DNA of 63,777 nt, filler included. It is 8 parts of 8 records of this genome, joined end to end, with 100 filler letters (N's around TTAATTAATTAA, not from the genome) between each part and the next. Parts side by side here need not be neighbours in the genome. Positions count along the whole stretch, not along the records: positions 51,896 to 58,043 come from SRR31156797_4889; 7 more parts are not named here. One strand, written 5' to 3'. The position numbers and the translations under genes were made by a program. Positions 1-63,777 of this stretch are shown here, piece after piece (the first letter of the stretch is position 1; each line of letters opens with the position of its first letter). The notes below the pieces were generated by a model that saw only the letters and a program-made list of their open reading frames with translations, had not been told where the DNA came from and did no database searches.

Positions 1-89
1 TTCTTTTTATTAATCACATACAAACGTCCTTTTCTTCTCACGATTTTACAATCTTCAGAACGTTTCTTTACAGATGCTCTTACTTTCAT
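1..89 (-). CDS. rpmJ: 50S ribosomal protein L36 (3' truncated by window edge)
   Basis: Manual translation [29 protein letters not shown], directly downstream of infA; absent from ORF track. Confidence 0.95.
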
Positions 90-101
90 TTTTATCGAAA
101 T

Positions 102-323
102 TTAATTTTTGTATCTAAAAGTAATGCGCCCTTTAGTAAGATCGTAAGGTGACATTTCAACCTTTACTTTATCACCCGGTAAGATCTTAATGTAGTGCAT
201 TCTCATTTTACCGGAAATGTGAGCAGTAATCACATGACCGTTCTCAAGTTCTACACGAAACATAGCATTTGATAATGCTTCGGTAATAGTACCGTCTTGT
301 TCTATTGAAGGCTGTTTAGCCAT
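102..323 (-). CDS. infA: Translation initiation factor IF-1
   Basis: [11 protein letters not shown]...[19 protein letters not shown], typical IF-1. Confidence 0.98.
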
Positions 324-346
324 AAGCTCTTTATATATTTATTTGG

Positions 347-1108
347 TTATTCTTCAATAAATTCAAAACCGGACAGGATTTGAGCCTTCCCTTTTCTTAC
401 AACTATTGTTTGTTCGAAATGAGCGGACGCTTGTCCATCGGCCGTTACAATTGTCCAACCATCTTCCTCGGTAAAGATTTCTCTTTTTCCAAGATTAATC
501 ATTGGTTCAATTGCTAGTACTAATCCATCTCTCAATTTTAATCCTCTTCCATTTCTTCCATAATTTGGAACTTGAGGATCTTCATGAAGATTTTTTCCTA
601 TTCCGTGCCCTACCATTTCTCGAACCACTGAGTAATTATATTCCTCAGCATGTCTTTGAACGGCAAAACCGATATCTCTTAAATGATTTCCATCAACCGC
701 TTTTTCTATTCCTAGAAATAAAGCTTCTTTGGTAATCTTTAATAGTTGCTGAATCTCCGGTTTTATTTCTCCCACTGAAAAAGTATATGCCGAATCACCA
801 TAAAAATCATTCAACAATACCCCACAATCACAAGATACAATATCGCCTTCTTTCAACTCATAGGAAGACGGAACCCCATGAACAACCTGATTGTTAACTG
901 AAACGCACAAGGTGTTAGGAAATCCATCGTAATTAAGAAATGCCGGCTCACCACCATTATCTCTTATATACTCCTCTGCAATCTTATCTAAGCCTAAGGT
1001 AGATATACCTGGAGCTATGGCCTTAGATATTTCACCTAAGGTCCTAGCTACCAGATTATTACTTTTATAGAGTAACTCTATCTCTTCCTCTGTCTTATAA
1101 AAAATCAC
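347..1108 (-). CDS. map: Type I methionine aminopeptidase
   Basis: VVHGVP, GDSAYT, GHGIG..LHEDP, AIEPM, SAHFE metal-binding motifs; GTG start; between secY and infA. Confidence 0.97.
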   Translation of the reverse strand: MIFYKTEEEIELLYKSNNLVARTLGEISKAIAPGISTLGLDKIAEEYIRDNGGEPAFLNYDGFPNTLCVSVNNQVVHGVPSSYELKEGDIVSCDCGVLLNDFYGDSAYTFSVGEIKPEIQQLLKITKEALFLGIEKAVDGNHLRDIGFAVQRHAEEYNYSVVREMVGHGIGKNLHEDPQVPNYGRNGRGLKLRDGLVLAIEPMINLGKREIFTEEDGWTIVTADGQASAHFEQTIVVRKGKAQILSGFEFIEE

Positions 1109-1129
1109 TGCAAAGAAAGCAAAAATATT

Positions 1130-2473
1130 TTAATAAGCAGCAGCTCCTCCCGGAGATTTACCTTTTATTCTACCTGACTTCATCAATCCATCGTAGTGAC
1201 GCATCAATAAATGTGACTCAATTTGTTGCAATGTATCTAACACTACACCAACCAAAATCAACAATGAAGTACCTCCATAAAATTGTGCGAATTCATTATT
1301 CACTCCAGCAATCATTGCAAAAGCAGGTAAGATTGCTACAAAACCTAGGAACAATGATCCTGGTAATGTTATACGTGACATAACTGTATCCAAAAAGTCA
1401 ATTGTCTTCTTCCCCGGTTTGATACCAGGAATGAATCCACCATTCTTTTTCATGTCCTCAGCCATCTGAGTAGGATTAACAGTAATCGCAGTATAGAAAT
1501 ATGTGAACAAAACGATCATCACAAAGAATAGAGCATTGTAGTAAAATCCGGTAAAATCAGATAAAGCTGCAGCTACTCCTGTTAATGCATCCGAACTAGC
1601 ATAGTTAACAAACGCCATTGGCAAAAACATGATTGCCTGAGCAAAAATGATTGGCATTACACCAGCTGCATTCACTTTTAAAGGAATGTACTGACGAACT
1701 CCACCATATTGTTTGTTACCTACAATTCTCTTAGCATATTGTACTGGTATCTTTCTTGTTCCTTGTACCAACATAATTGTTACTACAAAAATGAAGAATA
1801 GCATCACAATCTCAAGAACAAGAACGATTAAACCACCGCCGTGTCCTTCAATTCTAGATCCTAATTCAGCAATGAACGAGAATGGTAATCTTGCAATGAT
1901 ACCGATCATGATAATAATGGAGATACCATTACCGATTCCTTTATCGGTAATTTTTTCACCTAACCACATGATAAACATTGATCCCGCTGCAAGAATTACA
2001 ACTGAAGATACAGTAAAGAAAGTACCTTTAAGAATAAAGGCTGCTTCAGGTAATGTTGAATGTAAGTTTAATAAATATCCTGGCGCTTGAAGAACAAGGA
2101 TTATTACAGTTAGGTAACGGGTAATTTGATTGATTTTTCTACGTCCACTTTCACCCTCACGCTGCAATCTTTGGAAATAAGGAACCGCGATTCCCATTAA
2201 CTGAATTACAATGGAAGCTGAAATGTATGGCATGATACCCAAGGCAAAGATGGATGCATTTGCAAACGCCCCCCCGGAAAACATGTTCAACAATCCCAAA
2301 ACTCCCTCTGAAGTTTGTGATTTTAACGCTTCTAAATGAGCCGGATCAATACCCGGCAAAACCACCTTAGCACCTAAACGGTAAACTAACAGAAGACCCA
2401 GAGTAGTTAAGATACGTGATCTTAAATCCTCAATCTTCCAGATGTTCTTCAATGTCTCTATTAAACCTTTCAT
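1130..2473 (-). CDS. secY: Preprotein translocase subunit SecY
   Basis: SIFALGIMPYISASI, WLGEKITDKGIGNGIS, GFIPGIKPG motifs. Confidence 0.99.
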   Translation of the reverse strand: MKGLIETLKNIWKIEDLRSRILTTLGLLLVYRLGAKVVLPGIDPAHLEALKSQTSEGVLGLLNMFSGGAFANASIFALGIMPYISASIVIQLMGIAVPYFQRLQREGESGRRKINQITRYLTVIILVLQAPGYLLNLHSTLPEAAFILKGTFFTVSSVVILAAGSMFIMWLGEKITDKGIGNGISIIIMIGIIARLPFSFIAELGSRIEGHGGGLIVLVLEIVMLFFIFVVTIMLVQGTRKIPVQYAKRIVGNKQYGGVRQYIPLKVNAAGVMPIIFAQAIMFLPMAFVNYASSDALTGVAAALSDFTGFYYNALFFVMIVLFTYFYTAITVNPTQMAEDMKKNGGFIPGIKPGKKTIDFLDTVMSRITLPGSLFLGFVAILPAFAMIAGVNNEFAQFYGGTSLLILVGVVLDTLQQIESHLLMRHYDGLMKSGRIKGKSPGGAAAY

Positions 2474-2482
2474 TATATAAAC

Positions 2483-2929
2483 TTACAATTTAACAACTGT
2501 TCCTTCTACCGCTTCAATCGCTGATTGAGCAGATTTTGAGAATGCATGAGCTTTTACTTCTAACTTAGCAGTAATCGTTCCATTACCTAAAATCTTAACG
2601 TTATCGTTCTTTGATGCTAAACCAGCATTTACTAAAACATTTACGTCGATAACTGTAATGTTATTTTTTTCTGCCAAGGCTTGTAAAACGTCAACATTAA
2701 TAGCTTTGTATTCTTTTCTGTTGATGTTCTTAAATCCAAACTTAGGAACTCTACGTTGCAAAGGCATTTGACCCCCTTCGAATCCAACTTTTTTAGAGTA
2801 TCCAGATCTTGACTTCGCACCTTTATGTCCTCTAGTTGAGGTTCCACCTCTACCAGATCCTTGTCCGCGACCTATTCTTTTATTTGTCTTTACAGAACCA
2901 GCTGCGGGTTTTAAGTTACTTAAGTCCAT
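2483..2929 (-). CDS. rplO: 50S ribosomal protein L15
   Basis: RIGRGQGSGRGGTSTRGHKG, GFEGGQMPL. Confidence 0.98.
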   Translation of the reverse strand: MDLSNLKPAAGSVKTNKRIGRGQGSGRGGTSTRGHKGAKSRSGYSKKVGFEGGQMPLQRRVPKFGFKNINRKEYKAINVDVLQALAEKNNITVIDVNVLVNAGLASKNDNVKILGNGTITAKLEVKAHAFSKSAQSAIEAVEGTVVKL

Positions 2930-2959
2930 ATCTATTTATTACTAAATATTTACAATGAT

Positions 2960-3136
2960 TTATTCTTCTACGGAAACCAAGTGTTGCACCTTCACTACCA
3001 TACCCTTAATTTGAGGAGTAGCTTCGTGCTCAACAGTAGCATTGATTTTATTCAAACCTAATGCTTCCAAGGTTTTTTTCTGGCGATCGGTACTACCGAT
3101 TTTGCTCTTGATTTGAGTAATTTTAATCTTAGCCAT
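2960..3136 (-). CDS. rpmD: 50S ribosomal protein L30
   Basis: Manual translation, 58 aa [28 protein letters not shown]...HLVSVEE, between rpsE and rplO; below ORF-track cutoff. Confidence 0.96.
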
Positions 3137-3147
3137 TTTCCTTATTC

Positions 3148-3660
3148 TTATCCGTTAAACACTTTATCCAATGAAACACCTCGTTGTTCAGCAACAGTAT
3201 GAGCATCTCTTAATTCAGCAAGAGCTTCAAATGTTGCTTTCACAAGGTTGTGAGGGTTTGATGAACCTTTTGATTTTGCAAGTACATCAGTTACACCAAC
3301 ACTCTCCAATACAGCACGCATCGCACCACCGGCTTTAACCCCGGTACCATGAGAAGCAGGCTTAATGAAAACCTCTGCTCCGCCGAAACGTGAAAGTTGC
3401 TCGTGAGGAATAGTTCCCTTGTAAACAGGTACTTTAATCAAATTTTTCTTAGCAGCGTCAACTCCTTTAGAGATAGCAGTGGTAACCTCATTAGCTTTAC
3501 CAAGACCCCATCCTACTAATCCATTCTCGTTACCTACAACAACAATTGCAGAAAAGCTAAAAGTTCTACCACCTTTTGTTACTTTGGTAACACGATTAAT
3601 AGCAACCAGTCTATCTTTAAGCTCTGCGTCGCTTGTCTTAACATTTTTGATATCTGCCAT
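3148..3660 (-). CDS. rpsE: 30S ribosomal protein S5
   Basis: [24 protein letters not shown]. Confidence 0.98.
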
Positions 3661-3665
3661 AATTA

Positions 3666-4022
3666 TTAAAATTTAAGGCCACTTTTACGAGCAGCGTCCG
3701 CTAAAGATTTAACTCTACCATGGTATAGATAACCATTTCTATCGAATACAACACTAGCGTATCCAGCCTCTTTTGCTTTTTCAGCAATTGCTTGTCCTAC
3801 TAGTTCTGCTTGTTCAATTTTTGTTACTGATTTTTCAGCAATTTCTTTTACTAACGAACTAGTCGTTAATAAAGTCTTTCCTGAAAGATCATCAATCAAT
3901 TGTACTGAAATCTGCTTATTAGAACGAAAAACTGACATTCTTGGTCTTTCAGCAGTTCCAGAAACAGACTTACGAATTCTTCTTTTAATTCTTAGTCTTC
4001 TTTCTTGCTTAGTTAAAGCCAT
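3666..4022 (-). CDS. rplR: 50S ribosomal protein L18
   Basis: [25 protein letters not shown]. Confidence 0.98.
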
Positions 4023-4040
4023 AATTTACTGTTTTAGAAA

Positions 4041-4595
4041 TTATTTACCTGCAGATTTACCAGCTTTTCTTCTAAGCTGCTCTCCAACAAATTTAACACC
4101 TTTTCCTTTATATGGTTCAGGTTTTCTGAATGATCTGATCTTCGCTGCAACCTGACCTACTAATTGCTTATCGCAACTTTCAAGAGTAATAATCGGGTTT
4201 GCACGCTTCTCAGTAACTGCAGTTACTTTAACCTCTGGAGCAATTTCCAAGTGGATCAAGTGAGAATAACCTAAAGCCAATTCTAAAATCTGACCTTTAG
4301 AAGTCGCTCTATAACCTACACCTACAAGCTCTTGTTCGATTTTGTAACCATTAGTAACACCCTCAACCATGTTGTTCAACAAAGAACGGTATAAACCGTG
4401 CAATGCTTTGTCTTTATTCTGATCAGAAGGACGCTCAAGAACAATACGATTATCTTCTACAGAAACCTTGATTTCGGTATTAATTTGTTGTGTTAATTCA
4501 CCTTTAGGTCCTTTAACTACTACTGAATTATCTTTATTTACCGTTACGCTTACTCCGGCAGGCAAATTGATAGGTAATTTTCCAATTCGTGACAT
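4041..4595 (-). CDS. rplF: 50S ribosomal protein L6
   Basis: MSRIGKLPI, RKPEPYKGKGV. Confidence 0.98.
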   Translation of the reverse strand: MSRIGKLPINLPAGVSVTVNKDNSVVVKGPKGELTQQINTEIKVSVEDNRIVLERPSDQNKDKALHGLYRSLLNNMVEGVTNGYKIEQELVGVGYRATSKGQILELALGYSHLIHLEIAPEVKVTAVTEKRANPIITLESCDKQLVGQVAAKIRSFRKPEPYKGKGVKFVGEQLRRKAGKSAGK

Positions 4596-4611
4596 TTCTA
4601 ATCCTCCTTAA

Positions 4612-5007
4612 TTAATAAACGTAACACAATATTTCACCACCAACATGCTTCTGACGAGCTTCCTTGTCAGTCATTACTCCCTGAGAAGTAGAAAGAATCG
4701 CAATTCCTAAACCGTTAAGTACGCGAGGTAATTCTAAAGCTCCACAATATTTTCTCAAACCTGGTTTTGACACACGTTTAAGATCTTTAATTGCTGAGAT
4801 TTTGGTTTCTGGATGGTACTTCAGAGCAATTTTAATTGTTCCTTGGACACCATCATCTACAAATTTGTAGTTAAGGATATAACCTTTATCCTTAAGAATC
4901 TTTGTCATTTCTTTTTTCACGTTCGATGCTGGCAATTCCACCACTTTGTGGTTTGCCATGATCGCATTTCTTAAACGTGTAAGAAAATCTGCTATTGGAT
5001 CTGTCAT
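4612..5007 (-). CDS. rpsH: 30S ribosomal protein S8
   Basis: [32 protein letters not shown]; start corrected to ATG at 5007. Confidence 0.97.
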
Positions 5008-5021
5008 TATATAAAAATTAA

Positions 5022-5046
5022 ATTGATCCCGATTGCTCGGGACAAT
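5022..5046 (-). promoter_or_regulatory. GNRA-capped hairpin in the rpsN-rpsH spacer (candidate translational operator)
   Basis: mRNA AUUG-UCCCGA-GCAA-UCGGGA-U-CAAU: 10-bp stem, single U bulge, ending 14 nt before the rpsH AUG. Confidence 0.45.
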
Positions 5047-5077
5047 ATTTAACAAAATTCTGATAACAAAAATTTGA

Positions 5078-5347
5078 TTACCAACTTGCCTTCTTTACTC
5101 CTGGGATTAGACCTGAAGAAGCCATCTCACGGAAAGTGATACGACTAACTCCGAATTGTCTCATATATCCTTTAGGACGTCCAGTAATCTTACATCTGTT
5201 GTGCAAACGAACAGGTGAAGAGTTTTTAGGCAAACGACTAAGTGCGATATAATCGCCTTCCTCTTTTAGTTTAGCTCTTTTAGCTGCGTATTTTTCAACT
5301 AACTTTTGACGCTTAACTTCGCGAGCTTTCATTGATTCTTTAGCCAT
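5078..5347 (-). CDS. rpsN: 30S ribosomal protein S14 (89-aa zinc-free form)
   Basis: [14 protein letters not shown]...[11 protein letters not shown]; no CxxC pairs. Confidence 0.98.
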
Positions 5348-5351
5348 CGTC

Positions 5352-5906
5352 TTATTTTTTTAGATTTTTAAATGGTAATCCAAATTCTTTCAATAGAGCA
5401 TAAGCTTCTTCGTCGGTATTAGCAGTAGTAACGAAGGTAATGTTCATACCCATAATCTTGTTGATTTCGTCCAACACGATTTCTGGGAAAATGATTTGCT
5501 CTTCGATACCTAAAGTATAGTTACCTCTTCCGTCTAATTTGCTCTTGATACCTCTAAAGTCACGAATACGTGGTAAAGCAACACGAACAAGTTTCTCAAG
5601 AAATTCGTACATGCGCTCGCGACGTAAAGTCACAGTAGTACCAATTGGCATACCTTTACGCAATTTAAAGTTCGAAATATCTTTTGAAGACATTGTCTGT
5701 ACAGCTTTCTGTCCAGTAATAGCAGTGATCTCGTTTACAGAGAATTCAAGTACTTTTTTATCAGCAATCGCCTGACCAACACCTTGATTAATTACTATCT
5801 TCGTTAATTTTGGTGCTTGCATTACAGTTTTGTAATCAAATTCCTTCATTAAAGATGGAACGATTTCTTCTGCATACTGTTTTTTAAGAGTCGGTGTATA
5901 GCTCAT
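5352..5906 (-). CDS. rplE: 50S ribosomal protein L5
   Basis: [26 protein letters not shown]. Confidence 0.98.
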
Positions 5907-6223
5907 TACTTAATCTCCTCCCCTGACTTTTTAGAGTATCTAACTAATTTATTGTCATCGCCCATTTTTCTACCAATACGAGTAGCATTTCCTGTTGAAG
6001 GATCTTTCACATTCAAATTTGAAATGTGAATTGGGGCTTCTCTTTTAACGATACCACCCTGAGGATTCTCTGCATTTGGCTTAGTATGCTTAGAAATCAT
6101 ATTAACACCTTCCACAACTGCACGTTGCTTGTCAATAAGAACTTCTAATACTTTACCTTCCTGACCTTTTGATTCCCCAGAATTAACAATTACGGTATCA
6201 CCTTTTTTAATATGTAACTTCAT
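5906..6223 (-). CDS. rplX: 50S ribosomal protein L24
   Basis: IKKGDTV KOW motif, EAPIHISN. Confidence 0.98.
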
Positions 6224-6242
6224 TGTTCTTGGTTTACAAAGA

Positions 6243-6608
6243 TTATAAAACTTCTGGTGCTAAAGAAACGATCTTCATGTCAGTGTCACGTAACTCTCTT
6301 GCAACAGGTCCAAAAATACGGGTTCCTCTCATTTCACCAGCAGTATTCAACAATACACATGCGTTATCGTCGAAGCGAATATAAGATCCGTCTTGTCTTC
6401 TAATCTCTTTTTTGGTGCGAACAACAACTGCTTTTGTTACTGTTCCTTTTTTCATATCGGAACCGGCGATAGCGTTCTTTACGGTAACCACAATTTTATC
6501 GCCAATTGAAGCATAGCGTTTCTTGGTACCGCCTAACACACGTATACAAAGTACTTCCTTTGCACCGCTGTTATCAGCTACTAATAGTCTACTTTCTGTT
6601 TGTATCAT
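6243..6608 (-). CDS. rplN: 50S ribosomal protein L14
   Basis: [27 protein letters not shown]. Confidence 0.98.
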
Positions 6609-6610
6609 GA

Positions 6611-6868
6611 TTACTTAGCTCTTTCAATAATTTCAACTAATCTCCAACTTTTATTTTTACTTAAAGGTCGGGTTTCCATGATTTTTACGGTATCACCTTC
6701 ATTACAGGTGTTTTCCTCGTCATGAGCAGTGAATTTCTTGGTTTTGTTCACAAACTTACCATAAATTGGGTGTTTTTCTTTAGTGTGAACCGCAATTGTA
6801 ATGGATTTTTCCATTTTATTGCTAACCACTACCCCGATACGCTCTTTTCTAAGATTTCTTTCCATCAC
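6611..6868 (-). CDS. rpsQ: 30S ribosomal protein S17
   Basis: [23 protein letters not shown]. Confidence 0.98.
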
Positions 6869-6872
6869 TTTT

Positions 6873-7070
6873 TTACTTTTCAGTTAATTGTCTCTGACGT
6901 AACTCTGTCATCAATTTGGCAACGTTTCGTCTCGTTTCCTTAATTTGCAAAGGATTTTCCAAAGGTGAAATAGCGTGATTTAGTCTGAAGCGAGTTAACG
7001 ATGCTCTTTCGGCATCCAACTTTTCTACTATTTCCTGTGTTGTTAACTCTTTAATTTCTGAATTCTTCAT
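6873..7070 (-). CDS. rpmC: 50S ribosomal protein L29
   Basis: [21 protein letters not shown]; position in S10 operon. Confidence 0.96.
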
Positions 7071-7072
7071 GA

Positions 7073-7270
7073 TTAATCATTTGAATTTTCAACATAATCA
7101 CGTCTTACGACAAACTTTGTAGTAACAGGTAACTTTTGAGCAGCTAGACGTAAAGCCTCTTTTGCCACTTCGTAAGGTACTCCTTCACATTCGAATAACA
7201 TTCTTCCTGGTGAAACAGCTGCAACGAATCCTTCCGGTGCACCCTTACCTTTACCCATACGTACCTCTGC
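7073..7270 (-). CDS. rplP: 50S ribosomal protein L16 (5' truncated)
   Basis: [12 protein letters not shown]...LAAQKLPV. Confidence 0.96.
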
Positions 7271-7370
7271 NNNNNNNNNNNNNNNNNNNNNNNNNNNNNN
7301 NNNNNNNNNNNNNNTTAATTAATTAANNNNNNNNNNNNNNNNNNNNNNNNNNNNNNNNNNNNNNNNNNNN
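7271..7370. other. Artificial contig linker
   Basis: N-runs flanking TTAATTAATTAA (stops in all six frames), 100 nt. Confidence 0.97.
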
Positions 7371-7375
7371 TGTCA

Positions 7376-7417
7376 TTTTGTATTTTACAAAATACAAAAT
7401 ACAAAATACAAAGTCAA
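7376..7417. repeat. TACAAAA heptamer tandem repeat (three full units plus one partial) and one inverted copy, inside a leftward promoter-like sequence
   Basis: TTTTGTA at 7376-7382; TACAAAA at 7386, 7393, 7400 and partial at 7407; TTGACT on the minus strand at 7412-7417. Confidence 0.6.
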
Positions 7418-7638
7418 GCGTTTTGTAAATCAACACATAAAAGGCTCATCAACTCAGTGTAAGGGATAAAAGAGATATCTGTTCAAAATGTCTTGAATAT
7501 TTGAGTAGTTGGAGCGCAGGTAAAGAAAATATTTAAAAGATTGAGATAAACAACTCTCTTAATAAAAACAAGGGCTCTCTGGTCACACGCTCTTGTTTAC
7601 ATAATGGGGCCTTTGCGAGACTTCGCTGTCAGGCCGTT

Positions 7639-10092
7639 TTATATCTTTTTTCTGTCCAGGACCTTGCGTATAACTTCGGTAAGTTTATAAGCATTGATCG
7701 GTTTTGTAATTAATTCGGACACTCCGGCTTTACGGGCTTCTTCTTCTATCTTGGGGCCAAAAAAACCAGATGCAAGTATAATTGGAATGTTAATACCGGT
7801 TTCTCTCAACTTACGCGCTATTTCCAATCCGGTGAAATGCGGCATTGAATAATCGGTGATAAGCATATCAAAATCGTTCGGATTTGTTGCCAGGGCCGTC
7901 AAGGCGTCCCTGCTGTCAGCAAAAGCCGTCGCATGGTAACCGAAACTGTTCAATATATTCTGCATTGTCAAGACAATTGCTGTTTCGTCGTCCACAACGG
8001 CAATCCTTTCCGTACCGGTCTTGATAGATGAATCGATTTGATACTCTTCCGAATCGATTGCTTCCAGGCAAGGAAAAAAAATGTTAAAAACAGAGCCTTT
8101 TCCAATCTCGCTATAAACTGTAATAATCCCGTCCAATTTATTTACTATTCCATGCACGACGGATAATCCAAGCCCGGTGCCCTCGCCTTCGGGTTTGGTG
8201 GTATAAAAGGGGTCAAAGATACGGTTTCTAATCTCCGGTTCCATGCCGCTTCCAGTATCAGAAACGCGAAGTACTATGTGTTTCCCCTTTTTTATATTGG
8301 GGTGCGTCTTTGTGAATTCTTCATCCACAAAAAAGTCTTCCAATTCCAATTTAATTGTTCCACTGTTTTCCCCGATTGCATGAACGGCATTAGTGAAAAG
8401 ATTCATAACAACCTGGTGAATAAGAGTCGGTTCCGCCATTATGGCTGAATCCGTCTTCATTTCAGAATGAATATCGATTTTGGCGGGTATGGATGCTCGT
8501 AGAAGTTTCAAGACTTCTTTTATAACGGATTTAAGCGCCAAAGGTCGTAGTTCGACTTCTGTTTTTCTGCTAAAAACGAGTATCTGCTTGACAAGATCGC
8601 GTGCTCTTTCCGAAGCTGCGATTATTTGCCTTATATTTCTTTCCATATCTGAAACAGAGCCCTTTTTTAAGAGGGTCAACTCTGCGTAACCAAAAATACT
8701 GCCAAGAATATTATTGAAGTCGTGAGCTATTCCTCCGGCCATCGTACCTATGGCTTCAAGCTTCTGAGCCTGCTGGAGCCTCATTTCATGCACTAGTTCC
8801 GCTGTAATATCCCGGCCTATTTCAAGATAGCCCTCAATGGCGCCGCGCTCGCTTCTTATGGGAATAATCATAACACCAAGTGATATAGCCATGGAGTTAT
8901 CGCCTTTAATCGAGACTCGGCCCGACCAGGGAGCGCCTGCTTCAAGGGAATCCCAAATATCGCCGTCCGGAACATTATTCAGACTGTTAATTTCTAACTC
9001 TGTACCTATTATTTTTTCAGGTATTATTCCGGTTAATTTTTCAAAGGCGGGGTTTACGCCAATAATTTTTTTATCCAATCCTATTTGTATGATTAATTCG
9101 TTTGAGTGCCGGGTCAGATAATCCAGCATCTCCATAAACTTGTGGATAGGCCGGCTGATCCTGCTTGATGTAATTATTATTATGATGATTGTAGCTATCA
9201 GAAATAACATTCCACTGATGAAGATTGCGAGCAATACCTTATTCACCGGGGCCATTATTTCTTTCTGGCTTTGGCTGAATACGGCAATCCACCCGGTAAG
9301 GCCCACCATGTCGAGGCCGGCAATTCTTTCAACTCCCTCAAATGTGTAGGTTGCAACCCCTGTCTGCCGGCTCTGAATCACTGAATTTAATTTTTCCGAG
9401 CCCGGCTGATCCGGAACACGCACCTTAAGAATGAATTCTTTTCTTGGATGCACCAGTACAAGCCCTTCGGAATCGAGCAAGTAAGCGTAACCTGTGTCTC
9501 CGTATTGTGTTTCTGACAGAATTTTAATAATAAATTCTATATCGAAACCCAAGACGACGGCGCCGTAAAAATCATTATTTTCTATTATTGGGGCGCTTAC
9601 AAGCATGATGAGGTTACGGGGCGTTGCTGTTCCCCTTGCATGCAAAGGCCCCGAAATGCTGCTTTTTCCTTGTTTTGCCTTCAGGAAATATTCACGATCC
9701 GAAAGATTCAGACCAATTTGTCGGCGGAAACGGGGGTCCGCCCTGGCAATGCCGTTTCTATCCAGTAAGAATATTGTAGAAGTAGGCGTGCCTATACGTT
9801 TGTGTATTGCTTCCAACTCTACCTGGACTTCATTGTAATCCCCTGTTTTGGATGCTTTTACTACAACTGGATCCGCCGCAATGGATGAAGCAAGCAGTAT
9901 CTTCTGTCTCAAGATTGTATCTATTTTGGAGGATATATCATTTGCGAGATGGATTGATCTGTCTTTGGACATTTCCAAAAGGGAGCTGGAAAGCTGAATG
10001 TATATAATAATTCCTGCGATAGTGAAAGGTATTAACACAGCGGCGACGCCCGCGAATATCATCCTGAATTTTAATGCCGTATTTTTTACCAT
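7639..10092 (-). CDS. Hybrid sensor histidine kinase (TM-Cache-TM-PAS-HisKA-HATPase-REC)
   Basis: GGIAHDFNNILG H-box, QVVMNLFTNA N-box, DTGSGM, FDPFYTTK, GTGLGLS; REC with DD, D and KP. Confidence 0.93.
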   Translation of the reverse strand: MVKNTALKFRMIFAGVAAVLIPFTIAGIIIYIQLSSSLLEMSKDRSIHLANDISSKIDTILRQKILLASSIAADPVVVKASKTGDYNEVQVELEAIHKRIGTPTSTIFLLDRNGIARADPRFRRQIGLNLSDREYFLKAKQGKSSISGPLHARGTATPRNLIMLVSAPIIENNDFYGAVVLGFDIEFIIKILSETQYGDTGYAYLLDSEGLVLVHPRKEFILKVRVPDQPGSEKLNSVIQSRQTGVATYTFEGVERIAGLDMVGLTGWIAVFSQSQKEIMAPVNKVLLAIFISGMLFLIATIIIIIITSSRISRPIHKFMEMLDYLTRHSNELIIQIGLDKKIIGVNPAFEKLTGIIPEKIIGTELEINSLNNVPDGDIWDSLEAGAPWSGRVSIKGDNSMAISLGVMIIPIRSERGAIEGYLEIGRDITAELVHEMRLQQAQKLEAIGTMAGGIAHDFNNILGSIFGYAELTLLKKGSVSDMERNIRQIIAASERARDLVKQILVFSRKTEVELRPLALKSVIKEVLKLLRASIPAKIDIHSEMKTDSAIMAEPTLIHQVVMNLFTNAVHAIGENSGTIKLELEDFFVDEEFTKTHPNIKKGKHIVLRVSDTGSGMEPEIRNRIFDPFYTTKPEGEGTGLGLSVVHGIVNKLDGIITVYSEIGKGSVFNIFFPCLEAIDSEEYQIDSSIKTGTERIAVVDDETAIVLTMQNILNSFGYHATAFADSRDALTALATNPNDFDMLITDYSMPHFTGLEIARKLRETGINIPIILASGFFGPKIEEEARKAGVSELITKPINAYKLTEVIRKVLDRKKI

Positions 10093-10456
10093 TCTTTTTT
10101 CTGAGTTCCTTAGTGGTTTAATATATTGAAGTCTTGGAGGAGCAATACTGTAAAAAGCTTCAATCAGCTCGAATCAGAGATATGCATGAAACTTTAGCGT
10201 CGTCTCTTTTTTGAGCAGAATAGACCAGGTTAAAGAGATAAATAAATAAAATTTCATAATTAAAATTAATTATAAGTCATTTGAGAACTGTTTTCAAAAT
10301 AATGCGGCTCTTCACGCCGACTGGTCCTAATACCGCATCTGTTTAGGCGTCAAATTAACGACTGATAAAACCATGACTGCTTAATTGGGCCTCTGCCATA
10401 TTATGCCTTTTTGTAAACACCTTGTATAGTTCTATACGAATATACAGGTGTGAAAA

Positions 10457-11890
10457 TCAAACATAATTGATATGAACGGCCAGCAGGATAAAAGCCGCGC
10501 TGACAGCCATGAGAGCAAGCTGAAGCGGGATAAGCCACTTGAACCAATCCTTGTAACTCAGCCCGCCAAGTCCGATGGCGATCAGCAGCAAGGGATTAGT
10601 GGGCCAGATAAGGTTGGAAAAGCCGTCGCCGCATTGAAAGGTCAGGACGACCGTCTGCCTGGTAATGCCTATCAAATCTCCTAAAGGGGCTAGTATGGGA
10701 ACCGTCAATACCGCCTGTCCAGTGCCGGAAGGAACAAAAAAATTCATCAGCATCTGGAAGAAATAGAGCATCAAGGCGGCCGCTCCCTTGCTGAAGCCCT
10801 GGATTCGCTCGGAAATATAATAAAGCATGGTATCCATGATGCTTCCTATTTCAATAAGGTAACCCACGCTGGCGGCCATGAGAATCAGTATGATAGCCGG
10901 TGAAAAATCGGCCAGACCTTTATAAAAATAGGTGAATGTTTTTTTGAATCCGTTTCCGGATATCAGGCCGACGCCGATGCCCATGAAGAGAAAAATCAGG
11001 GCGATCAAGGGGAAGGCCAGGTCCTGCAATACCGGAACAAAGGTCCCGCCGGCCACAACGCCCATAATTAGGGCGAAACAGAAAAGAATGAAGTAGACCG
11101 CGCTCGAACTCCCTTTGCCCCTGGCCGTGGTTTCGATATTTTGAGCCGCCTCTCTCCGGATCGAATCCGTCTCATAGGTCAGGCCTTTGCTTGGATCCTT
11201 CTCAATCTTTCGAGTGTAATAGAGCAGGTAGGCAATAACCAGGGATGTGGAGATAATGAATAAGGGCAGCCTCAGCGCCAAGCCGGAAAAAAGCGGCACG
11301 TCGGCAAGTTTTTGAGCCGTGCCCACTGTAAAGGGATTGAACATGGCCGCGGAAAAGCCGAATCCGGCGGAAACAAAGGGAATGGCCGTGCCCGTGACCG
11401 CATCCCAGCCCATGCGATAAGCCAGGGGAACGAAAAGCAGGATCATGGGAACGATTTCTTCAAGTATGCCTAAACTGGATCCGAGCAGCGCAAAAACAAG
11501 CACGTTAACTATTATGAAAAGAGTTTTACGGTTGGCGAATCTTTCTCCCAATCCGGTCAATAGAGACGGCAGGACGCCGCTTTTGTTCATAATGGAAAAA
11601 CTGCCGCCGATAGTCAGTATAAAAAATATGAGAACGATTATTTTAGGTCCGTTTTTACCGGTTATGCATAGAATCGGCGATAATGCTATTTTCCAAACAG
11701 GAACAGGAGCTTGTTCGATTCTGTTATATATTTTTACAACGCCGCCGTTTTTTTCCATATCGACAAATTCACCGGCCGGTATAAAGTAGCCGGCCGAGCC
11801 CGCCGCAATGATAAGCACTCCGAGCAAAATGATTGTGGCCATGAAGACTTTGAGTTCTATAAGCGAGCCTTTACCGGCTTGTTCATTCAT
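10457..11890 (-). CDS. YfcC/DcuC-family membrane transporter
   Basis: FIPAGEF, NPFTVGTAQKLA, FVPSGTGQA, GDGFSNLIWPT motifs; many TM helices. Confidence 0.85.
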   Translation of the reverse strand: MNEQAGKGSLIELKVFMATIILLGVLIIAAGSAGYFIPAGEFVDMEKNGGVVKIYNRIEQAPVPVWKIALSPILCITGKNGPKIIVLIFFILTIGGSFSIMNKSGVLPSLLTGLGERFANRKTLFIIVNVLVFALLGSSLGILEEIVPMILLFVPLAYRMGWDAVTGTAIPFVSAGFGFSAAMFNPFTVGTAQKLADVPLFSGLALRLPLFIISTSLVIAYLLYYTRKIEKDPSKGLTYETDSIRREAAQNIETTARGKGSSSAVYFILFCFALIMGVVAGGTFVPVLQDLAFPLIALIFLFMGIGVGLISGNGFKKTFTYFYKGLADFSPAIILILMAASVGYLIEIGSIMDTMLYYISERIQGFSKGAAALMLYFFQMLMNFFVPSGTGQAVLTVPILAPLGDLIGITRQTVVLTFQCGDGFSNLIWPTNPLLLIAIGLGGLSYKDWFKWLIPLQLALMAVSAAFILLAVHINYV

Positions 11891-12105
11891 ATTGAGAAAT
11901 CCTTTTCCAGTCGAAGTTATTGAAAGAGATGGAACCGCGCTGTATCAAGCTCCATAGGCAGGATGCATTTTCCTTCCTGTTTCCCTTGGCGCCCAAACAC
12001 TTGGTTTTTCAACGATAGCGGTCAAACCCGATCATAAGGTATTGTAATACAAAGTAATCTGTCAAGAAATAAAAGAAGGGGCGATGGGAAAAGGCCGGTT
12101 GCAGA

Positions 12106-13128
12106 TTACAGCCCCGTCCCCATTTCAAGAGATTTTAGAAGCTTTTCCGCTTCAGTAAAATCCGGATTAATCGTCAAGGATTTTCTAAGGACATGGCGGG
12201 CCTGGTCGAAGTTTTTTATGGCCATATACACCCTGGCCAGGTTAAACATTATGTTTTCATCTTCAGGCGTTACTTTCAGGGCCTTGATGTAGAATCTGAC
12301 GGCTTCCTGGTAATTACCCTGCCTCCGGTAAACGATGCCGAGCGTATTGTATACATTAATGGTGTTTGGGTTTATCCGGACGGCTTCCAACAGAACTTTT
12401 TCCGCTTCACTATCCATCTGGTTTTCCATATATATCTCAGCAGCTTCCTCCAGGCATTTCTGGGCCTCATCCATGCGCCCCATCAACGCGTATACATCCG
12501 CCATTTTTTTATAGGCCTTGGCATATGCACTGTCTATCTGGGTGGCCCGCCTGAAATTTATGATTGCTTCTTCGTATCTTTTTTGAGCGGCCCTGATATA
12601 TCCTATATTGTAATATGTTTCAGCAGATTCATATACATTCAGTATACGGTTGAATTCATTAAGCGCCAGTTGATAATCGCCGGACTTCATGTAATCTAGC
12701 CCTTTGGCAAAGCCTTGTTCAAAATCCTTGTCCTGAGCGGCATGTACTTCGCTGAATATACCTTCCAGTTTTGTTTTTATGGATTCAGCAGTTGGGGGAA
12801 TAGTGATGATATCGGAAACGCCGGCCTGACCGGCTTCAATAACCTGTTCAGCCGTTATTTCCTGTACCGCAAGTATGCATGGCAATTCGGCCAGCAAGTT
12901 GTCCGCCCTGATGATTTTCAGGAAGACAAGACCCGTCATATCGGGCAAATCCCAGTCGCTGATCACTAAACCAATGTCAAAATTCTTTATCAGACGCCAG
13001 GCGTCAGCTCCATTATCGGCCTGGTGGATGCTTTGATATCCCGCGGCCTTTATGTGGCCTGACATGTCCTCGCGTTGCGGTCTATCGCTGCTAACCAAGA
13101 GAAATGTAGTTTTATCTTTTTCAACCAA
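12106..13128 (-). CDS. Receiver-domain/TPR-repeat protein (degenerate REC)
   Basis: LVISDWDLPDMTG followed by several TPRs (YYNIGY, YNTLGIVYRRQG, FNLARVY). Confidence 0.85.
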   Translation of the reverse strand: MVEKDKTTFLLVSSDRPQREDMSGHIKAAGYQSIHQADNGADAWRLIKNFDIGLVISDWDLPDMTGLVFLKIIRADNLLAELPCILAVQEITAEQVIEAGQAGVSDIITIPPTAESIKTKLEGIFSEVHAAQDKDFEQGFAKGLDYMKSGDYQLALNEFNRILNVYESAETYYNIGYIRAAQKRYEEAIINFRRATQIDSAYAKAYKKMADVYALMGRMDEAQKCLEEAAEIYMENQMDSEAEKVLLEAVRINPNTINVYNTLGIVYRRQGNYQEAVRFYIKALKVTPEDENIMFNLARVYMAIKNFDQARHVLRKSLTINPDFTEAEKLLKSLEMGTGL

Positions 13129-13450
13129 TTTTCACAGACTCCTGAAATACTTGCCCGGCAAACAAAGAATAACCCAAAAGGCGCCTGTTCTGCAACAGCG
13201 AGCTTTTCTAAAGCCCGATTAAGGAATGAACTGAAAGGAACCCATGAAAAGCTTGGAGAGGTTGAATGCCTCTTGCGCAGGGACGGTTCGAGAACCGCAC
13301 TTAAAATCAGACCATGCCTGGTTGCACGCTGCCTTTCTCTGAGTTATATTACCTCTGAAGGGGTTCAGAGTTGTTCTTTTAATTTTCATGGTCCATAATC
13401 AATAGCGGCGACTTCTTGATTATGGAGAATTTTGTGTATTGGAGATCCTA

Positions 13451-13969
13451 ATGCCCGGGATTTATAAGCTTATCATTATGTTGACGGCGATGGCTTTACT
13501 TTCTTCATGCGCCGGCGGACCCAAGGTCGAACCCGGTTTCGGCAGTCCTCCGGTAATTGATGAATATTTTGCATCTCCGACAGCCAGTTACGCCAGGACT
13601 TGGAAAATATTCATAAAGGCTCATGATCCGGATGGGGATATGTGGCAAGTCAGATTTAAGATCGACCAGCCTTTCGTCATCTACCGGGACCTGGCGGGAT
13701 ATGTATATTTGACAAAAAGAATGCGTGAAAAGATGGATGGTTTCTTTTACATGCTTACTCCGGTAAAGAGACTGCCAGAGGGGTCGGTGGATTTGACGTT
13801 TTCGATCACAATCATAGATCGGGCCCTGAACCACAGCAAAACAATCAAGCTGCCCTTGTCTCTCGGCGTTAATAAGGAAATGGAACCGGATCCAGATGGC
13901 TTCCAGAATGACGGCCTGTTGCCGATTCCTTATCAGATCAGGTCCAAGTTCAGCGGAATGGATAGATAA
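13451..13969 (+). CDS. Hypothetical lipoprotein
   Basis: GGAGA Shine-Dalgarno, then MPGIYKLIIMLTAMALLSS-C lipobox; DPDGD motif. Confidence 0.7.
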   Translation: MPGIYKLIIMLTAMALLSSCAGGPKVEPGFGSPPVIDEYFASPTASYARTWKIFIKAHDPDGDMWQVRFKIDQPFVIYRDLAGYVYLTKRMREKMDGFFYMLTPVKRLPEGSVDLTFSITIIDRALNHSKTIKLPLSLGVNKEMEPDPDGFQNDGLLPIPYQIRSKFSGMDR

Positions 13970-13999
13970 TGTCTGTCCAGAAATGGTTCTTTTTCCCAA

Positions 14000-14099
14000 N
14001 NNNNNNNNNNNNNNNNNNNNNNNNNNNNNNNNNNNNNNNNNNNTTAATTAATTAANNNNNNNNNNNNNNNNNNNNNNNNNNNNNNNNNNNNNNNNNNNN
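14000..14099. other. Artificial contig linker
   Basis: N-run with TTAATTAATTAA. Confidence 0.97.
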
Positions 14100-15410
14100 A
14101 AGATGCTGGACAACCCGAAGTACAACTGCGCCATGGGCAAAGACCAGAACCTGTTCCAGGCCTTTGTTGAGACCTGCCAACGGGACGGCAGCGGTTTTGT
14201 GGATTATCTCTGGCCCAAACCCGGTGAAGACACCCCGCAACCCAAATTGTCCTATGTTATGCTTTTCAAGAAATGGAACTGGGTGATCGGGACGGGAATT
14301 TACATCAATGACGTTGAAATGAAAGTCCAAAAAACCACGGCGGAACTGGAAGCGAAAGTCGATAAAATAGCTGCCGAGATGGGCAAGGAGATCCATCAGA
14401 CCAATATTCGCATCAACAAGAACGTCACCAGGGGGTTGATGCTCATCGCTGTGGGCAGTGTCGCTGTTCTGGCGGCGGTGCTGGTGCTCGCCACATTCTG
14501 GACCAGGCGATACATCAACACCCCCATCAATCAATCGGTTCAGAAGCTCAGCGGTGTCACCCAGAAACTGGCCGGCAACATCAATCAAGTTTCAATATCC
14601 TCACAGGACCTGGCCAAGGGAGCATCTGAGCAGGCGACATCCATCAAGGACACATCGTCGGCCCTGGACGAAATAACCGCCATGACCGACCGGAATGCCG
14701 ATAACGCAACCCAGGCGGATGCGCTCATGGGAGAAACCACCCGGGTGGTAATCAAAGCCAACGATTCCATGACTGAATTGACAACCTCCATGGAGGATAT
14801 CTCCAGGACGAGTGAGGAGACATCAAAAATCATCAAGACCATTGATGAGATTGCGTTCCAGACCAATCTTCTGGCCCTGAACGCCGCGGTGGAGGCGGCC
14901 AGGGCCGGCGAGGCGGGCGCCGGTTTCGCCGTTGTGGCGGACGAGGTGAGGAATCTGGCCATGCGCGCGGCAGAGGCGGCCAGAAACACGGCGGACCTCA
15001 TCCAGGGGATTGTAACCAAAGTGCATGAGGGCGCAGAGCTTGTCACCCTTACCAATGAGGCCTTCAGCCAGGTGAACGGCAGTACGAAAAAGGTCGGCGA
15101 ACTTGTCGGTGAAATATCCGCGGCCTCCGGGGAACAGGCGGACGGGATCAAACAGGTTAACAACGCGGTTGCGCAAATGAACAAGGTGGTTCAGCAGAAT
15201 GCCGCCAGTGCGGAGGAGTCCGCGGCTGCGGCGGAAGAGATGAGCGCCCAGGCAGCACAGATGCGGTGTTCGGTTTCCGATATGGTGGCCCTGGTCGGGG
15301 GGCATGGACAGAAACAGGGAGAGCTACCCCCTGGGGGAAATAACCCTCCGGATGTCATGTCAATCGCCTTTGATGACAAAGCCCCTGGGATCGAGCCCCG
15401 TGGCCGATGA
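14100..15410 (+). CDS. Methyl-accepting chemotaxis protein with Cache_2 sensor (5' truncated)
   Basis: YLWPKPG...PKLSYV...[10 protein letters not shown] Cache motif; [37 protein letters not shown]. Confidence 0.95.
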
Positions 15411-15893
15411 GGTCCCGGCCTTGGTGGCCAAGTATGCGTTGCCCAGCTTTTTGATATGGGCACCGATGCCGTCGAAATAATTGTAATGGGCCTGCTCCTC
15501 ATCGATGATCTTCTCAAAGATCTTCATGCTGGTGCTGTCCCCCATCTCACCGCAGACCCGCAAAAAACCGTTGTAGGCGGTAATGGCCCTCTCCTCCTGG
15601 TCGGCGTCAAAGGGAAAGATCTGCTCCACCTCCTGGCCCTGCTCGATCCCGCCGGCCTTGTCCGTGGTCGGCTCCCCGCCCAGCTCCTTGATGCGCTCGG
15701 CAAAGGCTTCGGCGTGGCGCATCTCGTCCAAGGCGATGAGCTTGACCGTGGCGGCCAGCTCACCGTAGTCCATGTCGTCCAGGCCGTAATGCTGATTCAT
15801 GTACTGATGGATCGCTTGCAGCTCCATGGAACGGGCTTTGTTAAGCACCTCGATCACCTTTTTCCTCTTCTCTTCCCTGGATTCTCCAGCCAT
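15360..15893 (-). CDS. bfr: Bacterioferritin, Desulfovibrio type
   Basis: [20 protein letters not shown] (heme Met and ferroxidase ligands), EEQAH. Confidence 0.9.
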
Positions 15894-16251
15894 GTTGATC
15901 CTCCTTTTGGAATGGATGTGGATTACAGGTTCATGCCGTGCATACCGGATACCTGCGGGGACGATCTGTACCGCAACATGGAAAATACAGGCGGTTTACC
16001 TTCGTATGAGATACAAGGGACGGGGTATGCTGAGCATGGGTCATTATGCCCCATGCCCTGGCCCGGGTCAAGGAATAAGGCCGGCATCCGGTTCCGGAAC
16101 GGTATGGGGAGAAAAGCCCTACCGGCTGATAACTTTTCTTTTGAAACTTTGATATTTATGCCGAAATGATTATGTTACCCCATGTAAAGATCTCCTATAA
16201 CGAAATGGAATCCGGCCGAAGATTCAAACCGGCCGGCCAAAGGAGGCTGTC

Positions 16252-17316
16252 ATGCTGTACTACACTGGTTTGCTGTTTATTTCGTGCCTGCTGCTGCTTG
16301 CTTTCGCCATTGAAGCCCGACCGGGCCTTGAGAAGGCAACCTTTGCGGGCGGGTGCTTCTGGTGCATGGAAAAACCCTTTGAACATATGGATGGCGTCAT
16401 TTCGGTCATCTCAGGGTATACCGGCGGCCACAGGGAAAATCCCACCTATCAGGAAGTTTCAAGTGGCGAAACCGGTCACCTGGAGGCCGTGGAGATCGTC
16501 TTTGACCCTGACCGAGTCAGTTACATCGAGCTTCTGGACAAGTTCTGGCGCCAGGTGGATCCCACCGATCCGGACGGCCAGTTCGCGGACAGGGGGGATC
16601 AGTACAAAACAGCGATTTTCTATCACTCAGAGGAGCAGATGAAGGCGGCGCAAGCGTCAAAGGAACAGATCGACACATCCGGCATTTTCCACAACCCCGT
16701 GGTGACACAGATCCTTCCGGCAACCGTTTTTTATCCCGCGGAGGAATATCATCAGGATTATTACAAGAAAAATCCGGTGCGTTATAAATTATACCGGTAC
16801 GGATCCGGCCGTGACGGTTTTTTGAAAGAGGTATGGAGCGAGATCAAAGAGAAACCGCAAAAGAGCCATGGGATATTGGAGTTTAAAAAACCCTCCCCTG
16901 AACAGTTGAAACGTTCACTCACCGGGCTGCAGTACCATGTCACCCAGGAGAACGGTACGGAACCGGCCTTTGACAACGCTTACTGGTACAACAAGGCGGA
17001 AGGGATTTATGTTGACATCGTATCCGGAGAACCATTGTTCAGTTCAACGGATAAATACGATTCCAAAACCGGCTGGCCCAGCTTTACCGCCCCCCTGGAG
17101 CCGGACAATATCGTGGAGATAAAAGACCAAAGCCTGTTCATGACCCGGACGGAGGTCCGAAGCCGCCATGGGGACTCCCATCTTGGCCACGTTTTTCCAG
17201 ACGGACCGCCGCCCGGAGGACGCCGGTACTGCATAAATTCAGCGGCGTTGCGATTCATTCCCAAAGAGGAACTCAGCCAGGAGGGATACGGGAAATATCA
17301 CTTTCTGTTTGAATAA
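16252..17316 (+). CDS. msrAB: Bifunctional methionine sulfoxide reductase MsrA/MsrB with signal peptide
   Basis: [29 protein letters not shown]; hydrophobic N-terminus. Confidence 0.96.
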
Positions 17317-17501
17317 CCCCCTCCTTTGGGAGATGCCCGGCCGTTATTTTTCTTTTATAATTGGGGTTTGTTTGATAAGCTTATCCCTATTTTGCTTGTA
17401 ATTTTGGTCTCGGGCCATGGGGCACAAGGGACGAAATTATAAATTTTAATGGGGTATTCGCGGCAGGATCGGAATATCCATCATATCAGGGAGATTAGAC
17501 T

Positions 17502-18035
17502 ATGGCTGAGGCAATCAAGTCTGGTGATACGATAAAGGTAAATTATACGGGAAAACTTGAAAACGGGATGGTCTTTGACTCATCCGAAGGCCGGGAGCCC
17601 CTGAAGTTCACGGTAGGATCGGGGCAGCTCATCAAAGGCTTTGACCAGGCCGTTATCGATATGAACGTAGGGGATAAAAAGACCGTGACCATTCCCCCCG
17701 AGGAGGGATACGGCCCCCGCAACGAAGACAATGTTGTCGAACTGCCAAGAAACACGGTTCCGGAAGGGATGGAACTTTCCGTGGGCATGCAGGTGCACCT
17801 GAGTGATCCCAACGGCAACCCCGTGCCCGCAGTGGTTGCCGAGATCGGCGAGGACATGATCAAGATGGATATCAACCACATGCTGGCTGGAAAGACCCTT
17901 ATTTTCGATATCGAGATCGTTGAAACCGGTCTTGAGCCGGATGCCCACGGCTGCGGCTGTGGCAGCAGTGACAGCTGCGGCAGCAGCAACACCGGCGGTT
18001 GCGGCTGTGACAGCGGCAACGGGTGTGACTGCTAG
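17502..18035 (+). CDS. slyD: SlyD-like FKBP peptidyl-prolyl isomerase with Cys-rich tail
   Basis: VFDSSEGREPL, PEEGYG, NHMLAGKTLIF; tail HGCGCGSSDSC...GCGC...GCDC. Confidence 0.88.
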   Translation: MAEAIKSGDTIKVNYTGKLENGMVFDSSEGREPLKFTVGSGQLIKGFDQAVIDMNVGDKKTVTIPPEEGYGPRNEDNVVELPRNTVPEGMELSVGMQVHLSDPNGNPVPAVVAEIGEDMIKMDINHMLAGKTLIFDIEIVETGLEPDAHGCGCGSSDSCGSSNTGGCGCDSGNGCDC

Positions 18036-18075
18036 CTCCCTGCCCACCCGGCATCCCGGCGACAACGCCCATGAC

Positions 18076-18119
18076 ACGTCTGTTCCTGATACCCGAACCT
18101 GGGCATCAGGAACAGGCGT
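18076..18119. terminator. Long hairpin between convergent slyD and flhG-like genes
   Basis: ACGTCTGTTCCTGAT...ATCAGGAACAGGCGT inverted repeat. Confidence 0.6.
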
Positions 18120-18168
18120 TCGGCCTTCCCCCCCTCCCTCACAGTAAATCATCATAAAACACGGCGAT

Positions 18169-19314
18169 TCAGGATCCGGAGCGATCCTGAACCGAATCGC
18201 GATAGGCTTCGAAATCCAGGGTGATCACCGGGGGCCTGTCCTGCTCCGGGGAAGGGGGCAAAGAGGAAGACTCTTTCACTTTGAGGAGCAAGGAATCGGT
18301 TGTTTCCCTAAGCCCGCGCAATTCCCGTGAGATGGCGACGATGCCGGAAACCAACTCCGTCAAGAGCCCCGTCGTATCCTGCTCTATCAGACGGGAAGCC
18401 TTCCGGGATTCCGAAACCGAATCGGGTGATTCCACAGGAGTACTCCGAGCCACCCCTCTCTTCTCAATTGCGCTGAGGGCATCTGCTCTCGTTCTCTTTC
18501 GAATGGTCTTAAGATTTCTCTTCAACCCCTCGAAATAGGCCTCCCAAAACCGTTTCACCGCCCCTGGAGCTGCCGTCCTCATAAGGCCACGGCAGACACC
18601 GGACAACGTCAGAATACTTTGGGAGGCTGGGGTGGAAGGATCACGGAGAAGAAAGGGGCGCTGTTCCTTAACGGCCCGGGGCACCCGGGGATCATCACTG
18701 ACAGTGCCCCAAAAGTGAAGATCCAATTTCAAATGCCTGTCGACCACTTTCTTGAAATGATTGAACACCATCTTTCCACTGGTCCCGGGAGAAATTCGGT
18801 TCAGCACCACATAAACCTTGCCGCTAAAACCGTTCATGAACAAAACTTTCAGCAGGGCGTATCCATCGGTAAGACTGGTCGGTTCGCGGGTCAGGACAAG
18901 CATGACATGGGGAGCTGCAAGACACAAGGAGATCACGTTCTTCCCCACTCCGGCGGCAGTGTCTACGATCAGGCAGTCGTAACGCCCAAGCAGAGAAAAA
19001 GAACGAACCAGAGAGAGGACATCTTTTTCTTCCAGACTGGCCATCTGCCGTATACCGGAACTCCCTGGAACGATATCTATTCCCTGATAATCCTTCAACA
19101 GGATATCTTCCAAAGCCAGGCGTTTTTCCATCACATCTCCCAACGTCTGCTCGGGATAATAGTTGATCAGGATATTTATATTGGCCTGTCCATGGTCCGC
19201 ATCAAACAGGCAGGTACGGATACCGGCCCGTGCCAGGGCCAGGGCCAGATTCAGACTGATCGTGGTCTTTCCTACGCCGCCCTTACCGCTGGTTACCGCG
19301 ATGATGGTCGTCAT
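18169..19314 (-). CDS. MinD/FlhG (FleN)-family ATPase with C-terminal extension
   Basis: SGKGGVGKT deviant Walker A, DAD, IVDTAAG, EPTSLTDGYALLK. Confidence 0.88.
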   Translation of the reverse strand: MTTIIAVTSGKGGVGKTTISLNLALALARAGIRTCLFDADHGQANINILINYYPEQTLGDVMEKRLALEDILLKDYQGIDIVPGSSGIRQMASLEEKDVLSLVRSFSLLGRYDCLIVDTAAGVGKNVISLCLAAPHVMLVLTREPTSLTDGYALLKVLFMNGFSGKVYVVLNRISPGTSGKMVFNHFKKVVDRHLKLDLHFWGTVSDDPRVPRAVKEQRPFLLRDPSTPASQSILTLSGVCRGLMRTAAPGAVKRFWEAYFEGLKRNLKTIRKRTRADALSAIEKRGVARSTPVESPDSVSESRKASRLIEQDTTGLLTELVSGIVAISRELRGLRETTDSLLLKVKESSSLPPSPEQDRPPVITLDFEAYRDSVQDRSGS

Positions 19315-19387
19315 TGTTTTTACCTATTGCCCTTCAAAGTTTATGGTTCCTCGCATATAAACTCCCGGTCGACCGATCAGGGTTGGG

Positions 19388-19487
19388 NNNNNNNNNNNNN
19401 NNNNNNNNNNNNNNNNNNNNNNNNNNNNNNNTTAATTAATTAANNNNNNNNNNNNNNNNNNNNNNNNNNNNNNNNNNNNNNNNNNNN
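19388..19487. other. Artificial contig linker
   Basis: N-run with TTAATTAATTAA. Confidence 0.97.
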
Positions 19488-19743
19488 TTGAGATCTCAAT
19501 ACTCACATTTGGAATTCCTTCCGGTAAACTGTACGTTCCATCACTAATTGTGAGCTCCGATTCATTCCAGGTTAATGCCAGCATATTGGCATCTTTTGTT
19601 TCCTTGCTTAAAACAATACCCGATTCACTGGAAACTGCATTCGTTGCATCCAGACCTGAAACGGTTATTATTTCTCCGTCTTTTTCACATGCTGTTAAAA
19701 ATGCAAAACAGCAAATTGTGATATATAGGATTATTTTATTCAT
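19488..19743 (-). CDS. SusE-like surface glycan-binding lipoprotein (3' truncated)
   Basis: FLTA-C lipobox, LALTW motif, directly downstream of susD. Confidence 0.75.
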
Positions 19744-19755
19744 AACTTCTCTTTA

Positions 19756-21345
19756 TTAATAATCTTCATTCGACATATTAGGATTAGCGGAAAGCTCTGC
19801 ACTTGGTATTGGATAGATATTGAATTTATCATCTACCTCTTTCCCATCTTTAACACCACCTTTCCATTGCCATACATATTTATTGCTGGTAAAGCAATCA
19901 AAACGAACCAAATCAGTGCGTCGAACACACTCCCAATATAACTCACGAGCTCTTTCATCCAGGAAGAATTTATAAGAAACACCATTGCTTGTAGCCATTA
20001 ATTCAGCCTCTCCAACAGTAGCCGCATTGCGCGTTGATCTAAGAGTATTCACATAGCTCAAAGCTGTTGTCAAATCTACGCCACTACGAACAGCAGCCTC
20101 TGCATACATTAAATAGGCATCTGCCAATCGAAACATAGGAAAATCGGTATTTACGCCATCATTGGATGTATTTGAAGCCACTTCTCCTGCATCATCCAGG
20201 TTACTCCATTTTTGTACAAAAAAACCGCCCGTACGATCTTCAACACCATTATCCATATATTGATTCTGATCATCAGAATAAAACAAAGCACGATCATCAT
20301 TATCGAAATCAAATAAGGCCGGAATCTCACCACGTACACGGAACATACTCCAGGCACTGTTACAACCAACGGTTTCGGCTGCCGGACCATAATCCGTATC
20401 TACCTCTCCACAAATCATATATGTTGTAGCACCCCAGGATGCGACATGCGTTGCATCTACCACAAGTGGGAAAATAATTTCATTTCCTCTACCTACACGA
20501 AGGTGATTATCTGCATTAAATAATTTGGTGTAGTCAGCCTCTAAAGCATATCCTTCATCAATTACCTTTTGCGTATAAATCATACACGAATCGTATTTAG
20601 CACCGGCTTCATACACTTCGGCATTCAAATACAAACGAGAAAGTAACATCCAGGCAGCTCCTCTTGAAGCTCGTCCGTAATCGCAAGCATCGATATCCAA
20701 CATGCTTTCGCTACAGCTTTTTAATTCTGTGGTTAAGAAATTGAATATCTCAGAAGATTCTTTTCTCTCTGGTAGTTTGGAGCTACCAATTACAGATTCA
20801 TCAGCAAATGGAATATCATGAAATAAATCCAACGCATGATAGTAAGCTAAAGCTCTAAGGAAACGAGCTTCTTCGCGATACACTTTAATCTCATCCTGAT
20901 CCTCCTGAGAAAAACCGGCAATTTTGCTATCCGTTGCATTTTTCAGAAATTCATTACATAATGAGATGGAATAGTAACATCTGTAATACATATCAGCTAC
21001 CCAAGGATCGTTAGCATCCCAGGTTAAAAAAGTTAAATCGCCAATATTGTCACCTTCAATCCAGGTAGAGCCCAATTCATCGGTTCCGGCTTCCTGCACG
21101 TTAAAATAGCAACGCATATAATCGTAACCATTATTACTGGCTAAATCGGCATCACCACCGCCTTTTTCTTGTCCGGCAGTTACAAACGAAGCATAACACT
21201 TTGCCAGGGCCGAAACATAATTATCCGGATTGGAGAAAACCGTTTCTGAAGTTTCTTCAATATTCGGAAATTGATCTAAATCATCTGTACATGCTGATAG
21301 CAAGGCCACTATCGCTGTAAAGTATATATATATTATCTTTTTCAT
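19756..21345 (-). CDS. susD: SusD/RagB-family glycan-binding lipoprotein
   Basis: LSAC lipobox, EARFLRALAY, FRLADAYLMYAEA, DERARELYWE..RRTDLVRF, YPIP. Confidence 0.95.
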   Translation of the reverse strand: MKKIIYIYFTAIVALLSACTDDLDQFPNIEETSETVFSNPDNYVSALAKCYASFVTAGQEKGGGDADLASNNGYDYMRCYFNVQEAGTDELGSTWIEGDNIGDLTFLTWDANDPWVADMYYRCYYSISLCNEFLKNATDSKIAGFSQEDQDEIKVYREEARFLRALAYYHALDLFHDIPFADESVIGSSKLPERKESSEIFNFLTTELKSCSESMLDIDACDYGRASRGAAWMLLSRLYLNAEVYEAGAKYDSCMIYTQKVIDEGYALEADYTKLFNADNHLRVGRGNEIIFPLVVDATHVASWGATTYMICGEVDTDYGPAAETVGCNSAWSMFRVRGEIPALFDFDNDDRALFYSDDQNQYMDNGVEDRTGGFFVQKWSNLDDAGEVASNTSNDGVNTDFPMFRLADAYLMYAEAAVRSGVDLTTALSYVNTLRSTRNAATVGEAELMATSNGVSYKFFLDERARELYWECVRRTDLVRFDCFTSNKYVWQWKGGVKDGKEVDDKFNIYPIPSAELSANPNMSNEDY

Positions 21346-21434
21346 TTTTATATTTTATAAAGATTTAAGCATTAAAACATAAGTCTGTTTATTGATTCTC
21401 TCCTATGAAATAATACCTGAATCATGTTTGTATC

Positions 21435-24377
21435 TTAAAAATCAAGGCCAACACTTAATGAAAAGATTCTCGGACGAGGATAGAACGATCGATCCACCCC
21501 ATCAGCTAATTCCGGATCAACACCTGAGTACTTGGTAATGGTAAATACATTTTGAACCATGGCTGAAACATTCAGGTTAAACATATTCGATATTCTTCCA
21601 AAATTGTAGCTCAGATTAAGATTATCCATTTTTAAGAATGATGCATTCTCAACGTAATAATCGGACAGGTACTGACGACTTTGGAAACCAGTTTCTAAAT
21701 AACTTTTATGCAAATTATTCAATTGATAAGCATTGTATGACATCGTTCCGAAAGCTCCGGCATTCATCGCCATTCCGTTATACACGTAGTTGTTGATGTA
21801 AGAACGCAGGCTGGTGGTTAAAGTCCATTCTTTATAGCGAACCGATGTGCTGAATCCAAAAATATAATCCGGAGACGGTGAATGATAACGATATAAATCG
21901 GCTGAATTAATTTCGCCATCATCATTTACATCGGCATAAGCGCCTTCAATAGGTTTTCCGGATTCATCATATAACTGATGATACACGTAAAACATGTAAG
22001 GAGAATAGCCTTCAGTTAACACCTGAAAATAATAACTATCGATGGTTGGACCAGCCGGTGTATTGGTAATCTCAGTTCCCGGTATGATAGACAGGTTTTT
22101 AATAGTTTGCTGTTGCCATGTGGCATTAAAACTAAAATCCCAGGTCCAGTCAGTATTATCAATTGGAGTGGCACTTAATGAAACCTCAACGCCTTCACTA
22201 TCCACATTTCCCACATTGGTCAGAATTTGCTTATCGAAGTTTGTTCCGGCAGGAGATGGGACAGTCGCTAACAAATCCTGCGTTTTCCGGGTGTAATATT
22301 CAACTGAACCGGATAAACGGTTATTGAAAAATCCGAAATCCATACCGTAGTTATAGGCTTCTGTTGATTCCCATTTTAAGTCAGACACATATGCCTCTGG
22401 ACGATATGTATTAATTGGCGTATCGCCAAAAATGTATTGAGCACCTTCCTGGCTAATGGTATAAACCGGCAGATAATTGTAGTTGCCAATACCTTCCTGC
22501 TGTCCTGTTATACCAAAACTAGCTCTAAGCTTTAAATTAGATAATACATCCAATGATGCTAAAAATGGCTCCTCTGACAATCGCCAGGCCAATGCTACCG
22601 ATGGAAAAGTTCCCCAGCGGTTATCACTTCCAAATCTGGATGTTCCATCCTGACGAACCGTTGCCGTTACCATATATCGTGATAACAAACTATAATTCAA
22701 TCTACCGTAATAAGAAAGCAAAGTATGCCGTTGGTCATCCGCAGCAACAGATCCTTGAGATTCTCCTAACTGATTAAAATTATCATATGCTGCAGTTGTG
22801 CTCTTCCAATATTGATAATCATAACCCATTGTTACATCCACGCTACTGTTGATGCTTCCCAGTTCCTTTTTATAGTTTAGGTAAGTGGTTAATAATCTGT
22901 TCTCTTTTTTCTGGGGACCATAAGTATAATTACGACCTCCAGTTAAGTAATATTGTGCTGCTGTGGTTGGTACCTTAATAGTTCCTTCGCCTTCTGCATA
23001 ATCATAACCTAAAGTAGAATGAAATCTTAATTCCGGCAGATAGTGAAGTTTATAGTCCATATCCAGATTACCAATGACACGATTCACCGTGCTTTTTGAT
23101 GAATATTGCTCCAATATACCCAGTGGATTTAATACTGCCGAGGTTACCGGTTTTCCTTCACCATCAATGGCTTCGGTATAACCTCCAAATTCACTGGAAC
23201 CGGAATAAACCGGAATAGTTGGGTTATAAGTAGTGGCTCCCCAAATAGCACTGGTATTCGCAAATTGGTTTTTATTAAACGAACCTTTTACACCTGCACT
23301 TACTTTTAAATGATCTTGAAAAAATGACGGTGAGACAGTTAAATTTGTGGTAGCTCTTTGCGCATTATCAGTTTTTAATATTCCATCCTGATTAAAATAC
23401 CCTGCTGAAAAACGGAAAGGAATATCTTTATATGCTCCGGATACACTTAAATTATTATCTGTTCCTAAAGCCAATTGGAACACCTCATCATTCCAGTTGG
23501 TATTCGAAGTTCCTAATAAAGCCTTTTGCTCATCGCTCCCTTCCGCAGTTACCACATCTCTAAACTGTTGTGTTGATAGCATATCAGCCAGCTTTGTTTT
23601 TACCTGAATAGAATTGGTAGAATTCACGTTTATCTTGATTCTATCTTTAGATCCTTTTTTTGTGGTAATGATGATTACCCCGTTTGAAGCACGAGAACCA
23701 TAGATAGCGGTTGACGAAGCATCTTTTAAAACAGTCATGCTTTCTATATCGTTCGGGTTGATCAAACTTAAAAAGTTATTGCTGTTTCCACTGATACCAC
23801 CAGCTTCAAGAGGTACACCGTCCAATACGATTAATGGATCGTTACTGGCATTTAAAGAAGCACCTCCACGAATACGGATAGTACTACCAGAAGATGGCGA
23901 ACCACTTCCACTTGTAATCTGAACCCCGGATACTTTTCCGTTAATAAGCTGAGCCGGTGAACTGATATTTCCCTGGTTAAAATCCTTGGCTGAAACGTTG
24001 GCTACTGATCCGGTTAAATCCCCTTTCTTTTGTTCTCCATATCCAACTACTACCACTTCATCCATTCCAATGATATCCGGCTGCAGTGAAACATTTAATT
24101 TGGTATTTGCTCCTATTGCGACTTCTTGCGATTCGAAACCAATAAAAGAAAATACGATCATATCATCGCTTTTGGCCTGGATGGAAAAGCTACCATCAAC
24201 CATGGTAATGCTTCCTATTTGCGTTCCTTTAATAAGTACTGTTACTCCAGGAATAGGCTCTCCCGTACTGGCATCTACAACTGTTCCGGTCACTTGCTTT
24301 TCCTGGGCAAACAACCCCAGACCAAGGCCTAAAAACAGAAATATTGAAGCCAAACGTATTTTAAAACTATTCTCCAT
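21435..24377 (-). CDS. susC: SusC/RagA TonB-dependent transporter
   Basis: VVVGYG, DASSTAIYGSRASNGVIIITTKKG, YPRPR, terminal Phe. Confidence 0.97.
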   Translation of the reverse strand: MENSFKIRLASIFLFLGLGLGLFAQEKQVTGTVVDASTGEPIPGVTVLIKGTQIGSITMVDGSFSIQAKSDDMIVFSFIGFESQEVAIGANTKLNVSLQPDIIGMDEVVVVGYGEQKKGDLTGSVANVSAKDFNQGNISSPAQLINGKVSGVQITSGSGSPSSGSTIRIRGGASLNASNDPLIVLDGVPLEAGGISGNSNNFLSLINPNDIESMTVLKDASSTAIYGSRASNGVIIITTKKGSKDRIKINVNSTNSIQVKTKLADMLSTQQFRDVVTAEGSDEQKALLGTSNTNWNDEVFQLALGTDNNLSVSGAYKDIPFRFSAGYFNQDGILKTDNAQRATTNLTVSPSFFQDHLKVSAGVKGSFNKNQFANTSAIWGATTYNPTIPVYSGSSEFGGYTEAIDGEGKPVTSAVLNPLGILEQYSSKSTVNRVIGNLDMDYKLHYLPELRFHSTLGYDYAEGEGTIKVPTTAAQYYLTGGRNYTYGPQKKENRLLTTYLNYKKELGSINSSVDVTMGYDYQYWKSTTAAYDNFNQLGESQGSVAADDQRHTLLSYYGRLNYSLLSRYMVTATVRQDGTSRFGSDNRWGTFPSVALAWRLSEEPFLASLDVLSNLKLRASFGITGQQEGIGNYNYLPVYTISQEGAQYIFGDTPINTYRPEAYVSDLKWESTEAYNYGMDFGFFNNRLSGSVEYYTRKTQDLLATVPSPAGTNFDKQILTNVGNVDSEGVEVSLSATPIDNTDWTWDFSFNATWQQQTIKNLSIIPGTEITNTPAGPTIDSYYFQVLTEGYSPYMFYVYHQLYDESGKPIEGAYADVNDDGEINSADLYRYHSPSPDYIFGFSTSVRYKEWTLTTSLRSYINNYVYNGMAMNAGAFGTMSYNAYQLNNLHKSYLETGFQSRQYLSDYYVENASFLKMDNLNLSYNFGRISNMFNLNVSAMVQNVFTITKYSGVDPELADGVDRSFYPRPRIFSLSVGLDF

Positions 24378-24596
24378 GTTTTTATTTCTTAAATAATTAA
24401 ACTTTAAATAATTACCTAACAGGTATTTCCTGTTAATCGAGTCTCTCTGATTTTATAGTTTGTAAAAAGTAAGGGCACATTTATAGCACCCATTGTTTCA
24501 TTGTAAATGGTGTTTCTTTCATAGCTGATTTATTTTAAATATTTAGATTTTTTTATCAGAAAGGACTTGCATGCATAAAATCCTTTCCTCATTATT

Positions 24597-26966
24597 TTAT
24601 TGAACACTTATTTCTAAAACGCCATCTTCCAAACCATTAGAAGTAGCTGTAAGATTTATTTTCCCTGAAATATCTCCTGCTTTTAATAATACTGTCGCAA
24701 TACCTGCTTCCGCATTCATTGAGTTGGTACCTATTATTTCGGCATCGCCATTTATGTTAAAACTGATATTGTTTTTAGCCAAAGGCAAAATGGTACCTTG
24801 GGCGTCCACAACAGCCGCATAAGCAAACACCAGATCATTACAACCACTTTGCAAAGGCTTGCCACTTTCATCAATCCAGACTTTTATAGCTTTTGCCTCC
24901 AATGGTGTTTTCTGTGCAGTAGAACAAACCTCTTTACCATTTACATATCCTTTGGCAACTAACTCTCCTGGTGTAAATGCAGACAATTGAAAGGTAAAAG
25001 GTGGGTTTACTAAGTGGGTGCTGTTTACATCCTGATCCGGCTTTTGTTTTCCCATACTTTCTCCATTTACCCACAATTCCACCTCATCGCAGTTACTGTA
25101 AATTTTTACCTGTAAAAATGAAGGGTCATTGTAATAGTTTGTAATAGCAATCATGGGTTTAGCAAAATCTTCGAGCGAAGACTCGCCAATAACAGCCTGA
25201 CTTTTATAAAAATAATATGCAAACTTTGGCAAGCGGAAAATATCCATAATTCCGGAAGCCTCGATATCCGGTGCATAACCGCGGTTGTAATCAAACATTA
25301 ACCAGTTGGCATCGCCTATGGCATTTCCTTGTAAATTGCTGTTATGCGCTTCCTGATAATTCAGAGCCTGTTGTGCTAAACGCTTTTGCCCGTGAGCTCT
25401 TAGTTGACGCGAATTACGTTCTTCATCCGACAGATCCTGATAAGCCTTTTGGTTAAAACCTGCATTCTGCGCATAGTATTCCCAATCGCCATATTCGGCA
25501 ATAAACAAAGGTTTATCTTTTTGGTATTGATTCCAGTAATGCAGTGGTTTTGCATGCTGTCTGGCCGGAATAAACACATCGTATACCTCATCCAACCAAC
25601 CACAAGTATATACATTGAAACCCGGATATTCCTTGTGGACAATGTCATGCGCTTTCTGCATAAAATCATGGCTCATGCCTGATTCATTTAATGAAGCTTC
25701 CCACAATATAATCGATGGGTGATTACGATCTACCCGAACCATTTTTCGAATATCGTTGTAAGCATTTTCCTGAAACTCCTGATCACCAAAGAACTGCCAG
25801 CCCGGAATGGCATCCATCACTAAAATACCCAACTCATCACAAGCATTTAAAAACGATTGGCTTTGCGGATAATGCGACAAGCGAACCATATTAAAACCTG
25901 CATTCTTAATTTTCCAGGCATCGCGATAATGAGCATTATCAGAAATAGCATAACCCACATATGGATATTCCTGATGTCTATTGGTTCCTCTTAGTTTTAA
26001 TGGTTTTCCGTTTATAACAAATCCATCTTTTGCAGAGATACTAAACGTACGAATACCAACTTTTATAGATTGACTATCTATAACTTTTCCATTAGATTTC
26101 ACCTCCGCAATAAGCGTGTACAAATGCGGAGAATTCGGAGACCAAAGTTTGGGATTCTTCACCTCAAACGCTGTTGAAATTACTTTTGTACTTTTTGAGT
26201 CAATCGAATTTAATTCAGAATTGACACTTGCTATTTGCTGATCCTTATCTTTAAGCTGTACACTTAATTCTACTTCTTCATCAGTAGCTCTGTCGTTTTT
26301 AACATCGACCTGAACATGAACCTTTGATGAAGATTCACTCACATGGCTACAGCGTACAAATATGCCACCTGCTGCCTCATGAATTACCTCCACTTCGTTG
26401 CTAATATGCAATGGATCTTTAATATCTAACCAAACATTTCGGTAAATTCCGCTATAAATATTAAAGTCCAACACATCCAATGCTTTACCCGGAGGAACCT
26501 GAGGATTATCCTCATTATTTAGCTTGACGATAAGGCTGTTCTTCTGGCTAAATTTTACATGCTTAGAAATATCAACATAAAAAGGAAGATAACCACCCAG
26601 ATTTTTATGCAGCAATTGCCCGTTTAAATAAACTTCGGCCACTTGCATAGCACCTTCAAAGTACAATCCAAGATGCTTTCCTTCAAAACAGTCATCAACA
26701 TTAAAAAATTTACGATACACACAGACTCCCTGCCATTGATCCCCTTTAATAACAAGCGGTTCAATATTAGCGGTGTGCGGGATGGTAACAGATTCCCAAT
26801 TCATATCTGACAGGTTGACTTCATCTGCCGATAACTGAACATCTTTGACAAAATCCCATCCTTTATTAAAAGAGTTTCTTCCCTCAATATAATCTTCCAA
26901 TCCATCAGGAGAACATGAGTATAAAACTCCAAGTAGTAGAACCAAACCAACTCTTAAGTTCATCAT
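24597..26966 (-). CDS. GH2 beta-galactosidase lipoprotein
   Basis: LRGTNRHQ, VRLSHYP, RNHPSIILW..LNE, GIMDIFRLPK; start moved to MMNLR...LYSC signal. Confidence 0.9.
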   Translation of the reverse strand: MMNLRVGLVLLLGVLYSCSPDGLEDYIEGRNSFNKGWDFVKDVQLSADEVNLSDMNWESVTIPHTANIEPLVIKGDQWQGVCVYRKFFNVDDCFEGKHLGLYFEGAMQVAEVYLNGQLLHKNLGGYLPFYVDISKHVKFSQKNSLIVKLNNEDNPQVPPGKALDVLDFNIYSGIYRNVWLDIKDPLHISNEVEVIHEAAGGIFVRCSHVSESSSKVHVQVDVKNDRATDEEVELSVQLKDKDQQIASVNSELNSIDSKSTKVISTAFEVKNPKLWSPNSPHLYTLIAEVKSNGKVIDSQSIKVGIRTFSISAKDGFVINGKPLKLRGTNRHQEYPYVGYAISDNAHYRDAWKIKNAGFNMVRLSHYPQSQSFLNACDELGILVMDAIPGWQFFGDQEFQENAYNDIRKMVRVDRNHPSIILWEASLNESGMSHDFMQKAHDIVHKEYPGFNVYTCGWLDEVYDVFIPARQHAKPLHYWNQYQKDKPLFIAEYGDWEYYAQNAGFNQKAYQDLSDEERNSRQLRAHGQKRLAQQALNYQEAHNSNLQGNAIGDANWLMFDYNRGYAPDIEASGIMDIFRLPKFAYYFYKSQAVIGESSLEDFAKPMIAITNYYNDPSFLQVKIYSNCDEVELWVNGESMGKQKPDQDVNSTHLVNPPFTFQLSAFTPGELVAKGYVNGKEVCSTAQKTPLEAKAIKVWIDESGKPLQSGCNDLVFAYAAVVDAQGTILPLAKNNISFNINGDAEIIGTNSMNAEAGIATVLLKAGDISGKINLTATSNGLEDGVLEISVQ

Positions 26967-26991
26967 CTTTAATAGTACAGTATGCATGCTG

Positions 26992-28197
26992 TTATTTGGC
27001 TTTAGTATAATCATGTGATATATATTGAATAGCAGCAGTCGCATTTCCTCCAGCATCAAACAAAGTAGCATTATCCCAACCTGAACCCTGCGACCATAAA
27101 TCTTTCATATCCGATGCAATCCAGGCAGGTTCCCAATACATCACGCCTTTTGCGCCGGCATCTATCATGTTTTGCGTAAGATCTGTTAAGAAAGCTTGCT
27201 GACCCTCAATAGAAATAGGGTAACCATCTATGGCACTATCTTCTCCAAAAATATTTGAGTAGTTATCTGCATTTTCTAAAGTGTAAGGGTATGCTGTTTC
27301 CAGAATCATAACTTCTTTCTGAATATCTGCTTTTAGTTTGGCAACCACTTTCGGTAAGTCCTGAAATGACACTTCGGTGTGCCAGTGTGGATAGTAAGAA
27401 AAGCCAGCCACATCAAAATCGGTAACGCCTGCTTTTTCAATAATCCCTTTAAACCACCAATCCAGATTTTTAGGATCGGCCACATGCAAAGCAATGACGG
27501 TAGTTTTCCCTGCTTTTTCATCAATGTCTCTAATCGCTTTTATTCCGGCATTGAGTACTTTACCAAAATTCTCCCAATTTTCATCACAGATAGATAGTTT
27601 AGGAAAAGCATCATTGGCTTCGTGCAACATCATACCGCAATTGGTTTCGTTGCCTATTTGCACCATTTCAGGCAAAAGACCTGCCTGTAATAGTTGATCC
27701 ATCACCTGATATGTATAGTGATAAACAGAATCGCTTAGCACCTGAATATCTGTAATTTCTTTCCATGCTGCAGGTACTTTTTGATGTTCCGGATCAGCCC
27801 ACACATCTGAATAATGAAAATCGAGGTTTACAGCCATTCCTTGCTCATGAGCTCTTTGAATGGATTTTTTCACATCATTAAAACCACTATATAAAGTAGC
27901 ATCCTCGCCATATACTTCATAAGTCCAGGATGGATTATTCCAAATTCTTAAGCGAACTACATTAGCACCGTTATCTTTAAAAATTTGAAATGCATCTTTA
28001 AGCTCGTTATCCTCTTTAAATACGCCTCCATGATCTTCTACCTGGTTCACGTAAGAAAGATCAACGCCCATAACAAACTTATCTAACAAATGAACTTCCT
28101 GATTATTCTCCTTTTTGCCGGTTTGAGTTGAACAAGCCTGATTAAATATTATCAGTGCTATTAAACTTAGACCAAGAAAGATTTTTCTAATACACAT
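26992..28197 (-). CDS. GH53 endo-beta-1,4-galactanase lipoprotein
   Basis: GVDLSY, VRLRIW, DFHYSDVWADP, VQIGNE (acid/base), ETAYP (nucleophile), YWEPAWI. Confidence 0.95.
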   Translation of the reverse strand: MCIRKIFLGLSLIALIIFNQACSTQTGKKENNQEVHLLDKFVMGVDLSYVNQVEDHGGVFKEDNELKDAFQIFKDNGANVVRLRIWNNPSWTYEVYGEDATLYSGFNDVKKSIQRAHEQGMAVNLDFHYSDVWADPEHQKVPAAWKEITDIQVLSDSVYHYTYQVMDQLLQAGLLPEMVQIGNETNCGMMLHEANDAFPKLSICDENWENFGKVLNAGIKAIRDIDEKAGKTTVIALHVADPKNLDWWFKGIIEKAGVTDFDVAGFSYYPHWHTEVSFQDLPKVVAKLKADIQKEVMILETAYPYTLENADNYSNIFGEDSAIDGYPISIEGQQAFLTDLTQNMIDAGAKGVMYWEPAWIASDMKDLWSQGSGWDNATLFDAGGNATAAIQYISHDYTKAK

Positions 28198-28238
28198 ACA
28201 ATTATTTTAACTTATCATTGAATCTTAATAAACTCAAT

Positions 28239-28391
28239 CAAAAGTAAACAAGTGTTAAAAAGGAGGCTTTTTGCTTTCTTACCAATCCTTGTTCAAATCA
28301 TACATTTTCGAAAGAAGAATGCTGTATCGTAGATTTTACAATGGATTTAGGACTTGTTTAAATCTTACCATTGTTGTTTAATTACTTACAT
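28239..28391 (-). promoter_or_regulatory. Bacteroidota -7 box and two candidate HTCS operator sites
   Basis: TACTTTTG (minus strand, 28239-28246); TCTTACCA-N13-TCATACAT (28277-28305) and TCTTACCA-N13-ACTTACAT (28363-28391), 21-bp period. Confidence 0.6.
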
Positions 28392-28473
28392 CAAACCGTG
28401 ACTTAACAAATTTTCAATATCTTTATTTTGTCTGTTGATTTTGTTGTCATCATATTGAAGGAGTTATAAAAAC

Positions 28474-31400
28474 ATGGAAAACCACATTTATCTAAAAACT
28501 ACATTCAGGCAGTATCTGTATGTTTTTATTCTATGTTTTGCCATAACATACCCTCAAAGTATCTCAGCTAAAAATTCATCTTCATTATACTTCACAAAGC
28601 TTAGTCAGGAGGAAGGACTTCCCTCTAACATGACCAACTCTGTGGTACAGGATAAAATGGGATTTATATGGATTGGAACCGGAGATGGTATATGCCGGTA
28701 CGATGGATATAATACGCTTATTTTCAAACACGAATCTTCTCTTCAATCTCTGCCATCTGACAATATCAGCACCATAATGCTGGAAGGAGATACTTTGTGG
28801 GTTGGAACATGGGATGGTTTATGTTTTATGGATACCAAATCTTTTGCTATTAAACGTTTAAACCTGGGGGCTAATCAAAGTATCCGCTGTTTATACAAAA
28901 GTAAGGATGGTCATATATGGATTGGAACTTCAAAAGGATTAATCAGATACAATAAAGGCTTAAATACCTATCAGTTTTTCGATGCCAACAACAGTGGTAT
29001 TAGTCATGCCACAATTCGTTGCTTTTATCAAACACCGGACAGCACACTTTGGATTGGCACCTACGATAAATTAAATAGCTATAAAAATGGAAAATTCACC
29101 GCATATGATTTAAAAGGAGATTATAAACCTTATTTAAAGAATAATCTGATTTTAGATATTACTCCTTATAAAGGGCATAGTGACCAATTACTTGTTGGAA
29201 CAGAAACCGGTTTGGCTGTTTTTAATATGCAAAATGGAAGATCTGAATTATATAATAGCGCCAATACTGAGTTAAGCAATGAAGTAATAAAGTGTATTCA
29301 TCAGGAAGGAAGTGCGTTGTGGCTAGGTACAGATTTTGGACTGTCGGTTTTTACTCCTGACAAAAATCTAACTGAAACCTATTTTCATAATCCGATTATC
29401 AATCATAGTATTGCCAATAATGTGATTTGGGATATTTTTCAGGACAGAGATGGCGTACTTTATCTACTGACTTCAAATGGCATCAGTTTAATTCAGAAAG
29501 AAAGTGAGTATTTCAAACTTCACGAAGAATTTTATACAGTAGGCAATCAAAAAGCCGGAAACCAGATACGGGATATATTGGTGGCCAATGATGGCACCTT
29601 GTATTTAGCCACAATACATGGCATAATAGCTAAGCATGAACAAAGCAATTCTAAAAACTATTTTACTGCTTCTTCAAATGAAAAACAAAAAATATTACTG
29701 GATAATGCCTATGCATTGGCTGAAGACAGCAAAGGTCGTATCTGGATAGGAACGGCAGGTGGAATAAACATTTGGGAGCCCGATAAACAAAAAATGCATT
29801 CCATTAGTGCCAATCGAAATAATGGACTGGGATCTAATTACATTAGTAGTATTGCAGTAACTCCGAAAGGTAATATTTGGGTGAGTGCCTGGGAAGGTGG
29901 AATATACAAGCTGGAAGATTTTAACCTGCCAATTGATCAGTATCGCTTTATAAAAATTGATGATAATACGCCTGATAATATAGAGGTTAGCAATGAAGAC
30001 ATATACTATTTGTATTCAAATAAAATATGGGTAATCAACCACGAAAACCTGAGTACACAATTGGTAGATCCTATTGCAAAGCAAACAAGCTCTCATACAA
30101 TTCAATGTATGAGTATCGATCATTTGGGTAATGTTTGGATGGTGAGCAATAAGCAATTGTTAGAGTATATTCCCCAAAGTAAGATTTTTACAAGCTACCC
30201 TCTAAAAAATGCACTTACAGATGAAATCATTAGCATCGAAACTTCGCCCAAATATATATGGATGGCCTCACGAAATACTGTCATTCAATACGAATTAACT
30301 AAAGATGCACTTACCTATATTCCTCTAAACCCCAATTATCCCTTAAAGAATTTTTATGCCAATTGCAGCACTATTTCTACAACAGGAAAGGTATATTTTG
30401 GAGGAGATAACGGGTACATTGAAGCCATCGCATCTAAAGGAAATTTTCCGGTTTCTCAACCTCATCCTGTTATTTCAGGAATAAGTATTAATAACCAATT
30501 GATTAATCAGCAAAACAGACAAGCATATCTGAATGAAGATATTGCCTATAGCTCCAATCTCGAATTATCCTATACACACAATTCGGTGAGTTTCTATTTC
30601 TCCGGATTAAATTATTGGTTACCGGAAAAAGGGCATTTTCGTTATCGTCTTATTAATTTTAATGATGAGTGGATGAATACGCAAGATGTAAATTTTGTAT
30701 CCTTCTCTAATTTAAAACCAGGATATTATACGCTGGAAGTAGAAGCGATTAATTATGCCGGTGTTAAAAGCAATAAGGCTACGCAACTACATATTACTAT
30801 TCTGCCGCCGTTGCTTCTAAGCAAACCCTTTCTTGGTCTTTATATCCTAATTTTTATTAGCCTGATATACGTCATTTTCCGTGTGTATAATAAAAGACAA
30901 AAACTGAACACTCAGTTGCGTTTAGCTCATCTTGAGAAAACACACTCCGAAGAAATTTTAAATACCAAACAACAATTTTTCACCAACATTTCGCACGAGT
31001 TCAGAACGCCATTAAGTTTAATTACACCTCCTATACAACAGGTGATCAACACTGGTGTTTTAAAGGGTAAGAACCTTGAAATGTTGAAGCTGGCAGAAAA
31101 GAATTCCAAACGCCTGCTCAAATTAGTTAATCAAATACTGGACTTTAGAAAACTCGAAGATCAGAGTATTCCATTAATTAAAACGGAAGTCGATCTTATC
31201 CCTTTTTGTCGGGATATATTTGAATCATTCAGAGATATGGCTTCCCGAAATGAGGTACAATATGAATTTAAAACTGAAATAGATTCCATCATTACCAATC
31301 TGGATAAGGAAAAAATTGAAGCCGTTTTATACAACCTGCTGGGCAATGCTTTTAAATATACGCCAGCAGAAGGTGCAATTACAATCCTTATTCAAAAACC

Positions 31401-32478
31401 TGATCATGGGCAAGTTAAAATTTCGGTTAGTGACACAGGTCCCGGAATTTCGAAAAATGAGGTTAGCAAGATATTTGAACGTTTTTATCAGGTTAATCAA
31501 TCTGAGCCAAATACCTATGGAACAGGTATTGGTTTAGCCATGGCTCAGCAGTACAGCTTATTGCACAATGGAAATATAAGTGTAGAAAGCTCTCCTGGTA
31601 AAGGCAGTACTTTTACTTTAAGCCTTCCGGTTGAAGTGCTTTCCGGTTCAGTGCAAATAAAACAAAATTCCCTTTCTACTTCAAATCATATTGAGCAAAG
31701 TAAATTAACTGAGAAGACAAGTGTTCAACTTCCAACATTATTAGCCGTTGATGATAATCCGGATATTCTGGATTATATAGAAATGAATCTGAGTGATCAA
31801 TTTACAATTCAAAAAGCTATAAATGGAAGTGCCGGCTTTGAATTAGCTCTAAAAACAAAACCTGATATTATTGTTTCTGATATAATGATGCCGGTGATGG
31901 ATGGGATTGAAATGTGCCAGAAAATTAAAAGCGAAACAGAATTACAAAGAATTCCGGTTATACTTTTAACAGCCAAATCTCTGGATGTTCAGAAAACAGA
32001 AGGCATAGAAAGCGGTGCCAATATGTACATTACCAAGCCTTTTAATATTAGTTATTTAAAAGCTTGTATCAACCGCTTATTAAAAAGCGAGGAACAATTG
32101 TATTCTTTTATTCGCAAGGAATTACTGGTTTCACCAAACAAAGCTGTTGACCCGGAAAATAATCAGGATGAACTATTCATAAAAAAGATGATGGAAATTA
32201 TTGAGCAAAACCTGAGTAATTCTGAATTATCGGTTGATATGATTAGTAGTAAAATGGGATATAGCTCAACGCACGTCTATCGTAAGGTAAAATCTATCAC
32301 CAATCAGTCTACCAAGGATATTCTAAAGAACTACCGTTTAAAAAAGGCTGCCGAAATGATTAAGAATAACGAGGGTAATGTTACCGAAGTAATGTACAAT
32401 GTAGGTTTCAATAGCTTATCCAGCTTTTCTAAGAGTTTTAAAACTATGTATGGGGTATCGCCAAGCGAGTATAAATAA
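28474..32478 (+). CDS. Hybrid two-component system (beta-propeller sensor, HisKA, HATPase, REC, AraC)
   Basis: WIGT repeats, FFTNISHEFRTPL, GTGIGL, SDIMMPVMDG, AraC tail VGFNSLSSFSKSFKTMYGVSPSEY. Confidence 0.96.
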   Translation: MENHIYLKTTFRQYLYVFILCFAITYPQSISAKNSSSLYFTKLSQEEGLPSNMTNSVVQDKMGFIWIGTGDGICRYDGYNTLIFKHESSLQSLPSDNISTIMLEGDTLWVGTWDGLCFMDTKSFAIKRLNLGANQSIRCLYKSKDGHIWIGTSKGLIRYNKGLNTYQFFDANNSGISHATIRCFYQTPDSTLWIGTYDKLNSYKNGKFTAYDLKGDYKPYLKNNLILDITPYKGHSDQLLVGTETGLAVFNMQNGRSELYNSANTELSNEVIKCIHQEGSALWLGTDFGLSVFTPDKNLTETYFHNPIINHSIANNVIWDIFQDRDGVLYLLTSNGISLIQKESEYFKLHEEFYTVGNQKAGNQIRDILVANDGTLYLATIHGIIAKHEQSNSKNYFTASSNEKQKILLDNAYALAEDSKGRIWIGTAGGINIWEPDKQKMHSISANRNNGLGSNYISSIAVTPKGNIWVSAWEGGIYKLEDFNLPIDQYRFIKIDDNTPDNIEVSNEDIYYLYSNKIWVINHENLSTQLVDPIAKQTSSHTIQCMSIDHLGNVWMVSNKQLLEYIPQSKIFTSYPLKNALTDEIISIETSPKYIWMASRNTVIQYELTKDALTYIPLNPNYPLKNFYANCSTISTTGKVYFGGDNGYIEAIASKGNFPVSQPHPVISGISINNQLINQQNRQAYLNEDIAYSSNLELSYTHNSVSFYFSGLNYWLPEKGHFRYRLINFNDEWMNTQDVNFVSFSNLKPGYYTLEVEAINYAGVKSNKATQLHITILPPLLLSKPFLGLYILIFISLIYVIFRVYNKRQKLNTQLRLAHLEKTHSEEILNTKQQFFTNISHEFRTPLSLITPPIQQVINTGVLKGKNLEMLKLAEKNSKRLLKLVNQILDFRKLEDQSIPLIKTEVDLIPFCRDIFESFRDMASRNEVQYEFKTEIDSIITNLDKEKIEAVLYNLLGNAFKYTPAEGAITILIQKPDHGQVKISVSDTGPGISKNEVSKIFERFYQVNQSEPNTYGTGIGLAMAQQYSLLHNGNISVESSPGKGSTFTLSLPVEVLSGSVQIKQNSLSTSNHIEQSKLTEKTSVQLPTLLAVDDNPDILDYIEMNLSDQFTIQKAINGSAGFELALKTKPDIIVSDIMMPVMDGIEMCQKIKSETELQRIPVILLTAKSLDVQKTEGIESGANMYITKPFNISYLKACINRLLKSEEQLYSFIRKELLVSPNKAVDPENNQDELFIKKMMEIIEQNLSNSELSVDMISSKMGYSSTHVYRKVKSITNQSTKDILKNYRLKKAAEMIKNNEGNVTEVMYNVGFNSLSSFSKSFKTMYGVSPSEYK

Positions 32479-32510
32479 AAAATGCAGCCGAAACGTTTTC
32501 CGACTGCATT
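32475..32510 (-). terminator. Intrinsic terminator between convergent genes
   Basis: Minus strand AATGCAGTCGGAA-loop-TTTCGGCTGCATT followed by a T-run. Confidence 0.65.
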
Positions 32511-32542
32511 GAATTGAGTTGAATATGAAAAGTGTAAATTTT

Positions 32543-33598
32543 TTAATACCCCGAGTATAACCCATCCTGACACATCGCATATACAAGTTGTACATGACGA
32601 TTCGCATTTATTATAGACCACTCGCTGTTATAATTTAAACCATAAGGCCAAAAATGGCTGCCTCCAGTGCTAATCGTAGCATCCGGCCCATCAAATTGTT
32701 CAAGTACTGCCACAGTGTTACTTCCAACAAAGTCGTAATTATCAATTAGTGGATAAGCCCATGCCGAAGATGTTCCAACACCATAGGTATGAGCTATTTC
32801 ATGTAGTGCTGTTCTTTCATTCTGGTAATCGCTGCTGGCACCAAATCTGATATTTCCGTTAATATTTCCATCTGCAGTGGCCACACCAGTGTTATACTCT
32901 ACTGTTAATGTGCGTGGAGCCCAATCTCCCCAGGAATTATAACGAGCTACTGCTGCATCCATTGCTTCTGTAATTCGGGCTAACACATCCGAAGGAACAC
33001 CACTAGTAGTTAATGTCCATGATAGTTGACCACTGGCATTACCGCCATGGGTTAAAGGCTCAAGACGCCATTGCTGATTATTTCCTCCCCAATAAGTCCA
33101 TTGGTTAATATTTGCACTATTTTCGGTAGAAGACTGATAAACGTCCAGTGCCTTACCGCTATTACGATTTATTATGCTATAATAACCAGTTCCTAAATCG
33201 TTTAATAAAAACTGCTGATTGTAGCCTCCCCAGTAGGAATAAGTTTGCACATTGGCACCATCTACAGTGGATTGACCTGCAACATCCATGGCCAGACTTA
33301 CATCACTTAAAGGACAAATTTTATAATATCCGCTCCCTACTGCTGTTATTCTCCATTGCTGATTCGATCCGCCCCAGTAACTATATTGGGAAACATCCCC
33401 GGAGTTTACATTTAAATCAGCAGCCAAATAACTATTACGATTAAACAATACATAATCGCCTTCAATAACTGTTGATTTTAAATAACCGATACTTTCCGGC
33501 TCCGGTGTTACACTCTCCTGCTCACAGCCCGTAAAAACGGTAAGCATGGAGATAATTCCCAACATAATAAGAAGGGAATACCTTACATTTTTTTTCAT
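32543..33598 (-). CDS. Lipoprotein with ricin-B lectin domain and C-terminal HEXXH zincin-like domain
   Basis: FTG-C lipobox; three Q-x-x-YWGG-x-NQQW/F repeats; ALHEIAHTYGVG; HFWPYGLNY. Confidence 0.85.
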   Translation of the reverse strand: MKKNVRYSLLIMLGIISMLTVFTGCEQESVTPEPESIGYLKSTVIEGDYVLFNRNSYLAADLNVNSGDVSQYSYWGGSNQQWRITAVGSGYYKICPLSDVSLAMDVAGQSTVDGANVQTYSYWGGYNQQFLLNDLGTGYYSIINRNSGKALDVYQSSTENSANINQWTYWGGNNQQWRLEPLTHGGNASGQLSWTLTTSGVPSDVLARITEAMDAAVARYNSWGDWAPRTLTVEYNTGVATADGNINGNIRFGASSDYQNERTALHEIAHTYGVGTSSAWAYPLIDNYDFVGSNTVAVLEQFDGPDATISTGGSHFWPYGLNYNSEWSIINANRHVQLVYAMCQDGLYSGY

Positions 33599-33649
33599 AA
33601 TATTTAGATTTTAAGAAATTAACAAGATGCCTGATTTGAGACATCTTTA

Positions 33650-33715
33650 TAAATGTAAGGGGAATAGTATCTGGTGCCTTTTAATTTTTTCGACAAATAG
33701 TTGCGAATATTCGAC
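33650..33715 (-). promoter_or_regulatory. -7-like box and 21-bp-period TTCGAC direct repeat upstream of the ricin gene
   Basis: TACATTTA (minus strand, 33650-33657); TTCGAC at 33689 and 33710. Confidence 0.45.
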
Positions 33716-33920
33716 CAGACTATTTTATGAATATCAGGCTTTTACGAGCCAATGGCAGTAAAATAAGGCGTGCAGAATACCTTATCTTATGAAAAGTAGG
33801 CGTATTCGCACTTTTATTAAAAACGAAAAAGTGTTGCTTTTTTCATAATAATCATAAAATACTACGTTGTAAATTGGAAGTATCTGTCCGTTTGTAACAA
33901 CTCAGGTTCTCAAGGACCAA

Positions 33921-34020
33921 NNNNNNNNNNNNNNNNNNNNNNNNNNNNNNNNNNNNNNNNNNNNTTAATTAATTAANNNNNNNNNNNNNNNNNNNNNNNN
34001 NNNNNNNNNNNNNNNNNNNN
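33921..34020. other. Artificial contig linker
   Basis: N-run with TTAATTAATTAA. Confidence 0.97.
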
Positions 34021-34146
34021 TTTCATGGTTTTGATTACGGACAGTACGGGATCGGCGTTCTTTATCATAGCTTATCTTACCCCAGAGACCGTCCTTTGTA
34101 TAGGAAGAAACAGATTTTAATGAAACGTTGTTTCAAAAAATAAAAT

Positions 34147-35268
34147 CTATCTGGATTCCTTATGATTCAGTTTTCTCACAGAACGGCCTTTGATGAGTTC
34201 GACCGGAACCTCCTGGTGATGGGCGACCGCCTTTCCTTCGATCAGAGCGGACAGGGATTCAAACGCAAGTCTTCCGATTTCCGCTTCGTTCTGCTGCAGA
34301 TGAGTGATCCTCAATAATTGATCATTATGGAACCCGTTGGAGTCGAAGCAGAGAAGGGATAAGTCTTCGGGTATCTTCAGTCCCAACTCAAAGGCCGCCG
34401 CCTCTGCTATTTTTATGACCGTAGACTCCAGCCCGAACAGGGCTGTCAGCTTCGGATTGTCGGTCAGGAAGTCCTTAATCTTCTTTTTATGAGATTCAAA
34501 AACGTTGAGATCATGCCGCTCGTCCAAGCCTTCCAATGAGGTCAGCCAATGATGCTTCGACAACTGAAGGCCAAGCTCTGCGGCGGCGTTTTTGATGCCC
34601 AGTTCTCTCTCTCTGAGGGTCGAGGTCTTGTCTATGGGGCGCGATAGGATTCCTATGCTCTTATGGCCGTTTTCAATGAGATGCATCATCCCCCGGTAGG
34701 CGGCATCCAGGTTGCCGGACACTATGTTTGTGCAGGGGATGTCCTTCAGGTATCTATCGATCAACACGACCGGAAAGTGGTCCAGTATCAATTTGAGCAG
34801 CTCCATGTTGAAAGCCTTCTCATGGGAAGGGTAGATAATGAACCCGTCGACACCGAAGTCTCTGAACTGGTTGATGAGTTTTTTTTCCAACTCGATATTG
34901 TTCTGAGAGATACCGGTCAGGAGGAGGCAGTCTGATTCCTGGGCCAGTTCGGTGATCCTTGTAAAAACTTCAAGGCCGTAGGTATCGGGGTAAATCGGTT
35001 GTATTAATGCGATGACCCTGTGTGTACCCTGCTTCCGGAGACAGTCCTTCTGCGCCGCCTTGATGAAGGAGCCCTTTCCCGGAATCTTCTCGATCAGTCC
35101 GTTTTCCACCGCCAGGTCAAGACCTTTTTGAGCGGTAATCCGGCTCACGCCATAACGCTCGGCCCATTCCGCCTCTGTGGGAATTCGGTCTCCCCTCTTG
35201 TATTCAGAACTTTTAATAGAGTTTTCTATATCTTCGAGAATTCTTCTGTAGATGGGTTTTCTACTCAT
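34147..35268 (-). CDS. AraR-like regulator (GntR HTH with LacI-type sugar-binding domain)
   Basis: IPTEAEWAERYGVSRIT, PGKGSFI, IPEDLSLLCFD; start set at MSRKPIY after GGAGG SD. Confidence 0.9.
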   Translation of the reverse strand: MSRKPIYRRILEDIENSIKSSEYKRGDRIPTEAEWAERYGVSRITAQKGLDLAVENGLIEKIPGKGSFIKAAQKDCLRKQGTHRVIALIQPIYPDTYGLEVFTRITELAQESDCLLLTGISQNNIELEKKLINQFRDFGVDGFIIYPSHEKAFNMELLKLILDHFPVVLIDRYLKDIPCTNIVSGNLDAAYRGMMHLIENGHKSIGILSRPIDKTSTLRERELGIKNAAAELGLQLSKHHWLTSLEGLDERHDLNVFESHKKKIKDFLTDNPKLTALFGLESTVIKIAEAAAFELGLKIPEDLSLLCFDSNGFHNDQLLRITHLQQNEAEIGRLAFESLSALIEGKAVAHHQEVPVELIKGRSVRKLNHKESR

Positions 35269-35450
35269 TAAACACCCTCCCCTATATAGGCTAGTCCAGG
35301 AATCTATAGATGTCAATATATTGAGTACTCATTTGATAGTTTTAGTAAATCGTTATATGAAAATAAAATATGATAGTCTGATGTTTATTATTTACAGCTG
35401 GTCAGTGCTGTGATACTTTGAGTATGTATATAAGCCATTAGGAGATATCT

Positions 35451-36791
35451 ATGAAGATTAAGCGTATTTTAATTCCAGCTCTTGTTCTTTTAACCAGTTT
35501 TTCCTGGGCCGCTGGCCAGCAGGAACAGGGGACAACCATCAGAGTCGCTCATTTCTATGATTCCATGGGAGATGAAAACCATCAGATCTGTGTGAAATGG
35601 CTGGAGGGGATCAAATCCGATTTTGAAGCGGCCAACCCCGACATCTCTGTGGAGTATGAACAGCTGAAATGGGATGAGATCGATGTGAAAATGATGTCTG
35701 ACCATCGTGCGGGAATCAGTGAGCATGATCTGACTCTGTCTTCTCCTCAGATGATGCCTCAGCACGCTCTGGTGGGCGATCTTGCCGATTTGACTCCCTT
35801 TATCGAACGAGACTGGGATGCTGCTGAGCTAAGCGAATTCTCATGGGCATCCTCCTGGGAAAAGATGAAGCAGAACGGAAAACACCTTGGAATCCCTTTC
35901 GGAAATCATTCCAGACTTCTTATCTATAACAAAACGATGTTCGAGGAAGCCGGGCTGGATATGGATAAGCCTCCCCGTACTATTGACGAACTGATCTCTA
36001 TGGCAAAAAAACTAACCCTGGATAAAGATGGGGATGGCGAGATAGACCAGTACGGACTTGGAATCGCCCTGGGTGCCGATAGAGCGACAATTGAAGCCTC
36101 TTTTGCTCCCCTTATCTGGGGATTCGGAGGCGAGCTTTGGGATCCGGATACGAAGGAAGCGGTATTCGCCGACGACAATGGTGTGAAAACAGCGGAACTG
36201 CTCTACGAAATGGTGAATGAAAGCGGAGTCGTCTCTCCCGCCGCCGTTGTCAAAGATTACTCCAGAAATATATTTGATTCCGTACTCCAGGAAGAGGTGG
36301 CTATGGCTCTCGGCTGGGGGTCATACTGGACCGGTGTCCTGGAAGAGTTAGGCTATGTTGAGGGAATATTCCCCCCCACCGTAGAGGGTGAAATGACAAA
36401 GGTAGGAGTTTTTCCCTATCCGACGTCCGTTCAGGCAGGATTCGTTAACTGTTGGGCTTTATCCATGTACGAACGGTCCGAGAACAAAGAGGCCGCCTGG
36501 AAGTTCATGAATTTCATCATGCAGCCCCAGTATCTCAGGAATTATCCCGATGCCGGACTCCCTATCAGAAAAAGCGAATGGGAGCTTCCCGAATATGGGA
36601 CACAGTTTTACAAAGAGTTCTACGCGTCTATCGAGAAGGGACGGCCTATGCCTTCGACAGCCCATTACGGAGAGTTGGCCGATACGGTCTATGCCGCTCT
36701 TCAGGAGATTATGAACGGGGAAAAATCTGATATCCCCGCGATTTTAAAGGATGCGGAAGACAGATACAACGCAAGCTACAAAGGCGAGTAA
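35451..36791 (+). CDS. Sugar ABC transporter substrate-binding protein
   Basis: Spirochaete-style signal (FSWAAGQQE), LIYNKTMFEEAGL, KEAAWKF. Confidence 0.9.
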   Translation: MKIKRILIPALVLLTSFSWAAGQQEQGTTIRVAHFYDSMGDENHQICVKWLEGIKSDFEAANPDISVEYEQLKWDEIDVKMMSDHRAGISEHDLTLSSPQMMPQHALVGDLADLTPFIERDWDAAELSEFSWASSWEKMKQNGKHLGIPFGNHSRLLIYNKTMFEEAGLDMDKPPRTIDELISMAKKLTLDKDGDGEIDQYGLGIALGADRATIEASFAPLIWGFGGELWDPDTKEAVFADDNGVKTAELLYEMVNESGVVSPAAVVKDYSRNIFDSVLQEEVAMALGWGSYWTGVLEELGYVEGIFPPTVEGEMTKVGVFPYPTSVQAGFVNCWALSMYERSENKEAAWKFMNFIMQPQYLRNYPDAGLPIRKSEWELPEYGTQFYKEFYASIEKGRPMPSTAHYGELADTVYAALQEIMNGEKSDIPAILKDAEDRYNASYKGE

Positions 36792-36792
36792 T

Positions 36793-37659
36793 GTGAATAA
36801 AAAAAACAATCCGTATATCATGGTTCTGCCTTCAGTACTGATATTAGTGATTTTCCTGCTGGGACCTGTCCTGGCAGGTTTATTCATGAGTCTGAATAAA
36901 ACGAAAATGACCGGCGAAGTCATATTCGTCGGATGGGGAAACTACAAACAGCTTATTCAGGAAGGGGATCGTTTTGCCAATAACATGAGGGTTTCGCTTA
37001 GCTATGTTGTTTCAAATGTCCTTCTGACCATCCCCATGTCCTATATAACGGCTCTTCTTATTACTAGAAAAAGCTGGATTTCGGGGTTCTTCCGGAGTAT
37101 TTATCTGATACCCTGGATTACGGCTCCTGTCGTAAGTACATTGATGGTCCGTTCTATGCTGGATCCGGATCTCGGTATCATTCATCAGATTGTCAAGTTC
37201 ATGGTTAAACATGATATATATATACTCAATGACGGCGGAACGGCCCTGATAGCTATTATCCTGCACAGTTTCTGGCGTTCCTATCCGTTTATCATGCTCT
37301 TCCTGGCGGCAGGGATCTCAACCATACCCGATTCTCTTTACGAAGCGTCCAAGGTAGACGGCGCCGGTAAGGTAATGTCTTTTTTCCATATCACTCTGCC
37401 CATGACTTTGAATCAGTTGTGCGTCGGAGTTTTGATGATTACGATTTGGACTCTCCATGATTCGGAGTCGATCTATGCCTTTACCAAGGGAGGGCCCGGT
37501 TACTCGACGGAGGCTTTGTCCGTAAGGCTGTTCAAGAGTTCATTTGTAAACTTTGATTTGAATATGGGCTCTACAATCGGCGTCATCCTTATCTTCATCA
37601 GCCTCTTCTTCATGTTTTTCTATCTGAAGCTTATGATCCGCGGAGGCGATGCGGAATGA
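36793..37659 (+). CDS. Sugar ABC transporter permease
   Basis: GTG start; EAA loop LYEASKVDGA...FFHITLP. Confidence 0.92.
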   Translation: MNKKNNPYIMVLPSVLILVIFLLGPVLAGLFMSLNKTKMTGEVIFVGWGNYKQLIQEGDRFANNMRVSLSYVVSNVLLTIPMSYITALLITRKSWISGFFRSIYLIPWITAPVVSTLMVRSMLDPDLGIIHQIVKFMVKHDIYILNDGGTALIAIILHSFWRSYPFIMLFLAAGISTIPDSLYEASKVDGAGKVMSFFHITLPMTLNQLCVGVLMITIWTLHDSESIYAFTKGGPGYSTEALSVRLFKSSFVNFDLNMGSTIGVILIFISLFFMFFYLKLMIRGGDAE

Positions 37660-38465
37660 AAAGAGTCGTCATCAACATATTGGAAATCCTGCTCTATGTC
37701 GCCGTTGCCGTGTTTGCTTTGACGCCCCTGCTCTGGGGCTTGAAGATTTCACTGGCCCCCGCTCAGGATCTGAAGATTATTCCTTCCAGCCTGACCCTTG
37801 AGCATTACAGGAAATTGCTCCAGAAGAAAGAAGTTATCATCTACTTCTTCAACAGCATGAAAATCGCTCTGGGAGCCCTGGCAATCGTCTTTCCCGTATC
37901 CTTGACCGCCGCTTACGGATTGGCCAGATACAAATTCAAGGGACGAGTTTTTCTGGGAGTAAGCTTTCTTATCCTGCCGATGCTGCCGGCCACGGCCATC
38001 CTGGTCCCTCTGGTTTCATATTTTAACAGGCTCGGCCTATACAATACCCTTTTGTCGGTTACCATTGTCCACTCCATATTCAATATGCCCCTGGCCATAT
38101 GGATGCTCCGGAACTTCATCATCAATACGCCCGTAACCATCGAAGAGGCGGCTATGATCGACGGTTTGAATCCGCTTCAAACCCTTTTCAGAATCACCCT
38201 CCCGATGATCGCGCCGGGCATCGTCTCCGTACTGGTGTATGTATTTATCAACTGTTGGAATAACTATACCTATTCCTACGCCCTTACGACGTCCCAGTCC
38301 TACAGGGTTCTGTCTCAGGGCGTCCTCAGCTTCCTCGGTTCATGGGGAACCTATTGGGGCGGACTTACCGCTATCGGCATCATCACTCTTATCCCGCCCA
38401 TACTGCTTTTTCTGATTTTTCAGAAATGGTTTGTCGCCGGTATGTTTGGAGAGTCTCTGAAATAG
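37656..38465 (+). CDS. Sugar ABC transporter permease
   Basis: IEEAAMIDG EAA loop; ATGA overlap with the previous gene. Confidence 0.92.
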   Translation: MKRVVINILEILLYVAVAVFALTPLLWGLKISLAPAQDLKIIPSSLTLEHYRKLLQKKEVIIYFFNSMKIALGALAIVFPVSLTAAYGLARYKFKGRVFLGVSFLILPMLPATAILVPLVSYFNRLGLYNTLLSVTIVHSIFNMPLAIWMLRNFIINTPVTIEEAAMIDGLNPLQTLFRITLPMIAPGIVSVLVYVFINCWNNYTYSYALTTSQSYRVLSQGVLSFLGSWGTYWGGLTAIGIITLIPPILLFLIFQKWFVAGMFGESLK

Positions 38466-38488
38466 GCTGTGGATAGGATGCGGAAGAA

Positions 38489-39514
38489 GTGATTATGCAA
38501 GGTAAAACAACAATACAGGATATCTTCCTTAAGAAAAACAGCTCTCCGGGATTCTGGCTGGGAGATCCCCATGACGAGACCTGGCCGATTTACCTGCGGG
38601 AATCGGGACGGACGTCGCCGGAGGATTTTGAGCGCTGGATTGACGACCCCATCCGCTGGATGAGGCCGGATGGCTGTTACTGCCATCCGGAGGGGGAGGC
38701 GATGTTCGATCCCTATCACGGGATGGGGAAAAGGGTTCGGAATTTGAGTGAAGCCGGCTGTTTGAGCGAATGCGAAACAGCCGCGGAGGTGGATTCATTC
38801 CCCTGGCCGGATCCTGCGTATTTCGATTTCTCTCAATTCAGGAAAGAGATGGACGCGCAGCGGGACAGATTCATATTGACAGGGCTATGGTCCTGTTACT
38901 TTCACCATGCCTGTGATTTTATGGGGATGGAAAATCTCTTTGTCAAAATGCATACCCATCCGGAGGTCGTCGACGCATTAATGGATCGAATCGTTTCATT
39001 TTATGTCGAAGCAAACGACAGATTTTTTACAGAAACGGGAGATGGGGGAGACGTCTTTTTCTTCGGAAACGACCTGGGAAGCCAATTGGATCTGCTGATC
39101 TCGCCCGAGGCTTTCAACAGATTCATCATGCCCGGGGTAAGAAGGCTGGTCTCCGTCGCGAAGAAGCACAATAAATCGGTTCTGCTTCACTCATGCGGTG
39201 CGATTTCCCGGATCATCCCCGAACTGATAGACGCGGGAGTGGACGCTTTGCATCCGATACAGGCCAAGGCGCAAGGCATGGATGCCGAGTCTCTCAGCCG
39301 GTACAAAAACGACATCCTGTTTGTCGGAGGAATCGATACCCAGGATCTGCTTGTCAATGGCGCGCCGCAAGATATCAAAGATGAGGTCCATAGGATATTC
39401 GGGCTTCTAGGTCCCGGACTGATCGTCAGCCCCAGCCATGAATGCATACTGCCGAATGTTCCTCTGGACAATATCATTGCCATGCGGGACGCTGTTAAGG
39501 AGTCTAGCGCATGA
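38489..39514 (+). CDS. Uroporphyrinogen decarboxylase/MtaA-CmuA-family TIM-barrel protein
   Basis: FPWPDP, MGMEN, GNDLGSQ..LLISP, LHSCG, GGIDTQ, SPSHECI. Confidence 0.88.
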   Translation: MIMQGKTTIQDIFLKKNSSPGFWLGDPHDETWPIYLRESGRTSPEDFERWIDDPIRWMRPDGCYCHPEGEAMFDPYHGMGKRVRNLSEAGCLSECETAAEVDSFPWPDPAYFDFSQFRKEMDAQRDRFILTGLWSCYFHHACDFMGMENLFVKMHTHPEVVDALMDRIVSFYVEANDRFFTETGDGGDVFFFGNDLGSQLDLLISPEAFNRFIMPGVRRLVSVAKKHNKSVLLHSCGAISRIIPELIDAGVDALHPIQAKAQGMDAESLSRYKNDILFVGGIDTQDLLVNGAPQDIKDEVHRIFGLLGPGLIVSPSHECILPNVPLDNIIAMRDAVKESSA

Positions 39515-39634
39515 CCTGAAGCCTGCGGTTTAGACGGAGGATACATTATCGCTCCCTCAGACCATTTCTTTGCTGCAGAACCGGAGTCGATTTCAGCTTT
39601 TGCCGAAGAAGCCTGAAGTTGTATTTATACATAA
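39511..39634 (+). pseudogene. Relic of a second UroD/MtaA-family gene (start codon plus C-terminal ~38 codons)
   Basis: 39518-39634 translates EACGLDGGYIIAPSDHFFAAEPESISAFAEEA*SCIYT*; ATG-ACC overlaps the upstream stop. Confidence 0.65.
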
Positions 39635-39661
39635 AAACAGATAGTGAAAACAGGATGTAAG

Positions 39662-42658
39662 ATGATTAACATTATTGAAAAACGGATTGAACGTTTGATT
39701 CGGGAAATATACGCCCAAAAATACAAAGATAACAGAGAGCTTGCGGTTGCGGTGGCAACCGGCAAAGATCCCATACCATACGATGCCATCGATGAGCTCC
39801 CGTTCAGAGAGCTGAAGAAGGGAGAGCGCTGGGGAGGGCTCTGGGATAGCGGCTGGTTCAGGATCACCGGCACTATCCCCGAATCCTGGAAAGGGAAAGA
39901 GGTCGTTGCTCTTGTGGATATAGGAGGAGAGGGATGCGTCTTCAAAGACGGAACCCCTTATTGCGGGATTACCTATAAAAGAACCGATGACTTTTTTGAA
40001 CGAAAAAGGAGAATCGGCATCACCCCCTCTGCCGAAGGAGGGGAGGATATATCTCTGCTGATCGAAGGAGCGGCCAACGGCCTTTTTGGAGAAACGCCGC
40101 CCTGGAGTTCTCCCTGGCCGTATTTCCAATTGAATCAGGCTGAAATCGCCATTTTCGATCGTCGCTCCTGGCAGCTCGCGATGAATATGGAATTCCTTCT
40201 TCAACTCAGTAAAACCCTGGACCCCAAAGGCGTCAGGGCCCGTAAGATCCTTTACGGGCTTAACAAGACGGCAAATCTCACTCCTTTGAAGGAGCGTGTT
40301 GAAGAGGGATTGAAGATTACTGAAGAATTGATTCGAACGCCCGCATCGGCCAGCACTCTTACCGCCTGGTCGGTCGGGCATGCCCATCTGGATTTAGCAT
40401 GGCTATGGCGGTATAGGGAGACAAGGAGAAAAGGGGGCAGAACCTTCTCTACCGCATTGAGGATGATGGAGGAATATCCCGAATATATTTTCGGTGCATC
40501 CCAGCCTCAGTTATTTCAGTGGATCAAGGAGGATTATCCGCGATTATATGAGGATGTAAAAAAAGCGGTTGCGTCGGGACGTCTGGAATGCCAGGGCGGT
40601 ATGTGGGTTGAGCCCGATATAAACATCACGGGAGGGGAATCCCTGATCAGGCAGTGTCTGTATGGGAAAAAATTCTTCAAGGAAGAGTTCGGCGTTGATG
40701 TCAATAATCTTTGGCTTCCCGATGTGTTCGGTTATAGTGCGGCTCTGCCGCAGATTCTGAAGAAATCCGGAATAGGCTATTTCGTCACACAGAAAATCTC
40801 CTGGAACGAGAGCAATGAATTCCCCCATCACAGTTTCATCTGGAAGGGGATCGACGGATCGGAAGTCCAGGCCCACTTTCTTCCTGCAAACGATTATAAC
40901 TCCAATAACGAGCCTGAAAAGATGAATAATGCCTCCTTGCGTTTTTCACAGGCGGATATCCATGACGGTTATCTGAACCTATATGGCGTCGGAGACGGGG
41001 GAGGGGGGCCTTCCCGTCGGCACATCGAATGGGCCCGAAGGGGGCGGGACTGTGAGGGTATGACCAGGATCAAGCCCGCAAAGGCTGCGGATTTTCTTGA
41101 CTATTTGAAAGATAAGGGGACTGTGGATCTCCCTGTCTGGGAGGGGGAACTCTACCTTGAGCTCCATAGAGGCACCCTCACGACTCAGGCCTTAATGAAA
41201 AAGAATAACCGTTTGCTAGAAACGTCTCTCAGGGATACAGAGCTTCTCGGAGCAGTGTCCATGATTTTAAAGGGAGACGAATATAAGCGTTCGGAGATGG
41301 AGCGCATCTGGAAGGAAACGCTTCTAAACCAGTTTCATGATGTGCTGCCCGGTTCCTCTATAAGGGAGGTCTACGAAGATGCCAATGGTATGAGCCGTAA
41401 TAATTTAGCGTCCCTGGACAGGCTGAAGAAGCATCATCTTGAAAAGCTTTTTCCTCAAAAGGACGCGGATGGACTTGTCTTTATCAACACCCAGCCTTGG
41501 GAGAGGACAGAACTTGTGGTTCTGGATGGAAAGGATTACCGGATATGCGTTCCTCCAATGGGCTATTTCAGCTGTAAAAAGAACGATCTGCTGATGATCG
41601 CTTCGAACGGAGATGTGCAAGCCGCCTTGGATGGAAGCCGTTTTGAGAACGGTAAGCTGAGTGTGGAATTAGGGCCTGACGGCCGGATAATCTCACTCTT
41701 GCTGAAAGAAAACGACAGAGAGTTCCTGGGATCGGAAGGCGCCTTCGTCTTTCGGATGTTTGAAGACAAGCCCTACTTTTGGGATGCCTGGGACATCAGT
41801 CCCTATTACAGGGAGACCGAGCCGACGGATGCGGAGATGAAGAAGAGGGTTGTGCTTGAGTCATCAGCAGACAGAGTACGCGTTCAGCAATCCTATGCTA
41901 TCGGGAAGAGTCGCATAGAACAGATCATCGAACTCCGCTCCGGGGAGGATATGCTGCGCTGTGAGTGCACCGTGGATTGGCATGAGGATGACAAGATGTT
42001 ACGGCTCTGTACCGATACGTCCCTTTCCTGGCCCACGGCAAAGTATGAGATTCAGTTCGGATCTCTCGAACGTACGACCCACCGCAATACAAGCTGGGAT
42101 GATGCAAAGTTCGAGGTCTGCGGTCATAAATACATTGATCTTTCCCAAGCGGACAGAGGCCTTACCCTGATGAACGATTGCAAATACGGTCACAGAGTCC
42201 ATGGCGGGCAGATGGAGCTGACCCTTCTTAAGAGTCCGGCATATCCGGATCCCTCTGCCGACCGCGGCGTCCACGAATTCGCATTTGCCTTGATGCCTCA
42301 CTGCGGGATGGCCGGGAATGAAGCGGTTAAAGCATCTCATAACTTCAACAGCCCCCTCCTTATCCTTGAAGGGCATAACGCGGAAAACAGCTCGGGCGGC
42401 TGGTTCAGCTTGGACCATCCGGATATCTGCATTGAAGCAGTCAAGCCGGCTGAAGATGACAATGGAATCATCGTGCGCTGCTATGAAACACAGGGCGGTG
42501 CCCGCCGTTGTTCTTTGAGCACGGCACTTCCATTCAGTGATGTACAGGTCGTGAACCTGCTGGAAGAGGCTGAAGTTGATATACAGCTGAATAGCGGTTC
42601 GGTAGATCTGGATTTCAAACCTTTTGAGATCAAGTCATTGCGGTTCTATAACGCATAG
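39662..42658 (+). CDS. GH38 alpha-mannosidase
   Basis: GHAHLDLAWLW, GGMWVEPD, WLPDVFGYS, GDGGGGP, GELYLELHRG, NQFHDVLPGSSI. Confidence 0.96.
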   Translation: MINIIEKRIERLIREIYAQKYKDNRELAVAVATGKDPIPYDAIDELPFRELKKGERWGGLWDSGWFRITGTIPESWKGKEVVALVDIGGEGCVFKDGTPYCGITYKRTDDFFERKRRIGITPSAEGGEDISLLIEGAANGLFGETPPWSSPWPYFQLNQAEIAIFDRRSWQLAMNMEFLLQLSKTLDPKGVRARKILYGLNKTANLTPLKERVEEGLKITEELIRTPASASTLTAWSVGHAHLDLAWLWRYRETRRKGGRTFSTALRMMEEYPEYIFGASQPQLFQWIKEDYPRLYEDVKKAVASGRLECQGGMWVEPDINITGGESLIRQCLYGKKFFKEEFGVDVNNLWLPDVFGYSAALPQILKKSGIGYFVTQKISWNESNEFPHHSFIWKGIDGSEVQAHFLPANDYNSNNEPEKMNNASLRFSQADIHDGYLNLYGVGDGGGGPSRRHIEWARRGRDCEGMTRIKPAKAADFLDYLKDKGTVDLPVWEGELYLELHRGTLTTQALMKKNNRLLETSLRDTELLGAVSMILKGDEYKRSEMERIWKETLLNQFHDVLPGSSIREVYEDANGMSRNNLASLDRLKKHHLEKLFPQKDADGLVFINTQPWERTELVVLDGKDYRICVPPMGYFSCKKNDLLMIASNGDVQAALDGSRFENGKLSVELGPDGRIISLLLKENDREFLGSEGAFVFRMFEDKPYFWDAWDISPYYRETEPTDAEMKKRVVLESSADRVRVQQSYAIGKSRIEQIIELRSGEDMLRCECTVDWHEDDKMLRLCTDTSLSWPTAKYEIQFGSLERTTHRNTSWDDAKFEVCGHKYIDLSQADRGLTLMNDCKYGHRVHGGQMELTLLKSPAYPDPSADRGVHEFAFALMPHCGMAGNEAVKASHNFNSPLLILEGHNAENSSGGWFSLDHPDICIEAVKPAEDDNGIIVRCYETQGGARRCSLSTALPFSDVQVVNLLEEAEVDIQLNSGSVDLDFKPFEIKSLRFYNA

Positions 42659-42661
42659 GAA

Positions 42662-42693
42662 ATACGCCTCTGCTTCGCTAAGCTGAGGCGTAT
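42662..42693 (+). terminator. Hairpin after the mannosidase gene
   Basis: ATACGCCTC...GAGGCGTAT inverted repeat. Confidence 0.55.
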
Positions 42694-42721
42694 GATCCTA
42701 TGCGTTCTGTTCGATAAGGAA

Positions 42722-42753
42722 TGCGGAGAGAGTTCTCGCCAGCTCTCTCCGCA
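42722..42753 (-). terminator. Hairpin after the small ORF
   Basis: TGCGGAGAGAG / CTCTCTCCGCA perfect 11-bp stem. Confidence 0.55.
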
Positions 42754-42760
42754 ATTCATT

Positions 42761-42937
42761 CTAAGAAATAAATATATTCCTGAAGGCCAGGAGCAGCAGA
42801 GAGAGCTTGCTGTGCTGATCGCGCAGCTTGCTCTTGATACGGCAGGCCTTCAGTTTCCGGCATTCCTCAAGTCTCTGCTCCAGACCGACTCTGTCGGCCC
42901 TGAACAGTGCTTCAAAATCGTGATGATTCTCGTACAT
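42761..42937 (-). CDS. Small hypothetical protein (58 aa)
   Basis: MYENHHDFEALFRADRVGLEQRLEECRKLKACRIKSKLRDQHSKLSLLLLAFRNIFIS; AAAGGT SD-like site; followed by a hairpin; not in ORF track. Confidence 0.55.
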   Translation of the reverse strand: MYENHHDFEALFRADRVGLEQRLEECRKLKACRIKSKLRDQHSKLSLLLLAFRNIFIS

Positions 42938-43226
42938 TTCTCAATACCTTTGGTATCCGCTTCTTGCATCGGATATGTTCTGTAAGGAAAGTACGGCGCC
43001 GGTTCGCCTCTGGTTTTCTACAGAGCCGACTCCGCACTTCTCGATAAGGATGCACCTGTCCGGCGGCCCGCGGCCCTCCGGTCCTCTCTTCTTGCGTTGT
43101 CAAATAGCATTCATAGTCCTCCCTCCATTGCAGAAAGATGTCTTGTGTTTCCATACCCGGCCCGATCAGGTCTTCGGGTATATCCTATCAGGCGCTGTTC
43201 CTTCAGGAGGCGCGCTTCTCCCTCGG

Positions 43227-43326
43227 NNNNNNNNNNNNNNNNNNNNNNNNNNNNNNNNNNNNNNNNNNNNTTAATTAATTAANNNNNNNNNNNNNNNNNN
43301 NNNNNNNNNNNNNNNNNNNNNNNNNN
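43227..43326. other. Artificial contig linker
   Basis: N-run with TTAATTAATTAA. Confidence 0.97.
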
Positions 43327-44009
43327 GGAATAGATTTTTTGGGATCTTTTAAATCGCCACTTAAACCTACGCCTGCTGTCATTCCCGTAAAGGCAGGGAA
43401 ACAAATAGCAAACCACACAAAAAAGTTATCCTTATTTCTGAAAACAAAGTTAGAGGCATAATCGCCGGCTTCGTAAAACTCTGTTTTACCCAGAAAAAAC
43501 ATTACCAGAGAAAAGAACAAAATTACAACTACAATATACAGGGCTTTGATACCCATATTGGAACCTTTTTTAAGAATAATAAAGGCTAACAATAACATAG
43601 CCGGAACACTAATGGCTTGACGAGGCAAGACGAAACCGTAGTTATTTTGTATCCAGTTAAACAATGGTTCAAAAGCTTCGGTAAAAGCGATTACATAAAA
43701 AGCAACACTAATGGCCTGTGATAAATACAAAGCCATACCAATGGTTGCGCCAATATTTAAACCAAAAGAGCGGGATATAATAAAATACTCTCCTCCTCCC
43801 TCGACTCTTGTATTGGTTGCTATTTCCGAAATAGCTAAAGCAGTTGGAATGGTAATTAAGTGTCCTAACACAATAATACCTAAAGCTCCCCAAAAGCCAA
43901 GTTCTCCTACTGCCATTCCAAAACGTAGAAATAATATAGCGCCTAATATGGTTGATATAGCGGTAAAAAACACCGGAGCAGTTCCTAATCCTGATTTTGT
44001 TTTACTCAT
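43327..44009 (-). CDS. APC-superfamily permease, cation-chloride cotransporter (SLC12)-like (3' truncated)
   Basis: ILGAILFLRFG, AISEIATN...GGGEYFIISRSFG, FPAFTG..AG..LSGDLKDPKKSI. Confidence 0.88.
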
Positions 44010-44165
44010 AAATATTGTGTTTTTATAAAGACTCTTATGTTACAATGTAGGAAAAACTGGTTAATAAATGGATATTCTATACTGGCCAATAGTCAATAGT
44101 TATTTGGTGTTAGTTATTGGTAAATGTTTATTGATAACTGATCAATCATCCCTGTTCTCTGATAG

Positions 44166-45230
44166 TTAAATCCATTTTTTACGTTTAAAGTAAAATAACA
44201 TGGCCAGGGTAACTACTAACATGACGCCCCACATACCGAAATATCCAAAACGCCATTTTAACTCGGGTATATAATCGAAGTTGGTTCCATAAATTCCGGC
44301 AATAAAGGTTAAAGGAATAAAAGCCACTGAAAAAATGGTTAGCACCTTCATTACATCATTTAGCTTGGAACTTACATTGGTATGATAAATATTCAACTGG
44401 TCGCTTAACATTTCCTTGTAGCTATTTACTGAATCCAAGGCCTGATTAATATTACTTTGTAATTCATTAAAAAAGATCAAATTATCATCATCAATAAACT
44501 CAGTATCTAATTTTACCAACGACAGTATCAACTCGCGACATGGATGAACTGCTTTACGCAAATACAGAAGCTCGCTTTTATAAGTATTTAATTGATGTAG
44601 GAGATTGCGATTGGTTGAGTTGATTAGCAGTTCGTCCATCATTTCCACCTTCTCTCCTATCTTACTAATAATATAACTATAGTTATCGATAATAATATCG
44701 ACCAAAGCAAATAATAGATAATCACTGCCCAAGTTCCTCACTCTTCGTTTAGGATTTTGTAATCTCTCCCGAACAGGATTAAATACATCTCCTACCCTTT
44801 CCTGAAAAGAGAGCAACATTCCTTCTTTAATAACAAATGCAATGTTTTCGGTTTGAACGGCATTTTTATCTTCTTCATATGTCAGCATTTTTAAACTAAG
44901 GTATAAACAATCCTCATGCTCTACTATGCGAGGTCGGGCATGTGTATTGAGCACATCGGCTAAAACATGTTGACTAATATTAATTTGAGATGTTAAATCG
45001 TGCAATAAGTCAACATCATGTAAACCGTAAATATTTATCCAGTTAATACAATTCTTATTTATAGATGTAATTAGTTCGGATACTTCGGCAGGACGATAAA
45101 CTTCTATTTGTTCTTTATTGTATGAGATAAGATTTAAGAGGGTATTGTCTATCTTCTTTTCTCCTCTAAAATAAAGACTATCGGGCGACAAGCCTATATG
45201 CTCTTTTTTTGCTTTTAAAAATCTTGCCAT
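44166..45230 (-). CDS. corA: Magnesium/cobalt transporter CorA
   Basis: MKVLTI, PLTFIAGIYGTNF (GMN-site variant GTN), PELKW.FGY. Confidence 0.92.
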   Translation of the reverse strand: MARFLKAKKEHIGLSPDSLYFRGEKKIDNTLLNLISYNKEQIEVYRPAEVSELITSINKNCINWINIYGLHDVDLLHDLTSQINISQHVLADVLNTHARPRIVEHEDCLYLSLKMLTYEEDKNAVQTENIAFVIKEGMLLSFQERVGDVFNPVRERLQNPKRRVRNLGSDYLLFALVDIIIDNYSYIISKIGEKVEMMDELLINSTNRNLLHQLNTYKSELLYLRKAVHPCRELILSLVKLDTEFIDDDNLIFFNELQSNINQALDSVNSYKEMLSDQLNIYHTNVSSKLNDVMKVLTIFSVAFIPLTFIAGIYGTNFDYIPELKWRFGYFGMWGVMLVVTLAMLFYFKRKKWI

Positions 45231-45650
45231 ATTATATTCTTTTATTACTATGCTAAATGTAAATAATATTCCTGAAACTAAAGGAGGAATAAGAAAAAGG
45301 TGAAAAGCTTAAGAGTAATGAGATTCATGAAGTGGAATGTTTGATAATTCCATACAGTTACCAATTACAGCATTTTGATAATTGATCTCTAAAAACTGTT
45401 GACTGTTTTTGTCTTTATGGTTATATTAGGATAAACGGGACGTTATTTTGATACCCCAGATAAAATAACAACTTAAAGTCCGAATCCGTGACAATTACAA
45501 TCGTAATTGCCTCCCTAAAAAAAAGCCACTCATTAAAATGTGAGTTGCCGCCTTCACCTCACTATTTATAGACAGGTACAAGTTTGTATACGCAATAAGT
45601 ATACATTATCCTGTTACGACTTTTGGTTATTAATTAAAAAAAGGTGTATT

Positions 45651-47180
45651 ATGAAAACGCAACTCTTACTTCTTTGTTTTTTATGGATAAGTTCGCTTGT
45701 TCTATCACAAACCACTACAATCCCTGACGCTAATTTTGAAAACTATTTGGAAACACACAACGCCGGTGGAGAATCGGTTAGCGTTGGCGATCCTACCAGC
45801 ATGGGCGATGGCATTGCTGACAACAACTTGGTAACAACGGCCAACATAAGCGATGTAACGGTATTAGGTGTGGCTTCTCAATCGATAAGCGATTTAACAG
45901 GGATTGAAGATTTTACATCTTTAACTAATTTAGTATGTAATAATAACAGTCTTACTTCATTAGATTTATCCAGCAATACGAATCTGGCTAGCATTTTTTG
46001 TCATTATAATCAATTAACCAGTCTGACATTACCCAACTCCAGTAATCTAACCCGAATAGATTGTTATAACAATAACCTTAGTTCTCTAAATGTTTCTAAC
46101 AATCCTATGCTTACGATTTTATGGTGTTATCGCAATAGTCTAACTTCATTAGATGCTTCGGTAAATACCCTGCTTACTAACTTTGATTGCAGTAATAATG
46201 ACCTAACTTCAGTCATTGTTCCCAGTACCGCTACTTTAACACGATTCAGGTGTGATATCAATGAATTAAATTCCGTTGACATCAGCAACAATCCAAACCT
46301 TAGTGAGTTTCATTGTTCAACCAATCCAATAACTAACTTAGATGTTTCTAATAATGTATACCTTACCCGATTGTTTTGTAGCTCCACAAATATTACAAGT
46401 CTTGATGTAAGCAATCATTCTATCTTAGAAAGGTTAGACTGCGCTTATAATGATTTACTCTCCAGCTTAACTTTACCAATCAGCAATATGCTTACCCGCT
46501 TATATATTCCAGGCAATTCATTGAGCAGTTTAGATATTACAGGAAATCCCTATCTGGAATTTTTAAATTGCGGAGAAAATAACCTTACATCTTTAAACCT
46601 CACTTACAATACTGCGCTAACCGAGTTATGGGCCTGGGGCAATCAGTTTACCGCATTGGATGTAAGCAATAATGCACAACTACAATCACTGGATTGTGGA
46701 ATTAATAGTATCAGTTCATTAGATGTAAGCATGCTACCTGCCTTATCGGAACTATATTGCAACCAAAATCAGCTGGTACATTTAAATCTTCAGAGTGGTT
46801 ATAATAATATATTGGAATATCTTTGGGCACACGACAATCCTGATTTAAACTGTATACAGGTTGATGCTGTTCCTGTTACCTACCCAAACTGGCAAAAAGA
46901 TATTACTGCTACTTATGCCACAAGTTGTACTACAAATACAAATGATATTGAAAACGTAAAAGTAGGTATTTATCCAAATCCTACCCATAATGTATTGTAT
47001 GTAAATGCAGATGGATATGGTTCTTATCAGGTATTATCTATAGATGGCAGCGTTGTAGGAAGTGGCGTATTGAATGAGGGAACAAATGTTATTGATGTGG
47101 AAAGTTTATCAAATGGAGTTTATCTGCTGGAAGTGAATACTTCATATTCTGATAATGCTTATAAGTTTATGAAGAAATAA
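45651..47180 (+). CDS. Internalin-like leucine-rich repeat protein with T9SS C-terminal sorting domain
   Basis: IPDANFENYL cap, many LxxLxCxxNxLxxLD repeats, IYPNP...GVYLLEV...KFMKK; start at MKTQLLLL. Confidence 0.9.
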   Translation: MKTQLLLLCFLWISSLVLSQTTTIPDANFENYLETHNAGGESVSVGDPTSMGDGIADNNLVTTANISDVTVLGVASQSISDLTGIEDFTSLTNLVCNNNSLTSLDLSSNTNLASIFCHYNQLTSLTLPNSSNLTRIDCYNNNLSSLNVSNNPMLTILWCYRNSLTSLDASVNTLLTNFDCSNNDLTSVIVPSTATLTRFRCDINELNSVDISNNPNLSEFHCSTNPITNLDVSNNVYLTRLFCSSTNITSLDVSNHSILERLDCAYNDLLSSLTLPISNMLTRLYIPGNSLSSLDITGNPYLEFLNCGENNLTSLNLTYNTALTELWAWGNQFTALDVSNNAQLQSLDCGINSISSLDVSMLPALSELYCNQNQLVHLNLQSGYNNILEYLWAHDNPDLNCIQVDAVPVTYPNWQKDITATYATSCTTNTNDIENVKVGIYPNPTHNVLYVNADGYGSYQVLSIDGSVVGSGVLNEGTNVIDVESLSNGVYLLEVNTSYSDNAYKFMKK

Positions 47181-47430
47181 TAATCTAAAAAATCTATTAA
47201 CATCTTTATTTGATGGCTTACAAAGCTACTTTAATGAGCTTTAATAAAGCAAAAAGGGAAGAATGACATCAAGTTTATCTTTGGCTTTAATTGAGCAAGC
47301 AATACAATTAATAAAACCGAGTGTTATTGTTATTATTGATTTTACTTGCTTTTCAGAGAACAAAAATCGATCTTATGCCTTTCTTCTTTTTTGCTTAACT
47401 GAAGGAGTAATTTTACTCATGAAATAATAT

Positions 47431-49344
47431 ATGACAAACAAAACAAAACGCATTCATTCATTAGCAACCAAAAAATACTTATTGGTTGTCAGCTTTATTA
47501 TACTAGGAATATTTACCTGCTCCTTAGCTGCTCAACAAAATGAAGTAATAAAAGAAGATACCACCTCTATACAAACCGTTTCTAATACATTTGAATTACT
47601 ACGAAAGGCAGACTCCATTCGTTTGGCAGATTCTATTCAAAAAATCATCTTAACCAAACAGCTTGAAGATTTAAAATCAAATGAATACAGCAAGCGAAGG
47701 CGTTTAGAAAAGGAAATGAAAAGGTTGACTTATAATGACTCCATCAAAAAAGTACGCCTTAAAAATGAAATAGATTCTTTAAAGAAAACCGCCCAGGGAT
47801 TTCCGGTAGTGCCTTATAAAGATACTTTGTTTAGGGTTTACACAGGAATAGGAATTATTACAGCACAGGAACGAGCTCAGCTTATTGAAAAACGGTTAAA
47901 AACGGCATACAAACAATATATGTATGATCGAGATTCTTTAGCTGTGGTAGATTATGGTCAATCGGTTGATATTGTTTGGGGAGAGAAGTCTCTGTTATCC
48001 ATAAGCGAACCGGATGCCATTTGGTTTGAAAAACCAAAAATTGACATTGCTAATCGTTACCAGGCTGCACTGTTAAAGGATATTGAAATTTATAAAGATG
48101 ATAAAAACCTGTTTTCTGTACTAAAAGAGGTGGGATTAGTATTGCTGGTGCTGGCACTTTTATTTGGAGCAATAAAATTGATTAACCAGCTATATAAAAA
48201 GAAGGTCATCAAAAAGATTATTTCCATGAAAGATAGTTGGTTTACCGGATTCAACATTCGTAACTATCAACTACTCGATGCAGATTCTCAGGTAAAAACT
48301 GTTTTGTTTCTTTTTAATATTGTTCGCTATCTGTTTATTGCATTTTTATTGTACGTTACCATACCTATCATATTTAGCATTTTCCCACCTACCAAAACCA
48401 TTGCAGATAAGCTTTTTGGATATATTTTGTCTCCTGTAAAAACGATACTTTACTCCATATTAGGCTATATCCCTAATTTAATAACCATTGCAGTTATTGT
48501 TATTGCTTTTAAATATTTGATTAAAGGTGTACGTTTTTTATCGCAGGAAGTAGAGCAGGAAAAGCTTAAAATACCAGGGTTTTATCCGGACTGGGCTAAA
48601 CCAACTTTTAATATCATACGCGTATTACTAAATGCTTTTATGATTGTAATGATATTTCCTCTTTTACCGCGAAGTAATGATGACATATTTAAGGGAGTCA
48701 GTGTTTTCCTTGGAATTATGATTTCTATAGGTTCTTCCTCGGCAATTGGTAATTTAGTTTCCGGACTAGTGATTACTTACATGCGACCGTTTAAAATTGG
48801 AGACCGTATTAAGATTGGAGAGACCATAGGGGATGTTATTGAAAAGACACCGTTTGTAACCAGAGTAAAAACACCTAAGAATGAGTTTATCACCATCCCT
48901 AACAGCAGCGTTCTAGCTTCCAGCGTAGTAAATTATAGTACTACCAGCAGCGAAGAAGGTATTATTTTGCATACAACCGTTACTATTGGATATGATGTTC
49001 CCTGGCGAAAGGTTCATGAATTATTAATTGGCGCTGCTATCAAAACCAATCATATTAAATCAGATCCTGCTCCTTTTGTATTGCAAACGAGTTTGGATGA
49101 TTTTTATGTGTCGTACCAGTTAAATGCTTATTCAAGTAAACCAGATCGTCAGCCAAGAGTATATTCTGAGTTGCATCAGCACATTCAGGATTTATTCAAT
49201 GAAGCCGGAGTTGAAATTATGTCACCCCATTATAGAGGAAACCGAAATGGAGATGAATCTACTATTCCAAGACAATATTGGGAACAAAAAAAAGGAAATA
49301 CGGAACACGGAAAAGAGAATAAAAACAATGAGGAAGGAGAATAA
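47431..49344 (+). CDS. MscS-family mechanosensitive channel with large periplasmic N-terminus
   Basis: NLVSGLVITYMRPFKIGDRI, TIPNS, VTIGYDV, GVEI. Confidence 0.92.
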   Translation: MTNKTKRIHSLATKKYLLVVSFIILGIFTCSLAAQQNEVIKEDTTSIQTVSNTFELLRKADSIRLADSIQKIILTKQLEDLKSNEYSKRRRLEKEMKRLTYNDSIKKVRLKNEIDSLKKTAQGFPVVPYKDTLFRVYTGIGIITAQERAQLIEKRLKTAYKQYMYDRDSLAVVDYGQSVDIVWGEKSLLSISEPDAIWFEKPKIDIANRYQAALLKDIEIYKDDKNLFSVLKEVGLVLLVLALLFGAIKLINQLYKKKVIKKIISMKDSWFTGFNIRNYQLLDADSQVKTVLFLFNIVRYLFIAFLLYVTIPIIFSIFPPTKTIADKLFGYILSPVKTILYSILGYIPNLITIAVIVIAFKYLIKGVRFLSQEVEQEKLKIPGFYPDWAKPTFNIIRVLLNAFMIVMIFPLLPRSNDDIFKGVSVFLGIMISIGSSSAIGNLVSGLVITYMRPFKIGDRIKIGETIGDVIEKTPFVTRVKTPKNEFITIPNSSVLASSVVNYSTTSSEEGIILHTTVTIGYDVPWRKVHELLIGAAIKTNHIKSDPAPFVLQTSLDDFYVSYQLNAYSSKPDRQPRVYSELHQHIQDLFNEAGVEIMSPHYRGNRNGDESTIPRQYWEQKKGNTEHGKENKNNEEGE

Positions 49345-49603
49345 TATTTATGTAGCCTACGTTTAAAATCACCTCAAAAAACGATTAACAAAGTAATTGC
49401 TTTTATCCTTTATAGAAGGCTTAATAGTCTTAACTCTGCTATTCTCATTAATTAGGAAGATACTCCATCTTTGACTATATTATATATCATTTTAAACAAT
49501 ATCAATTATTCGACACCCTCCATTCATCCCCTAAATATCTATAATAAACATAGCCATTTGTGTTTACACGTCCATTTAAACCATAACTTAATTTAATAAT
49601 AAT

Positions 49604-49668
49604 GACGATTATAAGTGCTTATACGACGATTTTGCAACTACCAATTAACATCTGTTTAAATACTTTTA
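49604..49668 (+). promoter_or_regulatory. GACGATT direct repeat (21-bp period) and -7-like box
   Basis: GACGATT at 49604 and 49625; TACTTTTA at 49661. Confidence 0.5.
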
Positions 49669-49698
49669 ATCTTTATTAACCTTTAATTATTAATTATT

Positions 49699-51795
49699 AT
49701 GAAGCTCTTTAATACAATATTATTGTGCTTATTTCTTGTTATGGGTATAAAAACCCAAGCACAAGATGTTACAGATACATACTTAACAAATCCCAGTTTC
49801 GAAACTGGAGATCTTTCTGGCTGGACACTTACGGGTGCTGATGGTTATGGCTGGAATACAACAGGTAATGATGGTGATGGATCTCAGGATGGAGCCTATA
49901 ATGCAGGAGTTTGGAACAGGCCTATTGGAGATGTAGAATGGGCTCAAACAATAACAGATCTTCCCAACGGCTTCTACAAAGTTAGTTGCCTTATGAGTGT
50001 CACTGATGTCACTTCCTGGACCGATGGCGTTTCTAAAAGAATTACAACACAACGTTTATATGCTAATGAAAAAAGTGTATTGTACGGATACGAATCTAAT
50101 TATTCAGCTGAAAACCTTGCCATCTTATCAGGTTTGGAAGATTATTCCTTTTTTCATTTAGAAACAGCTTCAGCCGAAAATGGTCCATTTTACCCAATTT
50201 CAACGATTGTAGAGGTTACTGACGGAAATTTAGTGATCGGAGCAAGAACAAACGGAGATGCTTCTGCATACGCATTCGATTTTCAAGGAGAAAACACTGA
50301 TAGAGGGTTCTTTAAAATTGATGGATTCACATTAACGGATGTTTCAGATTTACTTATTGAATCTTTAAGCATTGGAGGAGAAACCATTACAGACATAGAC
50401 TTTACTGATGTTTTACTTTTATCAATGGATTTACCTACTGAAACAACAGAAATCCCCGAAATAGTTGCCACTGTAGGAGAAGGTGTTACAGTAGATATTG
50501 TACCTGCACTACCTGGAAAAACAGAAATAATATTAACTTCTGCAGATGAAAGTTATTCAACATCTTATTATATTGAATTTACTAAAGTTTCTGATGCAAC
50601 ATTAAAGGGCATAGATGCAAATACTGGAGAACTTTCTCCTGAATTTAATAGAACAACAACTGAATATGAATTATTTGTAGACTACGGCATAACTTCTATT
50701 AATTTAGACTTAACACCAACTGTTCCTAATGCAAGCATATCTGTGTATGATTATAACTCAGGAGATGCATTAAGTCTTGACGAAGCAATTACCTGGACAG
50801 AAGAAGAGGAAGGTATTGATTTAGAAATTATAGTTACTTCGGAGGATGAAAGTTCACAAATTACATATGTATTATCCATATTGTATAATCAATTAGCATC
50901 AACAGCCACCTTAAGTAATATTGAGTCTTCTATAGGAAACTTAACTACCGAAGTAGATCCTGTTGTTACAGAGTATGAATTAGTAGTTCCTATTGGTACT
51001 GAATCTGTAGATATCTCTGCTGTTGCTACAGCTGAAGCTGCAAATATAACAGGCGTTGGAACTATAGCTTTGACAGATGGGACAGGTTCTACAACAATAT
51101 CAGTTACTTCGCCTGATGAAACAAACACTATAAATTATTCTCTTAATATCCGAGAAGCTTATGTATTAACAGATCAAGACTATTTTATTCAACAAAAACT
51201 TCAAGGTTATGTCTTAGGGGAATTAGACGGATATCTTAAATTGCAAGAACCTGAATTAAATAAAGCAACACAATATTTCAGGTTTGTTGATAGTGGTGTT
51301 GGTGGCGAATATTATCTACAAAACAAAAATGATAGGTACTTAACAAGTACTTTTAATCCTGTTTGGGATATGGTTTTTGCAGATGCATTATCAGCTGATT
51401 TAGATAGCTGTCGTTGGAGATTAGAACCTGAAGAAACTGGAGGTTATAGAATTGTTACTGTTGCTAGAGAAAATGATGACTATAGATTTGTTGCTCCTCA
51501 TGAATTAGGATTAGGTAAAGGAGTTTTTAATGACAAACCATACAGCTGGGAGGATGTTGGTAATATTTGGGAAATCAAAGATATATTTGATCTTGTAGAT
51601 CCATACAATACCTCTTTAGATACATTTATTGTTGATGAAGGTGTTTCTATTTCTCCAGATGTAGCTAAAGGTGTTACAGACTATTATGTTGTTTTACCGG
51701 TTGGAGGTTTACAAACTTTGAATATAGCAGCTACTGCAATTGATGAAACAGCAACTGTTAGTGGTGATGGAGCTATTGATGTTTCGAATGGAAGT
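49699..51795 (+). CDS. Secreted multidomain acidic protein with CBM-like and cadherin-like beta-sandwich repeats (3' truncated)
   Basis: Signal peptide; LTNPSFETGDLSGW; repeated ATLxxI...L.P.F....TEY units. Confidence 0.7.
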
Positions 51796-51895
51796 NNNNN
51801 NNNNNNNNNNNNNNNNNNNNNNNNNNNNNNNNNNNNNNNTTAATTAATTAANNNNNNNNNNNNNNNNNNNNNNNNNNNNNNNNNNNNNNNNNNNN
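51796..51895. other. Artificial contig linker
   Basis: N-run with TTAATTAATTAA. Confidence 0.97.
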
Positions 51896-51973
51896 CCTGA
51901 CCCCATCGAAGCGAGCGAAGCAAATCCAGCCCACGCATCCCTACATCGATCCCTATAACACCGCCTACCCCGG

Positions 51974-53008
51974 TTATGGCTGACCCAAATTAAAATTCAA
52001 GGTGCGTGCCAGTGTCCGGTACATGACACAGGCAAGTTGGACCTCATGGTGTCGGTTGTAGTAGAGCCTGCTGGGGCACTCCCCGGGGCAGCTCCGGTTC
52101 AGGGGGCAGTGGCCGCAATCTTCCCGGCCCCTGGCTTGTCCCAAGGAATAATCTTCCAGGGAAATGCGAGGGGCCGGAGTCCCGGAATCATCCAGGGTGC
52201 CAAAACAAAAACGCGGATCAAAGGCCGTCTGGGTGCAGGGAAACAGGGAACCGTCCGGGGTGACCGCAAGGCTTTTTCCTGCCGCGGCCTGGCAAAAGCA
52301 TTGGGGAGCACGCCCCGGGCTCTGCTCCCTGATCCGGGAGAGCTCCCTTAATTGCAGGCCCTGCCGTCTCATTTTATTGACCGTTTCAAGGGATTGCACC
52401 ATGCGGACCAGGGCCTTTTCAAGCCGGTCCGGTTCCGCCGGTCCCAGGCCCTTTTGGGCATTGCCCTTGCGGATCAACAGATCCAGCCCGATCCCCCTTG
52501 CCCCGGCATAGCCCCCCAGCACAAGGGGCAGCTTGTACAGGGCGTCCACATTCCGGCGGGTCACCACCGTGGTTACGTTAAACGGGATCTTGTTTCGTTC
52601 CAGGACCGACATGCCCTTGAAGGTTGCCGGGGCCGCCCCCCGGGTGTTGTCCTGGATCTCCGGGGGACCGTCCAGGCTGATGCCCACATCCATATGAAAC
52701 CTGGCCATCATTCCGGCCATGTCATTGTCCAGGAGGGTGCCGTTGGTCTGTATCCCCAGGGTGGAACCGGGACTCACCGCCCTCAGCTTTTTGGAGGCGT
52801 ACTCGATCAGATGGGGAACCAAGGTGGGTTCCCCCCCTGAGAGCTGTAAATGAAAGGGGGTGCCGGCGGATGCGGCAAGCTCGATGGCCCCGTCGATCAG
52901 CCCTTCATCCATGGCCCTGTTTGCCTTGTTCTCCCCCAGGTAGCAGTAGGAGCAGTCAAGGTTGCAGGCGCTGGTGAGCATCAGGATCAGATAGGACGGG
53001 ACAGGCAT
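51974..53008 (-). CDS. Radical SAM protein with SPASM-type auxiliary cluster domain
   Basis: CNLDCSYC, GGEPTL, QTNG, ISLDG; C...DGSLFPC...CGHC...C.GEC...C. Confidence 0.92.
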   Translation of the reverse strand: MPVPSYLILMLTSACNLDCSYCYLGENKANRAMDEGLIDGAIELAASAGTPFHLQLSGGEPTLVPHLIEYASKKLRAVSPGSTLGIQTNGTLLDNDMAGMMARFHMDVGISLDGPPEIQDNTRGAAPATFKGMSVLERNKIPFNVTTVVTRRNVDALYKLPLVLGGYAGARGIGLDLLIRKGNAQKGLGPAEPDRLEKALVRMVQSLETVNKMRRQGLQLRELSRIREQSPGRAPQCFCQAAAGKSLAVTPDGSLFPCTQTAFDPRFCFGTLDDSGTPAPRISLEDYSLGQARGREDCGHCPLNRSCPGECPSRLYYNRHHEVQLACVMYRTLARTLNFNLGQP

Positions 53009-54207
53009 TTTACCATTTCAACCAGATGGGATTCGCTTGTGGAAAACTTCATGGCCCCGTGCTCCGTTGGGGTAAAAAAATCTTTGCCGCTGCCGTTCCG
53101 CATGCTGAGCACCGGCTTGCCCATGGAGACCGCCGTCTTCAAAAGATCCAGGTTGCCCGAGTTGATGGCCGCCACCTCAAACCCCGTATCAATGACACAG
53201 TCACACCGTTGCATCTCCGCCCCGGCGGATTCCATGCTCTCCCGGGTAATCTCCCCGAAATGATCCTGGACCAGGCAGTCCGCCCCAAGGGATCGAGCCA
53301 CATGGAGATCGATGTCGTTCCGGTGCAGCACCCCTGTGATGATGCCATACCCTTTTTTGGAGAGCAGGCGATAGAGCACGGAGGAGCTGCCCATGCCCCC
53401 CACCACAAACACCCTGCCCCGGTCCACCCGGTTTGTGATCTCAATGGTGCCAAGGAGCCGGTTGAACCGGGCATTGGAGAAATCGTAAAGATCGTTCACC
53501 GTATCCTCCCGGAGCACCTCCTCCGGGGGACCGAAGGCCCGGATCTCTCCGGCCTTCACCAGGGCCACCTTGTCCGAGAGCTTGGATGCGATCTCCACAT
53601 CGTGGAGGGAGGCCACCACACAGATCCCTTTTTCCCGGCACAACCGCCGGAGGATGGACATGAGCTCCATCCGGTGTTTCAGGTCAAGGTGCATGGTGGG
53701 CTCGTCCAGGAGAATGATTTCGGGCTGCTGGGCAAGGGCCCTGGCCACATAAATCTTCTGGCGTTCCCCGTCGCTCAGGGTATTAAGATCCCTGTAGACA
53801 AGATCCCCGGCCTGGACCATTTCAATGGCCGCCATGATCTCCCGCTTATCCTCGTCCGAAAGCCGGCCCTGCCAGCCCGTATGGGGATACCGGCCCATGG
53901 CCACAAAATCAAACACCCGCATCAGGGGCGGCGCCACTTTTTCCGTGAGCACAACGGACATGGTCCTGGCAAGGTCCCGCTGGACGATATTGCCAAGGGC
54001 AACGCCCCCCAAAGCCACCTCTCCCCCCAAGGGAACAAGGTGCCTGGACAGGGTTCGCAACAGGGTGGTCTTGCCCGCGCCGTTGGGCCCCAGCAGGGAG
54101 ATGAACTCCCCTTTCAGGAACTCAAGCCGCACATCTTCAAGCACGGTTTTCTTCCCGTACCCCACACACAGATCCTTTGCGGATAACACCGCCAACGTTT
54201 GATTCAT
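52987..54207 (-). CDS. FecE/BtuD-type ABC ATPase with ~140-aa C-terminal extension
   Basis: GPNGAGKTT, LSDGERQK, LLDEPT.HLD, SLHD; extension VFVVGGMGS...TGVLH.NDID. Confidence 0.92.
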   Translation of the reverse strand: MNQTLAVLSAKDLCVGYGKKTVLEDVRLEFLKGEFISLLGPNGAGKTTLLRTLSRHLVPLGGEVALGGVALGNIVQRDLARTMSVVLTEKVAPPLMRVFDFVAMGRYPHTGWQGRLSDEDKREIMAAIEMVQAGDLVYRDLNTLSDGERQKIYVARALAQQPEIILLDEPTMHLDLKHRMELMSILRRLCREKGICVVASLHDVEIASKLSDKVALVKAGEIRAFGPPEEVLREDTVNDLYDFSNARFNRLLGTIEITNRVDRGRVFVVGGMGSSSVLYRLLSKKGYGIITGVLHRNDIDLHVARSLGADCLVQDHFGEITRESMESAGAEMQRCDCVIDTGFEVAAINSGNLDLLKTAVSMGKPVLSMRNGSGKDFFTPTEHGAMKFSTSESHLVEMVKCLSRPI

Positions 54208-55265
54208 ATCCGTGTCCTCCGTTTCAAAAGCAGGCTGATCACAATGGGCGCGCCAAAAAACGCCGTGATGGCGCTGATGGGCAGCTCCACCGGACTGAAT
54301 ACCGTCCGTGCAATGAAATCACACAAACTGATCACCATGGCCCCCACAAGCACCGAGCCCGGGATCAGCACCCGGTTGTCCGAGGTGGCAAACAGCAGCC
54401 GCACCATGTGGGGCACGGCCAGGCCCACAAACGCCACAGGGCCTGCCATGGACGTAACCATGCCCGCAAGGGCGCAGGCGCTCATCAGTATCAGCATCCT
54501 GAACAGCCGGATATTCACCCCCATGGACGCCGCGTAATCCTCGCCCAGCAAAAAGGCGTTCAAGGGTTTTGCAAGAAAGAAGACCAGCACCAGTATCAGG
54601 CCGCCCAGGATGCACAAAAGCTCGATCTCGCTCCATTTAAACCCGGAGAAGCTGCCCAGCTGCCACAGGACAAACCCCTTGATCTTCTCCTGTTCCGCAA
54701 AGGCCACCAGCACGCTTGTGACCGCATGGCACAGGTATCCCATCATCAGTCCCACGATCAACAGGGTCACCCCGTTTTTGACCCGGTTGGCAATGACGAG
54801 CACGATGAGCATGGTGCCGTAGGCCCCCACAAACGCGGCCAGGGTGCACATGAACGGATTCACCAGGGTCATGCCCAGGGTCACCGAGGTCAGCATCACA
54901 AAGGAGACCATGAGGGTGGCCCCGGAGGAGATCCCCAGGATAAACGGTCCCACAATGGGATTCCGGAAATACACCTGGAGCAGCAGCCCGGCCACAGCCA
55001 GGCACCCGCCCCCCATGGCCGCCGCAATGGCCCGGGGCATCCGGATCTTCCAGATGATAAAGCCCCTCGTGCTGGCCGTTTCATGGTTAATAAGGATCTC
55101 CATGATCTCCTTGAACCCCATATCAATGGAGCCGATCAAAATATTCATGGCCATGAACAACAGCAGCACCATGCCCGCAACCAGGAAAACCATCCGCTGC
55201 CGTTTCTTCACCCCGGCCTTGTAGGTATCCACCGGGGGCAGTGTTTCAGCAAAAGTCGTTGCCAC
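54204..55265 (-). CDS. FecCD/BtuC-family ABC permease
   Basis: IRMPRA, FRNPIVGPFILGISSGA, LGEDYAASMG, FVGLAVPH. Confidence 0.94.
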   Translation of the reverse strand: MATTFAETLPPVDTYKAGVKKRQRMVFLVAGMVLLLFMAMNILIGSIDMGFKEIMEILINHETASTRGFIIWKIRMPRAIAAAMGGGCLAVAGLLLQVYFRNPIVGPFILGISSGATLMVSFVMLTSVTLGMTLVNPFMCTLAAFVGAYGTMLIVLVIANRVKNGVTLLIVGLMMGYLCHAVTSVLVAFAEQEKIKGFVLWQLGSFSGFKWSEIELLCILGGLILVLVFFLAKPLNAFLLGEDYAASMGVNIRLFRMLILMSACALAGMVTSMAGPVAFVGLAVPHMVRLLFATSDNRVLIPGSVLVGAMVISLCDFIARTVFSPVELPISAITAFFGAPIVISLLLKRRTRI

Positions 55266-55295
55266 GTTTTCTCTCCTTTAACAGGTTCATCAGTT

Positions 55296-56396
55296 TCACG
55301 CCCCGGGGTCCGTGTCCGGCAGCTCCCGGAAATACCGGGACACATGGCCCGGATAGCAGCTCGGATGAAGAATGGCGGCAATGTCCGTCAATATCTCGTC
55401 CAGCTTGTCCCCGGACTGGGAGTAAGTGGCATAGGGCGAGTACACCTTGCCGTCCTTCAGGGGCTTCAAGCCCGCCACCAGGGGATTCGCCCTGGCCAGC
55501 GCCGCCTTGGAGGTGGCCCCGTTTTTAGGCGTACGGTAGGTAAAGAAGATTTCAGCATCCTCTCCGCTGTAAAGAAAGCGCTCAAGGGAGATCTCAATAC
55601 AGGATTTTCCAATAACGTCTTCAAAGAGATAATCACTTTGAGCAAGGGCAACCAGCTCCCCCACCCAGGCGTTGCCGGGCTCAACAAGCACCCGCTTCTC
55701 ATAGATATCCCCCCAGATCACCTTGGGGTTTTCCGGGGCGTCCTTTGTCACCTCCCGGATTTTATCAAGGGCGCCGGACACCTTGCTGAAATACGCCCGG
55801 GCCTCCTTCTCCTTATTGAAAAACGGGGCGATAAAGCTGACAAACTTCATCCTGGCGTTAAGGCACATGGCCACCGGGGTGGAGGTGACCACACAGGCAA
55901 CCCCCATCTCATCCAGCATGGGGATGATGGACATGTCCCAGGTGAGCACCAGTTCCGGCTCCGACGCCTTGAGCCGCTCAAAGTCAATGGCATTGTAGTT
56001 TCCCAGGAAAGTGATCCGGTTCTCCGCCATCCCCTTGACCACCTCGGGTATGGTCCAGTCCTCCTTCTTTTTGGTAACCCCCACCAGCACATCCTCGATC
56101 ACCCCAAGGGCTTTGAGGATGGAGATATCAAAGGACCCATAGGCGGCCACCCGGCGAACCGGCGTCTCCACCACCTGCCACGGCTCATACCCGTCAGGGG
56201 CCTTTTCCCCCCTGGGGATCAGCACCAGGGTCCTGCCGGCGCCGTCCCGCACCTCGGTCCACCCCTGGCCGATCTTGTTCACGGCAAACCCGCCGATGCT
56301 CATGAACCCCGGCTCACCATCCGCCCCATTGTCTTTCCCGCATCCCGCCGCGATCAACACCCAGCAGCACACAAACACCAACCATTTTATCTTCAC
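55296..56396 (-). CDS. Class III (iron-chelate/cobalamin) substrate-binding lipoprotein, in frame with the upstream ORF
   Basis: Own AGGAGG SD (56404-56409), GTG start, IAAG-C lipobox; DGAGR, PVRRVA, IDFERL...PELVL. Confidence 0.82.
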   Translation of the reverse strand: MKIKWLVFVCCWVLIAAGCGKDNGADGEPGFMSIGGFAVNKIGQGWTEVRDGAGRTLVLIPRGEKAPDGYEPWQVVETPVRRVAAYGSFDISILKALGVIEDVLVGVTKKKEDWTIPEVVKGMAENRITFLGNYNAIDFERLKASEPELVLTWDMSIIPMLDEMGVACVVTSTPVAMCLNARMKFVSFIAPFFNKEKEARAYFSKVSGALDKIREVTKDAPENPKVIWGDIYEKRVLVEPGNAWVGELVALAQSDYLFEDVIGKSCIEISLERFLYSGEDAEIFFTYRTPKNGATSKAALARANPLVAGLKPLKDGKVYSPYATYSQSGDKLDEILTDIAAILHPSCYPGHVSRYFRELPDTDPGA

Positions 56397-57212
56397 GCCC
56401 TGTCCTCCTGCCGGGGTATGCCTGGACAATTTATCCCAAAGGTACATGAACAGCCCCAGGGTAAAGAGAACCATGCCACTGAAGTAAAACTTCATGCCCG
56501 GATCATTTTTAATAATTACGGTGATATATTTTTTCCGTCCCATCCCCCCTTTGGTCTGGGGAGCAAACTTCTTCAAATGGATGCTCAAGGAGGCAAACCG
56601 GACAGGACGGTTAAAGCCAAGCTCAGCGGTTTTACACCGTTCGGCGTCCCGCATCGTAAGCACGGCCCTCACATCGATGGCCCGCCGGTCCATGTGGATC
56701 ATCCGCCCCCCGGCGTAGTAGTCAATGTCCAGCCCATCGAGGGTGATGGTGCATGCGGGCCGGGCAATGGTTATGGATTTCCCCGGCAGCAGCACCTTTC
56801 CCATGTGGGTCCCCGCCGAAAGATAGCTCACCAGATACCCCAGGAACATGATGAGCATGCTGTAATGCATGATATGGGGCCCGAATCGCAGCAAAAACCG
56901 CGATCGCCGACTAAAGGCATGCCGGCTTTTCACCAGCATCCAGACCCGCTCGGTGGTGCAGACAAAGGTGTTCACCGAAAGCAGCCCCAGCAGCCCCACC
57001 AGGATGAACAGCCAGGCCGTGTTGGCAGGATAGTGGCTGCCATAGGTCTGGGCCCACCGGTAAAACCCCATGTCATTGATGGGATCAAACAAGGCCCCAT
57101 GGAACTTCAGCTGGTTGTACCCCAGCAAAAGATCCGCCACCATGCAGGCGATGATCCCCATGAAAAAATTGATATGCCCCAAAAACCGCCACGCCTTGTG
57201 TATCATTTTCAT
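56397..57212 (-). CDS. Short ResB/CcsB-like membrane protein (no stop before the SBP)
   Basis: NTFVCT, GPHIMHYS TM-His, FNRP, final NDPG plus TM helix; ATGA-coupled to the ccsA-like gene. Confidence 0.65.
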
Positions 57213-58000
57213 AACTTGATCTCCGGCACCATGAAGATGCCAAGCTCAGGCACCAGGTTGAACAAAAACACGAACACCGCCCCCAGAAGAGCAAAAATCG
57301 CCCGGGATCTCACACCATTCAGGCCGGTCAAATGCAGATGAAGGAACAAGGTATAGTAAAGCCAGGTGGCCATGGTGGTCACCAGCAGCGGGTCCTCCCA
57401 CACAATGGGCGCCCCCCATCCCAGGTAGGCCCACACCGCCCCGGAAAACACCGAAAGGGTCCACAAAAAATAGCCCCAGACCACATGGGTGCCCATTCGC
57501 TTCACCCGGTCGCCCCGCGCCTGTTCCCCAAGCACGAGAACCGCCCAGGCACCGGCGAGCAAAAACAACGCCTTGCCCCCCCCCCCCAGGAGAAAGAAAC
57601 CATGGGCAAACACGGTCTTGAACTGCAAAAACGGCAGATAGAAATCATTGGGAAAGAAAAGGGCCGACCCGGCCAGCACCACCACCAGCCCCCCATGGAT
57701 GACGCTTCCCTCTCCTTTTAACAGGGATCGTGCACAGAAAAGCCCCACAACAAAGGGAATAAAGTACGCCCCCTGGTAAAGGGGCAGCAACGGATAGGAA
57801 CTCCAGTAGCGAACGGCCAGGGAAAAGCCATTGCACAGGCAACCGGCCCCAAGGAGCATCCCCCCCAGGCCCTGCCGCTTCATCACCACGGCCCCAAGGG
57901 CCACGGCATAGAAACAAAATGCAATGAAAAAGGAATTTTGAATCAGGTCAAGTGTTGCAGCTGTCGTCAATACATACCCCCACAAACGCAAAAAATCCAC
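57209..58000 (-). CDS. CcsA/ResC-like heme-handling protein with divergent WWD domain
   Basis: YPLLPLYQ, FAH TM-His, SGAVWAYLGWG...WEDP, WLYY..FLH. Confidence 0.8.
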   Translation of the reverse strand: MDFLRLWGYVLTTAATLDLIQNSFFIAFCFYAVALGAVVMKRQGLGGMLLGAGCLCNGFSLAVRYWSSYPLLPLYQGAYFIPFVVGLFCARSLLKGEGSVIHGGLVVVLAGSALFFPNDFYLPFLQFKTVFAHGFFLLGGGGKALFLLAGAWAVLVLGEQARGDRVKRMGTHVVWGYFLWTLSVFSGAVWAYLGWGAPIVWEDPLLVTTMATWLYYTLFLHLHLTGLNGVRSRAIFALLGAVFVFLFNLVPELGIFMVPEIKL

Positions 58001-58043
58001 AAATTGAAAGATATCAATCCGTGGATTTCCCTTTTTTATCCAT

Positions 58044-58143
58044 NNNNNNNNNNNNNNNNNNNNNNNNNNNNNNNNNNNNNNNNNNNNTTAATTAATTAAN
58101 NNNNNNNNNNNNNNNNNNNNNNNNNNNNNNNNNNNNNNNNNNN
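58044..58143. other. Artificial contig linker
   Basis: N-run with TTAATTAATTAA. Confidence 0.97.
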
Positions 58144-58324
58144 AGCCAAGCGCGAGGGGTGGAACAACCCCGCGTTAAATGTGTTTTCAAATACCACACT
58201 AAGGCGAAGCCTGGGAAAAGTGAAGTGACATGGCCGACAAGCGGCCATGGCGCCCAGCCAAGTAGTACAGCCAACAATATAGAGGCGCAGCCCGTAAACA
58301 AGTGGAAAAGTACGCTGCCCGATT

Positions 58325-58351
58325 GTAGGGGCGTCCCCCTTGTGGGCGCCC
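58325..58351 (+). repeat. GTAG-family REP-like palindrome
   Basis: GTAG-GGGCGTCC-CCTTGT-GGGCGCCC type hairpin with GTAG foot; single copy in the window. Confidence 0.6.
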
Positions 58352-58418
58352 TCAACCGCTTGAATCTTTCCCGACCGTGATTAACTTAAATAAGTAAAGT
58401 TGAAAGGAGGGAAGGATA

Positions 58419-59525
58419 TTGTTCAATAAAATATTAATAAGCCTTTCTGCCTTCATCCTGATTTTTGCCGTAATACAGACGGCTGTTGGAGTCGATAAAA
58501 GCGAGGGAACAAAAATGTCTGTCAACTATGAAAGGCTGAGCGAAGCGACTTTCGCCGGCGGTTGTTTTTGGTGCTCTGAATCCGATTTTCAGAAAATCAA
58601 GGGAGTTGCCGAGGTTATATCCGGGTACACGGGAGGTGAAACTCCAAATCCGACCTATGAACAGGTGTCGTCGGGACGGAGCGGCCACCTGGAAGCTATT
58701 AAGGTCTTATATGATCCCGACCTGGTTTGCTACGAGGAACTGCTGAATGTGTTCTGGAAACATATCGACCCAACAGATCCGGGGGGACAGTTTGTGGACC
58801 GGGGAACTCAATATACAACCGCTATTTTTTACCATGACGACGAGCAGAAAAAGCTGGCCGAGGAATCAAGGAAAAAGCTTAATGATTCAGGGAGGTATAA
58901 CAAGCCGATAGTAACCAGAATTGCCAAGGCCTCGGAATTTTACCAGGCCGAGGAATACCATCAGGATTACAGCCGGAATAATCCTATGAGGTATAAGCTT
59001 TACAGGTCCAGGTCCGGCCGCGACCAGTATTTAAAACGCATTTGGGGAGATGAATTGACTTCCCGGGCCAAAGCTTGCGGTGGAGACCGGTATTCCAAGC
59101 CATCGGATGAAGAACTAAGAAAAAAACTTACGCCGCTACAATACAGCGTGACTCAGAATGACGGCACGGAAAGGCCTTTTGATAATGAATACTGGGCCAA
59201 TAAAAAGGAAGGCATATATGTTGATATAGTTTCCGGCGAGCCTCTTTTCAGTTCAAGGGACAAATTTGAGTCGGGCACGGGGTGGCCGAGCTTCACCCGC
59301 CCGATTGAACCCAACAATATTGTGGAGAAGCAGGACGGAAAACTGCTGATGGTCAGAACGGAAGTCAGAAGCCGGCAGGCGGATTCACATTTAGGCCATG
59401 TTTTTGAAGACGGGCCACAGCCCACGGGACTCCGTTACTGTATTAATTCGGCGGCGTTAAGATTCATTCCCAAGGAGGACCTGGATAAGGCAGGGTATGG
59501 TCAGTATTTAGATCTTTTCAAATAA
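58419..59525 (+). CDS. msrAB: Bifunctional methionine sulfoxide reductase MsrA/MsrB with signal peptide
   Basis: [31 protein letters not shown] start after GGAGG. Confidence 0.96.
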
Positions 59526-59548
59526 GGATTGCTTTAATTTTCAGCTTA

Positions 59549-59577
59549 GCCCTCGGGGAATTGAATTCACCGAGGGC
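59549..59577. terminator. Hairpin between convergent msrAB and porin genes
   Basis: GCCCTCGG..GAATT/AATTC..CCGAGGGC inverted repeat. Confidence 0.65.
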
Positions 59578-59590
59578 GATTTATTCCATA

Positions 59591-60850
59591 CTATAAAATG
59601 TTCAGGTCGAAATTCAGAACTAGGTGCAGTTCTTCAATATCACGCCCGCCCAAGGGGCCCTCCTCCTGGTCCACAAAAGCGGCCCTGACCCGAATCCAGA
59701 ATCCTTCGACTAATGGAACGGTCGGACGATAATCAAAAGTTATATCCAGTTCGTCCTGGTCCGGGGAGGCGTTGACGCCTGTATCCGGCGTGTAACCGCG
59801 AGCGTAATCGACCTTGCCGACCAGCCCGTTCAAACCGATATTGCTGAAATCGTAGGATAGACCCAATAGCCAGGCTTTTTCTTCCGCCCTGTAGAAATCT
59901 TCCACCATTAAACTGCAGTACCCGGGATACCCGCCGTATGGATTCCTGATGCCGGCGTCGTCGCCCGTTATTGTAAAAGCCGCTCTGAATGAGGCGCCTT
60001 TCCAGTTCAATTTGAATTGGCCGCCGCTCACCCATGTTTTGAAATCTCCATCCAACTCGTCGCCCACGCTTCTCTGGTCTGTAAATTGGGCTGAAAGGCC
60101 GAGAACAACATCGGAGCCAAGCTTTAAGTTAACATTGGCGTCCGCATAAAACGTGTTCATGAAATCCCAGGTATAGTGATTGACAAAACCCAGGTCTATG
60201 TCTTCGCTGTAATTGTAGCGCAAGGCGGCCAATGAATTGCCGTCGCCGTCCCCGGTCAGGCCCGCGCCTTCATACATGTCGTCAAACGTATTTGAATCTC
60301 TGTGTTTAATTTTTGTGACGTGGGCCAGAGTGATTTTCAGGTTTTTTATGGAACTGCTCTCCAGGGTATAGGCTTCAAAAGTATTTGGAATCATCCTGCT
60401 GTCCCGGCGGTTAAGATAGGGCAGGTCGAAGCTCTGGCGATATAGAATCAGTTCCGTACCTTCCATCAGGCGTATACGGAGGTTGGCCAATCCCAGCACG
60501 GTAATGGCTTCCTGGCCGGGCGCCAATAGCCTGGTCCCGTCTTTGTCTTCCGGGGCGTCAATAGGTTGAGAAGTAAAAACCGCGGCCTGGATCTGGAACA
60601 GGTCGGCCGCCCAACCGGATTTATACTCAAGCCAGCCGCCTCCGGCCCAGGCTTCCGAACCCCCGCCGTCTTGATAATCCCGGTTGTAATAAAACGTCCT
60701 GACGTGAAGATTAAGCTTTGTATCCTTCAGAAACGCCGGCATTTCATCAGCAGCCAGGGCCGGCCCGGCGCTGAAACAGAATGTTGATAGAAGTGCAAAC
60801 AAAACAAAAAGTACATGAAAAATTCGCTCTTTGATCATTATCCGCCCCAT
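59591..60850 (-). CDS. OprD-family outer membrane porin
   Basis: Signal peptide; LHVRTFYYNR, YKSGW, DSRMIPNTFEAY, RAEEKAW, amphipathic terminal beta-strand. Confidence 0.8.
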   Translation of the reverse strand: MGRIMIKERIFHVLFVLFALLSTFCFSAGPALAADEMPAFLKDTKLNLHVRTFYYNRDYQDGGGSEAWAGGGWLEYKSGWAADLFQIQAAVFTSQPIDAPEDKDGTRLLAPGQEAITVLGLANLRIRLMEGTELILYRQSFDLPYLNRRDSRMIPNTFEAYTLESSSIKNLKITLAHVTKIKHRDSNTFDDMYEGAGLTGDGDGNSLAALRYNYSEDIDLGFVNHYTWDFMNTFYADANVNLKLGSDVVLGLSAQFTDQRSVGDELDGDFKTWVSGGQFKLNWKGASFRAAFTITGDDAGIRNPYGGYPGYCSLMVEDFYRAEEKAWLLGLSYDFSNIGLNGLVGKVDYARGYTPDTGVNASPDQDELDITFDYRPTVPLVEGFWIRVRAAFVDQEEGPLGGRDIEELHLVLNFDLNIL

Positions 60851-61028
60851 ATTATCTGTATCTGACTAACTCTTCTTTTTATAACATATTACGATGGATT
60901 GTCTTGCTAATTTCGCGACTCAATCACATTATTACCTCGGGGTAACATCCCGGCCTTTATTGTGCGGTGATTGGATGTATAATATCTTTCAATCAGAAAA
61001 TATGAAGTGAGCGGATAGTAACAGCATT

Positions 61029-61979
61029 ATGAATGAAAGAATAAAAATCGGCGTCAGCGCCTGTCTGTTGGGAAATAAAGTTCGTTACGACGGCGGCCAT
61101 AAACTCGATCGGTTTTTAACCGATACTTTGGGAAAGTTTGTCGAATACGTTCCCGTGTGCCCGGAAGCGGAATGCGGCCTTCCTATACCCCGTGAAGCCA
61201 TGAACTTATACGGCGCCGTGGAAAATCCGAAAATGATAACCGTTAAAACAAGGATAGACCTGACCGGCAAAATGCGGTCATGGTGCAACAACAGGCTGAT
61301 CGAAATTGCATCTGAAAATCTGTCCGCATTTATTTTAAAGAGCAAATCTCCCAGCTGCGCCATGACCGGGTTGAAAATATATGATGAGGAAGGCGGCGCG
61401 GCCGGCAGAGGCTCCGGCATATGGGCTAAAATGCTCATGGATCGTTTTCCTGTGCTTCCGGTCATAGATGAAGCCCTGATTCATGATTTGGATCAGCGGG
61501 AAATGTTTGTAGAGCGCATCTTTGTTTTTCAGCGATGGCGAGACCTGATGAATTCTAAACCAGGTCTAGGAAAACTGGTCGATTTCCACGCGGCTCACAA
61601 ATATCTTGTTCTGTCACACAGCCCGGAAATATACAGAAAACTGGGACGAATCGCGGCTATGGCCAAAGGGAAGCCGTTTAAAGAAGTTCTGGTTGAATAT
61701 TTTGAACTTCTGCAAAAGGCCATGTCATTAAAAGCAACCATAAAAAAGAATGTAAACGTTCTTCAACACCTGATCGGTTATTTTAAAAAGCGGCTCAGCA
61801 CGGAAGAAAAACAGGCATTCCAAAACACAATAGAACAATACGCTCATGAGCGGGTTCCCCTGATAGTTCCCCTGACTGTCATCAACCACTACGTGGTTAA
61901 ATACGGAGAATCGTACCTGGCCGGTCAGCACTACCTGAATCCGCATCCGGTCGAACTTAAACTCCGCTGTCATGCTTGA
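61029..61979 (+). CDS. DUF523 (TudS Fe-S desulfidase)-DUF1722 fusion, YbgA/RudS-like
   Basis: GVSACLLG..VRYDGG, VCPE, KSPSC; FH..HKY, NVLQHLIGYFK, YLNPHP.EL. Confidence 0.9.
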   Translation: MNERIKIGVSACLLGNKVRYDGGHKLDRFLTDTLGKFVEYVPVCPEAECGLPIPREAMNLYGAVENPKMITVKTRIDLTGKMRSWCNNRLIEIASENLSAFILKSKSPSCAMTGLKIYDEEGGAAGRGSGIWAKMLMDRFPVLPVIDEALIHDLDQREMFVERIFVFQRWRDLMNSKPGLGKLVDFHAAHKYLVLSHSPEIYRKLGRIAAMAKGKPFKEVLVEYFELLQKAMSLKATIKKNVNVLQHLIGYFKKRLSTEEKQAFQNTIEQYAHERVPLIVPLTVINHYVVKYGESYLAGQHYLNPHPVELKLRCHA

Positions 61980-62086
61980 ACTGATTTTACAGGCCGCAAG
62001 AGCGATCCATGGACAATGCATGTATTAAAATACACGAAATATGAATATGGCCATACATACATAATAATCTGATAATATAGCATAAT

Positions 62087-62145
62087 TTACATTGTTGTAA
62101 TAAAAATTCAAATTTATTGACATTGTAAGATGCCTGCCGTAACAT
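62087..62145 (+). promoter_or_regulatory. Sigma70-like promoter with upstream palindrome
   Basis: TTGACA (62117)-17 nt-TAACAT (62140); TTACA-N4-TGTAA at 62087-62100. Confidence 0.55.
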
Positions 62146-62195
62146 CTGGCTTCCGATGAATCGGTTTCAATTGAATGTCTTACGGCGGGATTAAA

Positions 62196-62915
62196 ATGAA
62201 GATCGGCGAACTTGCAAAAAAATCCGGCGTTCCCAAGGAAACAATACACTCGTATATTCGATGCGGCCTTTTGCGCAAGCCCCATAAGTGCGGGGTCAAC
62301 CAGGCCAGTTATACTGAAAACCACCTGGAACAGCTTTTATTGATTAAAGACCTGCGCGAGAATTTTTTCCTGCCGATTTCCGAAATCAAGGAAATACTCA
62401 AAGGGAGAAAAAAACAGACGCCTTCCGAACGGGCTGTATCAACTTTTAGAAGCAAATATTTCAGGCCAATGGATCAACTGGCGCCCCAGGAAGTTGTGGG
62501 CCGCGAGAAACTTGGCGAAGCAACGGGCATGGGCATGAAATGGATTCTCAAGATGGAAGAATGGGGCGTTCTTACGCCTCGCTTCAGGGGGGAGGATCCT
62601 GTTTATACCCGGGATGACGTGGTCTTGAGCCGTCTGATGGTTGATGTGGACCGTCTCGGTTACGGACCGAACGACGGGTACGATCCTGAAGATTTAAGAC
62701 AGATAACAGATTTTATTAGGTCTTTTGTCGATTCCGGACAGAATAAATATTTGGCTGTGGATGCGGAAAAAACCGCTGGAAGGGATGTTTGGGAAGTAAA
62801 AAGCCGGATCACCGAAGTGATGAGCCTTTTCTTTTATCATTCTTACAGAAAACTGGTCCGACAGAATTATGAACGTCTGTCGGAAGAACAGCAGGACAAA
62901 TCCGAAGAGCAATAA
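62196..62915 (+). CDS. MerR-family transcriptional regulator
   Basis: MKIGELAKKSGVPKETIHSY...GLL; second HTH-like segment; no B12-binding motif. Confidence 0.88.
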   Translation: MKIGELAKKSGVPKETIHSYIRCGLLRKPHKCGVNQASYTENHLEQLLLIKDLRENFFLPISEIKEILKGRKKQTPSERAVSTFRSKYFRPMDQLAPQEVVGREKLGEATGMGMKWILKMEEWGVLTPRFRGEDPVYTRDDVVLSRLMVDVDRLGYGPNDGYDPEDLRQITDFIRSFVDSGQNKYLAVDAEKTAGRDVWEVKSRITEVMSLFFYHSYRKLVRQNYERLSEEQQDKSEEQ

Positions 62916-62937
62916 TCAATCGGTCAGGGAGCAGATA

Positions 62938-63777
62938 ATGGAATTCTTTTTTAAACCCGGGGGCGTAGCCCTTATCGGAGCAACCAGCAACAAAATGAAG
63001 GGCGGATTCGCCATTCTTAAAAATATGATGATGGGTTACAAAGGCGGTATATATCCGGTCAATCCCCGTTACGATGAAATAGCAGGCCTTAAGTGCTATG
63101 ACTCGATTGCGGAAGTTCCGGATCCCGTGGATATGGCCATCGTGTTCACGCCCGCGGCCGGAGTTCCCCAGCTTATCAGGGATTGCGGCGCCAGGGGTAT
63201 AAAAGGCGTAATGGTGCAATCCGCCGGCTTTGCCGAAGCGGACGATAACGGCGTCCAATTGCAGGAGGAATTGAAGAAGGCAGGTCGTGAAGCCGGGGTG
63301 CGCCTTTGGGGGCCGAACTGCATGGGGCTTTTTGACGCGGCCCATGAAACGGTCTTTTCTTTCGTCAATCCAATTGTGTGGAAAGACGGGCTTATTTCTG
63401 GAAAAGTTTCTTTGATCGTGCAAAGCGGGATGCTGGCGGCAGGCTTTATTATGGATGTCATGACCCATGGGACCATGGGGCTGTCCAAAGCCTGTTCCAT
63501 CGGCAACAAGGTCGACGTTAATGAATGCGATTTACTGGAATACCTGATCCAGGATCCGGATACGGACGTTATCGGCATGTATTTGGAATCCATTCCCGAA
63601 GGCCGGCGTTTCATTGATTTATGCCGAAGTTCAAATAAAAAAATCGTGGCCCTGAAAGGCGGCAAGAGCGCTAAAGGCGCCCAGGCGGCCATGAGTCACA
63701 CCGCCAGCATGGCCGGCGACGGCGCCGTTATCGGCGGAGCATTGGCCCAGGCCGGCGTTATTGAGGTCGATGATTTC
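62938..63777 (+). CDS. ADP-forming acyl-CoA synthetase/acetate-CoA ligase family protein (3' truncated)
   Basis: Manual translation MEFFFKPGGVALIGAT...IYPVNP...SAGFAE...GPNCMG...QSG...SIGNKVDV...SHTASMAG; missed by ORF track because it has no stop. Confidence 0.92.
   Translation, partial: MEFFFKPGGVALIGATSNKMKGGFAILKNMMMGYKGGIYPVNPRYDEIAGLKCYDSIAEVPDPVDMAIVFTPAAGVPQLIRDCGARGIKGVMVQSAGFAEADDNGVQLQEELKKAGREAGVRLWGPNCMGLFDAAHETVFSFVNPIVWKDGLISGKVSLIVQSGMLAAGFIMDVMTHGTMGLSKACSIGNKVDVNECDLLEYLIQDPDTDVIGMYLESIPEGRRFIDLCRSSNKKIVALKGGKSAKGAQAAMSHTASMAGDGAVIGGALAQAGVIEVDDF

Follow-up and report, generated by a model that had tools for sequence, protein, structure and literature searches.

What does a pair of membrane proteins resembling CcsA and ResB do at the head of a set of genes for a B12-type importer? 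In model bacteria BtuFCD alone suffices for the import of vitamin B12, so a CcsBA-like pair in this setting has no obvious task. The genes lie within a window of 63,777 nucleotides, the whole stretch of DNA analysed, which is made up of eight parts joined end to end. A sequence-only reading had proposed that a non-canonical CcsA/ResB pair, a Btu/Fec-type importer and a radical SAM enzyme act together on a tetrapyrrole rather than on cytochromes. This central idea is upheld, in that the gene order is conserved and the CcsA-like protein is not a canonical one. With modest confidence, we read the contig as the core of a corrinoid acquisition operon that is repressed through a cobalamin riboswitch. 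The role of a CcsBA-like pair in a B12 operon appears to be undescribed.

All of the genes are on a contig of their own (51897-58043, 6.1 kb), with N runs and ttaattaattaa linkers on either side. The GC content of this contig is 0.56-0.61, as against 0.33 in one flank and 0.43-0.50 in the other. Its nearest relatives are Desulfobacteraceae MAGs and the host is a Desulfobacteraceae-like bacterium, related to the sulfate reducers. Every long ORF with a family match is on the minus strand (Table 1). Six co-oriented and tightly coupled genes had been described here. The orientation, the order and the overlaps stand, with ATGA overlaps at 57212-57209 and 54207-54204 and 22 nt shared by the ATPase and radical SAM genes (52987-53008), but only five ORFs are present in the given sequence, matching CcsA, ResB/Peripla_BP_2 in a single 638-residue frame, a FecCD permease, an ABC ATPase and a radical SAM enzyme.

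Table 1. Features of the contig, with positions counted along the window.
Feature	Position	Strand	Evidence
Operon leader remnant	58001..58043	-	near-identical to L001/L003 upstream sequence, 41/43 columns invariant
CcsA-like membrane protein, 263 aa, GTG start	57209..58000	-	PF01578 32.4 bits
ResB/CcsB-like membrane protein (272 aa in relatives)	56393..57212	-	PF05140 29.9 bits
Four-C run, one extra base	56413..56416	-	comparison with L001, L003 and related runs
Joint ORF of ResB-like and binding protein, 638 aa	55296-57212	-	PF05140 residues 108-217, PF01497 residues 355-591
BtuF-class (Peripla_BP_2) binding protein, 366 aa	55296..56396	-	PF01497 60.7 bits
FecCD/BtuC-type ABC permease, 353 aa	54204..55265	-	PF01032 266.1 bits
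ABC ATPase, 406 aa	52987..54207	-	PF00005 93.7 bits
Radical SAM enzyme, 344 aa	51974..53008	-	PF04055 54.7 bits
Tail after radical SAM stop codon, 77 nt	51897..51973	-	contig end

An extra C in the four-C run, which is one C longer than the corresponding sequence of the related loci L001 and L003, puts the ResB-like protein and the binding protein into one frame. The final codons of the ResB-like gene are thereby frame-shifted and translation reads on into the binding-protein gene. Three related contigs from other runs all have three Cs, with one left out at 56413, while the probable source run, assembled independently, keeps the four Cs (word depth ~101). The in-frame fusion is natural to the population from which the contig derives and, judging from the predicted helices, would place the binding domain in the periplasm. 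In the relatives these are two genes joined by a GTGA overlap, and in the window the binding protein still has an intact GTG of its own (56396) and an intact AGGAGGA (56403-56409).

By comparing related loci we found that the order CcsA-like, ResB-like, BtuF-like binding protein and permease is kept in all 23, and the ATPase gene comes next in all but one (22/23); this recurrence exceeds chance. Eighteen of the 23 loci have an upstream cobalamin riboswitch (RF00174) on the same strand. In nine it is 104-497 nt directly upstream of the CcsA-like gene, with 110-155 nt between its end and the start codon in L001 and L003; no RF00174 was found within ~8 kb upstream in three (L039, L040 and L044). 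The contig ends before any riboswitch, the aptamer itself being off the contig, while its final 43 nt (58001-58043) match the L001/L003 leader between the aptamer and the first gene. Since the riboswitch directly precedes the CcsA-like gene in the closest relatives, the operon starts at that gene. The earlier view that the operon runs on upstream off the contig, with its target out of sight there, is not supported.

The neighbourhood is likewise that of B12 metabolism, and it includes the CobN-like chelatase and TonB receptors for which a survey had been proposed. A CobN orthologue is within ~10 kb in 20/23 loci, and genes for TonB-dependent receptors, ExbB/ExbD/TonB, CbiZ, CbiK, BtuR/CobA and ChlD/ChlI are also found nearby. 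The best NCBIfam match of the permease is BtuC (NF003001, 207.8 bits, cut-off 334) and the ATPase, over its residues 7-345, best matches PRK09536 ('corrinoid ABC transporter ATPase'; 221.1 bits, cut-off 537); both proteins are below all NCBIfam equivalog cut-offs. The ATPase has a C-terminal extension of ~150 aa, as in the archaeal-type corrinoid ATPase model. A corrinoid of the B12 family, rather than heme or F430, is indicated as the substrate, and we regard it as very probable that the locus is a B12-controlled operon for the uptake and processing of corrinoids.

Could the pair nevertheless serve ordinary System II cytochrome c maturation, with the cytochrome encoded off the contig? PF01578 and PF05140 are both above their Pfam cut-offs and public records label the relatives 'cytochrome c biogenesis protein CcsA'. 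The CcsA-like protein, however, scores only 33.3 bits on TIGR03144, for which the cut-off is 187.6, while the true CcsA proteins encoded elsewhere in related genomes score 285-290 bits (G002 and G004). Each of five genomes (G001-G005) has the CcsA-like gene and one weak second match; in G002 and G004 the second match adjoins a 451-468-aa partner and in G004 it also adjoins QrcA, a multiheme cytochrome. The view that this CcsA is no canonical lyase is thus strengthened. As had been remarked, no CXXCH cytochrome is visible: the motif is absent from all contig ORFs of at least 60 aa. Across the 23 loci same-strand ORFs with CXXCH occur in only two, one being the ATPase frame and neither conserved, and what lies upstream is a riboswitch or a TonB-dependent receptor, not a cytochrome. 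In the alignment of the CcsA-like proteins (A2) P-His2, given as one of three features that define the attaching site in the account of CcsBA in PMC10663686, is absent from the pair. We rejected a role in cytochrome c maturation on the low TIGR03144 score, the separate true CcsA, the B12 context and the missing P-His2, and consider it extremely improbable.

Both membrane proteins do fold like CcsBA in the predicted models. The CcsA-like model (pLDDT 85.6) superimposes on residues 409-890 of CcsBA (7s9y) with a VIA Z score of 17.9 (rmsd 3.8, 246 aligned) and on CcmF (6zmq) with a Z of 19.1 (rmsd 3.7, 237 aligned). The ResB-like protein is predicted to have four helices, with a small beta domain in the periplasm; the model of its L001 orthologue (pLDDT 87.0) matches residues 3-342 of 7s9y (Foldseek E 9.2e-07; VIA Z 11.8, rmsd 4.6, 219 aligned). 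With histidines assigned from the predicted model and the aligned ranges, not from coordinates, the CcsA-like protein has a WWD-like loop (W175-W201) with conserved tryptophans, H133 at the P-His1 position and an invariant H221 at the transmembrane His position (A2), while C85, H113 and H116 are invariant in the ResB-like protein (alignment A3). The pair would seem to be a cut-down CcsBA-type tetrapyrrole module. Both transmembrane histidines, the WWD loop and P-His1 are retained, while the features for attaching cytochromes are gone, namely P-His2, a client with CXXCH and the large ectodomain of ResB.

The closer match to CcmF raises another possibility, that a heme b sits stably at the transmembrane His site of the pair, as in CcmF, and that the pair conducts electrons outwards to a periplasmic partner. 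The electrons might reduce a Co(III) corrinoid on the binding protein, so that its upper ligand is shed before import, or re-reduce a Cys or selenocysteine (Sec). CcmF, according to PMC10663686, has a stable transmembrane heme that was proposed as an electron conduit. The transmembrane His is invariant in both partners of the pair, and a Sec/Cys site, such as that of the binding protein described below, is usually one of redox chemistry. In a sister clade the gene directly after a similar CcsA/ResB-like pair encodes a protein with a signal peptide and an Oxidored_molyb-like domain, an arrangement that may parallel periplasmic reductases supplied by a heme protein in the membrane. Against this, we found neither a quinol site nor an electron donor for the pair, and the WWD loop and P-His1, which bind a tetrapyrrole at the outer face, would be needless in a pure conduit, though CcmF keeps both too. 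We consider a redox role rather unlikely.

The only periplasmic protein of the operon is encoded directly after the pair. It has its own Shine-Dalgarno sequence and, by eye, a lipoprotein-type signal (LIAAG/C); its homologues span 357-409 aa. It was not matched by any NCBIfam model at E 1e-05, nor by any solved chain in a single-sequence search. By profile the nearest solved relative is 4ovk, an unnamed periplasmic binding protein with Trp in place of the cysteine that is invariant here. This Cys266 (codon 55599-55601) is in the motif G-x-S-C-[ILM]-E, and its column is TGA, for selenocysteine, in 5/22 relatives. A SECIS-like hairpin of 8-9 bp, with one compensatory pair, is found at +14 to +37, and tRNA-Sec (69.8-77 bits) in four of the five genomes with TGA. 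Cobalt-cysteine ligation has been documented for the B12 transporter BtuM (PMC6072759).

Docking of the binding protein to the pair gave weak support for an interaction, with a score of 0.44 as against 0.00 for the best of three controls. The score is weak by the tool's own calibration: 51/78 solved complexes and 2/108 mismatched pairs reached the mark, and those at the mark with scores of 0.60 or less were 5/78 solved complexes and all four of the mismatches (of 180) that passed. Contact agreement in the runs was at least 46% and partner pLDDT at least 82. The in-frame fusion in this contig and the signal-peptide protein next to the sister-clade pair are likewise in favour of our reading. We rate it as an even chance that the pair has the binding protein, with its tetrapyrrole, as its target or partner. 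Such a partnership would also suit a dedicated heme delivery system, in which the pair exports heme to the binding protein and the single Cys/Sec, by ligation or one covalent bond, makes a periplasmic hemoprotein of it. Export of heme to a periplasmic client is the known task of CcsBA in the account given by PMC10663686, and the docking score and the position of the binding protein with its one invariant Cys/Sec fit this too. The site, on the other hand, has neither a CXXCH nor a His next to the Cys, P-His2 has been lost, control is by cobalamin and not by iron or heme, and the remainder of the locus is for B12 salvage. Heme delivery therefore seems improbable to us.

The radical SAM enzyme has a CxxxCxxC from residue 15, and therefore no N-terminal peptide-recognition domain, and SPASM-type cysteines at its C-terminus. 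A likeness to the heme-pathway enzymes had been suggested for it, but AhbC, AhbD and NirJ score ~50-52 bits, less than PapB (102 bits) and anaerobic sulfatase maturase (96 bits), all far below the cut-offs. Its fixed partner in the relatives is CobN; the contig itself ends 77 nt after the radical SAM stop codon. In 21 of 25 radical SAM matches a CobN orthologue follows 13-361 nt after the gene on the same strand, and in L002, L003, L004, L036, L041 and L042 a CobN ORF of 1254-1269 aa is only a few bases away. The closest relative, L001 (95%), has no radical SAM gene and no CobN after the ATPase, so this module need not belong to the same operon.

CobN might alternatively strip the metal from an imported metallo-tetrapyrrole, as HmuS does with heme, the gain being cobalt (or iron) and not the cofactor. 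HmuS, a CobN-family protein whose gene neighbours those for a TonB-dependent receptor and a protein of the MotA/ExbB type, is described in PMC12583661 as a proven heme de-chelatase, and for the CobN-like BtuS metalloporphyrin salvage was proposed (PMC6460266, citing Rodionov 2003). In L004 and L036 the CobN gene is followed by genes for DUF3450, MotA/ExbB and TonB. Other features fit such metal harvesting poorly: the CobN of L003 has no signal peptide, whereas BtuS is exported according to PMC6460266; in L005, L039, L051 and L064 CobN has ChlI/ChlD as partners, as is typical of ATP-driven insertion; and CbiZ and BtuR point to use of the whole corrinoid. We give this explanation little credence. 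Cobalt (or iron) is scarce in sulfidic habitats, which is its rationale.

To return to the corrinoid acquisition operon, expression would follow from scarcity of B12. A TonB-dependent receptor would bring the corrinoid into the periplasm and the BtuF-like lipoprotein would receive it, its invariant Cys (selenocysteine in some lineages) ligating or acting on the cobalt. The BtuC/BtuD-like importer would pass it to the cytoplasm, where the radical SAM enzyme and the CobN-type chelatase may rework the macrocycle or its metal. The pair would bind a metal-tetrapyrrole, of which the corrinoid itself seems the best candidate, and cooperate at the periplasmic face with the binding protein, whose gene comes directly after those of the pair. 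A base-off cobamide needs one histidine on one face, and the arrangement of histidines in the pair would fit this. That the ligand of the pair is a corrinoid rather than heme is nonetheless a tentative and somewhat doubtful proposal. Nothing was found in support of re-export by the module, which had also been suggested. CcsBA is known to work outwards, delivering heme to a client in the periplasm (PMC10663686), and this counts against our preferred explanation.

How does the operon compare with known systems? The pair has the two-part fold of CcsBA/ResB-ResC (Helicobacter hepaticus CcsBA, PDB 7S9Y/7S9Z), with a WWD-type loop, P-His1, one transmembrane His per partner and adjacent, overlapping genes. 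It differs in being shorter (263 aa and 272 aa, where ResB in the same genomes has 451-485 aa), in having neither P-His2 nor a CXXCH client, in an equivalog score far below the cut-off, and in its place under a cobalamin riboswitch in a B12 uptake locus. CcmF, the System I heme lyase (PDB 6ZMQ), is the best structural match of the CcsA-like model and its own transmembrane His pair holds a stable heme b in the description of PMC10663686, but it is one long protein and acts on cytochromes jointly with CcmE and CcmH; the loci have none of these. The SPASM enzymes (PapB, anaerobic sulfatase maturase, AhbC/AhbD/NirJ) share the N-terminal CxxxCxxC and the C-terminal cysteines, and the NCBIfam alignments to PapB and the sulfatase maturase are nearly full length; here, though, no family cut-off is reached, the operon has no precursor peptide gene and the fixed neighbour is a CobN chelatase. 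The hmu/BtuS loci of Bacteroidota also combine a CobN-family protein with a TonB-dependent receptor and MotA/ExbB-type genes in the service of tetrapyrrole acquisition; as described in the passages that deal with them they are iron-regulated and heme-directed, export the CobN-like protein and are without a CcsBA-like pair, a radical SAM partner or a riboswitch.

Selenocysteine in a substrate-binding protein has its precedent in SaoB/SaoX and the 'BtuF, CxxU' selenoproteins, where for ABC-importer binding proteins it is read as a metal ligand (bioRxiv 10.1101/2022.07.06.499078; such proteins are covered by the selenoprotein tables of PMC13188914 and PMC9312934). The binding protein of the window matched none of the Sao models at E 1e-05. 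In its relatives the motif G-x-S-U-[ILM]-E lacks a Cys at the third residue ahead of the U, so that, compared by motif only, they need not be the listed CxxU family. A strongly constrained thiol, or selenol, in a B12 uptake protein is shared with BtuM, whose Cys binds the cobalt of base-off B12 with removal of cyanide (PMC6072759); the fold and location of BtuM are unrelated and ligation by Cys266 is putative. The B12 importer BtuFCD, taken with the archaeal-type corrinoid ATPase (PRK09536), has the same three families (Peripla_BP_2, FecCD and ABC_tran), and the relatives of the operon are under riboswitch control; the scores of the operon are all below the equivalog cut-offs and its binding protein is ~100 aa longer than the E. 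coli BtuF PDB chains (245-255 aa) and carries the invariant Cys/Sec.

The contig at 51897-58043 carries a conserved locus, probably for cobalamin-controlled uptake and salvage of corrinoids, that includes a divergent CcsBA-fold pair, the CcsA-like and ResB-like membrane proteins. The window consists of unrelated contigs chained through runs of N with ttaattaattaa linkers, so that genes on either side of a linker are uninformative about one another. Along positions 1-63777 the GC content jumps between about 0.33 and 0.60 from one piece to the next; it is 0.56-0.61 on this contig and 0.33 and 0.43-0.50 on the flanking pieces. All genes of the contig lie on the minus strand. The importer set is complete and encoded together, comprising a Peripla_BP_2 binding protein, a FecCD permease and an ABC ATPase. 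Vitamin B12 is a candidate substrate: the best NCBIfam matches of the importer, BtuC and a corrinoid ATPase, are both under their cut-offs, and support comes from the riboswitch and the genes for B12 salvage in related loci. The gene overlaps described in the sequence-only reading (ATGA, and one of 22 nt) are present, and no ORF of at least 60 aa on the contig contains the CXXCH motif, which that reading had not seen either. Of the six genes that it counted, those for the ResB-like and binding proteins are separate in the relatives, but in the window these two form one 638-aa ORF.

Features of the probable uptake locus in the window and of its sister clade, with supporting matches
Feature	Position	Strand	Remarks
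CcsA-like protein	57209-58000	minus	263 aa; PF01578 32.4 bits; TIGR03144 33.3 bits (cut-off 187.6)
ResB-like + binding protein ORF	55296-57212	minus	638 aa; first 270 residues PF05140 29.9 bits; last 366 Peripla_BP_2 60.7 bits
FecCD permease		minus	266.1 bits; top NCBIfam match BtuC, under its cut-off
ABC ATPase		minus	406 aa; 93.7 bits; top NCBIfam match PRK09536 'corrinoid ABC transporter ATPase' (long), under cut-off
Radical SAM enzyme		minus	344 aa; SPASM-type cysteines; PF04055 54.7 bits
Sister-clade stretch, locus L054	609-8188		
Sister-clade stretch, locus L061	7985-14734		

Five related loci came from species genomes, with 95, 80, 80, 51 and 42% identity in the CcsA-like protein, all from Desulfobacterales or Thermodesulfobacteriota MAGs. 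In a sample of 401 genomes of the phylum Thermodesulfobacteriota, 33 gave hits at E 1e-10. From the approximately 17 kb retrieved around each hit, 23 loci (L001-L005, L036-L052 and L064) were found to form a group, referred to here as the B12 type. The sequence-only reading had proposed that a gene order not conserved in other genomes would speak against it; the order CcsA-like, ResB-like, binding protein, permease is kept in all 23. The ATPase comes next in 22 of them, its place being taken in L045 by a TonB-dependent receptor. Of the 23 loci, 18 have a cobalamin riboswitch (RF00174, 72-126 bits) upstream in the same orientation. It is found 104-497 nt ahead of the CcsA-like gene in nine, including all five of the closest loci, and in the other riboswitch loci the aptamer precedes a TonB-dependent receptor, TonB/ExbBD genes or CobN, followed by the pair. 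No RF00174 match was seen within about 8 kb upstream in three loci, and two more are cut by contig ends.

On the contig itself the Rfam search gave a chance-level match only (E 0.98), and the contig stops 43 nt upstream of the first gene. These last 43 nt of the window match the post-aptamer leader of L001 and L003, two of the related loci. The break of the contig therefore falls within the leader, which makes the CcsA-like gene the first of the operon; that the operon continues upstream off the contig, as had been supposed, is not supported. The leader contains a nine-codon ORF (ATG...TGA; 58014-58043, minus strand) that is identical in the window, L001 and L003; it may belong to the expression platform of the riboswitch or have arisen by chance.

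A rival explanation would make the locus a system for hmu-like metal harvest. The genes around the core are B12 genes, encoding TonB-dependent receptors, ExbB/ExbD/TonB, DUF3450, CbiZ, CbiK, BtuR/CobA and ChlD/ChlI, together with a 1254-1284-aa CobN and RACo, the latter with its own riboswitch. This RACo-type reductive activator of corrinoid enzymes (667-676 aa) and its cobalamin riboswitch adjoin the uptake operon in L001 (11969-14285) and L003 (4550-6853); in L003 a HipB/HipA-type toxin-antitoxin pair (7359-9051) sits between the RACo gene and the uptake-operon riboswitch. In L073 (5194-5723) and L076 (294-2487) two or three cobalamin riboswitch aptamers share one strand ahead of the end of the locus with the TonB receptor or CobN, spaced by 150 nt in the former and by 0.5-1.2 kb in the latter. 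Other riboswitch classes also occur: a c-di-GMP-I-GGC riboswitch (65.6 bits) is located just upstream of a PEP-CTERM protein gene in L001 (14705-14781), and two molybdenum-cofactor riboswitches (3471-3594 and 5299-5419, minus strand) lie near a weak, partial CcsA-like match in L067.

In the relatives the ResB-like protein (272 aa) and the binding protein (362-376 aa) are encoded by separate genes with a GTGA overlap. In the window an extra C in the run of C at 56413-56416, 24 nt ahead of the overlap site, shifts the ResB-like frame into that of the binding protein. The extra C is absent from contigs of three other public runs. It is retained, at a word depth of about 101, in an independent assembly of the probable source run, a run that is itself not independent of the window. 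An assembler error is therefore unlikely to account for the fused ORF, which is probably a real allele of the window's population. The fused form was not seen among the best 120 homologues, all of 357-409 aa, with lengths up to 1117 searched. The binding protein in the window retains its own GTG (56396), an AGGAGGA and a lipoprotein-type signal, and modelling suggests that the fusion would keep the binding domain in the periplasm. In L005, on a contig of 4.7 Mb, the ResB-like gene is interrupted by a 569-aa DDE transposase (11056-12765, minus strand); the remaining operon seems intact, including a binding protein of the selenocysteine type.

The fold of the pair was examined by modelling. The model of the CcsA-like protein (pLDDT 85.6, pTM 0.85) superposes on CcmF (6zmq) with a Z of 19.1 and an rmsd of 3.7 over 237 aligned residues and on the CcsA half of CcsBA (7s9y, residues 409-890) with a Z of 17.9 and an rmsd of 3.8 over 246, with the next unrelated structure at Z 12.2. 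Foldseek puts the same three entries on top. A sequence search with the profile of the CcsA-like alignment found no solved chain. The ResB-like model, built on the L001 orthologue (pLDDT 87.0), matches the CcsB half of 7s9y (residues 3-342; Z 11.8, rmsd 4.6, 219 aligned; Foldseek E 9.2e-07).

According to the accessible part of PMC10663686, the hallmarks of the family are a four-helix core, a WWD loop and the histidines P-His1 and P-His2, with CcsBA and CcmF having a transmembrane His pair in addition. The Trp-rich periplasmic WWD loop on its four-helix core is present in the CcsA-like protein (PF01578 above its cut-off of 29.9, residues 169-249), and W175, W190, W195, W201 and W213 are conserved in the alignment. 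The P-His1 position is taken by H133, conserved in at least 90% of the sequences, which the topology of the model, rather than its coordinates, would place where helix 130-158 begins, immediately ahead of the WWD hairpin. The invariant H221 is predicted, from topology and aligned ranges rather than coordinates, to lie at the inner end of the helix that follows the WWD loop. In the ResB-like protein H113 and H116, both invariant, would be at the inner end of helix 3, likewise judged by topology and aligned ranges. Each partner thus supplies a transmembrane His near the inner helix ends in the models. C85, also invariant, is predicted to be in ResB-like helix 2. P-His2 is absent: the 11-residue tail after helix 230-252 has no conserved His in 23 sequences, and only G254 is invariant. 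This loss fits a ligand in which a single axial position is free, for example a base-off cobamide, and equally fits a lost or altered function. An alternative that draws on the same resemblance to CcmF is that the pair is a CcmF-like electron conduit.

The pair is not the cell's cytochrome synthase. The ResB-like protein, at 272 aa, has a beta domain of about 100 residues and not the large periplasmic domain seen in proteins of about 450 aa or more, and its PF05140 match covers profile positions 150-266 of 486 only. The genomes G001-G005 each have, in addition to the CcsA-like gene, a second gene with a weak match (E ~1e-4). In G002 and G004 this second gene reaches 289.8 and 285.2 bits with TIGR03144 and is a true CcsA, as against 33.3 bits for the CcsA-like protein, which falls below the equivalog cut-off; the idea that the latter is a canonical lyase, named in the sequence-only reading as the outcome that would count against it, is thus not borne out. 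The true CcsA of these two genomes comes after a 451-468-aa partner (451-485 aa across related genomes) and in G004 precedes QrcA, a multiheme cytochrome. No CXXCH client is encoded on the contig, and the 23 loci show only two incidental same-strand ORFs with the motif, none conserved. The CcsA-like family is small: of 1.84 billion, 56 representatives were matched at E 1e-30, rising to 165 at 1e-10 and to 1175 at 1e-3. As public records label it a cytochrome c biogenesis protein, the family is mis-annotated. Named sources include the cultured strains Desulfobacula toluolica, Desulfocicer vacuolatum and Desulfocicer niacini, which makes the question of function directly testable.

Weaker matches with 27-30% identity (L054, L056, L057, L058, L060 and L061) keep the CcsA-like/ResB-like pair and form a sister clade without the riboswitch and, apart from a FecCD permease and an ATPase in L057, without BtuFCD. 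Here the genes behind the pair encode a protein that has a signal peptide and an Oxidored_molyb-like domain, and members of the tetrapyrrole-methylase and amino-acid-permease families; the locus also has a TonB-dependent receptor and ExbBD/TonB. These assignments are based on Pfam for L054, L056, L057 and L061 and on ORF layout only for L058 and L060. In both clades the pair precedes an exported protein within a TonB-dependent uptake locus. The sister clade looks like a second undescribed tetrapyrrole-related uptake locus. That the distant matches L053-L063 are functionally the same as the B12 type was rejected, since neither BtuFCD nor the riboswitch is found with them and they make up a clade of their own.

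The binding protein has a site that is either cysteine or selenocysteine. Five of the 22 relatives (L005, L037, L038, L044 and L052) contain a single in-frame TGA, which in every case falls in one and the same column of the alignment, and every other sequence has Cys there. In the window this is Cys266 (TGT at 55599-55601), in the motif G-x-S-C-[ILM]-E-[IV]-x-x-E-[RK]-F. All five TGA genes have, between +14 and +37, a hairpin of 8-9 bp whose loop reads GUU[UC], and one of its pairs is compensatory; in most Cys-type genes the peptide at this place is the same, but the codons used for it give no such hairpin. The relatives thus show a TGA aligned with Cys, a SECIS hairpin and, in four of the five genomes, tRNA-Sec (69.8-77 bits), as expected of a selenoprotein; the fifth genome, G383, reaches just 50.4 bits, a level also attained by controls. 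A second selenocysteine in the radical SAM gene of G383 was considered and discarded, the TGA there falling outside the gene. A selenoprotein 'BtuF, CxxU' is an entry in the tables of two reviews, as far as these are accessible, and the available main text of the source paper cited for it makes no mention of that selenoprotein. Compared by its listed motif, it has a Cys three residues ahead of U, where the family of the window has none. The window binding protein matches no NCBIfam family at E 1e-05 and so is not SaoB or SaoX (NF040727, NF040735), and a search with its single sequence retrieved no chain of known structure. For BtuM, according to the accessible part of PMC6072759, ligation of cobalt by cysteine during B12 transport is established.

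The mature binding protein was docked against the pair in three runs (0.72, 0.38 and 0.44) with three controls. The resulting score of 0.44, with the best control at 0.00, weakly supports an interaction. Of 78 solved complexes, 51 reach the mark used, as do 2 of 108 mismatched pairs; scores of 0.60 or below include only 5 of those 78 complexes and all 4 passing mismatches (of 180). The runs share at least 46% of contacts and the partner pLDDT is at least 82. The models give no more than a hint that the binding protein docks on the pair. Such contact is also what would be called for if the pair served instead in heme delivery to the binding protein.

The radical SAM enzyme has its CxxxCxxC motif at residues 15-22 (CNLDCSYC). 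Its C-terminal cysteines, C-x19-C and CxxCx5CxxxC, are those of a SPASM enzyme, and the Pfam SPASM model is not among its matches at E 0.01. Its best NCBIfam matches, PapB (102 bits) and sulfatase maturase (96 bits), are all far under the cut-offs, it has no N-terminal recognition domain, no peptide gene adjoins it and its homologues are named 'radical SAM' only, one relative being named from Chloroherpeton. A place among the heme-pathway enzymes AhbC, AhbD and NirJ is not supported, the scores being 51.8, 51.4 and 49.7 bits against cut-offs of 650, 500 and 515 and covering the N-terminal half only.

In the same 401 genomes there are 25 matches to the enzyme in 24 genomes at E 1e-40, and for 21 of the 25 genes a CobN orthologue of the same orientation follows at a distance of 13-361 nt (the exceptions are in G119, G395, G255 and G235). 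Of the 19 sampled genomes of the B12 type, 17 have the enzyme, which was not detected in G100 and G236; it also occurs in seven genomes without the pair. This distribution, mostly upstream of CobN, speaks against an accessory of one sub-clade. The radical SAM-CobN couple follows the ATPase in L002, L003, L004, L036, L037, L041 and L042, and in the window the radical SAM gene stands at this place, just before the contig ends; the couple precedes the CcsA-like gene in L043, L049 and L050. L001, the closest relative, has neither after the ATPase. In L037 (4876-8759; G318:C98:23878-27650) CobN is in two overlapping pieces with one in-frame TGA, which may reflect a frameshift, a pseudogene or a further recoded site. 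The CobN homologues of anaerobes are recognized as a puzzle (PMC12583661, accessible part), and the presence of CobN-like 'BtuS' genes in loci for B12 transport is a long-standing observation (cited in the accessible part of PMC6460266).

Taking the parts together, the pair may still bind a metal-tetrapyrrole through its histidines and may act on the outer side of the membrane together with the binding protein, whose Cys or Sec would work on cobalt. The radical SAM enzyme and CobN would rework the imported corrinoid. We put forward tentatively, and consider rather unlikely, a specific form of this in which the heme-handling fold was recruited from heme to corrinoids, the pair being a His-ligating cobamide dock or channel in the inner membrane that exchanges cofactor with a BtuF-like lipoprotein gripping cobalt through Cys/Sec. 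To our knowledge, the CcsBA fold is known from cytochrome c maturation only. If correct, the pair would be the first member of the heme-handling superfamily for a non-heme tetrapyrrole, and the uptake of B12 by bacteria would gain a new step, coupled to an undescribed reworking of corrinoids by radical SAM and CobN in the cytoplasm. Corrinoid traffic shapes cobamide-dependent anaerobic communities, for example those of sulfate reducers and dehalogenators.

Among the papers listed by the literature searches we found none that ties CcsA/ResB-like genes to B12 uptake or to cobalamin riboswitches; parts of the locus may be described by Rodionov et al. 2003, from which the BtuS idea comes, and the accessible part of PMC545781 does not mention such a link. 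Nor do the papers listed describe a CcsBA-fold pair in a B12 uptake operon, a fixed radical SAM-CobN couple or this Sec/Cys site in the binding protein. There is a real chance that the pair represents a new function for the heme-handling fold. Uptake of B12 across the inner membrane is regarded as settled, being carried out by BtuFCD. The importer described here and its regulation are of an already known kind, and the locus is a conserved, riboswitch-controlled version of B12 uptake with extra parts, namely the CcsBA-fold pair, the Cys/Sec binding protein and a radical SAM enzyme locked to a CobN-type chelatase.
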